In this document: piece after piece, positions 1 through 27,919 of the stretch
Numbering within the stretch: position 1 is the first letter of the stretch
How the letters are laid out: the number at the start of each line of letters is the position of its first letter
Made by a program: the position numbers and the translations under genes
Origin: an uncultured archaeon
GTDB taxonomy: Archaea; Asgardarchaeota; Lokiarchaeia; Sigyniarchaeales; SOKP01
Length of the DNA: 27,919 nucleotides
NCBI GenBank assembly: GCA_964447495.1
Contig: CAYUTF010000029.1
Location: 1 to 27,919 of the forward strand
Direction: 5' to 3'
Notes under the pieces: model-generated
The model's database searches: none
Told to the model about the DNA's origin: nothing
The model's input: only the letters and a program-made list of their open reading frames with translations

Positions 1-2
1 CA

Positions 3-206
3 ATTCTAATACAAGTAAGTACAACTGAAATGCTATACGATCATTCAACAAGATTTGCTAAACGAGCTAAAGCTGCTGGTGTAGATGTAACATTACAAGA
101 ATGGAAAGATACTATTCATGTTTTCCAAGGATTTGGAATATATGATCTACCCGAAGCAAAAGAAGCACTAAATGAAATTCAGAAATTTATTAAAAATCTT
201 TTTTAG
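3..206 (+). CDS. alpha/beta hydrolase (HSL-like esterase/lipase), C-terminal fragment, truncated by window start
   Basis: Frame 3 reads ILIQVSTTEMLYDHSTRFAKRAKAAGVDVTLQEWKDTIHVFQGF...KNLF* with TAG at 204-206. This matches the family IV esterase C-terminus: acidic residue in E-x-L-x-D and catalytic His in IHVFQ. Not in the ORF track. Confidence 0.85.
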   Translation: MLIQVSTTEMLYDHSTRFAKRAKAAGVDVTLQEWKDTIHVFQGFGIYDLPEAKEALNEIQKFIKNLF

Positions 207-282
207 AAACATTTAGATTCTTTCTAAAATTGAGATTAAAACTTTTTTTTTTAAAATATCATTGAAAATGGGATAAGATGTT

Positions 283-1431
283 CTAATAAAAAGGATTATG
301 ATATTGTGGTTTTTCTTCTGATTCAACGAACTTTTCTTTAATTTCTTTATCGATCAAACCCTCGATTTGGCATAAATATTCATATTCCTCTTTTAAACAG
401 AGAGTAATAGCGACACCTTTCTTGTTCATTCTTGAAGTTCTACCGATCCTATGCACATAATTTTCTGGATACATCGGAATATCATAATTAATTACATGCG
501 ATATATCTTCTATATCCAATCCACGTGCAGCGACATCTGTAGCAATAAGCATATTAATCTTATTATCCCTAAATTCCTTCAAAATTGTTTCTCGTTGAAG
601 CTGAGATAAATCTCCAGAAATCTCACCAGCATCATAATGCTTATATTTTAAACTTTTCATTTTTCTGGACAACCATGAAGCAGTTTTCTTGGTATTAGTG
701 AAAACAAGTGCTCTTGTAGGTTTCTCATATTGTAAAATTTTCAGAAATGTTTTGAATTTATTACGAAATCCATCAATTAAGTAATAATACTGCCTTGTAT
801 TTCTTACAGTTAATTCATCTTTGCTCAAATTGAGAAACTTAAATTGATTATTTGAGTAATTCTTAACCAATTCTCTAAATTCATAATGCATAGTAGCTGA
901 AAATAATAAGAATTGATAATTGGATTTAATCTGATTAAGAATATATTTTACATCGGGAGCAAATCCCATATCCCATAGACGATCTGCTTCATCTAAAACA
1001 ACAAATTTAACATTTTTTAGGCGAAGTTTTTTTCTTTTATAGAGATCGATGATCCTACCAGGAGTTCCGATAATTATATTTAGTCCATTTTCTAGTTTGC
1101 GGATCTGGTTATTAATTGAAACGCCACCATAGATTGGATATGCTTTTATCCCATGATTTCCAATATCCTTAAAAACACTATAAATTTGTTTAGCCAATTC
1201 CCTGGTTGGAACTAAAATTAATACTTCATTTTCAAGTTTTTGTACTTTTTCGATTATTGGTAAGATAAAAGCCAACGTCTTACCCGATCCTGTCTTAGCT
1301 TGCGCCATTACATGATTATTATCTAATATTAAAGGTATAGATTTCTGTTGGACAGGAGTAGGGTTTACTATATTTAATTTTTTCATTGCATTAATGCTAC
1401 TTTCACTAATGCCTAATTCTTTAAAATTCAA
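283..1431 (-). CDS. DEAD-box ATP-dependent RNA helicase (core only)
   Basis: Q motif (PTPVQ), AKTGSGKT, PTRELA, GG, TPGRI, DEAD, SAT, ARGLD and HRIGRT all present. TTG start. Confidence 0.97.
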   Translation of the reverse strand: MNFKELGISESSINAMKKLNIVNPTPVQQKSIPLILDNNHVMAQAKTGSGKTLAFILPIIEKVQKLENEVLILVPTRELAKQIYSVFKDIGNHGIKAYPIYGGVSINNQIRKLENGLNIIIGTPGRIIDLYKRKKLRLKNVKFVVLDEADRLWDMGFAPDVKYILNQIKSNYQFLLFSATMHYEFRELVKNYSNNQFKFLNLSKDELTVRNTRQYYYLIDGFRNKFKTFLKILQYEKPTRALVFTNTKKTASWLSRKMKSLKYKHYDAGEISGDLSQLQRETILKEFRDNKINMLIATDVAARGLDIEDISHVINYDIPMYPENYVHRIGRTSRMNKKGVAITLCLKEEYEYLCQIEGLIDKEIKEKFVESEEKPQYHNPFY

Positions 1432-1596
1432 ATTTAATATTCACTATGTTACTAACATTTTTCACACTTTATACAAATAATAAAATATTCCAAATAAGAA
1501 AAAGCTTTCGAAAAATTATTAAAACTAGAGTTTCTAATTTTTTATTGAAATTGCATATCACTTTTTTTCGATAAACTCACATTTATATCGGATTAT

Positions 1597-3750
1597 TTAA
1601 GCGACCAGAATACGATTAAAAAAGTTATCCAGTTTAGCTAATTTAGTATTGATTATAATTCTCACTTTCTCTGAATTAATCTTAGGATTATTTAATACCA
1701 AATCCTGTACAATAAAATGATACTTCTTCCCTTTTTTTGCTAAAATTCGGTGAATTTCGTTATTTTCATTATATAAGGGAATAGGGAATGAAAAGGGTCT
1801 TTTATGAATATGCCTACTGGATTTAATGATTGCTATATTTCGTGATAACTCTGGAGTATTTAAAATTGCAGATAAATAATAGGCTTCTTCTTGAGAATCA
1901 GTTGAGTAATAATAATTATCTGAACCAATAATTATATTCTTTTTAGAGTTAATTAGTACAGAAGCCTTTAATTTTGAACCACTGGCATTATACACGACAA
2001 TATACTTTTTATTATTAGCCTGTTTGGACATCTTATTCCAATAATTTATGTTTGCGATAAGGGAATCTATCTTACTTGCAGCTTTCTTTTTGGCTTTATA
2101 AACACGATTCATTTCATTATAGAATTTTAAAGCTTTAGGAAATGATTCAAAATATTTCTGGTCAAATTTAAAATCCTTGGTAATTGGTAAAAACACGTTT
2201 CTTTTCTTTTTTATATAAAAGGGAATTAAATCCTTGTTTAAAAAAGTCTTATATCGAAACTGAGGCTCGATTTCTTTATTTGAAAACAAATGATACCAAT
2301 TCTTTTTTGAACGCTTTACTACTTCTTGATCAGAAGAAATAGATAGAGTATTCTCTAGTTTCTGATTAACTTCAAAAAAGACTAGGGTTCGAGGAACCAA
2401 TGTGGCCCCTTGGAAAAATTTATCTTTATACTCACTTTCTCTCATTTCATTTAAAAATTTTAAATCTTGTTCTGGTAAGATGATTTTTACTCCCTCTTCA
2501 TCAATATTGAAGCTATCATAAAAAATTTCTTCTGTAACATGGAGATTTTGATCTAATAATTTAGTTTTAATGGGATATTTTTCAGATATAGGAATTTTAT
2601 TCTTAGTACCAATAAACTCCGCTTTCAAACAAATATGATTGACATTAAAAACATAATTTTTGGGAAAGTCCCATATTTCTAAATTATTAAATATTGGAAA
2701 TAATCGAAATTTATAACAATGATCTCCGTTGAGAACACTTTTAGTCATGACGAAAAATATGGAACCCCCAATTTTTAAGAACTTTGAAGGTATAGCATAG
2801 AAGAAAATTGAAGCTAATTCAATGTGTGTTATATATTGACTTGTTGGTTTTATTTTCAAGGTATCGGATAAATTCCGTATCTTATTTTGATAGTTCTTAT
2901 CGTTTAAATCTTTATAGGTAAGCCAAGGAGGATTTCCAATAACTAAATCAAATGTATTGTTAATCTTTTTTAAATTAAAAGAATTGTTATTAATTAGATT
3001 CTCTGGAAATAATGAATCTATTAAAATAATTGAATTATTTAAATAATGAATATCAAATGAGTCTATAGTATCGTGTATCATAAAAGCTAGGTTAACCTTA
3101 GATGATAAAACTGCCAAAGGATTAATATCAAACCCATACACATTTTTTATCGCCTCTATTTTAGAATCAATGTCGCCCTTTGAATTCAAAATTATGCGAA
3201 TAATCTCAATTAGAAATGTTCCAGAACCACATGATGGATCTAAGATTTTTGAACCATACTTATATAAACTTTCAACCATTTTTTTCGCAAGATTTGGAAA
3301 TGTATAAAACTCACCAATCTTATGCCTTGTTATCATAAAAAAAATTTGTTGATATAGCTCTTGAAATAAGTCTTCTTTTTTTAAATTAATATCCAAGATT
3401 TTATTATTGAAATCTTTTAATAAGGTTGGACTTAATTTTGTCCAATTATAAATCTCAAATTCGCCAAAAATAGTTGTTTTTGGTGAAATAACCATATTGA
3501 GTTTATTTATAACAAATAATTCTAGAAGTAAAGCAAAATAGGTATGCTTTAAGAAAAGCTGAATATTAGCATCTTTACCATAAATATTATGAAAAAAAAG
3601 GTTCCATAAATCATACTTCTCTTGGAACTCCTTCTTATCTTTCTTAACTTCATTTTCAAGAAAGGAAAGAGACTTTTGGAAGAAGCTTGAGTTTAACCCA
3701 AATAACATTCCAATATCTTTAGATGTGATTACTTTTTTGTTCTCGACCAT
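1597..3750 (-). CDS. N6-adenine DNA methyltransferase (gamma class, Type IIG/Eco57I-like MTase-TRD), no evident nuclease domain
   Basis: GEFYT motif X, ILDPSCGSGTFL motif I, YGFDINP, FDLVIGNPPW motif IV, N-terminal helical segment LFLKHTYFALL, and a C-terminal TRD-like region (YYLSAILNT). Confidence 0.9.
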   Translation of the reverse strand: MVENKKVITSKDIGMLFGLNSSFFQKSLSFLENEVKKDKKEFQEKYDLWNLFFHNIYGKDANIQLFLKHTYFALLLELFVINKLNMVISPKTTIFGEFEIYNWTKLSPTLLKDFNNKILDINLKKEDLFQELYQQIFFMITRHKIGEFYTFPNLAKKMVESLYKYGSKILDPSCGSGTFLIEIIRIILNSKGDIDSKIEAIKNVYGFDINPLAVLSSKVNLAFMIHDTIDSFDIHYLNNSIILIDSLFPENLINNNSFNLKKINNTFDLVIGNPPWLTYKDLNDKNYQNKIRNLSDTLKIKPTSQYITHIELASIFFYAIPSKFLKIGGSIFFVMTKSVLNGDHCYKFRLFPIFNNLEIWDFPKNYVFNVNHICLKAEFIGTKNKIPISEKYPIKTKLLDQNLHVTEEIFYDSFNIDEEGVKIILPEQDLKFLNEMRESEYKDKFFQGATLVPRTLVFFEVNQKLENTLSISSDQEVVKRSKKNWYHLFSNKEIEPQFRYKTFLNKDLIPFYIKKKRNVFLPITKDFKFDQKYFESFPKALKFYNEMNRVYKAKKKAASKIDSLIANINYWNKMSKQANNKKYIVVYNASGSKLKASVLINSKKNIIIGSDNYYYSTDSQEEAYYLSAILNTPELSRNIAIIKSSRHIHKRPFSFPIPLYNENNEIHRILAKKGKKYHFIVQDLVLNNPKINSEKVRIIINTKLAKLDNFFNRILVA

Positions 3751-3895
3751 CCTTTATCAAAAATCCAATCCCAATCAAATGTTTCATTTAATTCTATATC
3801 TGCTCTTTTTTTTGAAATCTTTTTTTCTCTTTTATGAGAAATGTCTTTTTTCTCATTCATAATTTCTTTAAAACTTAATATATAAGTAGTTATAT

Positions 3896-4441
3896 TCAGA
3901 CCTTTTTAGGTCTCATGAAGGATGGAAGCATTAAATTAAAAATCTCTGCTAATTTTCTTAATTGAGCAGGTTCTCTAATAATAGTGACGATAAGTATTGA
4001 TTTTTCTAAAGCTTCCTTGTCTAATGCGCCCCCGGAATAAATTGCTTCGTTAAAATTGAAAACTAATAAATATCTTACATTTGGATTATTAATGATTTTA
4101 ATTCCCGGAGTTGATTTAAGATCGTCATAAATTTCTTGGAATTCTCTGGTAATTGCCCCCCGATCATTAGTAATTATTAAGACAGCTATTCCTTTCTTGG
4201 TTAAATTTCTCAATTCAGTCGCATAAAACTTATCTATATGAGGACTTACAATATTTAGTTGATCTTTTGTAGAATAAATTATACTCATTAGATGGTCATT
4301 AAGTATATTTTTTCTGTCAGGTCCTCCAGAAGATTCTATGCTTGTCATACCAACTAATGAGAGAACTTTTTCTTCTAAACTTTCTACTTGCTGTTTAAGC
4401 CTTTGATTCTCCACTCGGAGTTCAATTATTCTATCTGACAT
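3896..4441 (-). CDS. coiled-coil + phospholipase D-fold protein with degenerate HKD motif
   Basis: N-terminal heptads (IIELRVENQRLKQQVESLEEKVLSL). PLD-like strands LNIVSPHID, KKGIAVLIIT and EAIYSGGAL. The expected HxKxxxxD position reads VRYLLVFN. Confidence 0.6.
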   Translation of the reverse strand: MSDRIIELRVENQRLKQQVESLEEKVLSLVGMTSIESSGGPDRKNILNDHLMSIIYSTKDQLNIVSPHIDKFYATELRNLTKKGIAVLIITNDRGAITREFQEIYDDLKSTPGIKIINNPNVRYLLVFNFNEAIYSGGALDKEALEKSILIVTIIREPAQLRKLAEIFNLMLPSFMRPKKV

Positions 4442-4526
4442 TTTTATTCAATATATCTTTAATTTTGCATTTATATGGTTATATAATTACTTTTAAATAA
4501 ATTTTTATACTTCAATTACTTAATTC

Positions 4527-7109
4527 CTATTCTACCTTTTTCCATGGTTTCCCATATAAAGTATAACTCGAAATCGCCAAAGAACTTTGGACGTCAATAC
4601 TCATTATACCATCTTCAACAGTTAAATCTTTAGCTTTTTTCAAGGCAAGTTCAGTCAATTTGTTTGCCATACATATTTGACGTGCTTTAAGCAGTGACAC
4701 CCCTTGGCCATAATCCATAAATATATGATCATAGAAATTCTTTGTCAATTCTTTGGTCTCCTCATCAAAAATAGGATAATTATGAGAGATGATGCCAATA
4801 ATATATTCATAATCAAATTTTTCGGCAATATCACCAAAAATTCTTACTACATTGTTCAATTTCTTTCCAACTACATCAAAAAGTTGGGAATTAATAAATA
4901 ATAAGGGTGGTATTTTATGAGGATTTATTTTGATAGCGTTATTTATATCGGATATTGTTACAATTTCATTATCGTTAGTTAATAAGAAACTATTACTTGG
5001 ATTCCATTTAGAATAAAATATATTGCCAACGAGATGAATAATATGATATGCTCCTTGAGATATATGAGTTAAAATCTGTTCTCGGGTAGAATTATAATTA
5101 GATAATATTGTCATTTCATTAACTTCATCTCTATTATTAAAAAAATCCGTGATAAATTTCATTTCTGACAACCCTGCAGCAAATGGAAATATCAATTCTT
5201 TAGATTTAGTTTCCTCATTCCATTTCAAAGGTCCACTGGAATTCATTGAATCGATGATTAAAATATTATATCTTTTATTCGTCTCTCTATTTTGGCTACT
5301 TTCCTCTAAACGGTCAAAACTTATCCCTCCAAGGGAAGGTTCTCCGATAATATATCCGATTGAATACTTTAATAAGAAAAAGTTATTATCATAGACAAGT
5401 TCGAATGGAATAGTCATCTGATCTAAAATAAAATTGATTTCAGGAATCATATTCAATGCTTTTATTTCAAACGTTTTCAAAATTTTCCTTATGGTATTTG
5501 GCAGAAATAAATATAATATTCTCCCAAAATCGGTTAAGGATATTTCATACTCTTTCTTTTTATCGGAAAAAATATCACTATAAATGTCAATTATTTGCAT
5601 ATCATTCCAAAATTCATCTTTAATTCTGCCTTCTAAAATTTCACCAGTATTTGAGATCATTCGGTAAGAAATTAATCCTTTTGAATTAATCCGAAATATT
5701 ATTTGCTTAATAACAAAATTTTCATTTAGTAACTCAGCACTGGGCGTTACAACTTCAAATGAGTAAATTTCTCGCTCCAATGCCTTAGTTTCATTATAAA
5801 ATGTCTCTGGATCCGGAATCATGGAAACTATATTTTTGTCAAGATAAGAAACTAATTTTCGTGCCAATTCAAAATTTTGTTCTTCATAAATCGCCCTATA
5901 AAAGATCATTCTCCAGAAATCTTTTTGATCTAAAGAAAAAAATAACGATTTGAATTGCCATAAGAAATTACACGTGTAAAAGTAATGGTAAATCTGGGCA
6001 TTAGTTTGGGGTGATTTTAAATGAGTATCCAGTTTTTCCAAAGACTGTAATAGGAATTTTTTCTCTTTCATATCTACAAATTTCTTACACGCCTCAACCC
6101 ACAACTCAATGAGGATATTATCATATCCCAGATCAGTTTTATATAGGAATAAATCCTCCAAAAAATCGTAAATTTCAAAGGCTATTTCAAATTTATTTCT
6201 ATTTATTGAAAAATTGATGTATTTTCGTATATAAGTCACAGCATCGCCATATGATTGAAATTTTTGAATTTTCGAAAACATATTTTTAACAATAATTATA
6301 ATCCATGAGAATTCACCGATATAATTCAAATAGGAAACAAGGATTTCTAGATCTTCAATAATACTATTATATGTATTTTCATTTATAATGATTTTATTTA
6401 AATTTGTGAACTCACTTTTTAAATATCCCGGGATTCTATGTGATAAGATTTTTGCCATTTCTTTAATAAATTCATCGGGATCAGCAGTAAGTTGATAATT
6501 GATATTAATATTTTCTAATATAACGTATAAGAATAGAGCTCTTTTTGAGGGATCTAACTTAAATAAGATTTTGCCTAAAACCTCCATACTATTATAAAAA
6601 TATTCTTGTGGAATAACAGACTTTCTGAGATACATTAATAAAATCTGCAGTTCTACTAACTTTAAATGCTCCCCTCTTTCAATAACCTTAACACAATAAG
6701 AATTTATGAACCTTGTAATTCCTCTTGGGGATAAATTCTCCATTTCTATAAACGTCTTTAACAGATTGGTGGCAAAATTATTAAAGAGATAAAAGTCATC
6801 CAGTTTTGATAAAAACGAAAAGAAGCGCTTATATGCATCTATATATCGTATGATATCCACATCTATCTCATCATCTGTTCTCTTTATCAGAGAATTAATA
6901 TACATCCACCATGAGTTTGAAATTATCATTACTAATTGATGCTTTTTCTGAATATCTAACCATTCTGTCTTTTCGATATCAAAATAGAGATCGGTTAAAA
7001 GCCGATCCGCCCATCGATGATTTGCTGTCTGTAGTAATCTTCTGCCTTGAATGATTCTTTTTTGAAAATCTTCTAAAAACTTTTTTTTGGTAATTGCTTT
7101 GACTGACAT
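4527..7109 (-). CDS. helical-repeat (TPR-like) + CHAT-domain protein, probable pseudoprotease
   Basis: CHAT hallmarks: FGRILYLFLP, FILDQMTIPFELV, NSTREQILTHI, YHIIHLVGN, LLFINSQ, NFYDHIF...GVSLLKAR and terminal YTLYGKP. About 440 aa of all-helical-looking N-terminus. Confidence 0.75.
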   Translation of the reverse strand: MSVKAITKKKFLEDFQKRIIQGRRLLQTANHRWADRLLTDLYFDIEKTEWLDIQKKHQLVMIISNSWWMYINSLIKRTDDEIDVDIIRYIDAYKRFFSFLSKLDDFYLFNNFATNLLKTFIEMENLSPRGITRFINSYCVKVIERGEHLKLVELQILLMYLRKSVIPQEYFYNSMEVLGKILFKLDPSKRALFLYVILENININYQLTADPDEFIKEMAKILSHRIPGYLKSEFTNLNKIIINENTYNSIIEDLEILVSYLNYIGEFSWIIIIVKNMFSKIQKFQSYGDAVTYIRKYINFSINRNKFEIAFEIYDFLEDLFLYKTDLGYDNILIELWVEACKKFVDMKEKKFLLQSLEKLDTHLKSPQTNAQIYHYFYTCNFLWQFKSLFFSLDQKDFWRMIFYRAIYEEQNFELARKLVSYLDKNIVSMIPDPETFYNETKALEREIYSFEVVTPSAELLNENFVIKQIIFRINSKGLISYRMISNTGEILEGRIKDEFWNDMQIIDIYSDIFSDKKKEYEISLTDFGRILYLFLPNTIRKILKTFEIKALNMIPEINFILDQMTIPFELVYDNNFFLLKYSIGYIIGEPSLGGISFDRLEESSQNRETNKRYNILIIDSMNSSGPLKWNEETKSKELIFPFAAGLSEMKFITDFFNNRDEVNEMTILSNYNSTREQILTHISQGAYHIIHLVGNIFYSKWNPSNSFLLTNDNEIVTISDINNAIKINPHKIPPLLFINSQLFDVVGKKLNNVVRIFGDIAEKFDYEYIIGIISHNYPIFDEETKELTKNFYDHIFMDYGQGVSLLKARQICMANKLTELALKKAKDLTVEDGIMSIDVQSSLAISSYTLYGKPWKKVE

Positions 7110-7119
7110 GATTTTTTAT

Positions 7120-8307
7120 CTAAGATTCGTTTTCTAATTCATTCTTCTTTTCAGAAACTATATGTGGATTATCAATCCAACCCTTCTTTAATTGGTCCTT
7201 GGCAAATAATACTGAAGCTCCAATCCAAGAAAGATGTTCCCTTCCAGATGCTGCAACCACTTTAATCTTGTCTCTTAATTTCTCAGAGAAATAACTCTGA
7301 AGTTCACTCTGTAATCGCTCACCTAACCCTTGGATTAAGCTTCCACCACCAGATAAAATAATATTTGAAACTAGTTCTTGCCAATTTTCGCGCTCCCAAG
7401 TCTTTACAACCTTAGAAATCGCCTCAGCAAGACTAAAATAATCTACGTGAATCATTCTAGGATTGAATAATGGTTCAGATACTAAAAACCGTTCTTGATT
7501 AATCTTTAAATTAGTTCCATCTGGTAAATCAATTATACGATCATATTTTGTTAAGCCTTCTTTGACTCTTTTTTTTTCTTCTTCACAATTTAGTATGCAT
7601 AAGGACAATTTTTCTTTAATTTCCTTTGCAATAATGGAATCAAGGTAAAAATTTTTTCCACTTCCAATTTTCGATAAAATTAAGTTGAGAATATGATCAC
7701 TTAATTCTTTTCCAGCAATAGGAAATAGATCACGTGCCATAATGTTCGTAAACCCATGAAATATACTAGAAATGTAGGTATATGATTCTCCTAAATTCAC
7801 AATCACTCCACTAGATTTTTGCAATGTAGATAAAATTGCTTGACTTTCTGAGAGAAATAGTATAGAAGGAAAGTGGTATATATCAAAAAATATTTCTTGA
7901 AGCTTTGACTTTCCTAAATCTGAGATATAAAAGGGGGTTAAAATTATCAATGGTTGCTTAAAATGATATTCTTCTGGTATATTAAGTTGAGAATAATAAT
8001 GAAGAAAAAATTTGGAAAGAACATTATAGTTATTTTCTTTTATAAACTCATGCATTCTTAGTATGTTTTGATATTTTAAAGCTGCGTGTCCTACGAGATG
8101 GACTTGATCAGTATCTCCAAGATAGATATCTTCTAACCCATCAATTACGTCTGAAGTGAATAAATAATCAGAAATGTCTACATATACTGTGGGTGCAATA
8201 ATATCGGGAAAATCATCTAAAGCCCATCCCATTCTAAAAGTATTACTCCCAATATCCAATATTAATGGTCGCTTATAATCATTTTTAACAGAAGCCATGA
8301 ATCTCAT
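7120..8307 (-). CDS. divergent actin-family protein (Asgard actin-related protein)
   Basis: Colinear with actin throughout: LILDIGSNTFRMGWALDDFP (phosphate 1), SGVIVNLGES (phosphate 2), IAGKELSDHI, KEIKEKL, LPDG...INQERF...EPLFNP, NIILSGGGSLIQGLGERLQSEL, REHLSWIGASVL. Confidence 0.93.
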   Translation of the reverse strand: MRFMASVKNDYKRPLILDIGSNTFRMGWALDDFPDIIAPTVYVDISDYLFTSDVIDGLEDIYLGDTDQVHLVGHAALKYQNILRMHEFIKENNYNVLSKFFLHYYSQLNIPEEYHFKQPLIILTPFYISDLGKSKLQEIFFDIYHFPSILFLSESQAILSTLQKSSGVIVNLGESYTYISSIFHGFTNIMARDLFPIAGKELSDHILNLILSKIGSGKNFYLDSIIAKEIKEKLSLCILNCEEEKKRVKEGLTKYDRIIDLPDGTNLKINQERFLVSEPLFNPRMIHVDYFSLAEAISKVVKTWERENWQELVSNIILSGGGSLIQGLGERLQSELQSYFSEKLRDKIKVVAASGREHLSWIGASVLFAKDQLKKGWIDNPHIVSEKKNELENES

Positions 8308-8329
8308 TAACCCTATATATTAATATACC

Positions 8330-8342
8330 TACTTAAATAACT
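8330..8342 (-). promoter_or_regulatory. possible TATA box for a leaderless actin-CHAT transcript
   Basis: Minus strand TTATTTAAG lies about 25 nt upstream of the actin ATG at 8307. The AT-rich background makes this weak. Confidence 0.3.
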
Positions 8343-8446
8343 GCAATAATAGTACTTCAAAAACGCTATCTGTTTATATCTATCCATAAAAGAAGTATTA
8401 TTTATATTTGAGCAGAAAAAAGAGAAGACCATGTTAGAAGATTTTT

Positions 8447-9190
8447 CTACGGAAGAAAACTATTTTCATGAACAAATTCATCTGTTAACCGTTTTAATTG
8501 ATATTCTTTCACTTGCAATTCTAACAAACCTAATACTCTTTTAAATTCGCTAGACATCGATTCTATATCTATTTCTGAAATCAATTCTACTTGATCTCTT
8601 TTTACTTTAAATTGTTCCAAATGTATTTGAATTTTTTCATGCATATTATTAATGGAAGAAACTAAATCCTCCGTATTTTTCTTAGTAATCTTCCTCATTT
8701 TCCTAAGAATTGATAATATTGAAGATACGGAATTTTCCCATCGTTCATAACGATCTGAATATCCTGAAATCATCTCCTCAAAAAATACTGCTAATTTTTC
8801 ATAAATTCCCCCTTTTTTTGAAAATGAAGGTTCCTTTTTAGTTGAAGGTGCCTTTATTTCTTCTGGTTTTTCCTCTTTAATTTCAACTTGCGCATTGTCC
8901 ATCTGTTGAGTTAGTTGTGTTCGATTTTTTAATGGTTCTCTTTCAGACAAGGGAACTGCTTCCATCATATAATCTTCCGCAATTTTTTTTTTGCTCTCAT
9001 AAGAAAGTTGAGGCTCAATCTTCTTTTCTTCTTTTTGAATAGAAATGTATCCTTTTTCCTCAGAAAAACCTTCTAATATCCCTTGAAGGTCTGATTTAGC
9101 AGATTTTGATGATTTCAAGGCAGCATCTAAAGTGTATTGAGGAGCCTCCTCACTTTCTTTTTGCTTATCTTTCTTCTTTTTTTTAGCCAT
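8447..9190 (-). CDS. hypothetical protein: Lys/Glu-rich disordered N-half, helical coiled-coil C-half
   Basis: MAKKKKKDKQKE start, low-complexity E/K region, then about 115 aa of amphipathic heptad helices. Starts 35 nt after the AbrB-ACT stop codon. Confidence 0.7.
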   Translation of the reverse strand: MAKKKKKDKQKESEEAPQYTLDAALKSSKSAKSDLQGILEGFSEEKGYISIQKEEKKIEPQLSYESKKKIAEDYMMEAVPLSEREPLKNRTQLTQQMDNAQVEIKEEKPEEIKAPSTKKEPSFSKKGGIYEKLAVFFEEMISGYSDRYERWENSVSSILSILRKMRKITKKNTEDLVSSINNMHEKIQIHLEQFKVKRDQVELISEIDIESMSSEFKRVLGLLELQVKEYQLKRLTDEFVHENSFLP

Positions 9191-9225
9191 AAAACTTCAA
9201 TGTTTTTAATTTTGAATCTAATTCA

Positions 9226-9630
9226 TTATTCCAGCGAAAGTACTTCAACTTTTATAGCATTTCCTTCCTTCATTAACTTCTGCTTCAATTCATCGATCGA
9301 AAAATCAGGGCTTTCCGAGATTACAGTCCATACCGCAGTTTTATCCTTCTCAACTATTACTGCTTCACTATATATCATACTTAACCCATAATCACCAAAC
9401 ATCGAAGCTAATTTAGCTAATGCGCCAGGTATATCTGCCATAGTGATTTTAAGTTTAATCGGAACCTTTTCATCGCCCAACCCTATAGGAGATATTCGTA
9501 TTTCCTTGGTTTCCGAGTCACTCACCATCATAAGCTGAGAATTGGTAGTAAGCCCAAGACTTTTTCGAATGATCTGAGGAATTACAATCCGTCCTCGGTT
9601 ATCAATGGTGAGAATTTTAATTTCTTTCAT
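9226..9630 (-). CDS. AbrB/MazE/SpoVT-family DNA-binding domain fused to ACT domain
   Basis: TIDNRGRIVIPQIIRKSLGL (AbrB signature) followed by ITMADIPGALAKLASMFGDYGLSM (ACT signature). Confidence 0.9.
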   Translation of the reverse strand: MKEIKILTIDNRGRIVIPQIIRKSLGLTTNSQLMMVSDSETKEIRISPIGLGDEKVPIKLKITMADIPGALAKLASMFGDYGLSMIYSEAVIVEKDKTAVWTVISESPDFSIDELKQKLMKEGNAIKVEVLSLE

Positions 9631-9840
9631 CTAAATTCTTTCTTTCATATTTCTTTTGCTTATAATTATTATTAAATTGCATATATAAAAATTTTATATT
9701 TCTCTCTTCTCTGAAATCTACTTTTTTCTTAAAGATTCATACTAATTTAAAGATTTATATAGAATTAGGATTATTTAGATTTAATCAAAATTCAAATTAA
9801 TAATTGCTTAAATTATTTGAATAATAAAGAGAAAAAGAAA

Positions 9841-12066
9841 TTATTCCTTATGTGCTTTGAGCTTTACTGTTAAATCGCGTGCTCTCTTAGAATACCAGAT
9901 CAAAAGCTCACCAGCATCTTCAGGCTTGAAATACTCGCCACCGCATAATTGTGCTGCGCGGGTCATTAACTCATCATCAGGGTTTCCCAAACCAACTATA
10001 TATATTACGACATTTGGGTTATCTGCGAACATTTTTATTGCTTTAAAGAAATCGTCTCCATCGGTTGGAACACCATCGGTAAGAAGGATTATCATAGATG
10101 GTTGATTTGGACTAATTCTATTAAACTCTGTAAGAACTTGATATGCCTTTACCATAGCTTGTCCCATATTCGTAGATTGGCCATACGCATTTCCTATACG
10201 ATCTACAATTAAACGAGCAGCTTCTTCAAGAACACCTTTTTTACCGCTAGCAGAATCCATATAGTAGCCTTCTTGAAACGGTAATATTTGAGCTTCATCG
10301 GCAAACCGTATAACGGACACTTTCTCACCAAATCCACGGCCAACTTTTTCACTTAGAAAGAGCACTGCTGCAAATGCCGCAGAAATTCTCCGCGGAATAT
10401 TGATACCTGCTTTAAAATTCTTTAGGAATTCTTGAATTTCTCGTGATTCCATTGCCGCTTTGATACCTTCTATAGCGGGAGCGATGTTGGTCACAAACAC
10501 ATCACGTGCCATCATCGAGCGGCTTATATCTATGATGAGAATTGCGTTAAATGGTATTAATCCTGTTGGTGTAAGATTTATTGTCGTATTCTCGGTGATT
10601 TGTGCGAGAATATCCCCTGTTAAATCGGGTGTTGTATTTAGAATTGAGCAAGCGATATTTACCGCATTCCATCGTAATTTGATTCCTTTGAAGATAATAT
10701 AATTCGAAAGCCATCCTTTCAATGAATCAACGTTCTGTCGCGCAGTGCTGATAATTTCCCACATATTTTCTCCCGAAATCGGATTAATTCCTAAAGACAC
10801 ACTTTGAAGGGGAATGATTGGTCGTAAGTTTTTATACACTTTTACTTCAAAACTACCAATACCAGAGGCTTCTAAAATCTCACTATCAATAATGATGGTA
10901 TTATTTGGAGCAGATTCAAGAATCTCTGCTTTAGCAGCACCGATTGCACCAGTAAGCTCATCTTCAAAAGCAAGTACATCATCTTGGTTAATCGAGAGCG
11001 TATATTGGGTACGTGGACTCACTAAACAATAACCTAGCAAATTTGGTTGCGACTGCACTTCCAGCATCATTTCAGAAGCTTTTTGAATGGGTGGTTCAGT
11101 TGAATAGACTACAATTTGTTGAGCTTGTATGTTTGTATCTTGTTTCGTATCGCGGCTCATTCTGATCTCAGTAGGGTTAATTAGAGCTTGGCTGACTCGA
11201 GCTGATCCTACTGATCGTGTGAGTGGATCCTCCCATGCTACAAGCAATCCAGGAGCAAGTCCTAATTGCTGAATTACAGTGCTACTGAGCTGAATCTTGC
11301 CACCTTCAATACCATTATCTACAATGGGATTTAAAATAATCCCTCCTTTTTGATTTTGAAGGGTATATATATCAATTTGATTTGAATAAGGTGTAGGTGA
11401 TGGAGCTTCTATCCCCATATCTTGACCTGGCATAGGTGGGACTTGTTGAGGAGGTGGTGTTGGAACCATTTGAGGCTGAGGTGTGGGTGAAGGTGGTCGA
11501 GGCATAGGAGTGACTTGTGGAATAGAGGCTTGGGTGGGTTTTGGTGCTGGTGGAGGCGTAGGCTGCGGCATTGGAGGCTGAAAAGGTTGAGATATAGGTG
11601 TTGGCTGAGTTGCTGGTTCGGGAGGTATTTGGGGAAGTGGTGCTGCTCTTGGTTGGGGCATGGGCCTAGAAGGTGCCATCTGAGGTGGAGGAGTAGGTAA
11701 AGGCGTTAAAGATGAATCTGTAGCAGAGCGAACTTGAGGCTGAGGTACTGGAACAGGGCGAGGTGATGGAACCTTTGGAATTTGAAGTTTAGGTGGAGCT
11801 AATCCAGTACTACTGACTGGACGAAGGATCAATTCTACTCCCGAAAATTCTAAGGCGTCCACAATATTCTTTGAGATTTGAGCAGCAAAATCTAACACCA
11901 TATTTGAAATTTCTACAACAGCATTAATTTTTTTAGCATTATCAGGATTTTCGACCTCAATGGAAGTGCCATTTGAAACATGTAATTTCGTTGCATTTTC
12001 TTGGCAGATTACTACTTTATTTGTAGAGCTTTCACTTACATCGACAAATATTTTTAATTCACTCAT
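9841..12066 (-). CDS. multidomain protein: Cdc48-N-like double-psi barrel, proline-rich linker, two more barrels + Cdc48 Nc-like subdomain, C-terminal vWA domain
   Basis: vWA MIDAS motif intact (AILIIDISRSM, STNMGQAM, IILLTDG, YIVGLG, CGGEYF). Three similar segments resemble the Cdc48/VAT N-terminal barrel (VVICQENATKLHVSNG, IQLSSTVIQQLGLAPG, CLVSPRTQYTLSINQD). About 140 aa P/Q-rich tract. Confidence 0.8.
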   Translation of the reverse strand: MSELKIFVDVSESSTNKVVICQENATKLHVSNGTSIEVENPDNAKKINAVVEISNMVLDFAAQISKNIVDALEFSGVELILRPVSSTGLAPPKLQIPKVPSPRPVPVPQPQVRSATDSSLTPLPTPPPQMAPSRPMPQPRAAPLPQIPPEPATQPTPISQPFQPPMPQPTPPPAPKPTQASIPQVTPMPRPPSPTPQPQMVPTPPPQQVPPMPGQDMGIEAPSPTPYSNQIDIYTLQNQKGGIILNPIVDNGIEGGKIQLSSTVIQQLGLAPGLLVAWEDPLTRSVGSARVSQALINPTEIRMSRDTKQDTNIQAQQIVVYSTEPPIQKASEMMLEVQSQPNLLGYCLVSPRTQYTLSINQDDVLAFEDELTGAIGAAKAEILESAPNNTIIIDSEILEASGIGSFEVKVYKNLRPIIPLQSVSLGINPISGENMWEIISTARQNVDSLKGWLSNYIIFKGIKLRWNAVNIACSILNTTPDLTGDILAQITENTTINLTPTGLIPFNAILIIDISRSMMARDVFVTNIAPAIEGIKAAMESREIQEFLKNFKAGINIPRRISAAFAAVLFLSEKVGRGFGEKVSVIRFADEAQILPFQEGYYMDSASGKKGVLEEAARLIVDRIGNAYGQSTNMGQAMVKAYQVLTEFNRISPNQPSMIILLTDGVPTDGDDFFKAIKMFADNPNVVIYIVGLGNPDDELMTRAAQLCGGEYFKPEDAGELLIWYSKRARDLTVKLKAHKE

Positions 12067-12107
12067 ATTTCATCTCCTAATTATTTTTCTTAATTTTTAT
12101 CTACATT

Positions 12108-12497
12108 TTATCTAATAGGATAACGCACACCTATCTCTTTGGCATAATAGCGAAATACAGATACAATTTTCCCTAAATCTTCGGTTTTTCTGCTTGCCCC
12201 CATCAGAAAAAAGCGTCCTGCGGCACTCAGAATAATAAATGCATTATCTCCTCTTAATACTACTTCAAGTAAATTAAGATATCCTAATGCATCAATAGAA
12301 TCTTGACCACTCTGCATTACAACAGCACTTAGGCTGGAGAATAAATCGGGGTCCACATCATAATCTGGTATGCATGAAAATGCAAGTCGCAAGCCATCAC
12401 GTGTTACAAGAGCAAGAGCCTCGAGTTCTGTGTGCTCTGTGATGTTTCCAAGAAAATTTGATAGACTATGGGCTTCCTCTGGGGTTAGATCACTCAT
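12108..12497 (-). CDS. roadblock/LC7 (MglB-like) domain protein
   Basis: Helix, then LEALALVTRDGLRLA, DPDLFSSLSA helix, LLEVVLRGDNAFIILSAAG, and DLGKI terminal helix. Typical roadblock pattern, 129 aa. Confidence 0.88.
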   Translation of the reverse strand: MSDLTPEEAHSLSNFLGNITEHTELEALALVTRDGLRLAFSCIPDYDVDPDLFSSLSAVVMQSGQDSIDALGYLNLLEVVLRGDNAFIILSAAGRFFLMGASRKTEDLGKIVSVFRYYAKEIGVRYPIR

Positions 12498-12684
12498 AAA
12501 GATTTCAGAATTTGCTATTTGATAATGAAAATTTTTATTTAATTAATAATAAATAAAAGTTTCATGCTTAAAAATTTATATTTCAACAATGATTTAACTG
12601 TATTGGGAGAGTAAAAGATCTTGAAATAAAATAATGCTTTAGATAAAGAGTAATAAATGAGGGTACTACCTAAAAAAGTATTAG

Positions 12685-13542
12685 TTATTTTCCCTCTAAT
12701 TGAGTTTTTATTTGATCTTTTAAAATTTCTTTTTTCGATTTATATTCGATTTTGGCATCGGTTGGTTGTCCAATACGTTTTAAAAATTCTATTGCTAGAA
12801 TTTTACCATTTTCTGACAAAATCCGTGGAGAATAATCTTCAGCAAAATAAATTCCTTCAGGGACAGAACCGACTTTAGATATTTCTTTGGTGACTTGTTT
12901 TTCTCCTAAAAAGGTTTGCACTTTTTCAACTACAGAATAAGCATGATTTCCAATAATTATTAACTCTCTCTCGAAACCATCAGGCATTTTAATTTCTTCT
13001 AACTTCTGCATGATCTCTTCAAAATTTATATGCGTTTGATCTTGCATTAAAGTTGAAAATGACTCATCTCCTCGGTATAACGGACCAGTATTTTGAGAAA
13101 TTCTATCTTTACTTCCCGCAATATTCATTCCTGCTGCTGGTTCTGGAATTCCAAAAGGATCTTTTTCCCTAAGAGGGTGCACGGCAGGAACAGGAGGGCC
13201 TTTAGGTTTTGCAGGTGCTTCATGAGCTTTAATTTCTTTTGCAATACCGCTTTCTGTTTTTCCACCTATTAATTTAATAAAATCGGGGTCTTCATCTCCC
13301 TCATCTTGGGGGACAACTGCGTAATGCATTCCAACCTGACCTCTAATTTCTTGGCTTCTTTTGGCTCCAATAAATTTAGATCTCACGTTACTTTCCAAAC
13401 CTTTCCAAAGAAAAACCTTTCTTAACTCATCAGCGACGAGTACATAGCATTCATCACTTTTTAATACATCTTTAATAGAACCTTCTGAAAACACTTCTGT
13501 GGTCGTTCCATCTGGATTAATAAGAAAAACTTGATTTCCCAT
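12685..13542 (-). CDS. single gelsolin-domain protein with Pro-rich linker and C-terminal domain of unknown function
   Basis: LKSDECYVL...KVFLWKGLES...QDEGDEDPDFIKLIGG matches the gelsolin repeat consensus (L.S.DCFIL..IYVW.G..S...EG.E...F). Confidence 0.9.
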   Translation of the reverse strand: MGNQVFLINPDGTTTEVFSEGSIKDVLKSDECYVLVADELRKVFLWKGLESNVRSKFIGAKRSQEIRGQVGMHYAVVPQDEGDEDPDFIKLIGGKTESGIAKEIKAHEAPAKPKGPPVPAVHPLREKDPFGIPEPAAGMNIAGSKDRISQNTGPLYRGDESFSTLMQDQTHINFEEIMQKLEEIKMPDGFERELIIIGNHAYSVVEKVQTFLGEKQVTKEISKVGSVPEGIYFAEDYSPRILSENGKILAIEFLKRIGQPTDAKIEYKSKKEILKDQIKTQLEGK

Positions 13543-13696
13543 TTATGTCCTCAACCTTTAATTTTCTCAGTAATAATAATGAAGATAATTTTATACTAAT
13601 ATAATAAGTTCGAAATTAATAAATTTTTATCTAGAAAAATAATTTGTTCTAATTAGTTCTAGTATGGTGAATAAATTTAATATTCAAAAAGAAACT

Positions 13697-15268
13697 TTAA
13701 TAATTTTTTAGCTCTAAAAGGCTGTTATTGATATTTTGAATCATATCAAGTGCTGTAAAGCGAAGTCCAAGATTTTCTTTGCAGTATTCTCCAATATATC
13801 CATTTAAGAAGGCAGCAGAGCATGCAGATTGAAATGGATTATTACCTATCGTTAAAAAGCAACCACACAACCCCGCTAGAACATCACCTGTTCCTCCTAT
13901 TGACATTTCAGGACAACCTGTCTTGTTAATCTTCAAATATTTCCCGTTGCTTATATAATCATATGGTCCTTTCACAAGAAGAGTAAGCGATAATTTCTTT
14001 GCTACTTCATGCACGATTTTACCTGTTTCTTGAATTTTAGAATAATCTGGTAGATCGATATCTGTCATGATCTTAAATTCTCCATGATGGGGAGTTAGTA
14101 TCACATTCTTACCTTTTATTAAATCAAAATGATTTTTGATAAGTTTTAATCCATCAGCATCAATAACCAGGGATTTTTCTTTATTTTTCCAATTACTTAG
14201 TAAATCAAGAAATAATTTTTCCGTTTCTTTATTCGTTCCCATCCCCGGACCAATAACCACAGTATTAGCCCATTCAGTTAACTCTAATATTTCTGATTCA
14301 GCATCTAAATTTAACCAATCTCCCGCACTTGTTCTTACAATCATGTTTGGAGAGTAACTCCGCAATACATTTCCAATGACATCTGGAGTATATGTAATAA
14401 CCAAATCACATCCAAAGTTGATCCCTGTAAGGGAAGAATATGCTGGAGCTCCTGAGTAATTTTTAGATCCTCCGATTACTAAAAGTCTCCCAAATTGTCC
14501 TTTATGATTATCAATTTTCCTAACTTTTAAGCACGGGAGTAAATCACCCTTTCCGACAAATAGATGCGCTTCTTGTGGTATTCCTATGGATGTAACGACT
14601 ATCTCTTTGATATATTTACTTTTTTTTTCCATTCCTTTCTTTTGGCGATGGAACGTTATAACTAAATCAGATATTATTGTTTTATGCGAGACTCTCCCCG
14701 TATTTGGATCAAAACCTGAAGGAACATCAATTGAGACAATTTTTAATCGATCAGGCCACACTTCTTTTAGATCATTTATTAAGTCAATAGTAGATGAGAT
14801 TGGCTCCCGAATTTGTCCCTTTATCCCAGTCCCTAATAACCCATCTATGATCAAATTGTAGCTATCATCATTCTCGAGAATTAATTTAATATTAGGCAAT
14901 TCACTGGAATCAGTAATAACCTCAGTTAGAATTGAGTAATTCAAATTATTATGGATAATATCCCAATTAAGTTGTGCTTCTGGAGTTCGTATCTTATCCG
15001 GACTTCCAACTAAGATAACGAGAATCTGAAATCCATATGCGGATAGATGTCTTGCAATGACAAAACCATCCCCCCCATTATTACCAGTTCCACAAAAGAT
15101 GGCAATTTTGAAATTTTGTTTGACAAATCCTTTTGAAATGAGTTCTGATGTAAATGAATATCCTGCACATTCCATTAAATGACTTTTTGGAATTCCAAGC
15201 CATTCCGAATTATTGTCTAATATAGCCATCTCTTCTGAAGTTATTCCTTTTGAATTAAAATCTTCCAT
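13697..15268 (-). CDS. nnr: bifunctional NAD(P)H-hydrate epimerase/dehydratase (NnrE-NnrD)
   Basis: LMECAG, CGTGNNGGDG, IIDGLLGTG and SIDVPSG (YjeF_N domain). HKGQFG, GPGMG, VIDADG, ILTPHHGE and GGTGDVLAG (dehydratase domain). Confidence 0.96.
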   Translation of the reverse strand: MEDFNSKGITSEEMAILDNNSEWLGIPKSHLMECAGYSFTSELISKGFVKQNFKIAIFCGTGNNGGDGFVIARHLSAYGFQILVILVGSPDKIRTPEAQLNWDIIHNNLNYSILTEVITDSSELPNIKLILENDDSYNLIIDGLLGTGIKGQIREPISSTIDLINDLKEVWPDRLKIVSIDVPSGFDPNTGRVSHKTIISDLVITFHRQKKGMEKKSKYIKEIVVTSIGIPQEAHLFVGKGDLLPCLKVRKIDNHKGQFGRLLVIGGSKNYSGAPAYSSLTGINFGCDLVITYTPDVIGNVLRSYSPNMIVRTSAGDWLNLDAESEILELTEWANTVVIGPGMGTNKETEKLFLDLLSNWKNKEKSLVIDADGLKLIKNHFDLIKGKNVILTPHHGEFKIMTDIDLPDYSKIQETGKIVHEVAKKLSLTLLVKGPYDYISNGKYLKINKTGCPEMSIGGTGDVLAGLCGCFLTIGNNPFQSACSAAFLNGYIGEYCKENLGLRFTALDMIQNINNSLLELKNY

Positions 15269-15351
15269 ATTAATATTATTTAAGAAGGTGAACTAAAAAA
15301 CATTTTAGGTCAGAATGATAATGTTATTACAATAAATAAAGAAATTAATTT

Positions 15352-16152
15352 ATGACTATGCATGAACATCGAGTCGTGTTGGTAACGGGAAGTACTCAAG
15401 GAATAGGGAAAGCTGCAATCTTAGAATTAGCAAAGATAGACTTTTCTGTAATAGTAAATGGCGCGTCCACCCAAAATTTACCACAAGATTACTTTAATAC
15501 TCTAAAAGAAATTTATGGCAATAATTTGGATGAGAGATTTCTATATATTCAAGCTGATATAAGTAAAAAAGCAGATCGTCAAAAATTATTGGAAAAAACA
15601 AAGAACAAATTTGGAAGGATCGATGTTTTAGTTAATAATGCTGGAGTTGCCCCTAAAGTTCGACAAGATATTTTGAAAGCTTCTGAAGAATCTTATGATC
15701 GGGTTCTTGCTGTTAATCTTAAAGGACCATTTTTTCTTTCCCAGATTTTTTCAAATTGGATGATTGAATTAAAGACTAGTCTAAATGATGAATACTCGCC
15801 TTATATCATTAATATTTCATCAATCAATAGATACACCTCATCAACGAATAGGGGAGAGTATTGTATCTCCAAGGCAGGGATACATATGATGACCAAATTA
15901 TACGCTGATAGGTTAGCTGAATATGGAATTCCCGTTTTTGAAATTTCTCCAGGTATAATTGAGACAGCAATGACTGAAAAAGTCCATCTAAAATATGATA
16001 AATTAATAGAGGGAGGTTTTACTCCCATAAATAGATGGGGAAAACCTCTTGATATCGCGAAACCTATTATTGCGATAGTTAACGGGCTGCTTCCTTTCTC
16101 GACGGGAACTGTTATCGATATTGACGGGGGTTTCCACTTACATCGTCTTTAG
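15352..16152 (+). CDS. short-chain dehydrogenase/reductase (3-ketoacyl-ACP reductase-like subfamily)
   Basis: TGSTQGIG, NNAG, NISS, catalytic YCISK, PGIIET and DGG. Confidence 0.93.
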   Translation: MTMHEHRVVLVTGSTQGIGKAAILELAKIDFSVIVNGASTQNLPQDYFNTLKEIYGNNLDERFLYIQADISKKADRQKLLEKTKNKFGRIDVLVNNAGVAPKVRQDILKASEESYDRVLAVNLKGPFFLSQIFSNWMIELKTSLNDEYSPYIINISSINRYTSSTNRGEYCISKAGIHMMTKLYADRLAEYGIPVFEISPGIIETAMTEKVHLKYDKLIEGGFTPINRWGKPLDIAKPIIAIVNGLLPFSTGTVIDIDGGFHLHRL

Positions 16153-16164
16153 GAAGGGATCTTA

Positions 16165-18201
16165 ATGAATAAGAATAAAATTGATAATTTTTTTAAAAAT
16201 CTAAAAATACAAGAATACAATACGGTAATTATTGGCTCTGGAGCAGCGGGGTTAAATGCGGCAATTCATTTAAGCGAAGAGGGGATATCAACTTCCGATA
16301 TTGCAATAATTACCGAGCGATTAGGCGGAGGAACATCGTTTAACGCAGGATCAGATAAACAAACATATTATAAATTATCTATAATTGGGGATGAACGAGA
16401 CTCCCCATATGAAATGGCAGTGGATCTTTTCAAGGGAGGTGCTATGCATGGAGATATTGCCTTAGTTGAAGCGACAAACTCAATAAGGGAGTTTTTTCAT
16501 TTAGTTAATTTAGGAGTTAAGTTTCCACATGATAGGTATGGAGGTTTTGTAGGATATAAAACAGATAACGATCCAAGACAACGAGCAACATCCATTGGTC
16601 CATTCACTTCCAGAGAGATGGGGAAATGCCTTTTAGCTGAGGTTAGAAGAAGAGAGATCAAAATTTTCGATAAACTTTATGGGATAAAAATTTTAGTGAA
16701 CCATTACGAATTAATACCTTACGTTTTGGGAGTATTATGTATCAATGTTGATTCATTAACTAATGCTAAAGATATAGAAACTATTCTGGGTTCATTTACC
16801 CTTTTCAAATCTAATAATGTCATACTTGCAACTGGGGGACCAGCTATGATTTATAAGAATACTGTTTATCCTGAATCCCAGTTTGGCTCCACATCTCTAG
16901 CAATTGAAGCGGGATGTGTCTTGCAAAATCTTACTGAATCTCAGTTTGGAATAGCATCAATAAAATTCCGATGGAATGTATCAGGTTCCTACCAACAAGT
17001 AATACCTCGCTACTATTCAATTGATAGTGAGGGAAACGAATATGAATTTCTCAATCAATATTTTCCCGATTTCAATGCATTATCTAAAGCCATCTTCTTG
17101 AAAGGCTATGAATGGCCATTTAGTTCAGAAAGAATAGTGGATAATGGATCCTCATTAATTGATCTTGCGGTATATTACGAAACTGAACAATTAAATCGAA
17201 AAGTTCTTTTAGATTACACTAAAAATCCTGAAGGATATCAAGAAGCCAACTTACATCCTTTAGTGAATGAATATCTTGAAAAGTCAGAAGCGAAAGGAGC
17301 TATACCAATTATACGATTGAGAAAGATGAATGAAAAGGCTTACGCTCTTTATCGAGAAAATGGAATTGATATTGCTAAAGAACCTTTAGAAATTGCTCTT
17401 TGTAATCAACATCTTAATGGAGGTGTTTCTGGTGATATATGGTGGGAATCGAGTGTAAAGAGGCTATTCGCTATAGGTGAAGTGAATGGAAGCCACGGGA
17501 TTCATAGACCAGGCGGTTCTGCTCTCAACTCAGGTCAAGTAGGAGGATTAAGAGCAGCTCAGAAAATCGCTAATAGATATTCTCAGAAACTTGGAATGAC
17601 CCATGAGGCATTTCTAAAGTTAATTCGGAATGACCTTATTAATTATATTGAGATATTTGAGAAATTAATTGGAAATGTAAATAAGTCCGCTATAAATCTC
17701 AAATCTTTTGATACTATTTTAAATACAATTAAATATAGAACCTCAAATTATGGTACTATTATACGAAAGATGGAAGGACTTGAAAATGAAATCCAAAATA
17801 TTCAACAAGAGCTAATAAATCTTTCAGATATTTTACTTATTGAGAAAAACATTGACATTATTAATTTCTTCCGTTTGAAAGATGCACTAATTACTCAATG
17901 GTGTATTTTCAGAGCAATTTTTAATTATCATGAGCTAAGCGGAGGTAGCAGGGGTTCATATCTTATATTACGTGATTTTGTTAATGACGTTTTTAATGAG
18001 GTTTACAATGATCTCCCTTATAATTTAAACCATTTCAATTATATTACGAACGACTTGGACTTTTCGGATGAAATTCAGACTATTAAATATGAGAAAAATA
18101 TGATTAAAGTAGAATGGGTGAAAAGAAGGAAAATTCCACGTAATTTTGGTTGGTTTGAAACTACTTGGAAAAAGTATGACAACCGTGAAATATATTCGTA
18201 A
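16165..18201 (+). CDS. FAD-binding oxidoreductase of the succinate dehydrogenase/fumarate reductase flavoprotein superfamily
   Basis: IIGSGAAG, LATGG, QHLNGG, LFAIGE, HGIHRPGGSAL and SRGS. Starts 12 nt after the SDR stop codon. Confidence 0.88.
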   Translation: MNKNKIDNFFKNLKIQEYNTVIIGSGAAGLNAAIHLSEEGISTSDIAIITERLGGGTSFNAGSDKQTYYKLSIIGDERDSPYEMAVDLFKGGAMHGDIALVEATNSIREFFHLVNLGVKFPHDRYGGFVGYKTDNDPRQRATSIGPFTSREMGKCLLAEVRRREIKIFDKLYGIKILVNHYELIPYVLGVLCINVDSLTNAKDIETILGSFTLFKSNNVILATGGPAMIYKNTVYPESQFGSTSLAIEAGCVLQNLTESQFGIASIKFRWNVSGSYQQVIPRYYSIDSEGNEYEFLNQYFPDFNALSKAIFLKGYEWPFSSERIVDNGSSLIDLAVYYETEQLNRKVLLDYTKNPEGYQEANLHPLVNEYLEKSEAKGAIPIIRLRKMNEKAYALYRENGIDIAKEPLEIALCNQHLNGGVSGDIWWESSVKRLFAIGEVNGSHGIHRPGGSALNSGQVGGLRAAQKIANRYSQKLGMTHEAFLKLIRNDLINYIEIFEKLIGNVNKSAINLKSFDTILNTIKYRTSNYGTIIRKMEGLENEIQNIQQELINLSDILLIEKNIDIINFFRLKDALITQWCIFRAIFNYHELSGGSRGSYLILRDFVNDVFNEVYNDLPYNLNHFNYITNDLDFSDEIQTIKYEKNMIKVEWVKRRKIPRNFGWFETTWKKYDNREIYS

Positions 18202-18272
18202 AAAGCATTATAAACCTTTAATACTAATCTATATTACATCTACTCAAAAAATTATTCTTTTATGGGATATTA

Positions 18273-19601
18273 ATGAATGAAATTGAAGAGAAAAAGCCCC
18301 ATTTAAAACGAAAGGTATCTTTATTCGCTCTTACTATGTATGGTGTGGGCAACATCTTAGGAGCAGGTATATATGCTCTAATAGGTCAAGTTGTAGGGGT
18401 GACAGGAAATATATCATGGCTCTCTTTTATGCTAGCAGCTGTTACAGGGGCATTAACAGGTTTATCATACGCAGAGTTGTCTGCGATGTATCCAAAGAGT
18501 GCTGCTGAGTTTGTGTATACTGAGAAGGCTTTTAAAGTACGAATATTATCATTTATATTAGGTTGGATTATAATATTTTCGGGATTATTTTCAGCAACAA
18601 CAGTGGCACTCGGCTTTGCGGGTTATCTAGCAGCTTTAATTGGAATTCCTTCGATCTTTTTAGTAATACCCCTTGCAATCACCTTAGTCATAGGTCTAAG
18701 CCTTATTAATTATATTGGAATAAAAACATCAACTTGGACGAATATTATTTTTACATTAACTGAAGCAGCAGGGTTAATCTTCATTATTATTATTGGAATC
18801 CCATATTTTGGAACCGTAGACTACTTTCAATTACCCCTTACAACTGCTCCTTTTGCTATTTTTTCTTCAGTAGCGCTAATCTTTTTCGCATATATTGGAT
18901 TTGAAGATATTGCGAATATTGCAGAAGAAGTTAAGAATCCTGAAAAAAATCTACCTAAAGCAATTATTTACTCATTAGCAATAACTACCGTTTTATATTG
19001 CTTAACCGCAATCTCTGTTGTAAGCATCGTACCATATTCTACAATCGCGGGTTCGCAAGAACCCTTAACAACTGTTGCTGTTGCGGCTATAGGACCTATT
19101 GGAGGATTCATTATATCTTTTATCGCTCTTTTCGCTACTGCCAACACCGTGTTAATAATGTTAATTGTCACCTCTCGAATGATGTATGGAATGGCGAGAG
19201 ATAAAGCTTTACCTGAGTCTTTGAGTAAAATATCTAAAAAACATAAAACCCCTACGATTTCTGTGTTTATAGCGATGATAATTGTTATTGCAATGCTATT
19301 TCTCGGAGATATTGATATTGTAGCCCACGCAACGGTTTTTGGTGTATTAATCAATTTTATTCTTGTTAATCTTAGTTTAATAGTATTAAGAAGGAATAAC
19401 CCTGAAGCTAATCGTCCATTTAAACTTAAACCAAATATAGGGTTTATTCCTATCATAGGATTATTAGGAGTCATAGTTTGCATTGGACTTTTATTCACTT
19501 TTGACTGGATAACGCTTCTTATAAATGGTCTTATTATTTTGGGGGGTCTCATAGTATTTTATATTTTAAAATCAAAAATTGAAACAAAAACACCCAAATA
19601 G
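18273..19601 (+). CDS. APC-superfamily amino acid permease
   Basis: GNILGAGIY, YAELSAMYP, FFAYIGFE, AEEVKNP, SRMMYGMARD, with about 12 hydrophobic segments. Confidence 0.95.
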   Translation: MNEIEEKKPHLKRKVSLFALTMYGVGNILGAGIYALIGQVVGVTGNISWLSFMLAAVTGALTGLSYAELSAMYPKSAAEFVYTEKAFKVRILSFILGWIIIFSGLFSATTVALGFAGYLAALIGIPSIFLVIPLAITLVIGLSLINYIGIKTSTWTNIIFTLTEAAGLIFIIIIGIPYFGTVDYFQLPLTTAPFAIFSSVALIFFAYIGFEDIANIAEEVKNPEKNLPKAIIYSLAITTVLYCLTAISVVSIVPYSTIAGSQEPLTTVAVAAIGPIGGFIISFIALFATANTVLIMLIVTSRMMYGMARDKALPESLSKISKKHKTPTISVFIAMIIVIAMLFLGDIDIVAHATVFGVLINFILVNLSLIVLRRNNPEANRPFKLKPNIGFIPIIGLLGVIVCIGLLFTFDWITLLINGLIILGGLIVFYILKSKIETKTPK

Positions 19602-19668
19602 TCTTATCTAGATTAATCTACTAAAAAAATGATATATTGAAGTCCAAAAAGGAAAAAAGGGGAATAGG

Positions 19669-21294
19669 GTGCATATTAAAAAAAAAATATTAATTGCCAT
19701 AATCTTATCAGTTAGCATAATAAGCACTTCCATTTTGGTTTATTTTCTATTACTTCCGGCGAATGAAGACCAGAGTGTTAACCCCGTTTTCAAGGGAGGC
19801 ACTATTTCTCAAGATGAAACATGGTCTGGTGTGATATTTGTAAATCAGAGTATTTTAGTTCCAAAAGGGGTTACATTAACAATTCTACCGGGAACACAAA
19901 TTTATTTCAAACCATGTCGCGATTACAAATCATTACAATATATAGGGTTTGCTGTGGTTGAAGGGACAATTATAGCAAATGGTACTTCAACAAAACAGAT
20001 TTGGTTTACATCCGATGCTGATGAGCCAATCAATGGTGATTGGGGGGGAATTGAATTGTATAGAACGAATACTTCAATATTTAACTATGTGATCGTAGAA
20101 TATGCCAATATGGGAATTGCTCAATTCGATTCAAAAGTAAAAATTTCTCATTCAATTATACGGTGGATAAATAGTGAGGGAATCTATATGGAACGGTCTA
20201 AACCTGTAATTGAATATAACCTCCTATATCAAAACGGTTATCATGAAATAGCACTTGAGCAATATAATTATGATGTCGAAATTAGAAATAATATCTTTGC
20301 TGGGGGGCATGTACCCTTCATAGTATTCGACTCGAACGTCACACTTGAGGGCAATTATTTTTACAATTATAATAATACCTATCTAACTGCGGTACAAATT
20401 GCCGGAATAGCAAATGCTACAGTTATAGGAAACAGATTTGATGGATTCGATAATAATACTGCTATTAAATTGCTCCAAAATTCCAGCACACTTATTTGTG
20501 AAAACAATGACTTCGGTGAAGGATTCATTCCCATACCTGAACTGGGCTTTGAAGATGTTAAACACAGTATTTTGGGTTACACACCAGGTGATCCAGGGGA
20601 TCTATTTATGTATGTCTATGCTTCTCTGGATGAAACAAGAAGTGTAGCAAGGAGAATAGGTGCGGGATTAGGATTTGGTTGGGCATTAGAGTACGCTAAT
20701 GGCTATATTTGGAAACTCGAAACAGGAAAATTATTGAAAATCGATCCCATCTTGTCAAATTATACTGAATATTCAGTTGATACTTCACAGGTATTTGGGC
20801 CAAGAGGAATGTGTTATGATGGGGAATACTTTTGGGCGCATGATCATTCTCTCTTAAATATTGTTAAGTTTAAGGTTAATGCTACTGCAGTAACCATCTA
20901 TGATTCTTTTCCTATTCCTGAATATGAAACTGGAGGTCGCCAAGGCGTAGCAACCGATGGAACTTATCTTTACATTTCTAATAGAGGGGGTACAAAACTG
21001 TTTGAATTGTACAAAAATGGGACGATACATAGAACCATCAACTTAAGTGGGATTGATCTATATTGTCCATTCACCTGGAACGGCACTCATTTCTGGTCCA
21101 GTGCGGGTAACATGCTCATTGCGTGGACGAAAGAGGGTGAAATTGTAGGGAGAATCTATGATGTGGCTGGGGGATGTATAGGAATGTCATGGGATGGCAA
21201 TTATCTTTGGGGAATTTATCGAACCTGTGAAACATGGAACGATGCGAAAATCTTCCAAATTGAAATTCTTAATGATTCCTTAATTACCCCTTAA
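19669..21294 (+). CDS. membrane-anchored/secreted glycoprotein: right-handed beta-helix + C-terminal beta-propeller-like domain
   Basis: N-terminal KKK plus hydrophobic helix. VTLTILPGT, IWFTS and GDWGGI followed by parallel beta-helix repeats. C-terminal repeats G(M/V)x(Y/W/T)DGxY(L/F)(W/Y). Many N-x-S/T sequons. GTG start. Confidence 0.78.
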   Translation: MHIKKKILIAIILSVSIISTSILVYFLLLPANEDQSVNPVFKGGTISQDETWSGVIFVNQSILVPKGVTLTILPGTQIYFKPCRDYKSLQYIGFAVVEGTIIANGTSTKQIWFTSDADEPINGDWGGIELYRTNTSIFNYVIVEYANMGIAQFDSKVKISHSIIRWINSEGIYMERSKPVIEYNLLYQNGYHEIALEQYNYDVEIRNNIFAGGHVPFIVFDSNVTLEGNYFYNYNNTYLTAVQIAGIANATVIGNRFDGFDNNTAIKLLQNSSTLICENNDFGEGFIPIPELGFEDVKHSILGYTPGDPGDLFMYVYASLDETRSVARRIGAGLGFGWALEYANGYIWKLETGKLLKIDPILSNYTEYSVDTSQVFGPRGMCYDGEYFWAHDHSLLNIVKFKVNATAVTIYDSFPIPEYETGGRQGVATDGTYLYISNRGGTKLFELYKNGTIHRTINLSGIDLYCPFTWNGTHFWSSAGNMLIAWTKEGEIVGRIYDVAGGCIGMSWDGNYLWGIYRTCETWNDAKIFQIEILNDSLITP

Positions 21295-21361
21295 TCTCCT
21301 ATATTCAAATGGGAAATATTAAAAATAAAAAAAAGAGAATTTATCTATTTTATTCGATATT

Positions 21362-21685
21362 TTATTCGGGCATCTGAAGACCAACCATTGGTAAGGCTTC
21401 GACTCCCGAAAAATAGGTATCCGATTTAAACTTCATTCCTTCAATATCTTCATAGAGCAAATTCTGTGCTATAATTCTTTTCATCAATTCCTCGTATTTA
21501 CCCTCTTTCACTTCAGTAATACTAATCGTTTCTATTCGATCTTTATATACTCTTGTCGCTAATCGTAAAATCGATTTTTCTAAAGACCTATCCATCGGAA
21601 ATTTCTTACTGATTTCTATATATTTTTTTGCGACTGCTTTTGCTTTCGATAGAGGAAAGCTAGAAGTCGATACTATCAATACCAT
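21362..21685 (-). CDS. hypothetical protein (107 aa, start reassigned to MVLIVSTS)
   Basis: ATG at 21685 is preceded by an AGAGAGGT Shine-Dalgarno-like sequence. The 37 upstream codons in the ORF track look non-coding. Confidence 0.7.
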   Translation of the reverse strand: MVLIVSTSSFPLSKAKAVAKKYIEISKKFPMDRSLEKSILRLATRVYKDRIETISITEVKEGKYEELMKRIIAQNLLYEDIEGMKFKSDTYFSGVEALPMVGLQMPE

Positions 21686-21845
21686 TTTATATACCTCTCT
21701 TTGAGTTAAAATCGAAATTGGATTTGAACCAATCTTTAATAATGGTGGTATTTTATATAAATATTTACTTTTTTGTGAGAGAGTAATAATAATCATAATA
21801 ATGGAATTGGCCTTAAAATTTAGCCATAAGAAGAATGAATGTAAA

Positions 21846-21978
21846 TGCCGGTGGTGGGATATGAGCCCACGACCTCCAGATTACATCCGTCTGACCCATT
21901 TCTCTAGAAGGATTATGAGTCTGGTGCTGAAGTTAAGCAACCTAATTGCTGCTTTATAACCAACTAAGCCACACCGGC
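21846..21978 (-). tRNA. trnM: tRNA-Met(CAT), elongator type, with two introns (22/23: 21955-21929; anticodon loop 37/38 or 38/39: 32 nt, about 21913-21881)
   Basis: Spliced: GCCGGTG TG GCTT AGTTGGTTA TAGC A CCAGA CTCATAA TCTGG AGGTC GTGGG CTCATAT CCCAC CACCGGC A. Acceptor, anticodon and T stems pair perfectly. The G1-C72 acceptor argues against initiator tRNA. T-loop is atypical. Confidence 0.85.
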
Positions 21979-21989
21979 ATGGTTTCAAA

Positions 21990-22125
21990 TGGAGCCCCAG
22001 GGGGGATTTTCAACTAAGAGTAAATCTCTTTTTTTTTTGAACCCCCGACCTTTGCCTTACCAAGGCAACGCTTACGGTAAAAGCATCATTTTATATATTT
22101 TTTCTACCAGCTAAGCAACTAGGGC
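21990..22125 (-). tRNA. trnT: tRNA-Thr(GGT) with two non-canonical introns (22/23: 22103-22073; 59/60: 22035-22007), CCA encoded
   Basis: Spliced: GCCCTAG TT GCTT AGCTGGTA GAGC G TTGCC TTGGTAA GGCAA AGGTC GGGGG TTCAAAT CCCCC CTGGGGC T CCA. Both inserts sit in BHB motifs (central helices TGGT/ACCG and TTCA/TGAA). Confidence 0.92.
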
Positions 22126-22197
22126 TACTATTGGTTGTTTCTGATGATTTGCTTTCAGTTTTACCAATAGATTATGTGATTGGTATTAATGGTTTCT

Positions 22198-22214
22198 ACA
22201 TTAAAAATTTTTGT
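22198..22214 (-). promoter_or_regulatory. probable BRE/TATA promoter of the tRNA pair
   Basis: Minus strand ACAAAAATTTTTAATGT, about 75 nt upstream of mature tRNA-Thr. Confidence 0.4.
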
Positions 22215-22309
22215 ACTACTATCTTAATCTAATATTGAAGTCATTTTTAGCAGTTTTGTCTCATAATCTTATCTTACTAAAAATAAAAAAAAAGAGATAA
22301 GATTTTTAG

Positions 22310-22990
22310 TTATACCAAAGCTGTAAATAAAGCACCTAAAGTAATGTAGAATTGCGCCATTACATAAGTGCTCATAATGATGAATCGTGCGTTGGTAAAT
22401 TCCCCCGCCCATTTATTTACTGCTATTGAAGAGTCTGAGAATATAAAAGATATAGAACCAATATATATCAGAATTGATGCCAATCCTTGAATTGTCGATA
22501 ATCGCACTAAAGCCGCTATATGCATTAACAATATAGCTGCCATATAAACTAATACAGCAATTTTCATATCTCCGCTTTTGTTTAGGAATCGGGGCACCGT
22601 AAAAATTAGAATTAAGATTGCTGGCCCTAATAAAAACAAACCCCATGGATTAAATGTCGTGTAGTCTTTTATGGAGAAAAAGAACGACAGAATATAGAAA
22701 ACTTGGTTAATTAAAAATGCAACCATTCCATATAAAAACCATTTCTCTTCATTCTTTAGCATTAAAAAGATATCTCCTGCACAACCACCAATTAACGCAA
22801 CCACGATTAACCAATCAACATTAGTAATTAAAGTTGTAGTCTCAACTACTCCAAAAATATAAAAAAGTATCAGCATCGGCATTAAGAGGGGTTTAAAAAT
22901 ATTGATGAGTTTATCATTATCCTTATATTCGCCAAAGACTTCAATTATAACAAAAATAAAGAATAATGCAAGAAAGATGTATTCAATCAT
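22310..22990 (-). CDS. YhhN/TMEM86 family lysoplasmalogenase-like membrane protein
   Basis: FKPLLMP, GDIFLM, FLYGMVAFL, SFIFSDS and IMSTYVMAQ, with about 8 TM segments. The usual His after AFL reads Gln (FLINQ). Confidence 0.9.
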   Translation of the reverse strand: MIEYIFLALFFIFVIIEVFGEYKDNDKLINIFKPLLMPMLILFYIFGVVETTTLITNVDWLIVVALIGGCAGDIFLMLKNEEKWFLYGMVAFLINQVFYILSFFFSIKDYTTFNPWGLFLLGPAILILIFTVPRFLNKSGDMKIAVLVYMAAILLMHIAALVRLSTIQGLASILIYIGSISFIFSDSSIAVNKWAGEFTNARFIIMSTYVMAQFYITLGALFTALV

Positions 22991-23201
22991 AAGTTTTCAT
23001 TCATTAGATGTTTAATTTAAAAATATTCTAAACAAGTTTATATAATTTTAGAATAAGAAATAATTGATTTTTTTTAACCGCTTCTTTCAAGAATGGTGAA
23101 GGTAGGCATATAAATATGGATGGATGCTTTGAACTTTCAACTTTTATAGTACTAAAAAATGAGCCTCAACTGATAATTCATCCTCTTGTAAGAAAAAATA
23201 A

Positions 23202-23228
23202 ATATGTGTATTCACATATATTCACATA
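23202..23228. promoter_or_regulatory. palindromic operator upstream of antitoxin gene
   Basis: ATATGTG-TATT-CACATAT perfect inverted repeat (23202-23219), overlapping a direct repeat TATTCACATA x2 (23209-23228). The element ends 19 nt before the antitoxin ATG. Confidence 0.6.
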
Positions 23229-23247
23229 ATAAGAAAAAAAAATTGGA

Positions 23248-23481
23248 ATGAAGAGAATGGCAAATCTTACATTATCCATCCCAAATGAATTAAAAAAGGA
23301 AATGGAGGCGTTTCCTGAGATTAATTGGTCAGAAGTCGCAAGAGATTCGATTAAGCAAAAGATTGTACAATTGAATTTCTTAAAAGGTTTTCGAATGGAC
23401 AGCGAAATCACACCTCAAGATGCATTAACTCTTGGAAAAGAAATAAGTGAAAAATTAATTAAGCATTACACACAGGAATAA
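23248..23481 (+). CDS. ribbon-helix-helix antitoxin (VapB-like)
   Basis: MANLTLSIPNELKKEMEAFPEINWSEVARDSI is the archaeal RHH antitoxin pattern. Ends 2 nt before the PIN gene. Confidence 0.85.
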   Translation: MKRMANLTLSIPNELKKEMEAFPEINWSEVARDSIKQKIVQLNFLKGFRMDSEITPQDALTLGKEISEKLIKHYTQE

Positions 23482-23483
23482 CG

Positions 23484-23903
23484 TTGAAATTAGTACTTGA
23501 TGCAAATATTCTTTTTGCGGCTTTAATAAAGGAAGGTCTGACTGCTGAACTTTTAATTAGCGATAAGCTGCATCTCTTTGCTCCTGAGTTTCTCTTTGAA
23601 GAATTCTCTAAATATGAAGCACTTATTCTACAAAAAATGTACCGCTCCCCTGAAGATTTCAGGCATTTTTTCGCATTATTAAAAGAACAAATCACTATTG
23701 TTCCGAAAGAAGAAATAACTCCATTTATGGATAAAGTTATAAAAATCTCTCCTGATCCCAAAGATCCATTATATTTAGCTCTTGCAATCGCTCTTAAAGC
23801 CAATATCTGGTCCAATGATAAACAACTAAAACAAGGTCAAAAAAAAATTATTGTTTTCTCAACGGAAGAATTGATTGAAAAAACGAGTTTATTAAAAACT
23901 TAA
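23484..23903 (+). CDS. vapC: PIN-domain ribonuclease toxin (VapC-like)
   Basis: LVLDANILFA, FEE, DPKDPLYLALA and IWSND supply the PIN acidic active-site residues. TTG start. Confidence 0.9.
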   Translation: MKLVLDANILFAALIKEGLTAELLISDKLHLFAPEFLFEEFSKYEALILQKMYRSPEDFRHFFALLKEQITIVPKEEITPFMDKVIKISPDPKDPLYLALAIALKANIWSNDKQLKQGQKKIIVFSTEELIEKTSLLKT

Positions 23904-24084
23904 ATATATCTTTATTTTTCTAAATCAGTCGAAAGGGGCACTAAGTGGGAACAAAATGATAAATAAAGAAAAAGGGAAACAAAATATTATTGTAGATATG
24001 CAATTTTTTAAACATCAATATAAATAAATGTTCTTGAATAGTAATCTCATTCTTTACATGGCTAATTCTCTTTCACTTATGAAC

Positions 24085-24732
24085 TTATTCTGGGAGAGAA
24101 GTTAACTTAAGCAGTTTTAAGAAATGTTTCATAAACTCGGGTAAGCCAAGCCACGAAGGAGCGGTTACTAAATTACCATCTGTAATGGCGACATCTGGAG
24201 GAAATTCATCCTCTATTATTGCTCCAAGTAATTTAGCTTCAAGTATTGCTGATGGATATGCTACCATCTTTTTTCCCTTGAGATAATGAACATCAGAAAG
24301 ATTCGCATCTGTATGCGTTAATATGTGAGGGCCATGACATATAGCTCCGATTGGCTTATTCGTTTTGATAAAGTGAGTAACTATTTGTTGTACATCTGGA
24401 ACCGAAGCTAAGTATTCAGGTGCTCTTCCCCCAGGGATCAATAAACCATCATATTTCTGCAATTCTTTTTCAATATCTTCCCAATCAAATTCGTGATTAA
24501 TTCTATATGGATGTGCGAGCGTTTCTGAATACGTTACCATTTTTCCCTCCATCGCGAGTTGCATATCTGGCTCTGAAATATAATGGGCAACCGTCTTTAT
24601 ATAATCGCCTCTCTTTTTTCCTGGGCAAATTGCGTGGATTTGAGCTCCAAACATAGTTAATGTGCTGATGGGTACCATTAATTCATAATCGTCAACAAAA
24701 TCGCCAACTAGCATTAACACTTTTTTAGTCAT
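24085..24732 (-). CDS. DJ-1/PfpI family protein (glyoxalase III/deglycase-like), start reassigned to MTKKVL
   Basis: KKVLMLVGDFVDDYE, YDGLLIPGGRAPEYL, nucleophile elbow AICHG, and DGNLVTA. Confidence 0.93.
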   Translation of the reverse strand: MTKKVLMLVGDFVDDYELMVPISTLTMFGAQIHAICPGKKRGDYIKTVAHYISEPDMQLAMEGKMVTYSETLAHPYRINHEFDWEDIEKELQKYDGLLIPGGRAPEYLASVPDVQQIVTHFIKTNKPIGAICHGPHILTHTDANLSDVHYLKGKKMVAYPSAILEAKLLGAIIEDEFPPDVAITDGNLVTAPSWLGLPEFMKHFLKLLKLTSLPE

Positions 24733-24863
24733 AAATGTTACTTTGAATCCCACATTTAAAAGATTTACATTAGGAGCTTTCACTCTTAAAATGACTTTAC
24801 TAAAAAGAATTTAATTAAATTTGCTGAAAAGATTGAGAAAATTGTGAAAAAATAGAAACTAAA

Positions 24864-25829
24864 TTATTTTTGATTTGTTCCACTATGCTTTTTAGGTTTA
24901 TGAATGGAAGGAACATAAACCTTAATCTTTGGAACATAGATTTTAGGTGTTTGCATTTTTAGTGGCATTTTCATATATTTCTCAAGGTCTGGAAGGTTAA
25001 GCTCCTCCATCTTATTTTCCAAAATTTTTTTTGCTTCAACATAAAAACTCCCTTCTTGTTCTTTTACTTCTCCTTCATGCTTCTTAGATTCAACATTTCT
25101 TTCACCTATTTTTGCTTTATTTAATTTTAATGTTTCTACTTCTGTCTCAATGCGTTTTGGTCCAACTATTTCACTTTCAATTGTTTCTAGAAAGTCAATA
25201 TGGTTTAACTGTTTTCTACGTATTAAATCTTTATAATTATGCATAAAATTCTCGTAAGATTGATAATGATTAAATTCCTCTTCTTTAAAAACCCAACCTG
25301 TATCAGGATCATAAAGCATTCCAATTATTTTGACATTATTAGGAATTCCTTTATTGGCTTTTAATCGGCTTACTTGATTTTTAATATTTAATATCTCGTC
25401 AGAAATGGCTTTAAAAAACTTCTGTAATGAAAATCGAAGATCAACGCTACTTTTTCCAAGCTCTCGTAAAAATTCAATTGGAATTATGTTCCTTAATTCA
25501 TTAAAATGAATTTTTTTCATTCCACAATCCAAATGACCAAGAATAATAATATATTGAACTCCGTATTCGTAAATCGCAACTAAGAGTGATCGAAGCATGT
25601 CCTCTGAGATTTGGTTTCCACCATTCCTTAATACGAAAATATCTCCAGGATTAAGCTGGAAAATTCGATAAACATCAATTCTTGAGTCCATGCAAGTTAA
25701 TATTAAAACAGGAAATTTAGGAATTTTTCCCTTAATTTCAATAAATTCTTGCTCCTGTATAATTTTCCACTGATATCGATTATTTCCATCGATTAATTTT
25801 TCCATTATTTTATCTGCCAATCTTAACAC
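24864..25829 (-). CDS. beta-class carbonic anhydrase (Cab/clade D-like) with long C-terminal extension
   Basis: Zn ligands in TCMDSRI and GHLDCG, plus LRNGGN and GMLYDPDTG. About 140 extra C-terminal residues. Confidence 0.9.
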   Translation of the reverse strand: MLRLADKIMEKLIDGNNRYQWKIIQEQEFIEIKGKIPKFPVLILTCMDSRIDVYRIFQLNPGDIFVLRNGGNQISEDMLRSLLVAIYEYGVQYIIILGHLDCGMKKIHFNELRNIIPIEFLRELGKSSVDLRFSLQKFFKAISDEILNIKNQVSRLKANKGIPNNVKIIGMLYDPDTGWVFKEEEFNHYQSYENFMHNYKDLIRRKQLNHIDFLETIESEIVGPKRIETEVETLKLNKAKIGERNVESKKHEGEVKEQEGSFYVEAKKILENKMEELNLPDLEKYMKMPLKMQTPKIYVPKIKVYVPSIHKPKKHSGTNQK

Positions 25830-25912
25830 ACCAATAAATGAGTTTTACAATAACTCAATTCAAATTTAATTATTTAACCAACAAAAAAATAAATAAATTT
25901 ATAAAAAAATTT

Positions 25913-27097
25913 TTATTTTTTAGCGAAACTTGAAATTATCTCCTGAACTTTTGACTTTTCTTTCTCTCCATTTCCAAGAAAGTTCTTAATCTTATCGGAA
26001 TATTCTGGAAGTATTTGTAAAAACGGAATTATTGCTCTTGATAATGCGCTGAAAGCTTCATCACCATTTCCCATAATAAACATTTTATCGGGATTGATGT
26101 TTTTAAATATCTCAGGTAAGATATTCGTTAATTGGACTGCTAAAAATCGTTGATCAGCAGAACTCATTGCCTCAACCTGTTTTTCGAATCCTTCAGCTTG
26201 GGCTAGCATCTGTTGCCTAATACTTTCGGATTCACCTTCTGCTTGAGCAATTAATCTCTTTTTAATTTGGGCAGCATCTGCTTCAGCTTCAATTACTTTC
26301 TTTTGACGGTCTCCATCAGCTTCAATTTTTTTTCTTTCTCTCTCTTGTTCAGCAATTGCAATTTCCTTTTCCTTTCTCCGTATTTCAATATCTCTTTGAA
26401 CTAGTTGTTCTTGTGTCCCAACTTCATTCTGTACTTCTAATTCTCGTATTCTTGATTCTCTTTCTGCATCGGCTTTAGCAATTCGAGCTTTTCGATATTC
26501 AATTGCTTGCTTTGTTGCTTCCATATTCTTCTTTAATTCAGGCTCTAGTATGTTAACTTCCCTTATTTCTATAGATTCAATTACTATTCCCCAATCTGCC
26601 GTTAGTTCATGTATTTCTTTACTTACATGCTCAATAATTTCACGACGTTCTCTAATTATTTTTTCAAGAGGCATATTAGCACAAGTAGTTCTAATTATAG
26701 CTTCTGCGGCGTTTTTTAAAATTTTCTCGACATAATGATCATCTCGTGGCACCCAAGATACCGCGCTAAATGCTTTTTCAGGGTCAACAACTTTCCATAT
26801 TAACATTCCTACTATAGATATATTTTGGTATTCCATAGATACTACTTGTTCATGAGCTTCTAGAATAGTTTGGATACTCGTAGTAGGAATTACTATATAT
26901 TCGTCAATCAATGGTAATAACCAGATTCTTCCACCTAATCCAGCAGATTTTACTTTACCGTTTCTTAAATGAATTACAAACTGGTTGGTTCTGAACTTCC
27001 TATATCGTGTAGCCATAAATATGATAAATAGAAAACTGATTACAACGATACTCACGATTACGCCAACTAAAGGAAAATTAATATCTTGAAATATCAT
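25913..27097 (-). CDS. SPFH/band 7 flotillin-like protein
   Basis: N-terminal TM helix, SPFH core (IIRTTCANMPLEKIIRER, DWGIVIESIEIREV), and A-E-A-rich coiled coil (IEAEADA, AQAEGE, AQAEG). AGGAGG lies upstream. Confidence 0.92.
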   Translation of the reverse strand: MIFQDINFPLVGVIVSIVVISFLFIIFMATRYRKFRTNQFVIHLRNGKVKSAGLGGRIWLLPLIDEYIVIPTTSIQTILEAHEQVVSMEYQNISIVGMLIWKVVDPEKAFSAVSWVPRDDHYVEKILKNAAEAIIRTTCANMPLEKIIRERREIIEHVSKEIHELTADWGIVIESIEIREVNILEPELKKNMEATKQAIEYRKARIAKADAERESRIRELEVQNEVGTQEQLVQRDIEIRRKEKEIAIAEQERERKKIEADGDRQKKVIEAEADAAQIKKRLIAQAEGESESIRQQMLAQAEGFEKQVEAMSSADQRFLAVQLTNILPEIFKNINPDKMFIMGNGDEAFSALSRAIIPFLQILPEYSDKIKNFLGNGEKEKSKVQEIISSFAKK

Positions 27098-27115
27098 TTC
27101 TTTTCATTTCCTCCT

Positions 27116-27205
27116 TTTTTTTTTTATTTTTTTTATTTTTTAATATTTTTTTTTATTTTTTAATATTTTTTTTTATTTTTTATTTAAATTTTTAATATTT
27201 TTTTT
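27116..27205. repeat. T-rich low-complexity tract with a 20-nt tandem unit
   Basis: TAATATTTTTTTTTATTTTT repeated exactly at 27141 and 27161, with degenerate flanking copies. No G or C from 27116 to 27206. Confidence 0.8.
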
Positions 27206-27919
27206 TGGATTGGTGGCTTATTTTATCGACTATTAGATGTTTATTTCTTACACCAACAATTACCACTTTTTCCTCCTTTTCAAAAACATCTCCTAGTTCA
27301 AGAGGCATTACATGTAGCTTCTCATATTTCATTGGATTATTAGATGGGATTTTAATGACTCCACCATAATCATCAATCTTAAGAATTACTTCCCCCTCCT
27401 TTCCCAATAAATTTTCAGTTGAAGCTATTGAATAATGCTTTGAAATCGCGATTTTCTTCCAAATTGTTGAAATAAGTTTGGTAGTTAAGATACTTGCGAC
27501 AGGCGCAATAATAAACATTAAAAATTTTAAGAATTCAATAATAATATAATATGATGTTATTCCTGAAATCCCAAAAACTAAAAGCGCGGATGATAGTAAA
27601 AGCATAAATGGTGCTGGTGTACTACTCTCTTGAACCTGTGAATCTACTTGAAATTGTTCTGCATGATCATGATCTACATGATCCATGTTGCCTACATGAT
27701 CAAAATGATCTATGTGATCAGGATGATCTACATGATCAAAATAATCCGGATGGTCTACGTGATCGATATGGTCGACATGATCTATATGGTCAACATGATC
27801 AAAATAATCCGGATGGTCTACGTGATCGATATGGTCGACATGGTCTATATGGTCAACATGATCAAAATAATCCGGATGATCCACATGATCGATATGATCT
27901 ACGTGGTCAATGTGATCTG
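27192..27919 (-). CDS. NfeD-like (YqiJ/YuaF-type) membrane protein with Asp-His-x repeat, 5' end beyond the window
   Basis: Frame stays open past the called GTG at 27884 to the window end (DHIDHVDHIDH). Two TM helices, then an NfeD C-terminal OB-fold-like domain (LLGKEGEV...GVIKI...FEKEEKVVIV). Directly upstream of flotillin. Confidence 0.85.
   Translation of the reverse strand, partial: DHIDHVDHIDHVDHPDYFDHVDHIDHVDHIDHVDHPDYFDHVDHIDHVDHIDHVDHPDYFDHVDHPDHIDHFDHVGNMDHVDHDHAEQFQVDSQVQESSTPAPFMLLLSSALLVFGISGITSYYIIIEFLKFLMFIIAPVASILTTKLISTIWKKIAISKHYSIASTENLLGKEGEVILKIDDYGGVIKIPSNNPMKYEKLHVMPLELGDVFEKEEKVVIVGVRNKHLIVDKISHQSKKKY
27731..27919. repeat. 63-nt coding tandem repeat (3 copies visible) built from 9-nt DHx units
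   Basis: CATGATCAAAATAATCCGGATG starts at 27731, 27794 and 27857. Copies 1 and 2 differ by one base; copy 3 is more diverged. Confidence 0.92.

Follow-up and report, generated by a model that had tools for sequence, protein, structure and literature searches.

Two independently conserved Asgard gene blocks, one pairing a divergent actin with a predicted inactive protease-like scaffold, adjoin in a single family

The eight genes at positions 3896–13542 of the window, the 27,919-nt stretch of Asgard archaeal DNA analysed here, form two Asgard units that are conserved independently of each other and adjoin only in the window's family. Block A consists of gelsolin-roadblock-(Pro/VWA) with NnrSD ahead of the gelsolin gene, and Block B of (AbrB/ACT)-helical protein-actin-TPR/pseudoCHAT-pseudoPLD. 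Block B appears to be a previously undescribed operon that encodes a rapidly evolving actin-like protein together with an inactive protease-like scaffold; no description of it was found in the literature searched. The division into two blocks is much firmer than the mechanism proposed below, as are the predictions that the g7 CHAT domain and g8 are catalytically dead. Taken whole, with Block B read as an ARP and a scaffold in a non-enzymatic complex, and its mechanism included, we consider the account about evenly poised between right and wrong.

Gene content of the window

A preliminary description had reported eight consecutive co-directional genes with gaps of 187, 41, 210, 35, 139, 10 and 85 nt from g1 to g8, and the ORF coordinates reproduced the run and its spacing exactly (Table 1). 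The identities it assigned also held: gelsolin, roadblock, Pro-rich/VWA, a regulator (AbrB+ACT), a helical protein, a divergent actin, CHAT and PLD. Strand alone does not delimit the cluster because the NnrSD, methyltransferase and DEAD helicase genes flanking it lie on the same strand.

Table 1. Features of the window discussed in the text.
Feature	Position (nt)	Strand	Size	Basis or remark
DEAD helicase	283–1431	-		flank
Methyltransferase, type IIG-like	1597–3750	-		flank, just downstream of Block B
g8 Nuc/PLD-like protein	3896–4441	-	181 aa	Pfam PLDc_2, profile vs PDB
g7 TPR-pseudoCHAT	4527–7109	-	860 aa	Pfam CHAT 28.4 bits (cut-off 24), AlphaFold2, Foldseek
g6 divergent actin-family (ARP-like) protein	7120–8307	-	395 aa	Pfam Actin 165 bits (cut-off 27)
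g5 helical protein	8447–9190	-	247 aa	alignment of 21 orthologues
g4 AbrB/SpoVT-type DNA-binding + ACT domain	9226–9630	-	134 aa	Pfam, NCBIfam
A/B boundary spacer	9631–9840	none	210 nt	AT-rich, TATA-like stretch upstream of g4
g3 Pro-rich/VWA protein	9841–12066	-	741 aa	Pfam VWA 42.3 bits (cut-off 23.8), VWA_2 34 bits
g2 Roadblock/LC7 protein	12108–12497	-	129 aa	Pfam Robl_LC7 26.6 bits (cut-off 23)
g1 gelsolin-domain protein	12685–13542	-	285 aa	Pfam, orthologue profile vs PDB
NnrSD gene (repair enzyme)	13697–15268	-		flank, precedes Block A

Division of the run into two blocks

The preliminary description had placed all eight genes in one module around the actin. The gene set was real, but synteny beyond close relatives split the run into Blocks A and B, which adjoined solely in the window's family. 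In two single-contig genomes of a sister family, G038 and G171, g1 lay ~315 kb and ~306 kb from Block B, and Block A was present in G032 (also a single contig), a genome without the module actin. The g1 gelsolin occurred phylum-wide (274/400 genomes), while full-length CHAT, and Block B with it, was restricted to the window's order. Within the genus the spacer between the blocks ranged from 143 to 7112 nt in 16 loci and had taken up unrelated genes; in L044 it held one for a GH3 glycosidase. The earlier suggestion of several transcription units was supported.

Conservation of Block B

The order helical protein-actin-CHAT-PLD was found in 20/20 loci of the same genus, to the extent that their contigs covered it, and in 14/14 loci from the family's other genera. 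Five genomes from other families (G026, G039, G038, G036 and G171) had the same four-gene order at protein identities of 21–45%, and two more (G172 and G035) were consistent with it in loci cut by contig ends. The part of the earlier proposal that gave the divergent actin dedicated structural partners was supported, since the helical protein, TPR-pseudoCHAT and pseudo-PLD stayed with it across families. The G170 locus was rearranged into a CHAT-like gene, the helical protein and an unrelated 834-aa ORF, with the PLD gene on another contig. Flanking housekeeping genes were likewise collinear within the window's family, so only the between-family comparisons are informative, and these comprise about ten genomes from related, non-independent lineages.

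Across 16 loci, gaps were -31 to 87 nt from actin to CHAT, 40–161 nt from helical protein to actin and 46–123 nt from CHAT to PLD; the close spacing or overlap of the actin and TPR-pseudoCHAT genes suggests translational coupling. In G032, G025 and G030 the PLD gene directly followed the helical-protein gene, and neither an actin query nor a CHAT profile found a module actin or CHAT copy in these three genomes, which indicates that the two genes are present or missing together. G032 and G025 had the same flanks as G038 (Hef-PHP ... 405-aa gene). The actin and TPR-pseudoCHAT pair lies within an older helical-protein/PLD-like pair.

Proteins of Block B

Actin. The genome contained four actin-family genes scoring 442, 299, 226 and 160 bits, with g6 the lowest and only 25% identical to the lokiactin-like gene. 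Phylogeny separated 17 module actins from the 3 paralogues with support of 100/100, as one group whose topology followed families. Module actins shared 29–35% identity between families, compared with 88–92% for lokiactin, and ~50% between genera; over both kinds of comparison lokiactin retained 88–96%. The actin fold was complete, and the phosphate-1 Asp/Gly, phosphate-2 Gly and adenosine-motif Gly were largely kept. The phosphate-2 Asp varied (N, S or D), the position that we take to be His161 (rabbit actin numbering) was not conserved, and module actins of family f2 had GNGG in the adenosine motif. Scores against PDB actins (~125 bits) and Arp1 (~117 bits) were about equal, placing g6 in no specific ARP class. 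A cultured Lokiarchaeon is described as having lokiactin and three ARP-like homologues that cluster with ARPs, all transcribed, with lokiactin several-fold higher (PMC9834061).

TPR-pseudoCHAT. The g7 protein comprised a TPR-like alpha-solenoid (aa 5–446), a small beta subdomain and a CHAT (caspase-like) domain. Its AlphaFold2 model (pLDDT 84.9, pTM 0.77) matched Csx29 TPR-CHAT (7zoq, E 1.6e-10), DdvA (8rw5, E 2.8e-9) and human separase (9hms, E 5.3e-8) in Foldseek, with TM-scores to Csx29 and separase that were low (0.21–0.25) because the domain arrangement differs. The solenoid had no sequence relatives outside the g7 family. TPR-CHAT proteases, such as Csx29 of the type III-E CRISPR Craspase, and separase have the same alpha-solenoid-then-caspase-like architecture; in contrast to these, both catalytic His and Cys were replaced in 7/7 module proteins examined, whereas 14/14 generic CHAT proteins had them. 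Unlike in Craspase, no Cas genes were near Block B.

Pseudo-PLD. In g8 a leucine-zipper-like N-terminal helix preceded a Nuc/PLD-like domain that lacked the HKD motif. Pfam PLDc_2 scored 19.5 bits in the window (below 27) and 27.5 in the G026 orthologue; a profile matched NucT in PDB (6ehi, E 0.009), and NCBIfam NucT scored 17 bits. None of the His or Lys positions was invariant among 21 orthologues, K109 being merely nearly so. Catalytic residues were therefore missing from both g7 and g8, in agreement with the preliminary call of dead CHAT and PLD folds. By sequence profile g8 resembles Nuc/NucT-type PLD-superfamily nucleases in its size and one-domain PLD-like fold, and differs in lacking HKD and in having the added helix and, at the C-terminus, a conserved LPSFMR motif. 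Genomes that lack actin and CHAT also keep this motif, which is thus not a docking site dedicated to those two proteins. The distribution of g8 was broader than that of CHAT, with 12/14 in f2 plus sister families of the class.

Helical protein and regulator. The g5 protein had a polybasic N-terminus (MAKKKKK), followed by a variable linker of low complexity and a C-terminal domain (~aa 130–235) that was conserved and is taken to be helical. It had nothing significant in Pfam (weak matches of E 0.001–0.012, all under cut-off), no match in NCBIfam or PADLOC, and only its own cluster in Atlas. Its gene neighboured that of the PLD-like protein also in genomes lacking actin and CHAT. The g4 protein matched Pfam MazE_antitoxin (MazE/AbrB) at 25.1 bits (cut-off 24.7), ACT at 21 (below 27), and NCBIfam PRK08577 and AbrB TIGR01439 at 85 and 29 bits, and is likely a ligand-sensing regulator. 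It was directly upstream of g5 in 12/14 loci from the family's other genera (one displaced, one at a contig end) and also in f3 (G026) and G030; other f2 genomes examined had a PHP-domain gene in its position.

Proposed role of Block B and related actin systems

We propose that g6 would be an actin paralogue that does not build the main cytoskeleton and that, by analogy with eukaryotic ARPs in scaffolded complexes, may join the TPR-pseudoCHAT scaffold in a complex that is roughly stoichiometric and non-enzymatic. The helical protein and pseudo-PLD could attach this g6–g7 complex to a phosphate-rich surface; that this surface is DNA or membrane lipid is conjecture based solely on fold and charge. 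A small molecule sensed by the AbrB+ACT protein may determine the level of expression. Some genomes retain the helical protein and PLD-like protein in the absence of actin and CHAT, so the four need not form one complex.

Eukaryotic ARPs, as in Arp2/3, the dynactin Arp1 rod and Arp4/Arp8 on the HSA helix of INO80-type remodellers, have a divergent actin fold and variable ATPase site and serve as structural subunits on helical scaffold proteins. The likeness lies in a divergent actin-fold subunit with a scaffold and does not extend to demonstrated subunit homology; the complex here is predicted. The crenactin "arcade" cluster of Thermoproteales, composed of crenactin and arcadins, with coiled-coil proteins among the partners, similarly sets an archaeal actin homologue beside dedicated lineage-specific partner genes. 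In Block B the partners are instead a TPR-pseudoCHAT scaffold and a pseudo-PLD, and g6, a rapidly evolving minor paralogue, coexists with a conserved lokiactin and is not the main actin of the cell.

Alternative readings

Block B might instead be a filament system in which the actin polymerises and g5, g7 and g8 act as adaptor, nucleator/capper and anchor to position DNA, a membrane region or cargo; we consider this unlikely, though the most probable of the alternatives. The complete fold and retained phosphate and adenosine-motif residues of g6 fit it. Bacterial actins of the ParM type form filaments despite being highly divergent, so fast evolution and altered catalytic residues in g6 are compatible with polymerisation. 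ParMRC is an actin-plus-adaptor operon in which ParM works with ParR, as crenactin does with arcadins. Crenactin is described as regulated by a partner, arcadin-2 (PMC5173319), and Block B could follow the same logic of an actin with small adaptor proteins; the polybasic g5 N-terminus and Nuc-like g8 fold could bind DNA, and in sister families the PLD-like homologue lies beside coiled-coil proteins with winged-helix domains. However, only short two-copy repeats and no centromere-like array surrounded the operon, the two-copy repeat upstream of g4 was missing from all other loci compared, catalytic-site positions differed between families, and hhalign found no homology of g5 to the sister-family coiled-coil or neighbouring proteins. 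The tight spacing or overlap between the actin gene and that of its 860-aa partner also suggests 1:1 stoichiometry, not a polymer in excess. Improbable, and largely refuted by synteny, is a single eight-gene module for actin regulation, with g6 as the target of the gelsolin, roadblock and Pro-rich/VWA proteins. Gelsolin domains do bind actins, most loci of the family have Block A upstream of Block B, and a 316-aa ORF without a Pfam match comes after the helical protein-PLD pair in G030, its N-terminus resembling the gelsolin domain of g1 (tblastn 34%, E 7e-12). Lokiactin co-immunoprecipitation in a cultured Lokiarchaeon is reported to have enriched five gelsolin homologues (PMC13716822). Against this stand the ~306–315 kb between the blocks in G171 and G038, Block A in G032, which lacks the module actin, the phylum-wide g1 against an order-restricted Block B, a 0.14–7.1 kb spacer that accepts unrelated genes, and housekeeping flanks that are equally collinear within the family.

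Chance or neutral synteny of four genes without shared function is very improbable. Gene order can persist among prokaryotic relatives, and the evidence is all comparative and from non-independent lineages; but order and tight spacing survived at 21–45% identity where every flanking gene differed between families, and actin and CHAT were absent together from an otherwise identical locus. Least probable is that Block B is a conflict or defence system, either degenerate or unconventional. Defence systems often contain CHAT proteases and PLD nucleases, and the domain types (TPR-CHAT as in Craspase, a Nuc/PLD-like fold), the type IIG-like methyltransferase and patchy presence within f2 fit this. 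Yet the four core proteins had no credible match among 5027 PADLOC models (the sole row was g8 vs GajB, 14 bits, E 0.0034), both catalytic sites were lost in all orthologues examined, and no relative was found in the viral contigs searched. The module was also single-copy, with a tree following families and identities tracking taxonomy, and the methyltransferase was unlinked outside the family.

Composition of Block A

Block A is an old Asgard neighbourhood that most likely serves the general lokiactin cytoskeleton. The g1 protein had an N-terminal gelsolin domain (~aa 4–95) and a second, C-terminal domain that was also conserved. Pfam Gelsolin scored 15.2 bits, under the cut-off of 21, and the orthologue profile matched Lokiarchaeota gelsolin 2DGel (7whg, E 1.9e-8) and 7c2f (E 2.1e-5), so that solved Loki and Thor structures of Asgard gelsolins (ProGel/2DGel) correspond to the N-terminal domain. 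In 5/5 loci from other families of the order, g1 was followed by g2. Among 12 further g1 loci, 10 of them outside the order, g2 followed co-directionally in five and lay nearby on the opposite strand in two, and a roadblock gene beside g1 was undetected in five. Roadblock-containing ESP neighbourhoods are known to be conserved in Asgards (bioRxiv 10.1101/2020.10.19.343400), and the gelsolin-roadblock pairing is absent from those named in the part of that preprint considered here. Block A shares the roadblock with Asgard operons of LAMTOR1-like, Rab-like GTPase and DENN genes, but has no GTPase or DENN gene. The g3 translation comprised an N-terminal domain, a Pro-rich tract (~aa 90–215), a middle region and a C-terminal VWA domain. 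This gene was lost in G280 and G190 and did not adjoin g1-g2 in G026; it did so in G038, G171, G039 and G032, at 24% identity in the last.

Gene content and synteny of the eight-gene run

The preliminary description listed eight consecutive co-directional genes, and the ORF coordinates reproduced it exactly, with gaps of 187, 41, 210, 35, 139, 10 and 85 nt. We refer to the gelsolin, roadblock and Pro-rich/VWA genes (g1-g3) as Block A and to the AbrB/ACT gene, the gene for a helical protein, the divergent actin gene, the CHAT gene and the PLD-like gene (g4-g8) as Block B, or the module. Three flanking genes, for NnrSD, a type IIG-like methyltransferase and a DEAD helicase, are also on this strand, so strand does not delimit the cluster. 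Elsewhere in the window, the genes are ordinary ones for metabolism and housekeeping. Source names attached to homologues (Promethearchaeota, Lokiarchaeota) assign the genome to the Asgard archaea.

Position, strand and principal evidence for each gene of the run.
Gene	Position in window	Strand	Evidence
g1 gelsolin-domain protein	12685-13542	-	ORF + translation
g2 Roadblock/LC7	12108-12497	-	Pfam Robl_LC7 26.6 bits
g3 Pro-rich/VWA	9841-12066	-	Pfam VWA 42.3 bits
g4 AbrB/MazE + ACT	9226-9630	-	Pfam 25.1 bits; ACT 21 bits, below cut-off
g5 helical protein	8447-9190	-	ORF + translation
g6 divergent actin	7120-8307	-	Pfam Actin 165 bits
g7 CHAT protein	4527-7109	-	Pfam CHAT 28.4 bits
g8 PLD-like	3896-4441	-	Pfam PLDc_2 19.5 bits, below cut-off

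Orthologues of g6 with 63-73% identity were found in 20/24 genomes of the same genus, where the entire neighbourhood was collinear. This says little about function, since the flanking housekeeping genes were equally collinear. In the other genera of the window's family (f1), g5-g6-g7-g8 were collinear in 14/14 loci, with g4 directly upstream in 12 (displaced in one, at a contig end in another). Block A was usually farther upstream in these loci, at variable distance, and g3 had been lost in two genomes. Across 16 loci of the same genus, the length of the g3-g4 spacer varied between 143 and 7112 nt, which marks it as a place where genes have repeatedly been inserted between Blocks A and B. In the same-genus genome G007, a 724-aa GH3 glycosidase gene (L044:5491-7665) sits between g3 and g4, corresponding to window positions 9631-9840. 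An apparent co-loss of actin and CHAT genes in three same-genus genomes (G021, G004 and G013) was rejected as assembly gaps: contigs stop beside or inside the PLD gene in G021 and G004, and G013 has a PLD fragment only.

In the other families of the order, only the g5-actin-CHAT-PLD genes remained together (G026, G039, G038, G036 and G171; 21-45% identity). Two more genomes, G172 and G035, were consistent with this order and were cut by contig ends. Genome G026 (f3) also had g4. Flanks outside the window's family differed and included Hef, a PHP-domain gene, and a 405-aa gene without a known family. The 6.0-Mb single-contig genome G171, from a sister family, carries the module.

Block A: gelsolin, roadblock and Pro-rich/VWA proteins

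The Pfam Gelsolin score of g1 was 15.2 bits, below the cut-off of 21. Despite this, the preliminary gelsolin call was right, because a profile of seven g1 orthologues matched solved Asgard gelsolins over aa 4-95 (7whg, E 1.9e-8; 7c2f, 2.1e-5; 7c2h, 3.3e-4). The g2 product belongs to Roadblock/LC7, with 26.6 bits against a cut-off of 23.

The preliminary description had proposed one cytoskeletal scaffold or signalling module for all eight genes. The part that stood is g5-g8, which stay together across families, but Block A proved independent of them. Full-length g1 orthologues (42-44% identity) were ~315 kb from the module in G038 and ~306 kb in G171, both single-contig genomes, and G032 has a g1 orthologue without the module actin and CHAT. 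The order NnrSD-g1-g2 was retained in 5/5 loci around g1 orthologues in other families of the order; g3 followed in four of these (24% identity in G032) and was not seen in G026. Across the phylum, the g1 family was present in 274/400 genomes. We looked at 12 further g1 loci, ten of them outside the window's order and one a partial match. A roadblock gene followed g1 co-directionally in five (families f26 twice, f27, f19 and f6), was nearby on the opposite strand in two, and was not detected in five, including the partial match. The gelsolin-roadblock pairing is thus old and has no specific tie to the divergent actin, because it occurs far from or without the module, its g1 family is phylum-wide, and a roadblock gene follows g1 elsewhere.

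The NnrSD gene (NAD(P)HX repair; YjeF_N + Carb_kinase; window 13697-15268) directly precedes the gelsolin-roadblock pair (12108-13542). We saw this adjacency in the window's order, plus families f26, f27 and f6 (co-directional) and f7 (L084-L090, L093, L099). Such stability is unexpected for a housekeeping gene next to cytoskeletal ones. Paralogues of the g1 C-terminal domain (~aa 150-273) occur in ORFs of ~250 aa at other sites in the same genomes (G038:C1:2174601-2174963, G171:C1:5918791-5919159 and others), some of which match the gelsolin part too, suggesting a small family of gelsolin-plus-unknown-domain proteins.

The divergent actin

The g6 product is a member of the Actin family (PF00022), with 165.1 bits against a cut-off of 27 over residues 12-378. 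Four actin-family genes were found in the genome (442, 299, 226 and 160 bits), and g6 scored lowest, at 159.6 bits in the genome search. It is not lokiactin, having 25% identity to the genome's own lokiactin-like gene. Module actins were ~50% identical between genera and 29-35% between families, while lokiactin was 88-96% identical among the same genomes. In a tree with long branches and only three outgroup sequences, the 17 module actins formed a group of their own (100/100 support), apart from the other three paralogues of the genome, and their branching followed the families. The best PDB matches of g6 were actins (~125 bits), with Arp1 at ~117 bits. The position that we take to be His161, numbered as in rabbit actin, was variable among module actins.

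Partner proteins

CHAT protein. The g7 product falls in CHAT (PF12770, caspase-like clan) with 28.4 bits against a cut-off of 24, and its AlphaFold2 model (pLDDT 84.9, pTM 0.77) had an alpha-solenoid at aa 5-446 in addition to a small beta unit and an alpha/beta domain with a predicted caspase-like fold. The top Foldseek matches were the TPR-CHAT protein Csx29 (7zoq, E 1.6e-10), the anti-sigma factor DdvA, and separases (9hms, E 5.3e-8), and SAVED-CHAT 8tl0 and gingipain were also matched. TM-scores reached only 0.21-0.25; such low values are expected where multi-domain proteins differ in how their domains are arranged. In a MAFFT alignment, the catalytic His (G-H) and Cys (A-C) were present in 14/14 generic CHAT proteins and 0/7 module proteins. 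In the latter, His is replaced by N or I and Cys by Q, R, K, V or H. The g7 product is therefore a pseudoprotease, both catalytic residues being replaced in all seven.

PLD-like protein. Scores to PLDc_2 (PF13091, cut-off 27) were 19.5 bits for g8, 27.5 for the G026 orthologue and 17.6 for the G038 orthologue. The g8 profile matched NucT (6ehi) at E 0.009, consistent with a Nuc-like PLD domain; the N-terminus is leucine-zipper-like. An HKD motif, HxK(x)4D, was absent: no His or Lys was invariant in 21 orthologues, and in the alignment with NucT the active-site region corresponds to NVxYLLVFN. The C-terminal motif LPSFMR was conserved, including in genomes without actin and CHAT. We had considered whether this motif is a peptide that docks onto the TPR solenoid or into the actin cleft, and this idea is weakened because the motif is retained without actin and CHAT and, loosely, in sister families.

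Helical protein. The g5 product is polybasic at its N-terminus; a variable linker leads to a conserved C-terminal domain that we take as helical. An Atlas search found no g5 relatives outside its own cluster.

Defense and viral links. PADLOC-DB 2.0 had no match for g5, g6 or g7, and the sole row for g8 was GajB at 14 bits (E 0.0034), which is not a credible match. No g7 relative was found in viral contigs.

Distribution of the module and its two-gene form

By profile search, full-length g7 was found in the window's order only (f1 117/134, f3 1/1, f2 7/14, f4 0/4). Outside the order, the profile matched C-terminal CHAT only (f5 3/3, f6 2/2, f13 1/31, f21 2/6), and no other module genes were detected beside such matches in seven fetched loci. 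Among 1.84 billion representatives, 299 proteins matched the g7 profile at E 0.001. Coverage of most of the profile was confined to the highest-scoring rows of the 150 matches listed, and from ~E 1e-15 downward the listed proteins matched only positions ~460-860; the N-terminal solenoid is therefore peculiar to the g7 family.

The PLD-like g8 was more widespread than CHAT (f2 12/14, f5 2/3, f6 1/2, f7 2/2). Two genomes, the single-contig G032 (L102:9294-10580) and G025 (L105), had the order Hef-PHP-helical protein-PLD-405-aa gene with actin and CHAT missing. This is the context found in G038, with g8 directly after g5 (gap 111 nt in G032). A third, G030 (L103:9119-10866), had AbrB/ACT-helical protein-PLD without actin or CHAT. 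Because these three genomes have g5 and g8 but lack both other genes, actin and CHAT are a cassette of two genes that come and go together within an older pair, helical protein and PLD. The actin-to-CHAT gap was -31 to 87 nt in 16 loci, with a 4-nt overlap in three.

A possible scaffolded ARP-like actin

Scaffolded ARP complexes (Arp2/3, dynactin, INO80-type remodellers) are a hallmark of eukaryotic cell biology. Several actin paralogues are present in Asgard archaea, and among these we know of a role for lokiactin only. From gene order and sequence, we infer that Block B acts as an operon whose structural proteins are inherited together. In such an operon, g6 would be an ARP-like subunit held by the TPR-pseudoCHAT scaffold g7, and this g6-g7 unit would be tied to the pair of helical protein and pseudo-PLD. 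We favor a scaffolded ARP because the actin and CHAT genes overlap or nearly abut and are absent jointly, both catalytic centers (CHAT and PLD-like) are lost, and the actin evolves fast. The charge of the helical protein/pseudo-PLD pair and its Nuc-like fold suggest that the pair binds DNA or membrane.

A serious rival is that Block B is a filament system like crenactin-arcadin or ParMRC. At positions that we assigned presumptively from rabbit actin numbering, g6 retains Asp and Gly in phosphate-1, Gly in phosphate-2 and the DIKEK Lys. Among module actins, the phosphate-2 Asp is N in f1, S in f3 and D in f2, and the adenosine motif is GGGS in f1 and GNGG in f2. Pfam and NCBIfam scans of g5, g7 and g8, compared by family name, returned no arcadin-named family. 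Besides an actin-like ATPase and a DNA-binding adaptor, a ParMRC-like type II segregation locus has centromere repeats in an adjacent array; such an array had no counterpart in window 8250-9900, which held short two-copy repeats only.

A bolder version of the scaffolded-ARP reading, which we consider rather unlikely as a whole, is that Block B is the first prokaryotic 'ARP complex', in which a TPR-pseudocaspase scaffold resembling separase/Csx29 permanently holds a non-filament ARP, joined at DNA or membrane with a pseudo-nuclease and a basic helical protein, and that separately the gelsolin-roadblock of Block A is an ancient, phylum-wide actin-regulating unit linking roadblock to the lokiactin cytoskeleton. 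If true, Lokiarchaeial Asgard archaea would possess a counterpart of scaffolded ARP complexes, whether independent or ancestral.

One ARP-like paralogue now has a defined, conserved partner set (TPR-pseudoprotease, pseudo-nuclease and basic helical protein), and the presence of the module in single-contig relatives such as G171 opens the role of an Asgard ARP to concrete experimental tests. Setting the phylum-wide gelsolin-roadblock pairing apart from the lineage-specific actin module also avoids lumping them in annotation.

According to PMC9834061, a cultured Lokiarchaeon has lokiactin and three ARP-like homologues, all transcribed, with lokiactin highest. Lokiactin Co-IP enriched profilin, five gelsolin homologues and an ARF GTPase (PMC13716822), and the accessible main text of that study does not mention ARP, CHAT or roadblock proteins. 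Most Asgard ESP genes were reported to lie outside conserved neighborhoods, with ESCRT and roadblock-Rab-DENN operons alone named in the accessible part of bioRxiv 10.1101/2020.10.19.343400. Against this report of mostly unclustered genes, conserved operons around Asgard cytoskeletal genes do exist. We found no literature description of the actin-CHAT-PLD module or of the gelsolin-roadblock pair, and supplementary tables (the PMC13716822 proteome/Co-IP and the 10.1101/2020.10.19.343400 asCOG neighborhoods) may hold entries. The only paper found to combine 'Asgard', 'CHAT domain' and 'actin' deals with archaeal extrachromosomal elements.

Additional observations

A short two-copy direct repeat, TTAAAGATTYATA, is upstream of g4 (window 9729-9741 and 9747-9759, 18 nt apart). 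It was rejected as a g4 operator and is probably due to chance, since it is absent from the other 109 fetched loci. The 717-aa type IIG-like N6-adenine methyltransferase (window 1597-3750) matched PADLOC REase_MTase_IIG at 115 bits in the methyltransferase part only, and a nuclease domain was not detected in it. Its gene is collinear with the module inside the window's family and not in other families.

In two genomes, the actin and CHAT ORFs are in-frame with a single stop codon between them (G038:C1:996170-997273 and G017:C28:217164-218330), giving open frames of 1268 and 1256 aa with one TAA or TAG. A 316-aa ORF after the PLD gene in G030 resembles the g1 gelsolin domain at its N-terminus (tblastn E 7e-12) and has no Pfam match. 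In G170, the locus is rearranged (L074:983-7172, C113) into a CHAT-like ORF cut by the contig end, a helical-protein homologue and then an 834-aa ORF with neither a Pfam match nor similarity to g7. This genome has its PLD-like gene on a separate contig (L110:9312-9842, C7), beside the 405-aa gene. In f2, the gene immediately downstream of the PLD-like one encodes a 404-411-aa protein without a Pfam family, whether actin and CHAT are present or not (L057:13266-14483, L056:694-1929, L102:8047-9261). This protein may belong to the older helical protein-PLD unit.

Sister families of the class have PLD-like homologues at L106:3410-7653 (G167), L107:8890-10733 (G169) and L109:9192-11338 (G168), with 24-28% identity and the C-terminal motif loosely retained. 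With hhalign, no homology to g5 was detected for the adjacent 127-aa (G167) or 411-aa (G169) protein. Neighbours of the PLD-like homologues are coiled-coil proteins of 366-411 aa whose winged-helix-type matches (MarR, HTH_24, HTH_IclR, HVO_A0114) are weak and below cut-off, and the G167 locus also encodes a 575-aa Arf/Ras-like GTPase protein.

Follow-up and report, generated by a model that had tools for sequence, protein, structure and literature searches.

Introduction

The protease-like domain of c-FLIP and the caspase-like domain of Raptor have no protease activity and bind other proteins. In the Arp2/3 complex, the dynactin pointed-end complex, and the complex with DNase I, actin-fold subunits are held by non-actin subunits via the pointed-end face or the D-loop. 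Caspase-like domains preceded by helical repeats are found in Csx29 (TPR-CHAT) of type III-E CRISPR (Craspase), in separase, which is known together with securin and belongs to clan CD, and in the transmembrane anti-sigma factor DdvA, which carries a TPR-CHAT domain. DdvA is encoded in a bacterial defence island, and it keeps a canonical H862/C907 dyad (PMC11506125).

In the window, i.e., the whole stretch of 27,919 nucleotides of archaeal DNA that was analysed, an actin-family gene is followed by a gene for an 860-aa protein with the same order of domains. The original prediction described the two as an actin coupled to a dead CHAT protease. The pair consists of the following features:

8307..7120, minus strand: divergent actin-related protein (ARP, paralogue class 4), 395 aa; Pfam Actin, 165.1 bits
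7119-7110, minus strand: 10-nt ARP-CHAT spacer (coding-strand sequence ATAAAAAATC), separating the stop codon of the ARP gene from the start codon of the CHAT gene
7109..4527, minus strand: solenoid-CHAT pseudoprotease, 860 aa; AF2 model and Foldseek

The reading preferred here, to which a probability of roughly 60% was assigned, is that the two proteins form a non-catalytic, order-specific complex in which the solenoid would clamp the pointed-end face of a dedicated ARP.

Gene pair and its linkage across genomes

An ORF check placed both reading frames on the minus strand at the coordinates given earlier. The positions of the ARP stop codon (TAG, 7122-7120), the spacer, and the CHAT-protein start codon (ATG, 7109-7107) agreed with the 10-nt gap that had been described. 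The gap is real here, and it is one case of a generally short spacer, which could be measured in 47 of 49 loci and ranged from -11 to 95 nt, with a median of about 25. In two sister families (f2 and f3), which belong to the same Asgard order as the window's own family (f1), the genes overlapped by 4 nt or were separated by 1-5 nt. A short spacer or overlap would fit co-translation of both proteins in matched amounts. Judging from sequence comparison, the true start of the ARP is likely Met4 (ATG, 8298-8296), because homologues start at this residue and a recorded version of the protein has 392 aa. The CHAT-protein gene was present in one copy in the genome.

The ARP gene lay directly upstream of the CHAT gene on the same strand in all 49 fetched loci, among them 7/7 loci of f2 and f3, where identity to the window's proteins was 21-25% for the CHAT proteins and about 29-39% for the ARPs. 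Among 134 other f1 genomes, both genes were present in 112, neither in 15, and one only in 7; these last were all fragments or genes at contig ends. In the genomes with both genes, comparison of the gene coordinates by eye showed adjacency in 110, a split over two contig ends in one, and a 3.85-kb insertion in one. Five genomes without the CHAT gene, one of them closed in a single contig, lacked the class-4 ARP as well; however, this co-absence is not independent evidence, because adjacent genes fall to a single deletion or a missing contig. Overall, orthology, conserved linkage, and co-absence were shown across genomes for the gene pair, and the expectation of linkage in other Asgard genomes held within the order but not Asgard-wide, as the pair was confined to this one order.

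In the case of the genome with the insertion (G227), a TIR-domain gene and an ArdC-like gene part the ARP from the CHAT gene; thus, strict translational coupling is dispensable. Two genomes (G164 and G191) had in-frame stops inside the CHAT reading frame, for which either gene decay or errors in sequencing may be responsible. Of seven long actin-family proteins, none was an ARP-CHAT fusion.

Fold of the 860-aa protein

The AF2 model of the 860-aa protein (mean pLDDT 80.7) consisted of alpha-solenoid helices (aa 5-447), a small mixed domain (aa 467-546), and an alpha/beta domain (aa 610-860), from which two main features were defined:

5769..7109, minus strand: N-terminal alpha-solenoid, aa 1-447; AF2 helices 5-447 and conservation profile
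4530..5282, minus strand: caspase-like CHAT domain with dead active site, aa ~610-860; VIA-align and Pfam CHAT

The solenoid was the best-conserved region, with 53 invariant columns in aa 1-242 versus 31 in aa 601-860 in a 40-sequence alignment of the CHAT-protein family (A1). The match to Pfam CHAT (PF12770) was marginal, at 28.4 bits against a cut-off of 24 over aa 566-723; of three sister-family orthologues, one reached 27.3 bits, one 14.4 bits, and one had no match. With VIA-align, aa 612-860 matched SAVED-CHAT 8tl0 with a Z of 16.5 (rmsd 3.2 A, 186 aligned residues), caspase-7 with 12.9-13.1, and metacaspases with 12-13 (metacaspase 4, 12.8), and the match was reproduced without Foldseek pre-selection. 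The C-terminal domain accordingly has the caspase-like fold that had been expected of it.

In the full-length Foldseek search, the best matches were DdvA (E 1.3e-7; VIA-align Z 13.9), Csx29/TPR-CHAT (E 2e-7 to 1e-5; Z 11-13), and separase (E 8e-6 to 1e-3; Z ~10). These matches bore out the proposed architecture, in which N-terminal helical repeats and a C-terminal CHAT domain are joined in one chain, as in TPR-CHAT proteins and separase. Each relative differs from the 860-aa protein in other respects. DdvA is a membrane protein with an intact dyad. In the case of Csx29, the partner is Cas7-11 and not an ARP, the His-Cys dyad is missing in the entire clade studied here, and no CRISPR genes were present in the window; a point of likeness is that the N-terminal repeats of the 860-aa protein are predicted, from a complex model, to hold its partner. 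Compared with separase, the 860-aa protein is much smaller, dead, and without a cohesin or securin context, so that the likeness is one of architecture only. The pseudo-caspase scaffolds c-FLIP (3h13, Z 9.8) and Raptor (5wbi, Z 8.6) share the caspase-like fold, but they have no detectable sequence relationship to the 860-aa protein, other partners, and another domain order.

Loss of the catalytic dyad

The motifs IIHLVGNI and LLFINSQ occupy aa 690-697 and aa 736-742, respectively. The two dyad positions, assigned by alignment to the family profile, are as follows:

5024-5022, minus strand: Asn696 codon, catalytic-His column
4886-4884, minus strand: Gln742 codon, catalytic-Cys column

To read these columns, 123 representatives (P0241-P0363) were aligned to the CHAT-protein family profile and divided into 50 strong matches (E <= 6.6e-14) and 73 weaker ones (E 3.4e-13 to 9.7e-4). 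Column 696 was covered by 56 of the weaker matches and held His in 54 of them; all 54 had Cys in the aligned NxC segment, with 38 exactly at column 742. In contrast, the strong matches had no His among the 29 covering column 696 (24 N, 2 Y, 1 V, 1 S, 1 T) and no Cys among the 28 covering column 742 (15 Q, 10 R, 2 K, 1 L). In the 120 closest homologues, Asn696 was found in 120/120 and Gln742 in 119/120. The substitutions of His by Asn and Cys by Gln were thus correctly recognised, other CHAT proteins carry His (54/56) together with the Cys (all 54), and the His-Cys dyad was absent at 696/742 from every family member examined, orthologues included. Together with the caspase-like fold, the dead columns across the family support the pseudoprotease reading, and the absent dyad, as read from the alignments, argues against regulated proteolysis of a defined substrate.

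That the CHAT domain stays a protease by means of other residues is hardly credible. His692 lies ahead of the inactivated site, and Cys occurs one column off 742 in a few distantly related members. However, His692 is present in only 69/120 homologues (Ile or Val in 50, Asn in 1), Tyr occupies the His column wherever the neighbouring Cys occurs, and no family member combines His and Cys.

The ARP as a divergent actin paralogue

The ARP matched Pfam Actin (PF00022) with 165.1 bits (cut-off 27), its aa 12-378 corresponding to profile positions 4-392 of 410, and its closest solved relatives were actins and Arp1 (E ~1e-35 to 1e-32). The actin family here comprises four paralogue classes, of which the CHAT-linked ARP is the fourth and most divergent. 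Its identity to the three other actin-family genes of the same genome was 24-29%, and the CHAT-linked ARPs formed their own clade (support 100/98) apart from the three other classes, with the loci grouped by taxonomic family. Hence, the assignment of this gene to the actin family was right, but tree and identities make it a fast-evolving ARP paralogue and not the filament-forming Lokiactin. Identification of the ARP as Lokiactin itself was considered and rejected, given the separate clade and only 24-25% identity to the genome's high-scoring actin, which is encoded on another contig and matches Pfam Actin with 442 bits.

In actin, the phosphate loops, Gln137, His161, and K213 are residues of nucleotide binding and hydrolysis. 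Compared with yeast actin (1yag), the phosphate loops of the ARP are degenerate: DNGSG is changed to DIGSN, and D154-S-G-D-G-V-T-H161 to N-L-G-E-S-Y-T-Y. The ARP therefore departs from the canonical actin-family ATPases in phosphate loops 1 and 2 and in its hydrolysis residues; it retains the adenosine motif (SGGG) and an equivalent of K213. The equivalents of Gln137 and His161 vary across the CHAT-linked clade; Gln137 is retained in most f1 members and replaced by K, M, D, A, or V in others. Because of the degenerate loops, a part as structural or switch subunit is more likely for the ARP than one as polymerising ATPase, as far as its sequence indicates.

Predicted complex of the ARP and the solenoid

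A complex of the pseudoprotease with the actin relative, as originally proposed, was supported by a predicted model of the ARP with CHAT residues 1-600, which passed with an ipSAE of 0.70 (runs of 0.65, 0.75, and 0.70), the best of three controls being 0.00. The pass mark was reached by 58/80 solved complexes and 2/110 mismatched pairs; this calibration is approximate and only rough here, because user-made alignments were supplied. At least 75% of the contacts were common between runs, and the partner pLDDT was at least 85. By sequence, no solved chain matched the 860-aa protein or its solenoid, which makes it unlikely that the model passed by reproducing a known structure. In the model, the solenoid clamps the D-loop-equivalent insert and subdomain 4 of the ARP, i.e., the pointed-end face, through the following two features:

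6687..7061, minus strand: solenoid patch predicted to bind the ARP, aa 17-141; complex-model interface residues
8113..8175, minus strand: ARP residues 45-65 (ISDYLFTSDVIDGLEDIYLGD), insert replacing the actin D-loop; alignment and predicted contacts

The ARP insert was the main predicted contact of the solenoid (residues 45, 48-50, and 52-65). It is family-specific and corresponds to actin residues ~38-50 in the alignment, with 11 residues inserted; in 119 homologues, G57 and L58 were found in 119/119, and S52, D53, I55, and E59 in at least 97%. On the solenoid side, H31, W33, D91, Y93, R95, F120, S127, G130, and S137 were present in 120/120 homologues. Conservation of interface residues exceeded that of the remaining residues in both the ARP (0.79 vs 0.67) and the CHAT protein (0.725 vs 0.66). 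The predicted contact resembles those in Arp2/3, dynactin, and DNase I; however, no homology of the solenoid-CHAT protein to any Arp2/3 or dynactin subunit was seen, and the ARP clade is order-specific.

The two proteins could instead be co-transcribed and serve the same process with no mutual binding, the complex model being a false positive. The two mismatched pairs that reached the mark, the rough calibration, and the genome that tolerates the 3.85-kb insertion fit this explanation. Nevertheless, it is improbable, since the three controls scored 0.00, the contacts are consistent, the interface residues are conserved, and adjacency is maintained at 21-25% CHAT-protein identity in the sister families. 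Binding of the ARP to the CHAT protein is a prediction of the model. That the complex is obligate, and that it acts as chaperone, anchor, or nucleator, as first suggested, is what we infer.

The site of the predicted contact also bears on a different possibility. The D-loop and pointed-end face make the longitudinal contacts of actin filaments, and DNase I blocks actin polymerisation there. A solenoid-CHAT protein placed on the equivalent insert and subdomain 4 might act as a sequestering chaperone that keeps the ARP monomeric and inactive until a signal frees it, i.e., a regulated inhibitor or assembly factor and not a permanent scaffold. Asn696 and Gln742 are invariant, which hints at a pocket that is still under constraint and possibly ligand-sensing, as would suit such regulation. 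However, the degenerate phosphate loops and the variable Gln137 and His161 equivalents speak against a polymerising ATPase in need of sequestration, and the tight 1:1 gene coupling throughout the order better fits a stable subunit pair. Sequestration is therefore regarded as unlikely, although it is the more serious of these two alternatives.

Larger cassette and neighbouring genes

The pair is real, as had been proposed for a two-gene unit, and it sits within a cassette of three to four genes, in which a disordered/coiled-coil protein is encoded upstream of the pair and, in most loci, a PLD-fold protein downstream:

8447..9190, minus strand: u247, 247 aa, conserved upstream neighbour of the ARP
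3896..4441, minus strand: PLDl181, 181 aa, usual downstream neighbour; AF2 and VIA-align

The N-terminal half of u247 is Lys/Glu-rich and probably disordered, and the C-terminal ~120 aa are helical and conserved, with conserved motifs in an alignment of 19 sequences. A homologue was found directly upstream of the ARP in 19/20 loci with 5-kb flanks, the 20th being a 3.2-kb contig. No Pfam family matched u247 above cut-off, and an Atlas search gave only an archaeal cluster without a name.

PLDl181 followed the CHAT gene in 17/20 long and 25/29 short loci. Its AF2 model (mean pLDDT 83.7) showed a long N-terminal helix (aa 2-29), a PLD/Nuc fold, and a C-terminal tail, LPSFMR. The score against Pfam PLDc_2 (19.5 bits) was under the cut-off of 27, and the Nuc-like fold was recognised by structure: VIA-align matched NucT 6ehi (Z 18.8, rmsd 2.2 A, 142 aa), Nuc 1bys (Z 17.0), and FAM83B DUF1669 (Z 16.2). 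The HKD motif, HxK(x)4D, was absent: alignments of 43 and 21 sequences showed neither H-x-K nor a conserved His or Lys where the motif would lie, while L172, P173, F175, M176, and R177 were invariant. FAM83 DUF1669 and other non-catalytic PLD folds likewise combine a Nuc-like fold with missing catalytic residues; unlike FAM83 DUF1669, PLDl181 starts with a coiled-coil helix and ends in an invariant LPSFMR tail, and the likeness is one of fold only, at 12-16% identity in structural alignments. The ...LPSFMR-COOH end resembles the product of a cut after Arg, and separase cleaves after Arg (PMC11506125).

Further downstream lie a 717-aa gene, which PADLOC matched to type IIG restriction-modification models (E 5e-34), and next to it a DEAD-box helicase gene. 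A defence or conflict system, with a CHAT effector and a PLD nuclease beside this type IIG-like methyltransferase and helicase, would agree with that match, with the frequency of CHAT and PLD domains in defence systems, and with the CBASS and CRISPR contexts of the nearest CHAT structures. Against this very improbable explanation, both the CHAT protein and PLDl181 are without catalytic residues, and the methyltransferase and helicase are syntenic in f1 only. Moreover, none of the four cassette proteins had a significant PADLOC match: PADLOC-DB gave none at E <= 0.01 for the ARP, CHAT protein, and u247, and only a sub-threshold GajB match for PLDl181 (E 0.0034, 14.1 bits). The single-copy CHAT gene, order-wide synteny, and family-wise ARP tree are also unlike patchy defence islands.

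Proposed role

In the preferred reading, the ARP and the CHAT protein would be subunits of one non-catalytic complex specific to the Lokiarchaeia-type order of f1-f3. The 860-aa protein would descend from TPR-CHAT-type cysteine proteases and, having lost the His-Cys dyad, would therefore act as a scaffold. Its solenoid (aa 17-141) would clamp the pointed-end face of the ARP, formed by the insert that replaces the D-loop in subdomain 2 and by subdomain 4, and the barbed-end face would be left free. Probably, u247 and the coiled-coil pseudo-PLD PLDl181 are in the same assembly. The complex may act on the Lokiactin cytoskeleton, e.g., as a pointed-end anchor, a cap, or a filament seed at the barbed-end face.

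A bolder version is speculative and, on balance, doubtful: an actin-organising machine of pseudoenzymes, independent of Arp2/3, in which the separase-like dead protease would cap the pointed end of the ARP with its degenerate nucleotide-binding loops and the barbed-end face of the ARP would seed or anchor Lokiactin filaments, while the Asn696/Gln742 site would permanently hold a peptide, the PLDl181 tail LPSFMR-COOH being a candidate. For the biology of this order, the ARP-CHAT pairing gives a so far unexplained archaeal actin paralogue a testable role.

Gene pair and its linkage across genomes

The window is contig C29 of an archaeal source assembly of 3.8 Mb with 98% completeness, and its G+C content is approximately 30%. 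The two genes under study were located as follows:

8307..7120, minus strand: actin-family ORF of 395 aa, encoding the actin-related protein (ARP)
7109..4527, minus strand: ORF of 860 aa, encoding the CHAT protein, starting 10 nt after the ARP ORF

The original prediction described an actin gene followed, after a 10-nt gap, by a CHAT/separase-like gene, and the ORF coordinates agreed with this; the two motifs that it quoted were also found, IIHLVGNI at aa 690–697 and LLFINSQ at aa 736–742 of the 860-aa protein. The ARP scored 165.1 bits with Pfam Actin, and Met4 is its probable start, since this is where the homologues begin and a record of a 392-aa version exists. For the 860-aa protein, Pfam CHAT (aa 566–723) scored 28.4 bits, a marginal match above the cut-off of 24.

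The CHAT protein was searched for in 400 genomes of the phylum, and full-length relatives were present only in three families of a single order, namely, the home family f1 (117 of 134 genomes), f2 (1 of 1), and f3 (7 of 14). The f3 proteins were 24–26% identical to that of the window, and matches outside these families were weak and confined to the CHAT domain. Forty-nine loci were fetched, comprising the 29 best-matching ones and 20 picked to represent the range, 7 of them from f2 and f3, and the ARP gene lay directly upstream on the same strand in all 49 (tblastn). The spacer between the genes, measured in 47 of these loci, ranged from −11 to 95 nt with a median of approximately 25 nt, and in f2 and f3, the genes overlapped by 4 nt or were separated by 1–5 nt. 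The spacer values of two loci were artefactual because both genes share a reading frame.

In a second search, the ARP was sought at E ≤ 1e-80 in 134 other f1 genomes, 114 of which gave a match, and the coordinates were compared by eye with those of the CHAT search. Both genes were present in 112 genomes, neither in 15, a CHAT fragment only in 5, and an ARP fragment only in 2; in all seven single-gene genomes, the gene was a fragment or lay at a contig end. The ARP gene was upstream and adjacent in 110 of the 112 genomes with both genes, the exceptions being G225, with the genes on two contig ends, and G227, with a 3.85-kb insertion. The linkage expected of partners was borne out in other genomes of the order. 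Five CHAT-less genomes, one of them a closed single contig, had no ARP of the window's class (class 4), their best ARP-profile match of approximately 186 bits being at the level of Lokiactin cross-hits. As the genes are neighbours, this co-absence is not independent evidence, though it does at least fit the link. None of seven ARP matches (E ≤ 1e-10) among proteins of 693–2000 aa carried a CHAT domain, which is weak evidence regarding an ARP–CHAT fusion because long proteins crowd the word search.

The insertion in G227 (locus L083, C35:8500-17600) lies between the ARP gene at 1145-2299 and the CHAT gene at 6135-8726. A TIR-domain gene (PF13676, E 4.7e-16) was found in it, along with an ArdC-N-like gene and small ORFs without an assigned function, so that it resembles a piece of accessory or defence cargo inserted into the cassette.

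Fold of the CHAT protein and loss of its catalytic dyad

The 860-aa protein was modelled with AlphaFold2 from a 40-sequence alignment (mean pLDDT 80.7, pTM 0.60), and the following regions were distinguished:

aa 5–447: all-helical solenoid
aa 467–546: small beta/alpha region
aa 610–860: alpha/beta domain

The segment at aa 570–609 was conserved and of low confidence in the model. When the model was compared with the PDB using Foldseek, full-length TPR-CHAT-type proteins ranked top; the anti-sigma factor DdvA matched with E 1.3e-7, Csx29/TPR-CHAT of Craspase with E 2e-7 to 1e-5, and separases with E 8e-6 to 1e-3. In structure alignment with VIA-align, SAVED-CHAT (8tl0) aligned to aa 612–860 with a Z score of 16.5 (186 residues, rmsd 3.2 Å), and caspase-7 and metacaspases had Z scores of 12–13. 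A further run, independent of Foldseek, agreed with this and added the pseudo-caspase c-FLIP and the caspase-like domain of Raptor, with Z scores of 9.8 and 8.6, respectively. The modelled C-terminal domain has a caspase-like fold, as had been proposed. A PDB profile search with the family alignment returned no solved relative by sequence, with one chance match at E 0.21; the kinship to known structures is visible by Pfam and fold only.

Only 124 of 1.84 billion representative proteins were matched at E ≤ 0.001 in a profile search, and 123 of these (P0241–P0363) were aligned to the CHAT-family profile. The 73 weaker matches (E 3.4e-13 to 9.7e-4) covered the C-terminal domain only and were ordinary CHAT proteins; His occupied column 696 in 54 of the 56 that covered it, in motifs such as IHYAGH, and all 54 His-bearing matches had Cys in the aligned FLNAC-type segment. 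The 50 strong matches (E ≤ 6.6e-14), many of them fragments, were the CHAT-protein family itself. Here, His was found at column 696 in 0 of 29 sequences (Asn 24, Tyr 2, Val 1, Ser 1, Thr 1) and Cys at column 742 in 0 of 28 (Gln 15, Arg 10, Lys 2, Leu 1), so that the dyad loss first read from the window's own gene extends to every strong family match covering these columns. Among the 120 closest homologues (57–81% identity), Asn696 was invariant and Gln742 was present in 119. Such invariant replacements point to continuing constraint on the former active-site pocket rather than to mere decay. The 860-aa protein is a solenoid-CHAT pseudoprotease.

His692 was rejected as a substitute catalytic residue because it occurs in only 69 of the 120 closest homologues. 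In two genomes, the CHAT reading frame contained in-frame stops, TGA and TAA in two pieces in G164 (C48:2206-4685) and two TAA in G191 (C3:104886-107468), which may reflect gene decay, frameshifts, or assembly error.

The ARP as a divergent actin paralogue

The window's genome contains four actin-family genes, and the ARP was 24–29% identical to the other three. The same four classes were present in four other genomes of the order, with Pfam Actin scores of approximately 413–445, 260–300, 200–240, and 160 or below, and the window's ARP represents the lowest-scoring class. In a maximum-likelihood tree of 36 actin-family sequences, the CHAT-linked ARPs formed one clade (ultrafast bootstrap/SH-aLRT 100/98); branches were long in this clade and very short in the top-scoring class. 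The earlier designation as an actin held for the family, by Pfam, while the tree and identities place the protein not with Lokiactin but in a fourth, divergent ARP class. The closed sister-family genome G143 has two more very divergent actin-fold genes (C1:2932410-2933186 and C1:2628649-2629614; loci L073 and L079); these two cluster with each other, have long branches, and fall outside the four common classes.

Cultured members of the group have a Lokiactin cytoskeleton and carry three further actin homologues. According to passages of PMC9834061, four actin homologues occur in one cultured member, three of them ARPs and the fourth Lokiactin, whose transcripts are severalfold more abundant. 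The ARPs are described there only as having complex evolution and lower transcript levels, and these passages make no mention of a CHAT partner.

The ARP family profile was aligned to yeast actin (1yag), and a 35-sequence ARP alignment was inspected. The phosphate-1 loop DNGSG of yeast actin is DIGSN in the ARP, and the phosphate-2 segment D154-S-G-D-G-V-T-H161 is N-L-G-E-S-Y-T-Y. The Gln137 equivalent was retained in most f1 ARPs and substituted in others, and the adenosine motif and the Lys213 equivalent were retained. At the D-loop position, the ARP has a family-specific, well-conserved segment, DYLF.SDVI.GLEDIF, which is 11 residues longer. These positions matter for ATP hydrolysis and polymerisation of actin, which suggests that the ARP is not a normal polymerising ATPase.

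Predicted contact between the ARP and the solenoid

The complex proposed for the two proteins was modelled with residues 1–600 of the CHAT protein, which precede its caspase-like domain, and residues 4–395 of the ARP, each with its own alignment. The complex score was 0.70 (runs 0.65, 0.75, and 0.70), compared with 0.00 for the best of three controls. Of 80 solved complexes, 58 reach the score mark that the pair passed, as do 2 of 110 mismatched pairs; these counts are only rough with user-made alignments. At least 75% of contacts agreed among runs, and the partner pLDDT was at least 85. The pass is unlikely to reflect a memorised structure, given that the solenoid has no solved relative. The model supports ARP–solenoid binding but does not show it.

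In the predicted interface, solenoid residues 17–141 contact ARP residues 45–65 (the insert replacing the D-loop), 78–83, 221/223, and 262–264, the last being PDG, aligned to actin P243-D244-G245. The predicted contact is the pointed-end face of the ARP, formed by subdomains 2 and 4. Among 119–120 homologues, H31, W33, D91, Y93, R95, F120, S127, G130, and S137 of the solenoid and G57, L58, Y79, I82, L83, and P262 of the ARP were invariant interface residues. K94 of the solenoid also belongs to the predicted interface. Mean conservation at the interface versus elsewhere was 0.79 versus 0.67 for the ARP and 0.725 versus 0.66 for the CHAT protein.

Wider cassette and neighbouring genes

Two further genes flank the pair:

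8447-9190, minus strand: u247, 247 aa, upstream of the ARP gene
3896-4441, minus strand: PLDl181, 181 aa, downstream of the CHAT gene

A u247 homologue was present in 19 of 20 long-flank loci; the N-terminal half of the protein is rich in Lys and Glu and varies in length, and the C-terminal part is helical and conserved. It matched no known family, with only sub-threshold matches in Pfam and only an unnamed archaeal cluster (0.88) in the Atlas. Downstream, 17 of the 20 long loci and 25 of the 29 short ones had a PLDl181 homologue; the three loci of one genus all lacked it. The PLDl181 model (pLDDT 83.7) consists of a long N-terminal helix and a Nuc-type PLD fold, to which NucT (VIA-align Z 18.8, rmsd 2.2 Å, 142 residues), Nuc (Z 17.0), and the pseudo-PLD domain of FAM83B (Z 16.2) aligned. 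The HKD motif was absent from PLDl181 and its aligned homologues, and the C-terminal residues LPSFMR, which end the protein, were invariant. The cassette therefore combines CHAT and PLD folds without catalytic residues with an ARP whose ATPase loops are degenerate.

Several observations make a defence function of the cassette unlikely: the catalytic residues have been lost, none of the four proteins had a significant PADLOC match (ARP, CHAT protein, and u247 none; PLDl181 only a sub-threshold match to GajB, E 0.0034), the CHAT gene is single-copy in the window's genome, and synteny is kept across the whole order. A defence island as the main explanation was rejected on the same catalytic, PADLOC, and synteny evidence.

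The surrounding genes were as follows:

283-1431, minus strand: DEAD-box helicase, downstream of the cassette
1597-3750, minus strand: type IIG-like N6 methyltransferase, 717 aa (PADLOC REase_MTase_IIG, E 5e-34)
9226-9630, minus strand: AbrB/ACT gene, 134 aa, with an AbrB/MazE-type DNA-binding domain and an ACT domain
9841-12066, minus strand: VWA gene, 741 aa, with a C-terminal VWA domain and a Pro-rich linker of ~150 aa (about aa 90–235)
12108-12497, minus strand: Roadblock/LC7 gene, adjoining the VWA gene

The upstream AbrB/ACT and VWA genes and the downstream methyltransferase and helicase genes were syntenic within f1, and none was found in the f3 loci. The AbrB/ACT gene was kept upstream of u247 in f1 and f2 (36–66% identity; the match in the one f2 locus was weak), and its product could regulate the cassette in response to a small molecule. 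The VWA gene was syntenic with the cassette in f1 at 59–79% identity, and the Pro-rich linker accounts for a bump in G+C and GC skew at 10–12 kb. The methyltransferase lay near the cassette in most f1 loci (31–56% identity), usually directly downstream, a synteny unusually stable for a restriction-modification-type gene. Elsewhere in the window, Rfam matched a tRNA of 133 nt at 21846-21978 (minus strand, 43.1 bits), long enough for an intron; ARAGORN found no tRNA in the window.

Proposed function and significance

The best-supported reading is that the ARP and the CHAT protein would form a stable, non-catalytic complex, in which a protease-derived scaffold would hold a dedicated ARP by its pointed-end face. 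The main rival is that the CHAT protein sequesters or chaperones the ARP. In the scaffold complex, the two flanking coiled-coil proteins, u247 and PLDl181, would probably join, and the free barbed-end face of the ARP may act as a seed, cap, or anchor on the Lokiactin cytoskeleton. We infer this cytoskeletal role only from the predicted interface geometry and by analogy with Arp2/3, the dynactin pointed-end complex, and the DNase I–actin contact.

The TPR-CHAT architecture, the ARP, and the pseudo-PLD are of known kinds. The fixed ARP–pseudoprotease pair, the predicted pointed-end clamp, and the co-occurrence of two enzyme folds lacking catalytic residues with degenerate ARP loops are new. In full texts outside supplements and subscription journals, no paper was found that ties an Asgard actin or ARP to a CHAT, caspase-like, or separase-like protein, and the features listed above had no earlier description there. 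For one ARP class, the analysis names a concrete partner that is conserved, together with the residues of a predicted interface. An ARP that had lacked an explanation thus becomes part of a complex that can be tested, which is of interest for Asgard cell biology. Moreover, the complex would be a clear example among prokaryotes of a TPR-CHAT protease that has become a scaffold.

Follow-up and report, generated by a model that had tools for sequence, protein, structure and literature searches.

A motor-less Lokiarchaeial protein joins Cdc48-type N-domain barrels to a vWA domain and is probably a docking subunit

What role is left for a protein that carries Cdc48-type N-domain barrels and a vWA domain but no AAA ATPase? 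The question is raised by a gene in the window, which is the whole stretch of 27,919 nucleotides analysed here, taken from contig CAYUTF010000029.1 of an uncultured archaeon of the Lokiarchaeia. The gene lies at positions 9841..12066 on the minus strand, as do the parts and neighbours given with coordinates below, and its open reading frame encodes 741 amino acids. Reading the letters only, the original prediction had proposed three Cdc48-N-like barrels, an Nc-like subdomain, a vWA domain with intact MIDAS and no Walker motifs, and this architecture was confirmed. We found that the protein is the Lokiarchaeial long form of a family of motor-less Cdc48N-vWA proteins that is apparently restricted to Asgard archaea. 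The conserved core of the family (residues 327-741) consists of a p97-type N domain and of a vWA domain that follows it directly and has a complete MIDAS. To this core the long form adds two further double-psi barrels, one of which sits on a floppy proline-rich tether of about 144 amino acids.

The first of the three barrels (residues 1-84; 11815..12066) is a double-psi beta-barrel of the Cdc48/p97 type. The AF2 model of residues 1-90 (pLDDT 85.2) was matched by Foldseek to the double-psi barrel of p97 N (3hu3_B; TMq 0.82, rmsd 1.5 A over 84 columns) and to the isolated DPBB of a VCP-like ATPase (7dg9; TMq = TMt = 0.79). The tether behind it (residues 85-228; 11383..11814) was delimited by composition, with proline making up 36.8% of its 144 amino acids; among the 116 homologues that bear barrel 1, the tether measures 81-213 amino acids (median 150.5) and has a median proline share of 0.36.

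Residues 225-505 were modelled by AF2 from 62 sequences (pLDDT 94.7), and the best 50 Foldseek matches of this model were, without exception, N domains of NSF, Pex1/6, p97, SPATA5 or VAT. Barrel 3 (residues 327-415; 10822..11088), identified as an Nn lobe by VIA and the family profile, and the beta-clam of the Nc lobe (residues 416-505; 10552..10821) aligned jointly with residues 19-190 of p97-N (5b6c_A) in VIA, where protein residues 328-503 (model 104-279) gave Z 17.1 and rmsd 2.6 A for 165 aligned positions; together, therefore, they form a whole two-lobed N domain of the p97/Cdc48 type. In the wide VIA comparison, the N domains of CDC48A (Z 15.8), PEX1 (15.7), NSF (15.2), Sec18 (14.9) and VAT (13.4) and also UFD1 (12.3) were matched. 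Barrel 2 (residues 229-326; 11089..11382), a double-psi beta-barrel with an N-terminal helix in the AF2 model, was matched in the same comparison to the DPBB domains of 1kqf_A (Z 9.0, model 1-99), 7eu0_A (Z 8.8) and 8w9z_C (Z 8.1). The three barrels are homologous to one another, as indicated by hhalign probabilities of 98.0% for barrels 2 and 3 (E 2.4e-13), 97.2% for barrels 1 and 3 and 95.0% for barrels 1 and 2, compared to about 1% for the control alignments of the barrels with the Nc lobe.

At the level of sequence, the family profile reached VAT-N and DPBB chains of the PDB (7di0, E 9.9e-4; 7dbo, E 0.0027; 1cz4, E 0.003), and single-sequence phmmer searches with residues 225-505 and 1-90 against PDB sequences returned chance-level matches only (E 0.36-0.54). 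The Pfam models CDC48_N and CDC48_2 gave no match at E<=10 to the 741-aa protein or its domain pieces, the pieces matched nothing else of relevance at that threshold, and CDC48_N appeared below threshold in only 16 of 62 family members. An ESM Atlas look-up with residues 327-741 yielded no usable match.

The vWA domain (residues 506-741; 9844..10551) was recognised by Pfam VWA (PF00092; 42.3 bits versus a cut-off of 23.8, E 1.2e-10) and VWA_2 (PF13519; 34 bits versus a cut-off of 27, E 4.8e-8), and the family profile matched the solved vWA chains 4rck (E 8.7e-12), 8s05 and 5a8j, with E values between 8.7e-12 and 3.1e-10. A pattern search located the DxSxS motif (D513-I-S515-R-S517; 10516..10530), and T632 and D664 complete the site. 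These five residues correspond to the invariant columns D289, S291, S293, T408 and D440 of a 16-sequence alignment whose numbering begins at residue 225, and a full MIDAS metal site is predicted from them. Directly after DISRS the domain carries an insert of about 50 residues, which shows in the VWA_2 match as 157 residues spread over 105 profile positions. No Walker A or hhhhDE (Walker B) pattern was found in the 741-aa protein, and its Pfam matches were to vWA families only.

A phmmer search with residues 225-505 against 1.84e9 representatives, run with no length limit, returned only 30 matches at E<=1e-3; Pfam was applied to 19 of these and found a vWA family in 16 and an AAA family in none. 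In the family profile search, E falls from 4e-78 to 4e-11, the point at which generic bacterial vWA proteins begin. The family was matched in 252 of 400 Asgard genomes and is absent from the other 148, and by these sequence searches it appears to be confined to Asgard archaea. Within Lokiarchaeia the protein is more than 80% identical, which points to an important, unstudied job, and we found no description of the family in the literature searched.

What might this job be? The original prediction had proposed a stand-alone adaptor serving an unfoldase encoded elsewhere, and only the first part of this proposal stood. Because the protein combines an N domain with a MIDAS-type vWA and has no catalytic or ATPase motif, a non-enzymatic adaptor is the natural reading, whereas no tie to Cdc48, PAN or MoxR emerged. 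If such a tie existed, an AAA+ ring would be the partner of the vWA domain and the N-type barrels would take up substrates or cofactors, so that substrates or the cytoskeleton would be handed to one of these three unfoldases. Cytosolic vWA proteins with an intact MIDAS are indeed frequent partners of AAA+ machines, and N domains bind cofactors. The genome also holds four canonical Cdc48 genes, which are the sole matches of a genome-wide CDC48_N scan and all lie on other contigs, and a ubiquitin-like YukD domain is found by alignment at the N terminus of three distant family members, with a Pfam match in one of them (P0144, E 1.2e-6). However, no AAA+ gene occurred among the Pfam-scanned neighbours in the window and 18 distant loci, no AAA-fused form was present among the 30 representatives, of which 19 were Pfam-scanned, and the family is absent from more than a third of the Asgard genomes searched. 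Its patchy distribution instead tracks that of an Amidohydro_2-like hydrolase. We thus regard delivery to an unfoldase as very unlikely.

The hydrolase is one of a small set of recurrent neighbours. In 20 distant loci, chosen by hand rather than at random from outside family f1, an Amidohydro_2-like hydrolase gene lies within 8 kb of the Cdc48N-vWA gene in 13 and a GCS2-like ligase gene in 11, while both are missing nearby in seven. For example, two f3 loci (L123 and L124) carry YjeF, gelsolin-like, Roadblock, Cdc48N-vWA, X, ligase and hydrolase genes on one strand, and in L146 and L156 the two gene sets lie within 10 kb of each other. An 891-aa neighbour in L126 aligns in its N-terminal part to the hydrolase (E 2e-5) and in its C-terminal part to the Cdc48N-vWA protein (E 4e-13); judged by these alignments, this paralogue is a hydrolase-like part fused to a Cdc48N-vWA-like part. 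The distributions also agree, subject to the caveat that related genomes are not independent samples: both genes occur in families f1-f8, f20, f21 and f30 and both are absent from 17 families (103 genomes). At the thresholds used, f16 and f18 are discordant, in f16 partly as a threshold effect, since L127 and L128 have an adjacent hydrolase homologue (E about 1e-26).

In 20 hydrolase-centred loci (from f1, f3 and f4), the ligase gene adjoins in 19 and X in 18. In the present genome, the genes for X, ligase and hydrolase form a cluster (the hydrolase at L139:6749-8284, minus strand) on a contig (C45) other than that of the Cdc48N-vWA gene (C29), and the set is likewise unlinked in most of f1; where the two share a contig, 8.5 to about 100 kb lie between them. 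Both enzyme assignments are weak and putative: the hydrolase of the present genome scores 25.7 bits versus a Pfam cut-off of 26.4, the ligase has no Pfam match at E<=0.01 and its orthologues cover only about 50 of 291 GCS2 positions, and neither protein matched a PDB sequence at E<=0.01. In the present genome, the hydrolase cluster has genes for Gtr1/RagA-like GTPases and a weak folliculin-like gene on its flanks. A conserved linkage of the hydrolase to Rag GTPases was considered and rejected, as orthologous Rag493, folliculin-like and Rag293 genes recur in two of the 20 loci (L142 and L152), and Rag-type neighbours in three more are only matches of about 30% identity.

The immediate neighbourhood of the gene has a different character. 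A Roadblock/LC7 gene (12108..12497; Pfam Robl_LC7, E 5e-6, 26.6 bits versus a cut-off of 23) lies 41 nt upstream and keeps its position and orientation in 71 of 80 related loci; it also occurs in f3 loci. Further upstream lies a gelsolin-like gene (12685..13542), which phmmer matched to the Lokiarchaeota 2DGel structure 7whg_G (E 1.4e-7) and Pfam Gelsolin only at E 0.02, and which is kept in 69 of the 80 loci. The Cdc48N-vWA gene is probably co-transcribed with these two, and an actin-like gene (7120..8307) is a further neighbour. Upstream and downstream genes taken together, the same-strand order gelsolin-like, Roadblock, Cdc48N-vWA, AbrB-ACT, coiled-coil, actin-like and CHAT is kept in 61-71 of the 80 loci. 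In these loci, the search covered only homologues of genes in the window.

This arrangement might suggest that the protein is a cytoskeleton adaptor in its own right, which needs neither ligase nor hydrolase to bind actin-like filaments or their gelsolin-like regulator. In a distant class, too, a gelsolin-like homologue (L115, E 1e-33) is found close to the pair of hydrolase and adaptor genes, which is consistent with this reading, as is the conserved order itself. However, the 80 loci are related at >=75% identity, so their common gene order may simply be inherited, and outside f1 none of the actin-like, coiled-coil and AbrB-ACT neighbours turned up in the loci examined. An independent cytoskeletal role therefore seems unlikely to us. 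As a separate observation, one metatranscriptome run contained three contigs of 151-245 nt that matched at 99% or better, two of them within the Cdc48N-vWA gene (11386-11782) and the third within the AbrB-ACT gene. Neither transcription nor an operon can be claimed from so little material.

We propose that, rather than delivering to an unfoldase, the Cdc48N-vWA protein probably serves an undescribed pair of enzymes, for which it docks partners. As a non-catalytic docking subunit, it would use the MIDAS metal to clamp an acidic residue of one partner. Other partners would be caught by the cleft of the N domain and by the extra barrels, through peptide motifs or through small domains of the beta-grasp or platform type, and barrel 1 on its tether would widen the reach. 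The likely partner set, which we infer from gene order, shared distribution and the fusion, comprises the Amidohydro_2-like metal hydrolase and the putative GCS2-like carboxylate-amine ligase with its companion X. Ligase and hydrolase may install and remove an amide-bond modification on a target presented by the adaptor. Since the gene keeps company with Roadblock, gelsolin-like and actin-like genes, its product may act at the cytoskeleton or on a GTPase platform, and this is the weakest step of the proposal. Taken as a whole, a motor-less docking subunit with a ligase-hydrolase partner set and a cytoskeleton or GTPase field is the best explanation we can offer, and we would give it about an even chance of being right.

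Whether the architecture belongs to an already characterised family was also considered, and the answer is divided: the order of domains is known from DEPDC5/Iml1 of GATOR1/SEACIT, but sequence searches do not place the protein in that family. According to a review (PMC8534245), the NTD of DEPDC5 resembles the NSF/Sec18 N domain and is followed by SABA, which resembles a Sec23 domain. In the wide VIA comparison, the DEPDC5 NTD (residues 3-167) aligned to both lobes of the N domain (9o5a_B, Z 10.6, rmsd 3.9 A, 157 aligned; 9xzy_H, Z 9.4). The N-domain-vWA core could be an archaeal counterpart of NTD-SABA within a proto-GATOR1-type scaffold, as the organiser of platform proteins of the Roadblock or longin type through which Rag/Arf-like GTPases are regulated. 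The upstream Roadblock gene, a small gene upstream in L133 with a weak Longin match (E 0.0034) and the GTPase and folliculin-like genes around the hydrolase cluster would fit such a scaffold, and a passage of Liu et al. describes NPRL2-like and FLCN-like proteins in Asgard archaea, with no Depdc5 homologue named in it. On the other hand, the N domain is much nearer to p97, PEX1 and NSF (Z 15-17) than to DEPDC5, and orthologous Rag-like neighbours are present in only two of 20 hydrolase loci. Pfam IML1 (PF12257) has no match in the present genome at E<=10 and is not among the best 25 of 34 Pfam families for 62 family members, and the profile search against the PDB returned no DEPDC5 chain. The SHEN, DEP and CTD parts are missing as well, because the protein ends at residue 741, directly after the vWA domain. 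A proto-GATOR1 scaffold is, in our judgement, decidedly unlikely.

A broader version would join this idea to the docking proposal: the core would be a surviving archaeal relative of NTD-SABA and would form an Asgard regulatory platform together with its Roadblock- or longin-like neighbour and with ligase and hydrolase. Such a platform would link the control of GTPases or the cytoskeleton to a reversible modification of proteins by amide bonds. This combination is highly doubtful; if true, part of the GATOR1 architecture predates eukaryotes. If the resemblance to DEPDC5 reflects descent, it would provide a prokaryotic starting point for a nutrient-signalling scaffold, an origin that we did not find in print in a search including the main texts of structure-based Asgard surveys and a passage of Liu et al. 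If the ligase-hydrolase link is real, that link marks an undescribed reversible modification system. N domains and vWA domains are classic eukaryote-style adaptor modules, and Asgard archaea are the archaea closest to eukaryotes. In the Cdc48N-vWA protein, two such modules are joined without a motor.

Compared to known systems, the protein shares the two-lobed fold at residues 328-503 with the N domains of Cdc48/p97/VAT, NSF/Sec18 and PEX1/PEX6 and with UFD1 UT3, while its barrels 1 and 2 repeat the Nn lobe. Unlike the type II AAA+ proteins Cdc48, p97 and VAT, which the Pfam N-domain models recognise, it lacks a D1/D2 module, and its N domain is preceded by two extra barrels and followed by a vWA domain. 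With the MIDAS-type cytosolic vWA adaptors, such as archaeal ArnB/VWA2 (5a8j), 4rck, 8s05 and the MoxR partners, it shares the complete DxSxS...T...D site, but here the vWA domain is fused to Cdc48-type barrels and carries the insert after the first MIDAS motif, and, in contrast to MoxR partners, no MoxR-type ATPase or FHA partner is present among the annotated neighbours. The likeness to DEPDC5/Iml1 (Sea1) lies in an NSF-N-like two-lobed domain followed by an alpha/beta domain, Sec23-trunk-like in DEPDC5 according to the same review (PMC8534245), and in the lack of an ATPase in both. The DEPDC5 NTD is nevertheless the weakest among the two-lobed matches, and the conserved gene partners of the Cdc48N-vWA protein are a putative ligase and hydrolase rather than NPRL2/3.

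The ORF at 9841..12066 on the minus strand is a single reading frame encoding 741 aa, lying in a window of low G+C content (about 0.27–0.44), and the closest named homologue records belong to Promethearchaeota/Lokiarchaeia-type Asgard MAGs. In this product, here called the Cdc48N-vWA protein, Pfam recognised solely the C-terminal vWA domain (PF00092, E 1.2e-10, 42.3 bits against a cut-off of 23.8; PF13519, E 4.8e-8). A pattern search revealed a complete MIDAS (D513-I-S515-R-S517, T632, and D664), whose five ligand residues are invariant across our 16-sequence alignment A5, and neither a Walker A nor a Walker B pattern, which bears out the original prediction of a motor-less protein carrying an intact vWA domain. 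The sole sign of the insert proposed after DISRS is that the VWA_2 match contains about 50 residues in excess of the profile. With the threshold relaxed to E<=10, CDC48_N and CDC48_2 still gave no Pfam match to the protein, whole or in pieces; a CDC48_N scan of the whole genome detected four other genes, canonical Cdc48 homologues of 751–776 aa, on contigs C4, C32, C30, and C95. The linker between barrels 1 and 2 (residues 85–228) is 36.8% proline, and its length ranges from 81 to 213 aa among the 116 homologues with barrel 1.

Profile–profile comparison of column slices from a 118-sequence alignment indicates that the three barrels are mutually homologous: barrel 2 matched barrel 3 with 98.0% probability (E 2.4e-13, 83 columns), barrel 1 matched barrel 3 with 97.2% (E 4e-11), and barrel 1 matched barrel 2 with 95.0% (E 3.5e-8), while every barrel scored 0.3–1.4% against the Nc slice used as a control. 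The family profile gave weak but repeated matches to VAT-N and to VAT/Cdc48-derived or designed double-psi beta-barrel (DPBB) chains (7di0, E 9.9e-4; 7dbo, 0.0027; 1cz4, 0.003). Sub-threshold CDC48_N matches occurred in 16 of 62 alignment members (best 1.1e-4), and Molydop_binding matches in another 19 (best 1.8e-5). Molydop_binding likewise comprises double-psi barrels, in agreement with the fold match to 1kqf described below.

The fold of each barrel region was examined with AF2-type models and Foldseek. The model of residues 225–505, built with a 62-sequence alignment, had a mean pLDDT of 94.7 and a pTM of 0.82, and its best 50 Foldseek matches (E about 1e-9 to 2e-8) were all N domains of NSF, Pex1/Pex6, p97/Cdc48, SPATA5, VAT, and MSMEG_0858, with a TMt of 0.74 for p97-N (3qq7). 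In VIA-align, protein residues 328–503 (model 104–279) superposed on p97 residues 19–190 (5b6c_A) with Z 17.1 and an rmsd of 2.6 A over 165 aligned residues. The segment first described as Nc-like, taken together with barrel 3, therefore forms one complete two-lobed, p97-type N domain. A Foldseek-independent search of 48,161 chains also returned matches spanning both lobes, among them CDC48A-N (Z 15.8), PEX1-N (15.7), NSF-N (15.2), Sec18-N (14.9), Pex6 (13.4–13.8), VAT-N (13.4), UFD1 (12.3), and MSMEG_0858 (12.2). Barrel 2 alone (model 1–99) matched the double-psi barrel of formate dehydrogenase N (1kqf_A, Z 9.0), as well as those of Pol IV (7eu0_A, Z 8.8) and a plastid RNA polymerase (8w9z_C, Z 8.1). 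Barrel 1, modelled as residues 1–90 with 21 sequences (pLDDT 85.2), matched the p97 N barrel across 84 columns (TMq 0.82, rmsd 1.5 A); 7dg9, an isolated DPBB from a VCP-like ATPase, matched with a TMq and a TMt of 0.79. Fold and profile evidence thus agree with the three Cdc48-N-like barrels that had been proposed.

Residues 225–741 have at least 120 homologous clusters at >=81% identity, all named ‘VWA domain-containing’ or ‘hypothetical’. Residues 225–505, searched against 1.84 billion representatives with no length filter, returned only 30 proteins at E<=1e-3; among the 19 of these scanned with Pfam, 16 had a vWA family match and none an AAA family match. Short forms of 420–500 aa have a single barrel followed by Nc and vWA; their names are Thor-, Frey-, and Jordarchaeal, apart from one Korarchaeota label. 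Beyond these, the profile search passes to generic bacterial vWA proteins with a drop in E-value from 4e-78 to 4e-11. Within the phylum, 252 of 400 genomes had a match at E<=1e-20, including 64 of the 90 high-quality genomes, and whole genome families lacked one (e.g., f13, 0/31; f19, 0/19; f15, 0/12). Three distant short-form members (P0141, P0144, and P0149) share an alignable extra N-terminal stretch of the ubiquitin-like YukD type; that of P0144 gave the sole Pfam match to YukD seen among the three (E 1.2e-6). This arrangement joins a ubiquitin-like domain and a Cdc48-type N domain in one protein. Orthologues 78–84% identical were also found at L038, L045, and L051, filed as bacterial MAGs (Nanopelagicaceae, Thermodesulfobacteriota), which are probably mis-binned Asgard contigs.

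The best-supported genomic context of the family is a putative ligase–hydrolase module, apparently restricted to Asgard archaea. Among 20 hand-picked, non-random loci outside family f1 (families f3–f8, f16, f18, f20, f21, and f31), the fetched 8 kb contained an Amidohydro_2-like gene (‘hydrolase’) in 13 and a GCS2-like gene (‘ligase’) in 11. These are working names, because the GCS2 matches span about 50 of 291 profile positions, the hydrolase of this genome scored 25.7 bits against a Pfam cut-off of 26.4, its ligase had no Pfam match at E<=0.01, and neither had a sequence match in the PDB. Seven loci had neither gene: L116, L119, and L131 are second or third paralogues whose other copy is linked in the same genome, and the two f18 loci, one f4 locus, and the divergent copy L129 make up the remainder. 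In a hydrolase-centred sample of 20 loci (16 f1, 3 f3, and 1 f4), the ligase was a neighbour in 19 and a companion gene, X, in 18. This genome has the three clustered on contig C45, where X encodes 627 aa, the ligase homologue 565 aa, and the hydrolase homologue 512 aa. At L126, an 891-aa ORF adjoins the ligase–hydrolase pair; its N part aligns over 93 columns with the hydrolase (E 2e-5) and its C part, in which the DxSxS motif is lost, over 321 columns with the Cdc48N-vWA protein (E 4e-13), an apparent fusion that argues for contact between the two proteins. The hydrolase and Cdc48N-vWA genes are common to families f1–f8, f20, f21, and f30, and 17 families (103 genomes) have neither. Families f16 and f18 are discordant at the thresholds used; in two f16 genomes, the hydrolase does adjoin the Cdc48N-vWA gene (E about 1e-26).

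In Lokiarchaeia, this context also takes in gelsolin-like and Roadblock genes. The f3 loci L123 and L124 carry, on one strand, YjeF, gelsolin-like, Roadblock, Cdc48N-vWA, X, ligase, and hydrolase genes, with small ORFs, one of them RNase H, between the Cdc48N-vWA gene and X; both gene sets also fall within 10 kb in L146 (f1, genus g2) and L156 (f3). By tblastn, the window's neighbours recur with strand and order preserved in 80 related-species loci, many of them cut by contig ends, at 75–86% identity within the match: YjeF in 61, gelsolin-like in 69, Roadblock in 71, AbrB-ACT in 64, a 247-aa coiled-coil protein in 63, actin-like in 63, and CHAT in 61. Because these genomes are closely related, the common order may reflect plain inheritance. 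The Roadblock gene ends 41 nt before the Cdc48N-vWA gene starts; in an f6 genome, this position directly upstream of the orthologue is taken by a small gene with a below-cut-off Longin match (L133, 10073–10510, minus strand, E 0.0034). The AbrB-ACT gene (9226–9630, minus strand, 134 aa; an AbrB/MazE-type domain at the N terminus, E 1.7e-5, with a weak ACT match) lies directly downstream in those 64 loci; AbrB folds as a swapped-hairpin barrel, a relative of the double-psi barrels. Three genes downstream, in the same 63 loci, the actin-family gene (7120–8307, minus strand, 395 aa; Pfam Actin, E 2.6e-48) encodes what looks like a divergent actin-related protein, whose closest PDB sequences, HC1 actin, eukaryotic actins, and Arp1, match at no better than about E 1e-35. 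The CHAT gene (4527–7109, minus strand), which closes the conserved cluster, encodes 860 aa, with a long N-terminal region lacking an assigned domain and, at the C terminus, a caspase-like CHAT domain (E 1.4e-6). At the low end of the window lie minus-strand genes for an N6-adenine methylase of the Eco57I/MmeI type (1597–3750, 717 aa) and a DEAD-box helicase (283–1431); neither was found in any of the 80 related loci, so the conserved gene order stops here.

For the Cdc48N-vWA protein, whose function is inferred, the original proposal was an adaptor for an unfoldase; the adaptor part is reasonable and the unfoldase part is unsupported. Full-text literature searches, judged from their listings, gave no description of a Cdc48N-barrel plus vWA architecture, and the main texts of two structure-based Asgard surveys do not mention DEPDC5, GATOR, vWA, von Willebrand, Cdc48, or Sec23.

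The hydrolase cluster of this genome is flanked (L139 on contig C45, 3411–6699) by a pair of Gtr1/RagA-Arf-like GTPase genes, of 293 and 493 aa, and by a 232-aa gene with a weak folliculin match (E 9.5e-4); orthologous Rag/folliculin-like neighbours of the hydrolase recur in 2 of 20 loci only. NPRL2-like and FLCN-like Asgard proteins have been reported, in a passage that names no Depdc5 homologue (Liu et al., bioRxiv 10.1101/2020.10.19.343400). Pfam IML1 had no match anywhere in this genome, and the family profile found no DEPDC5 chain among PDB sequences. According to a review, the NTD of DEPDC5 is similar to the N domain of Sec18/NSF, and the next domain, SABA, to a domain of Sec23 (PMC8534245). 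The DEPDC5 NTD (residues 3–167) matched both lobes of our model with Z 10.6 (9o5a_B) and 9.4 (9xzy_H), the weakest two-lobed matches, and, given these scores together with the profile results and the rarity of Rag neighbours, the resemblance of the Cdc48N-vWA core to DEPDC5 is one of layout.
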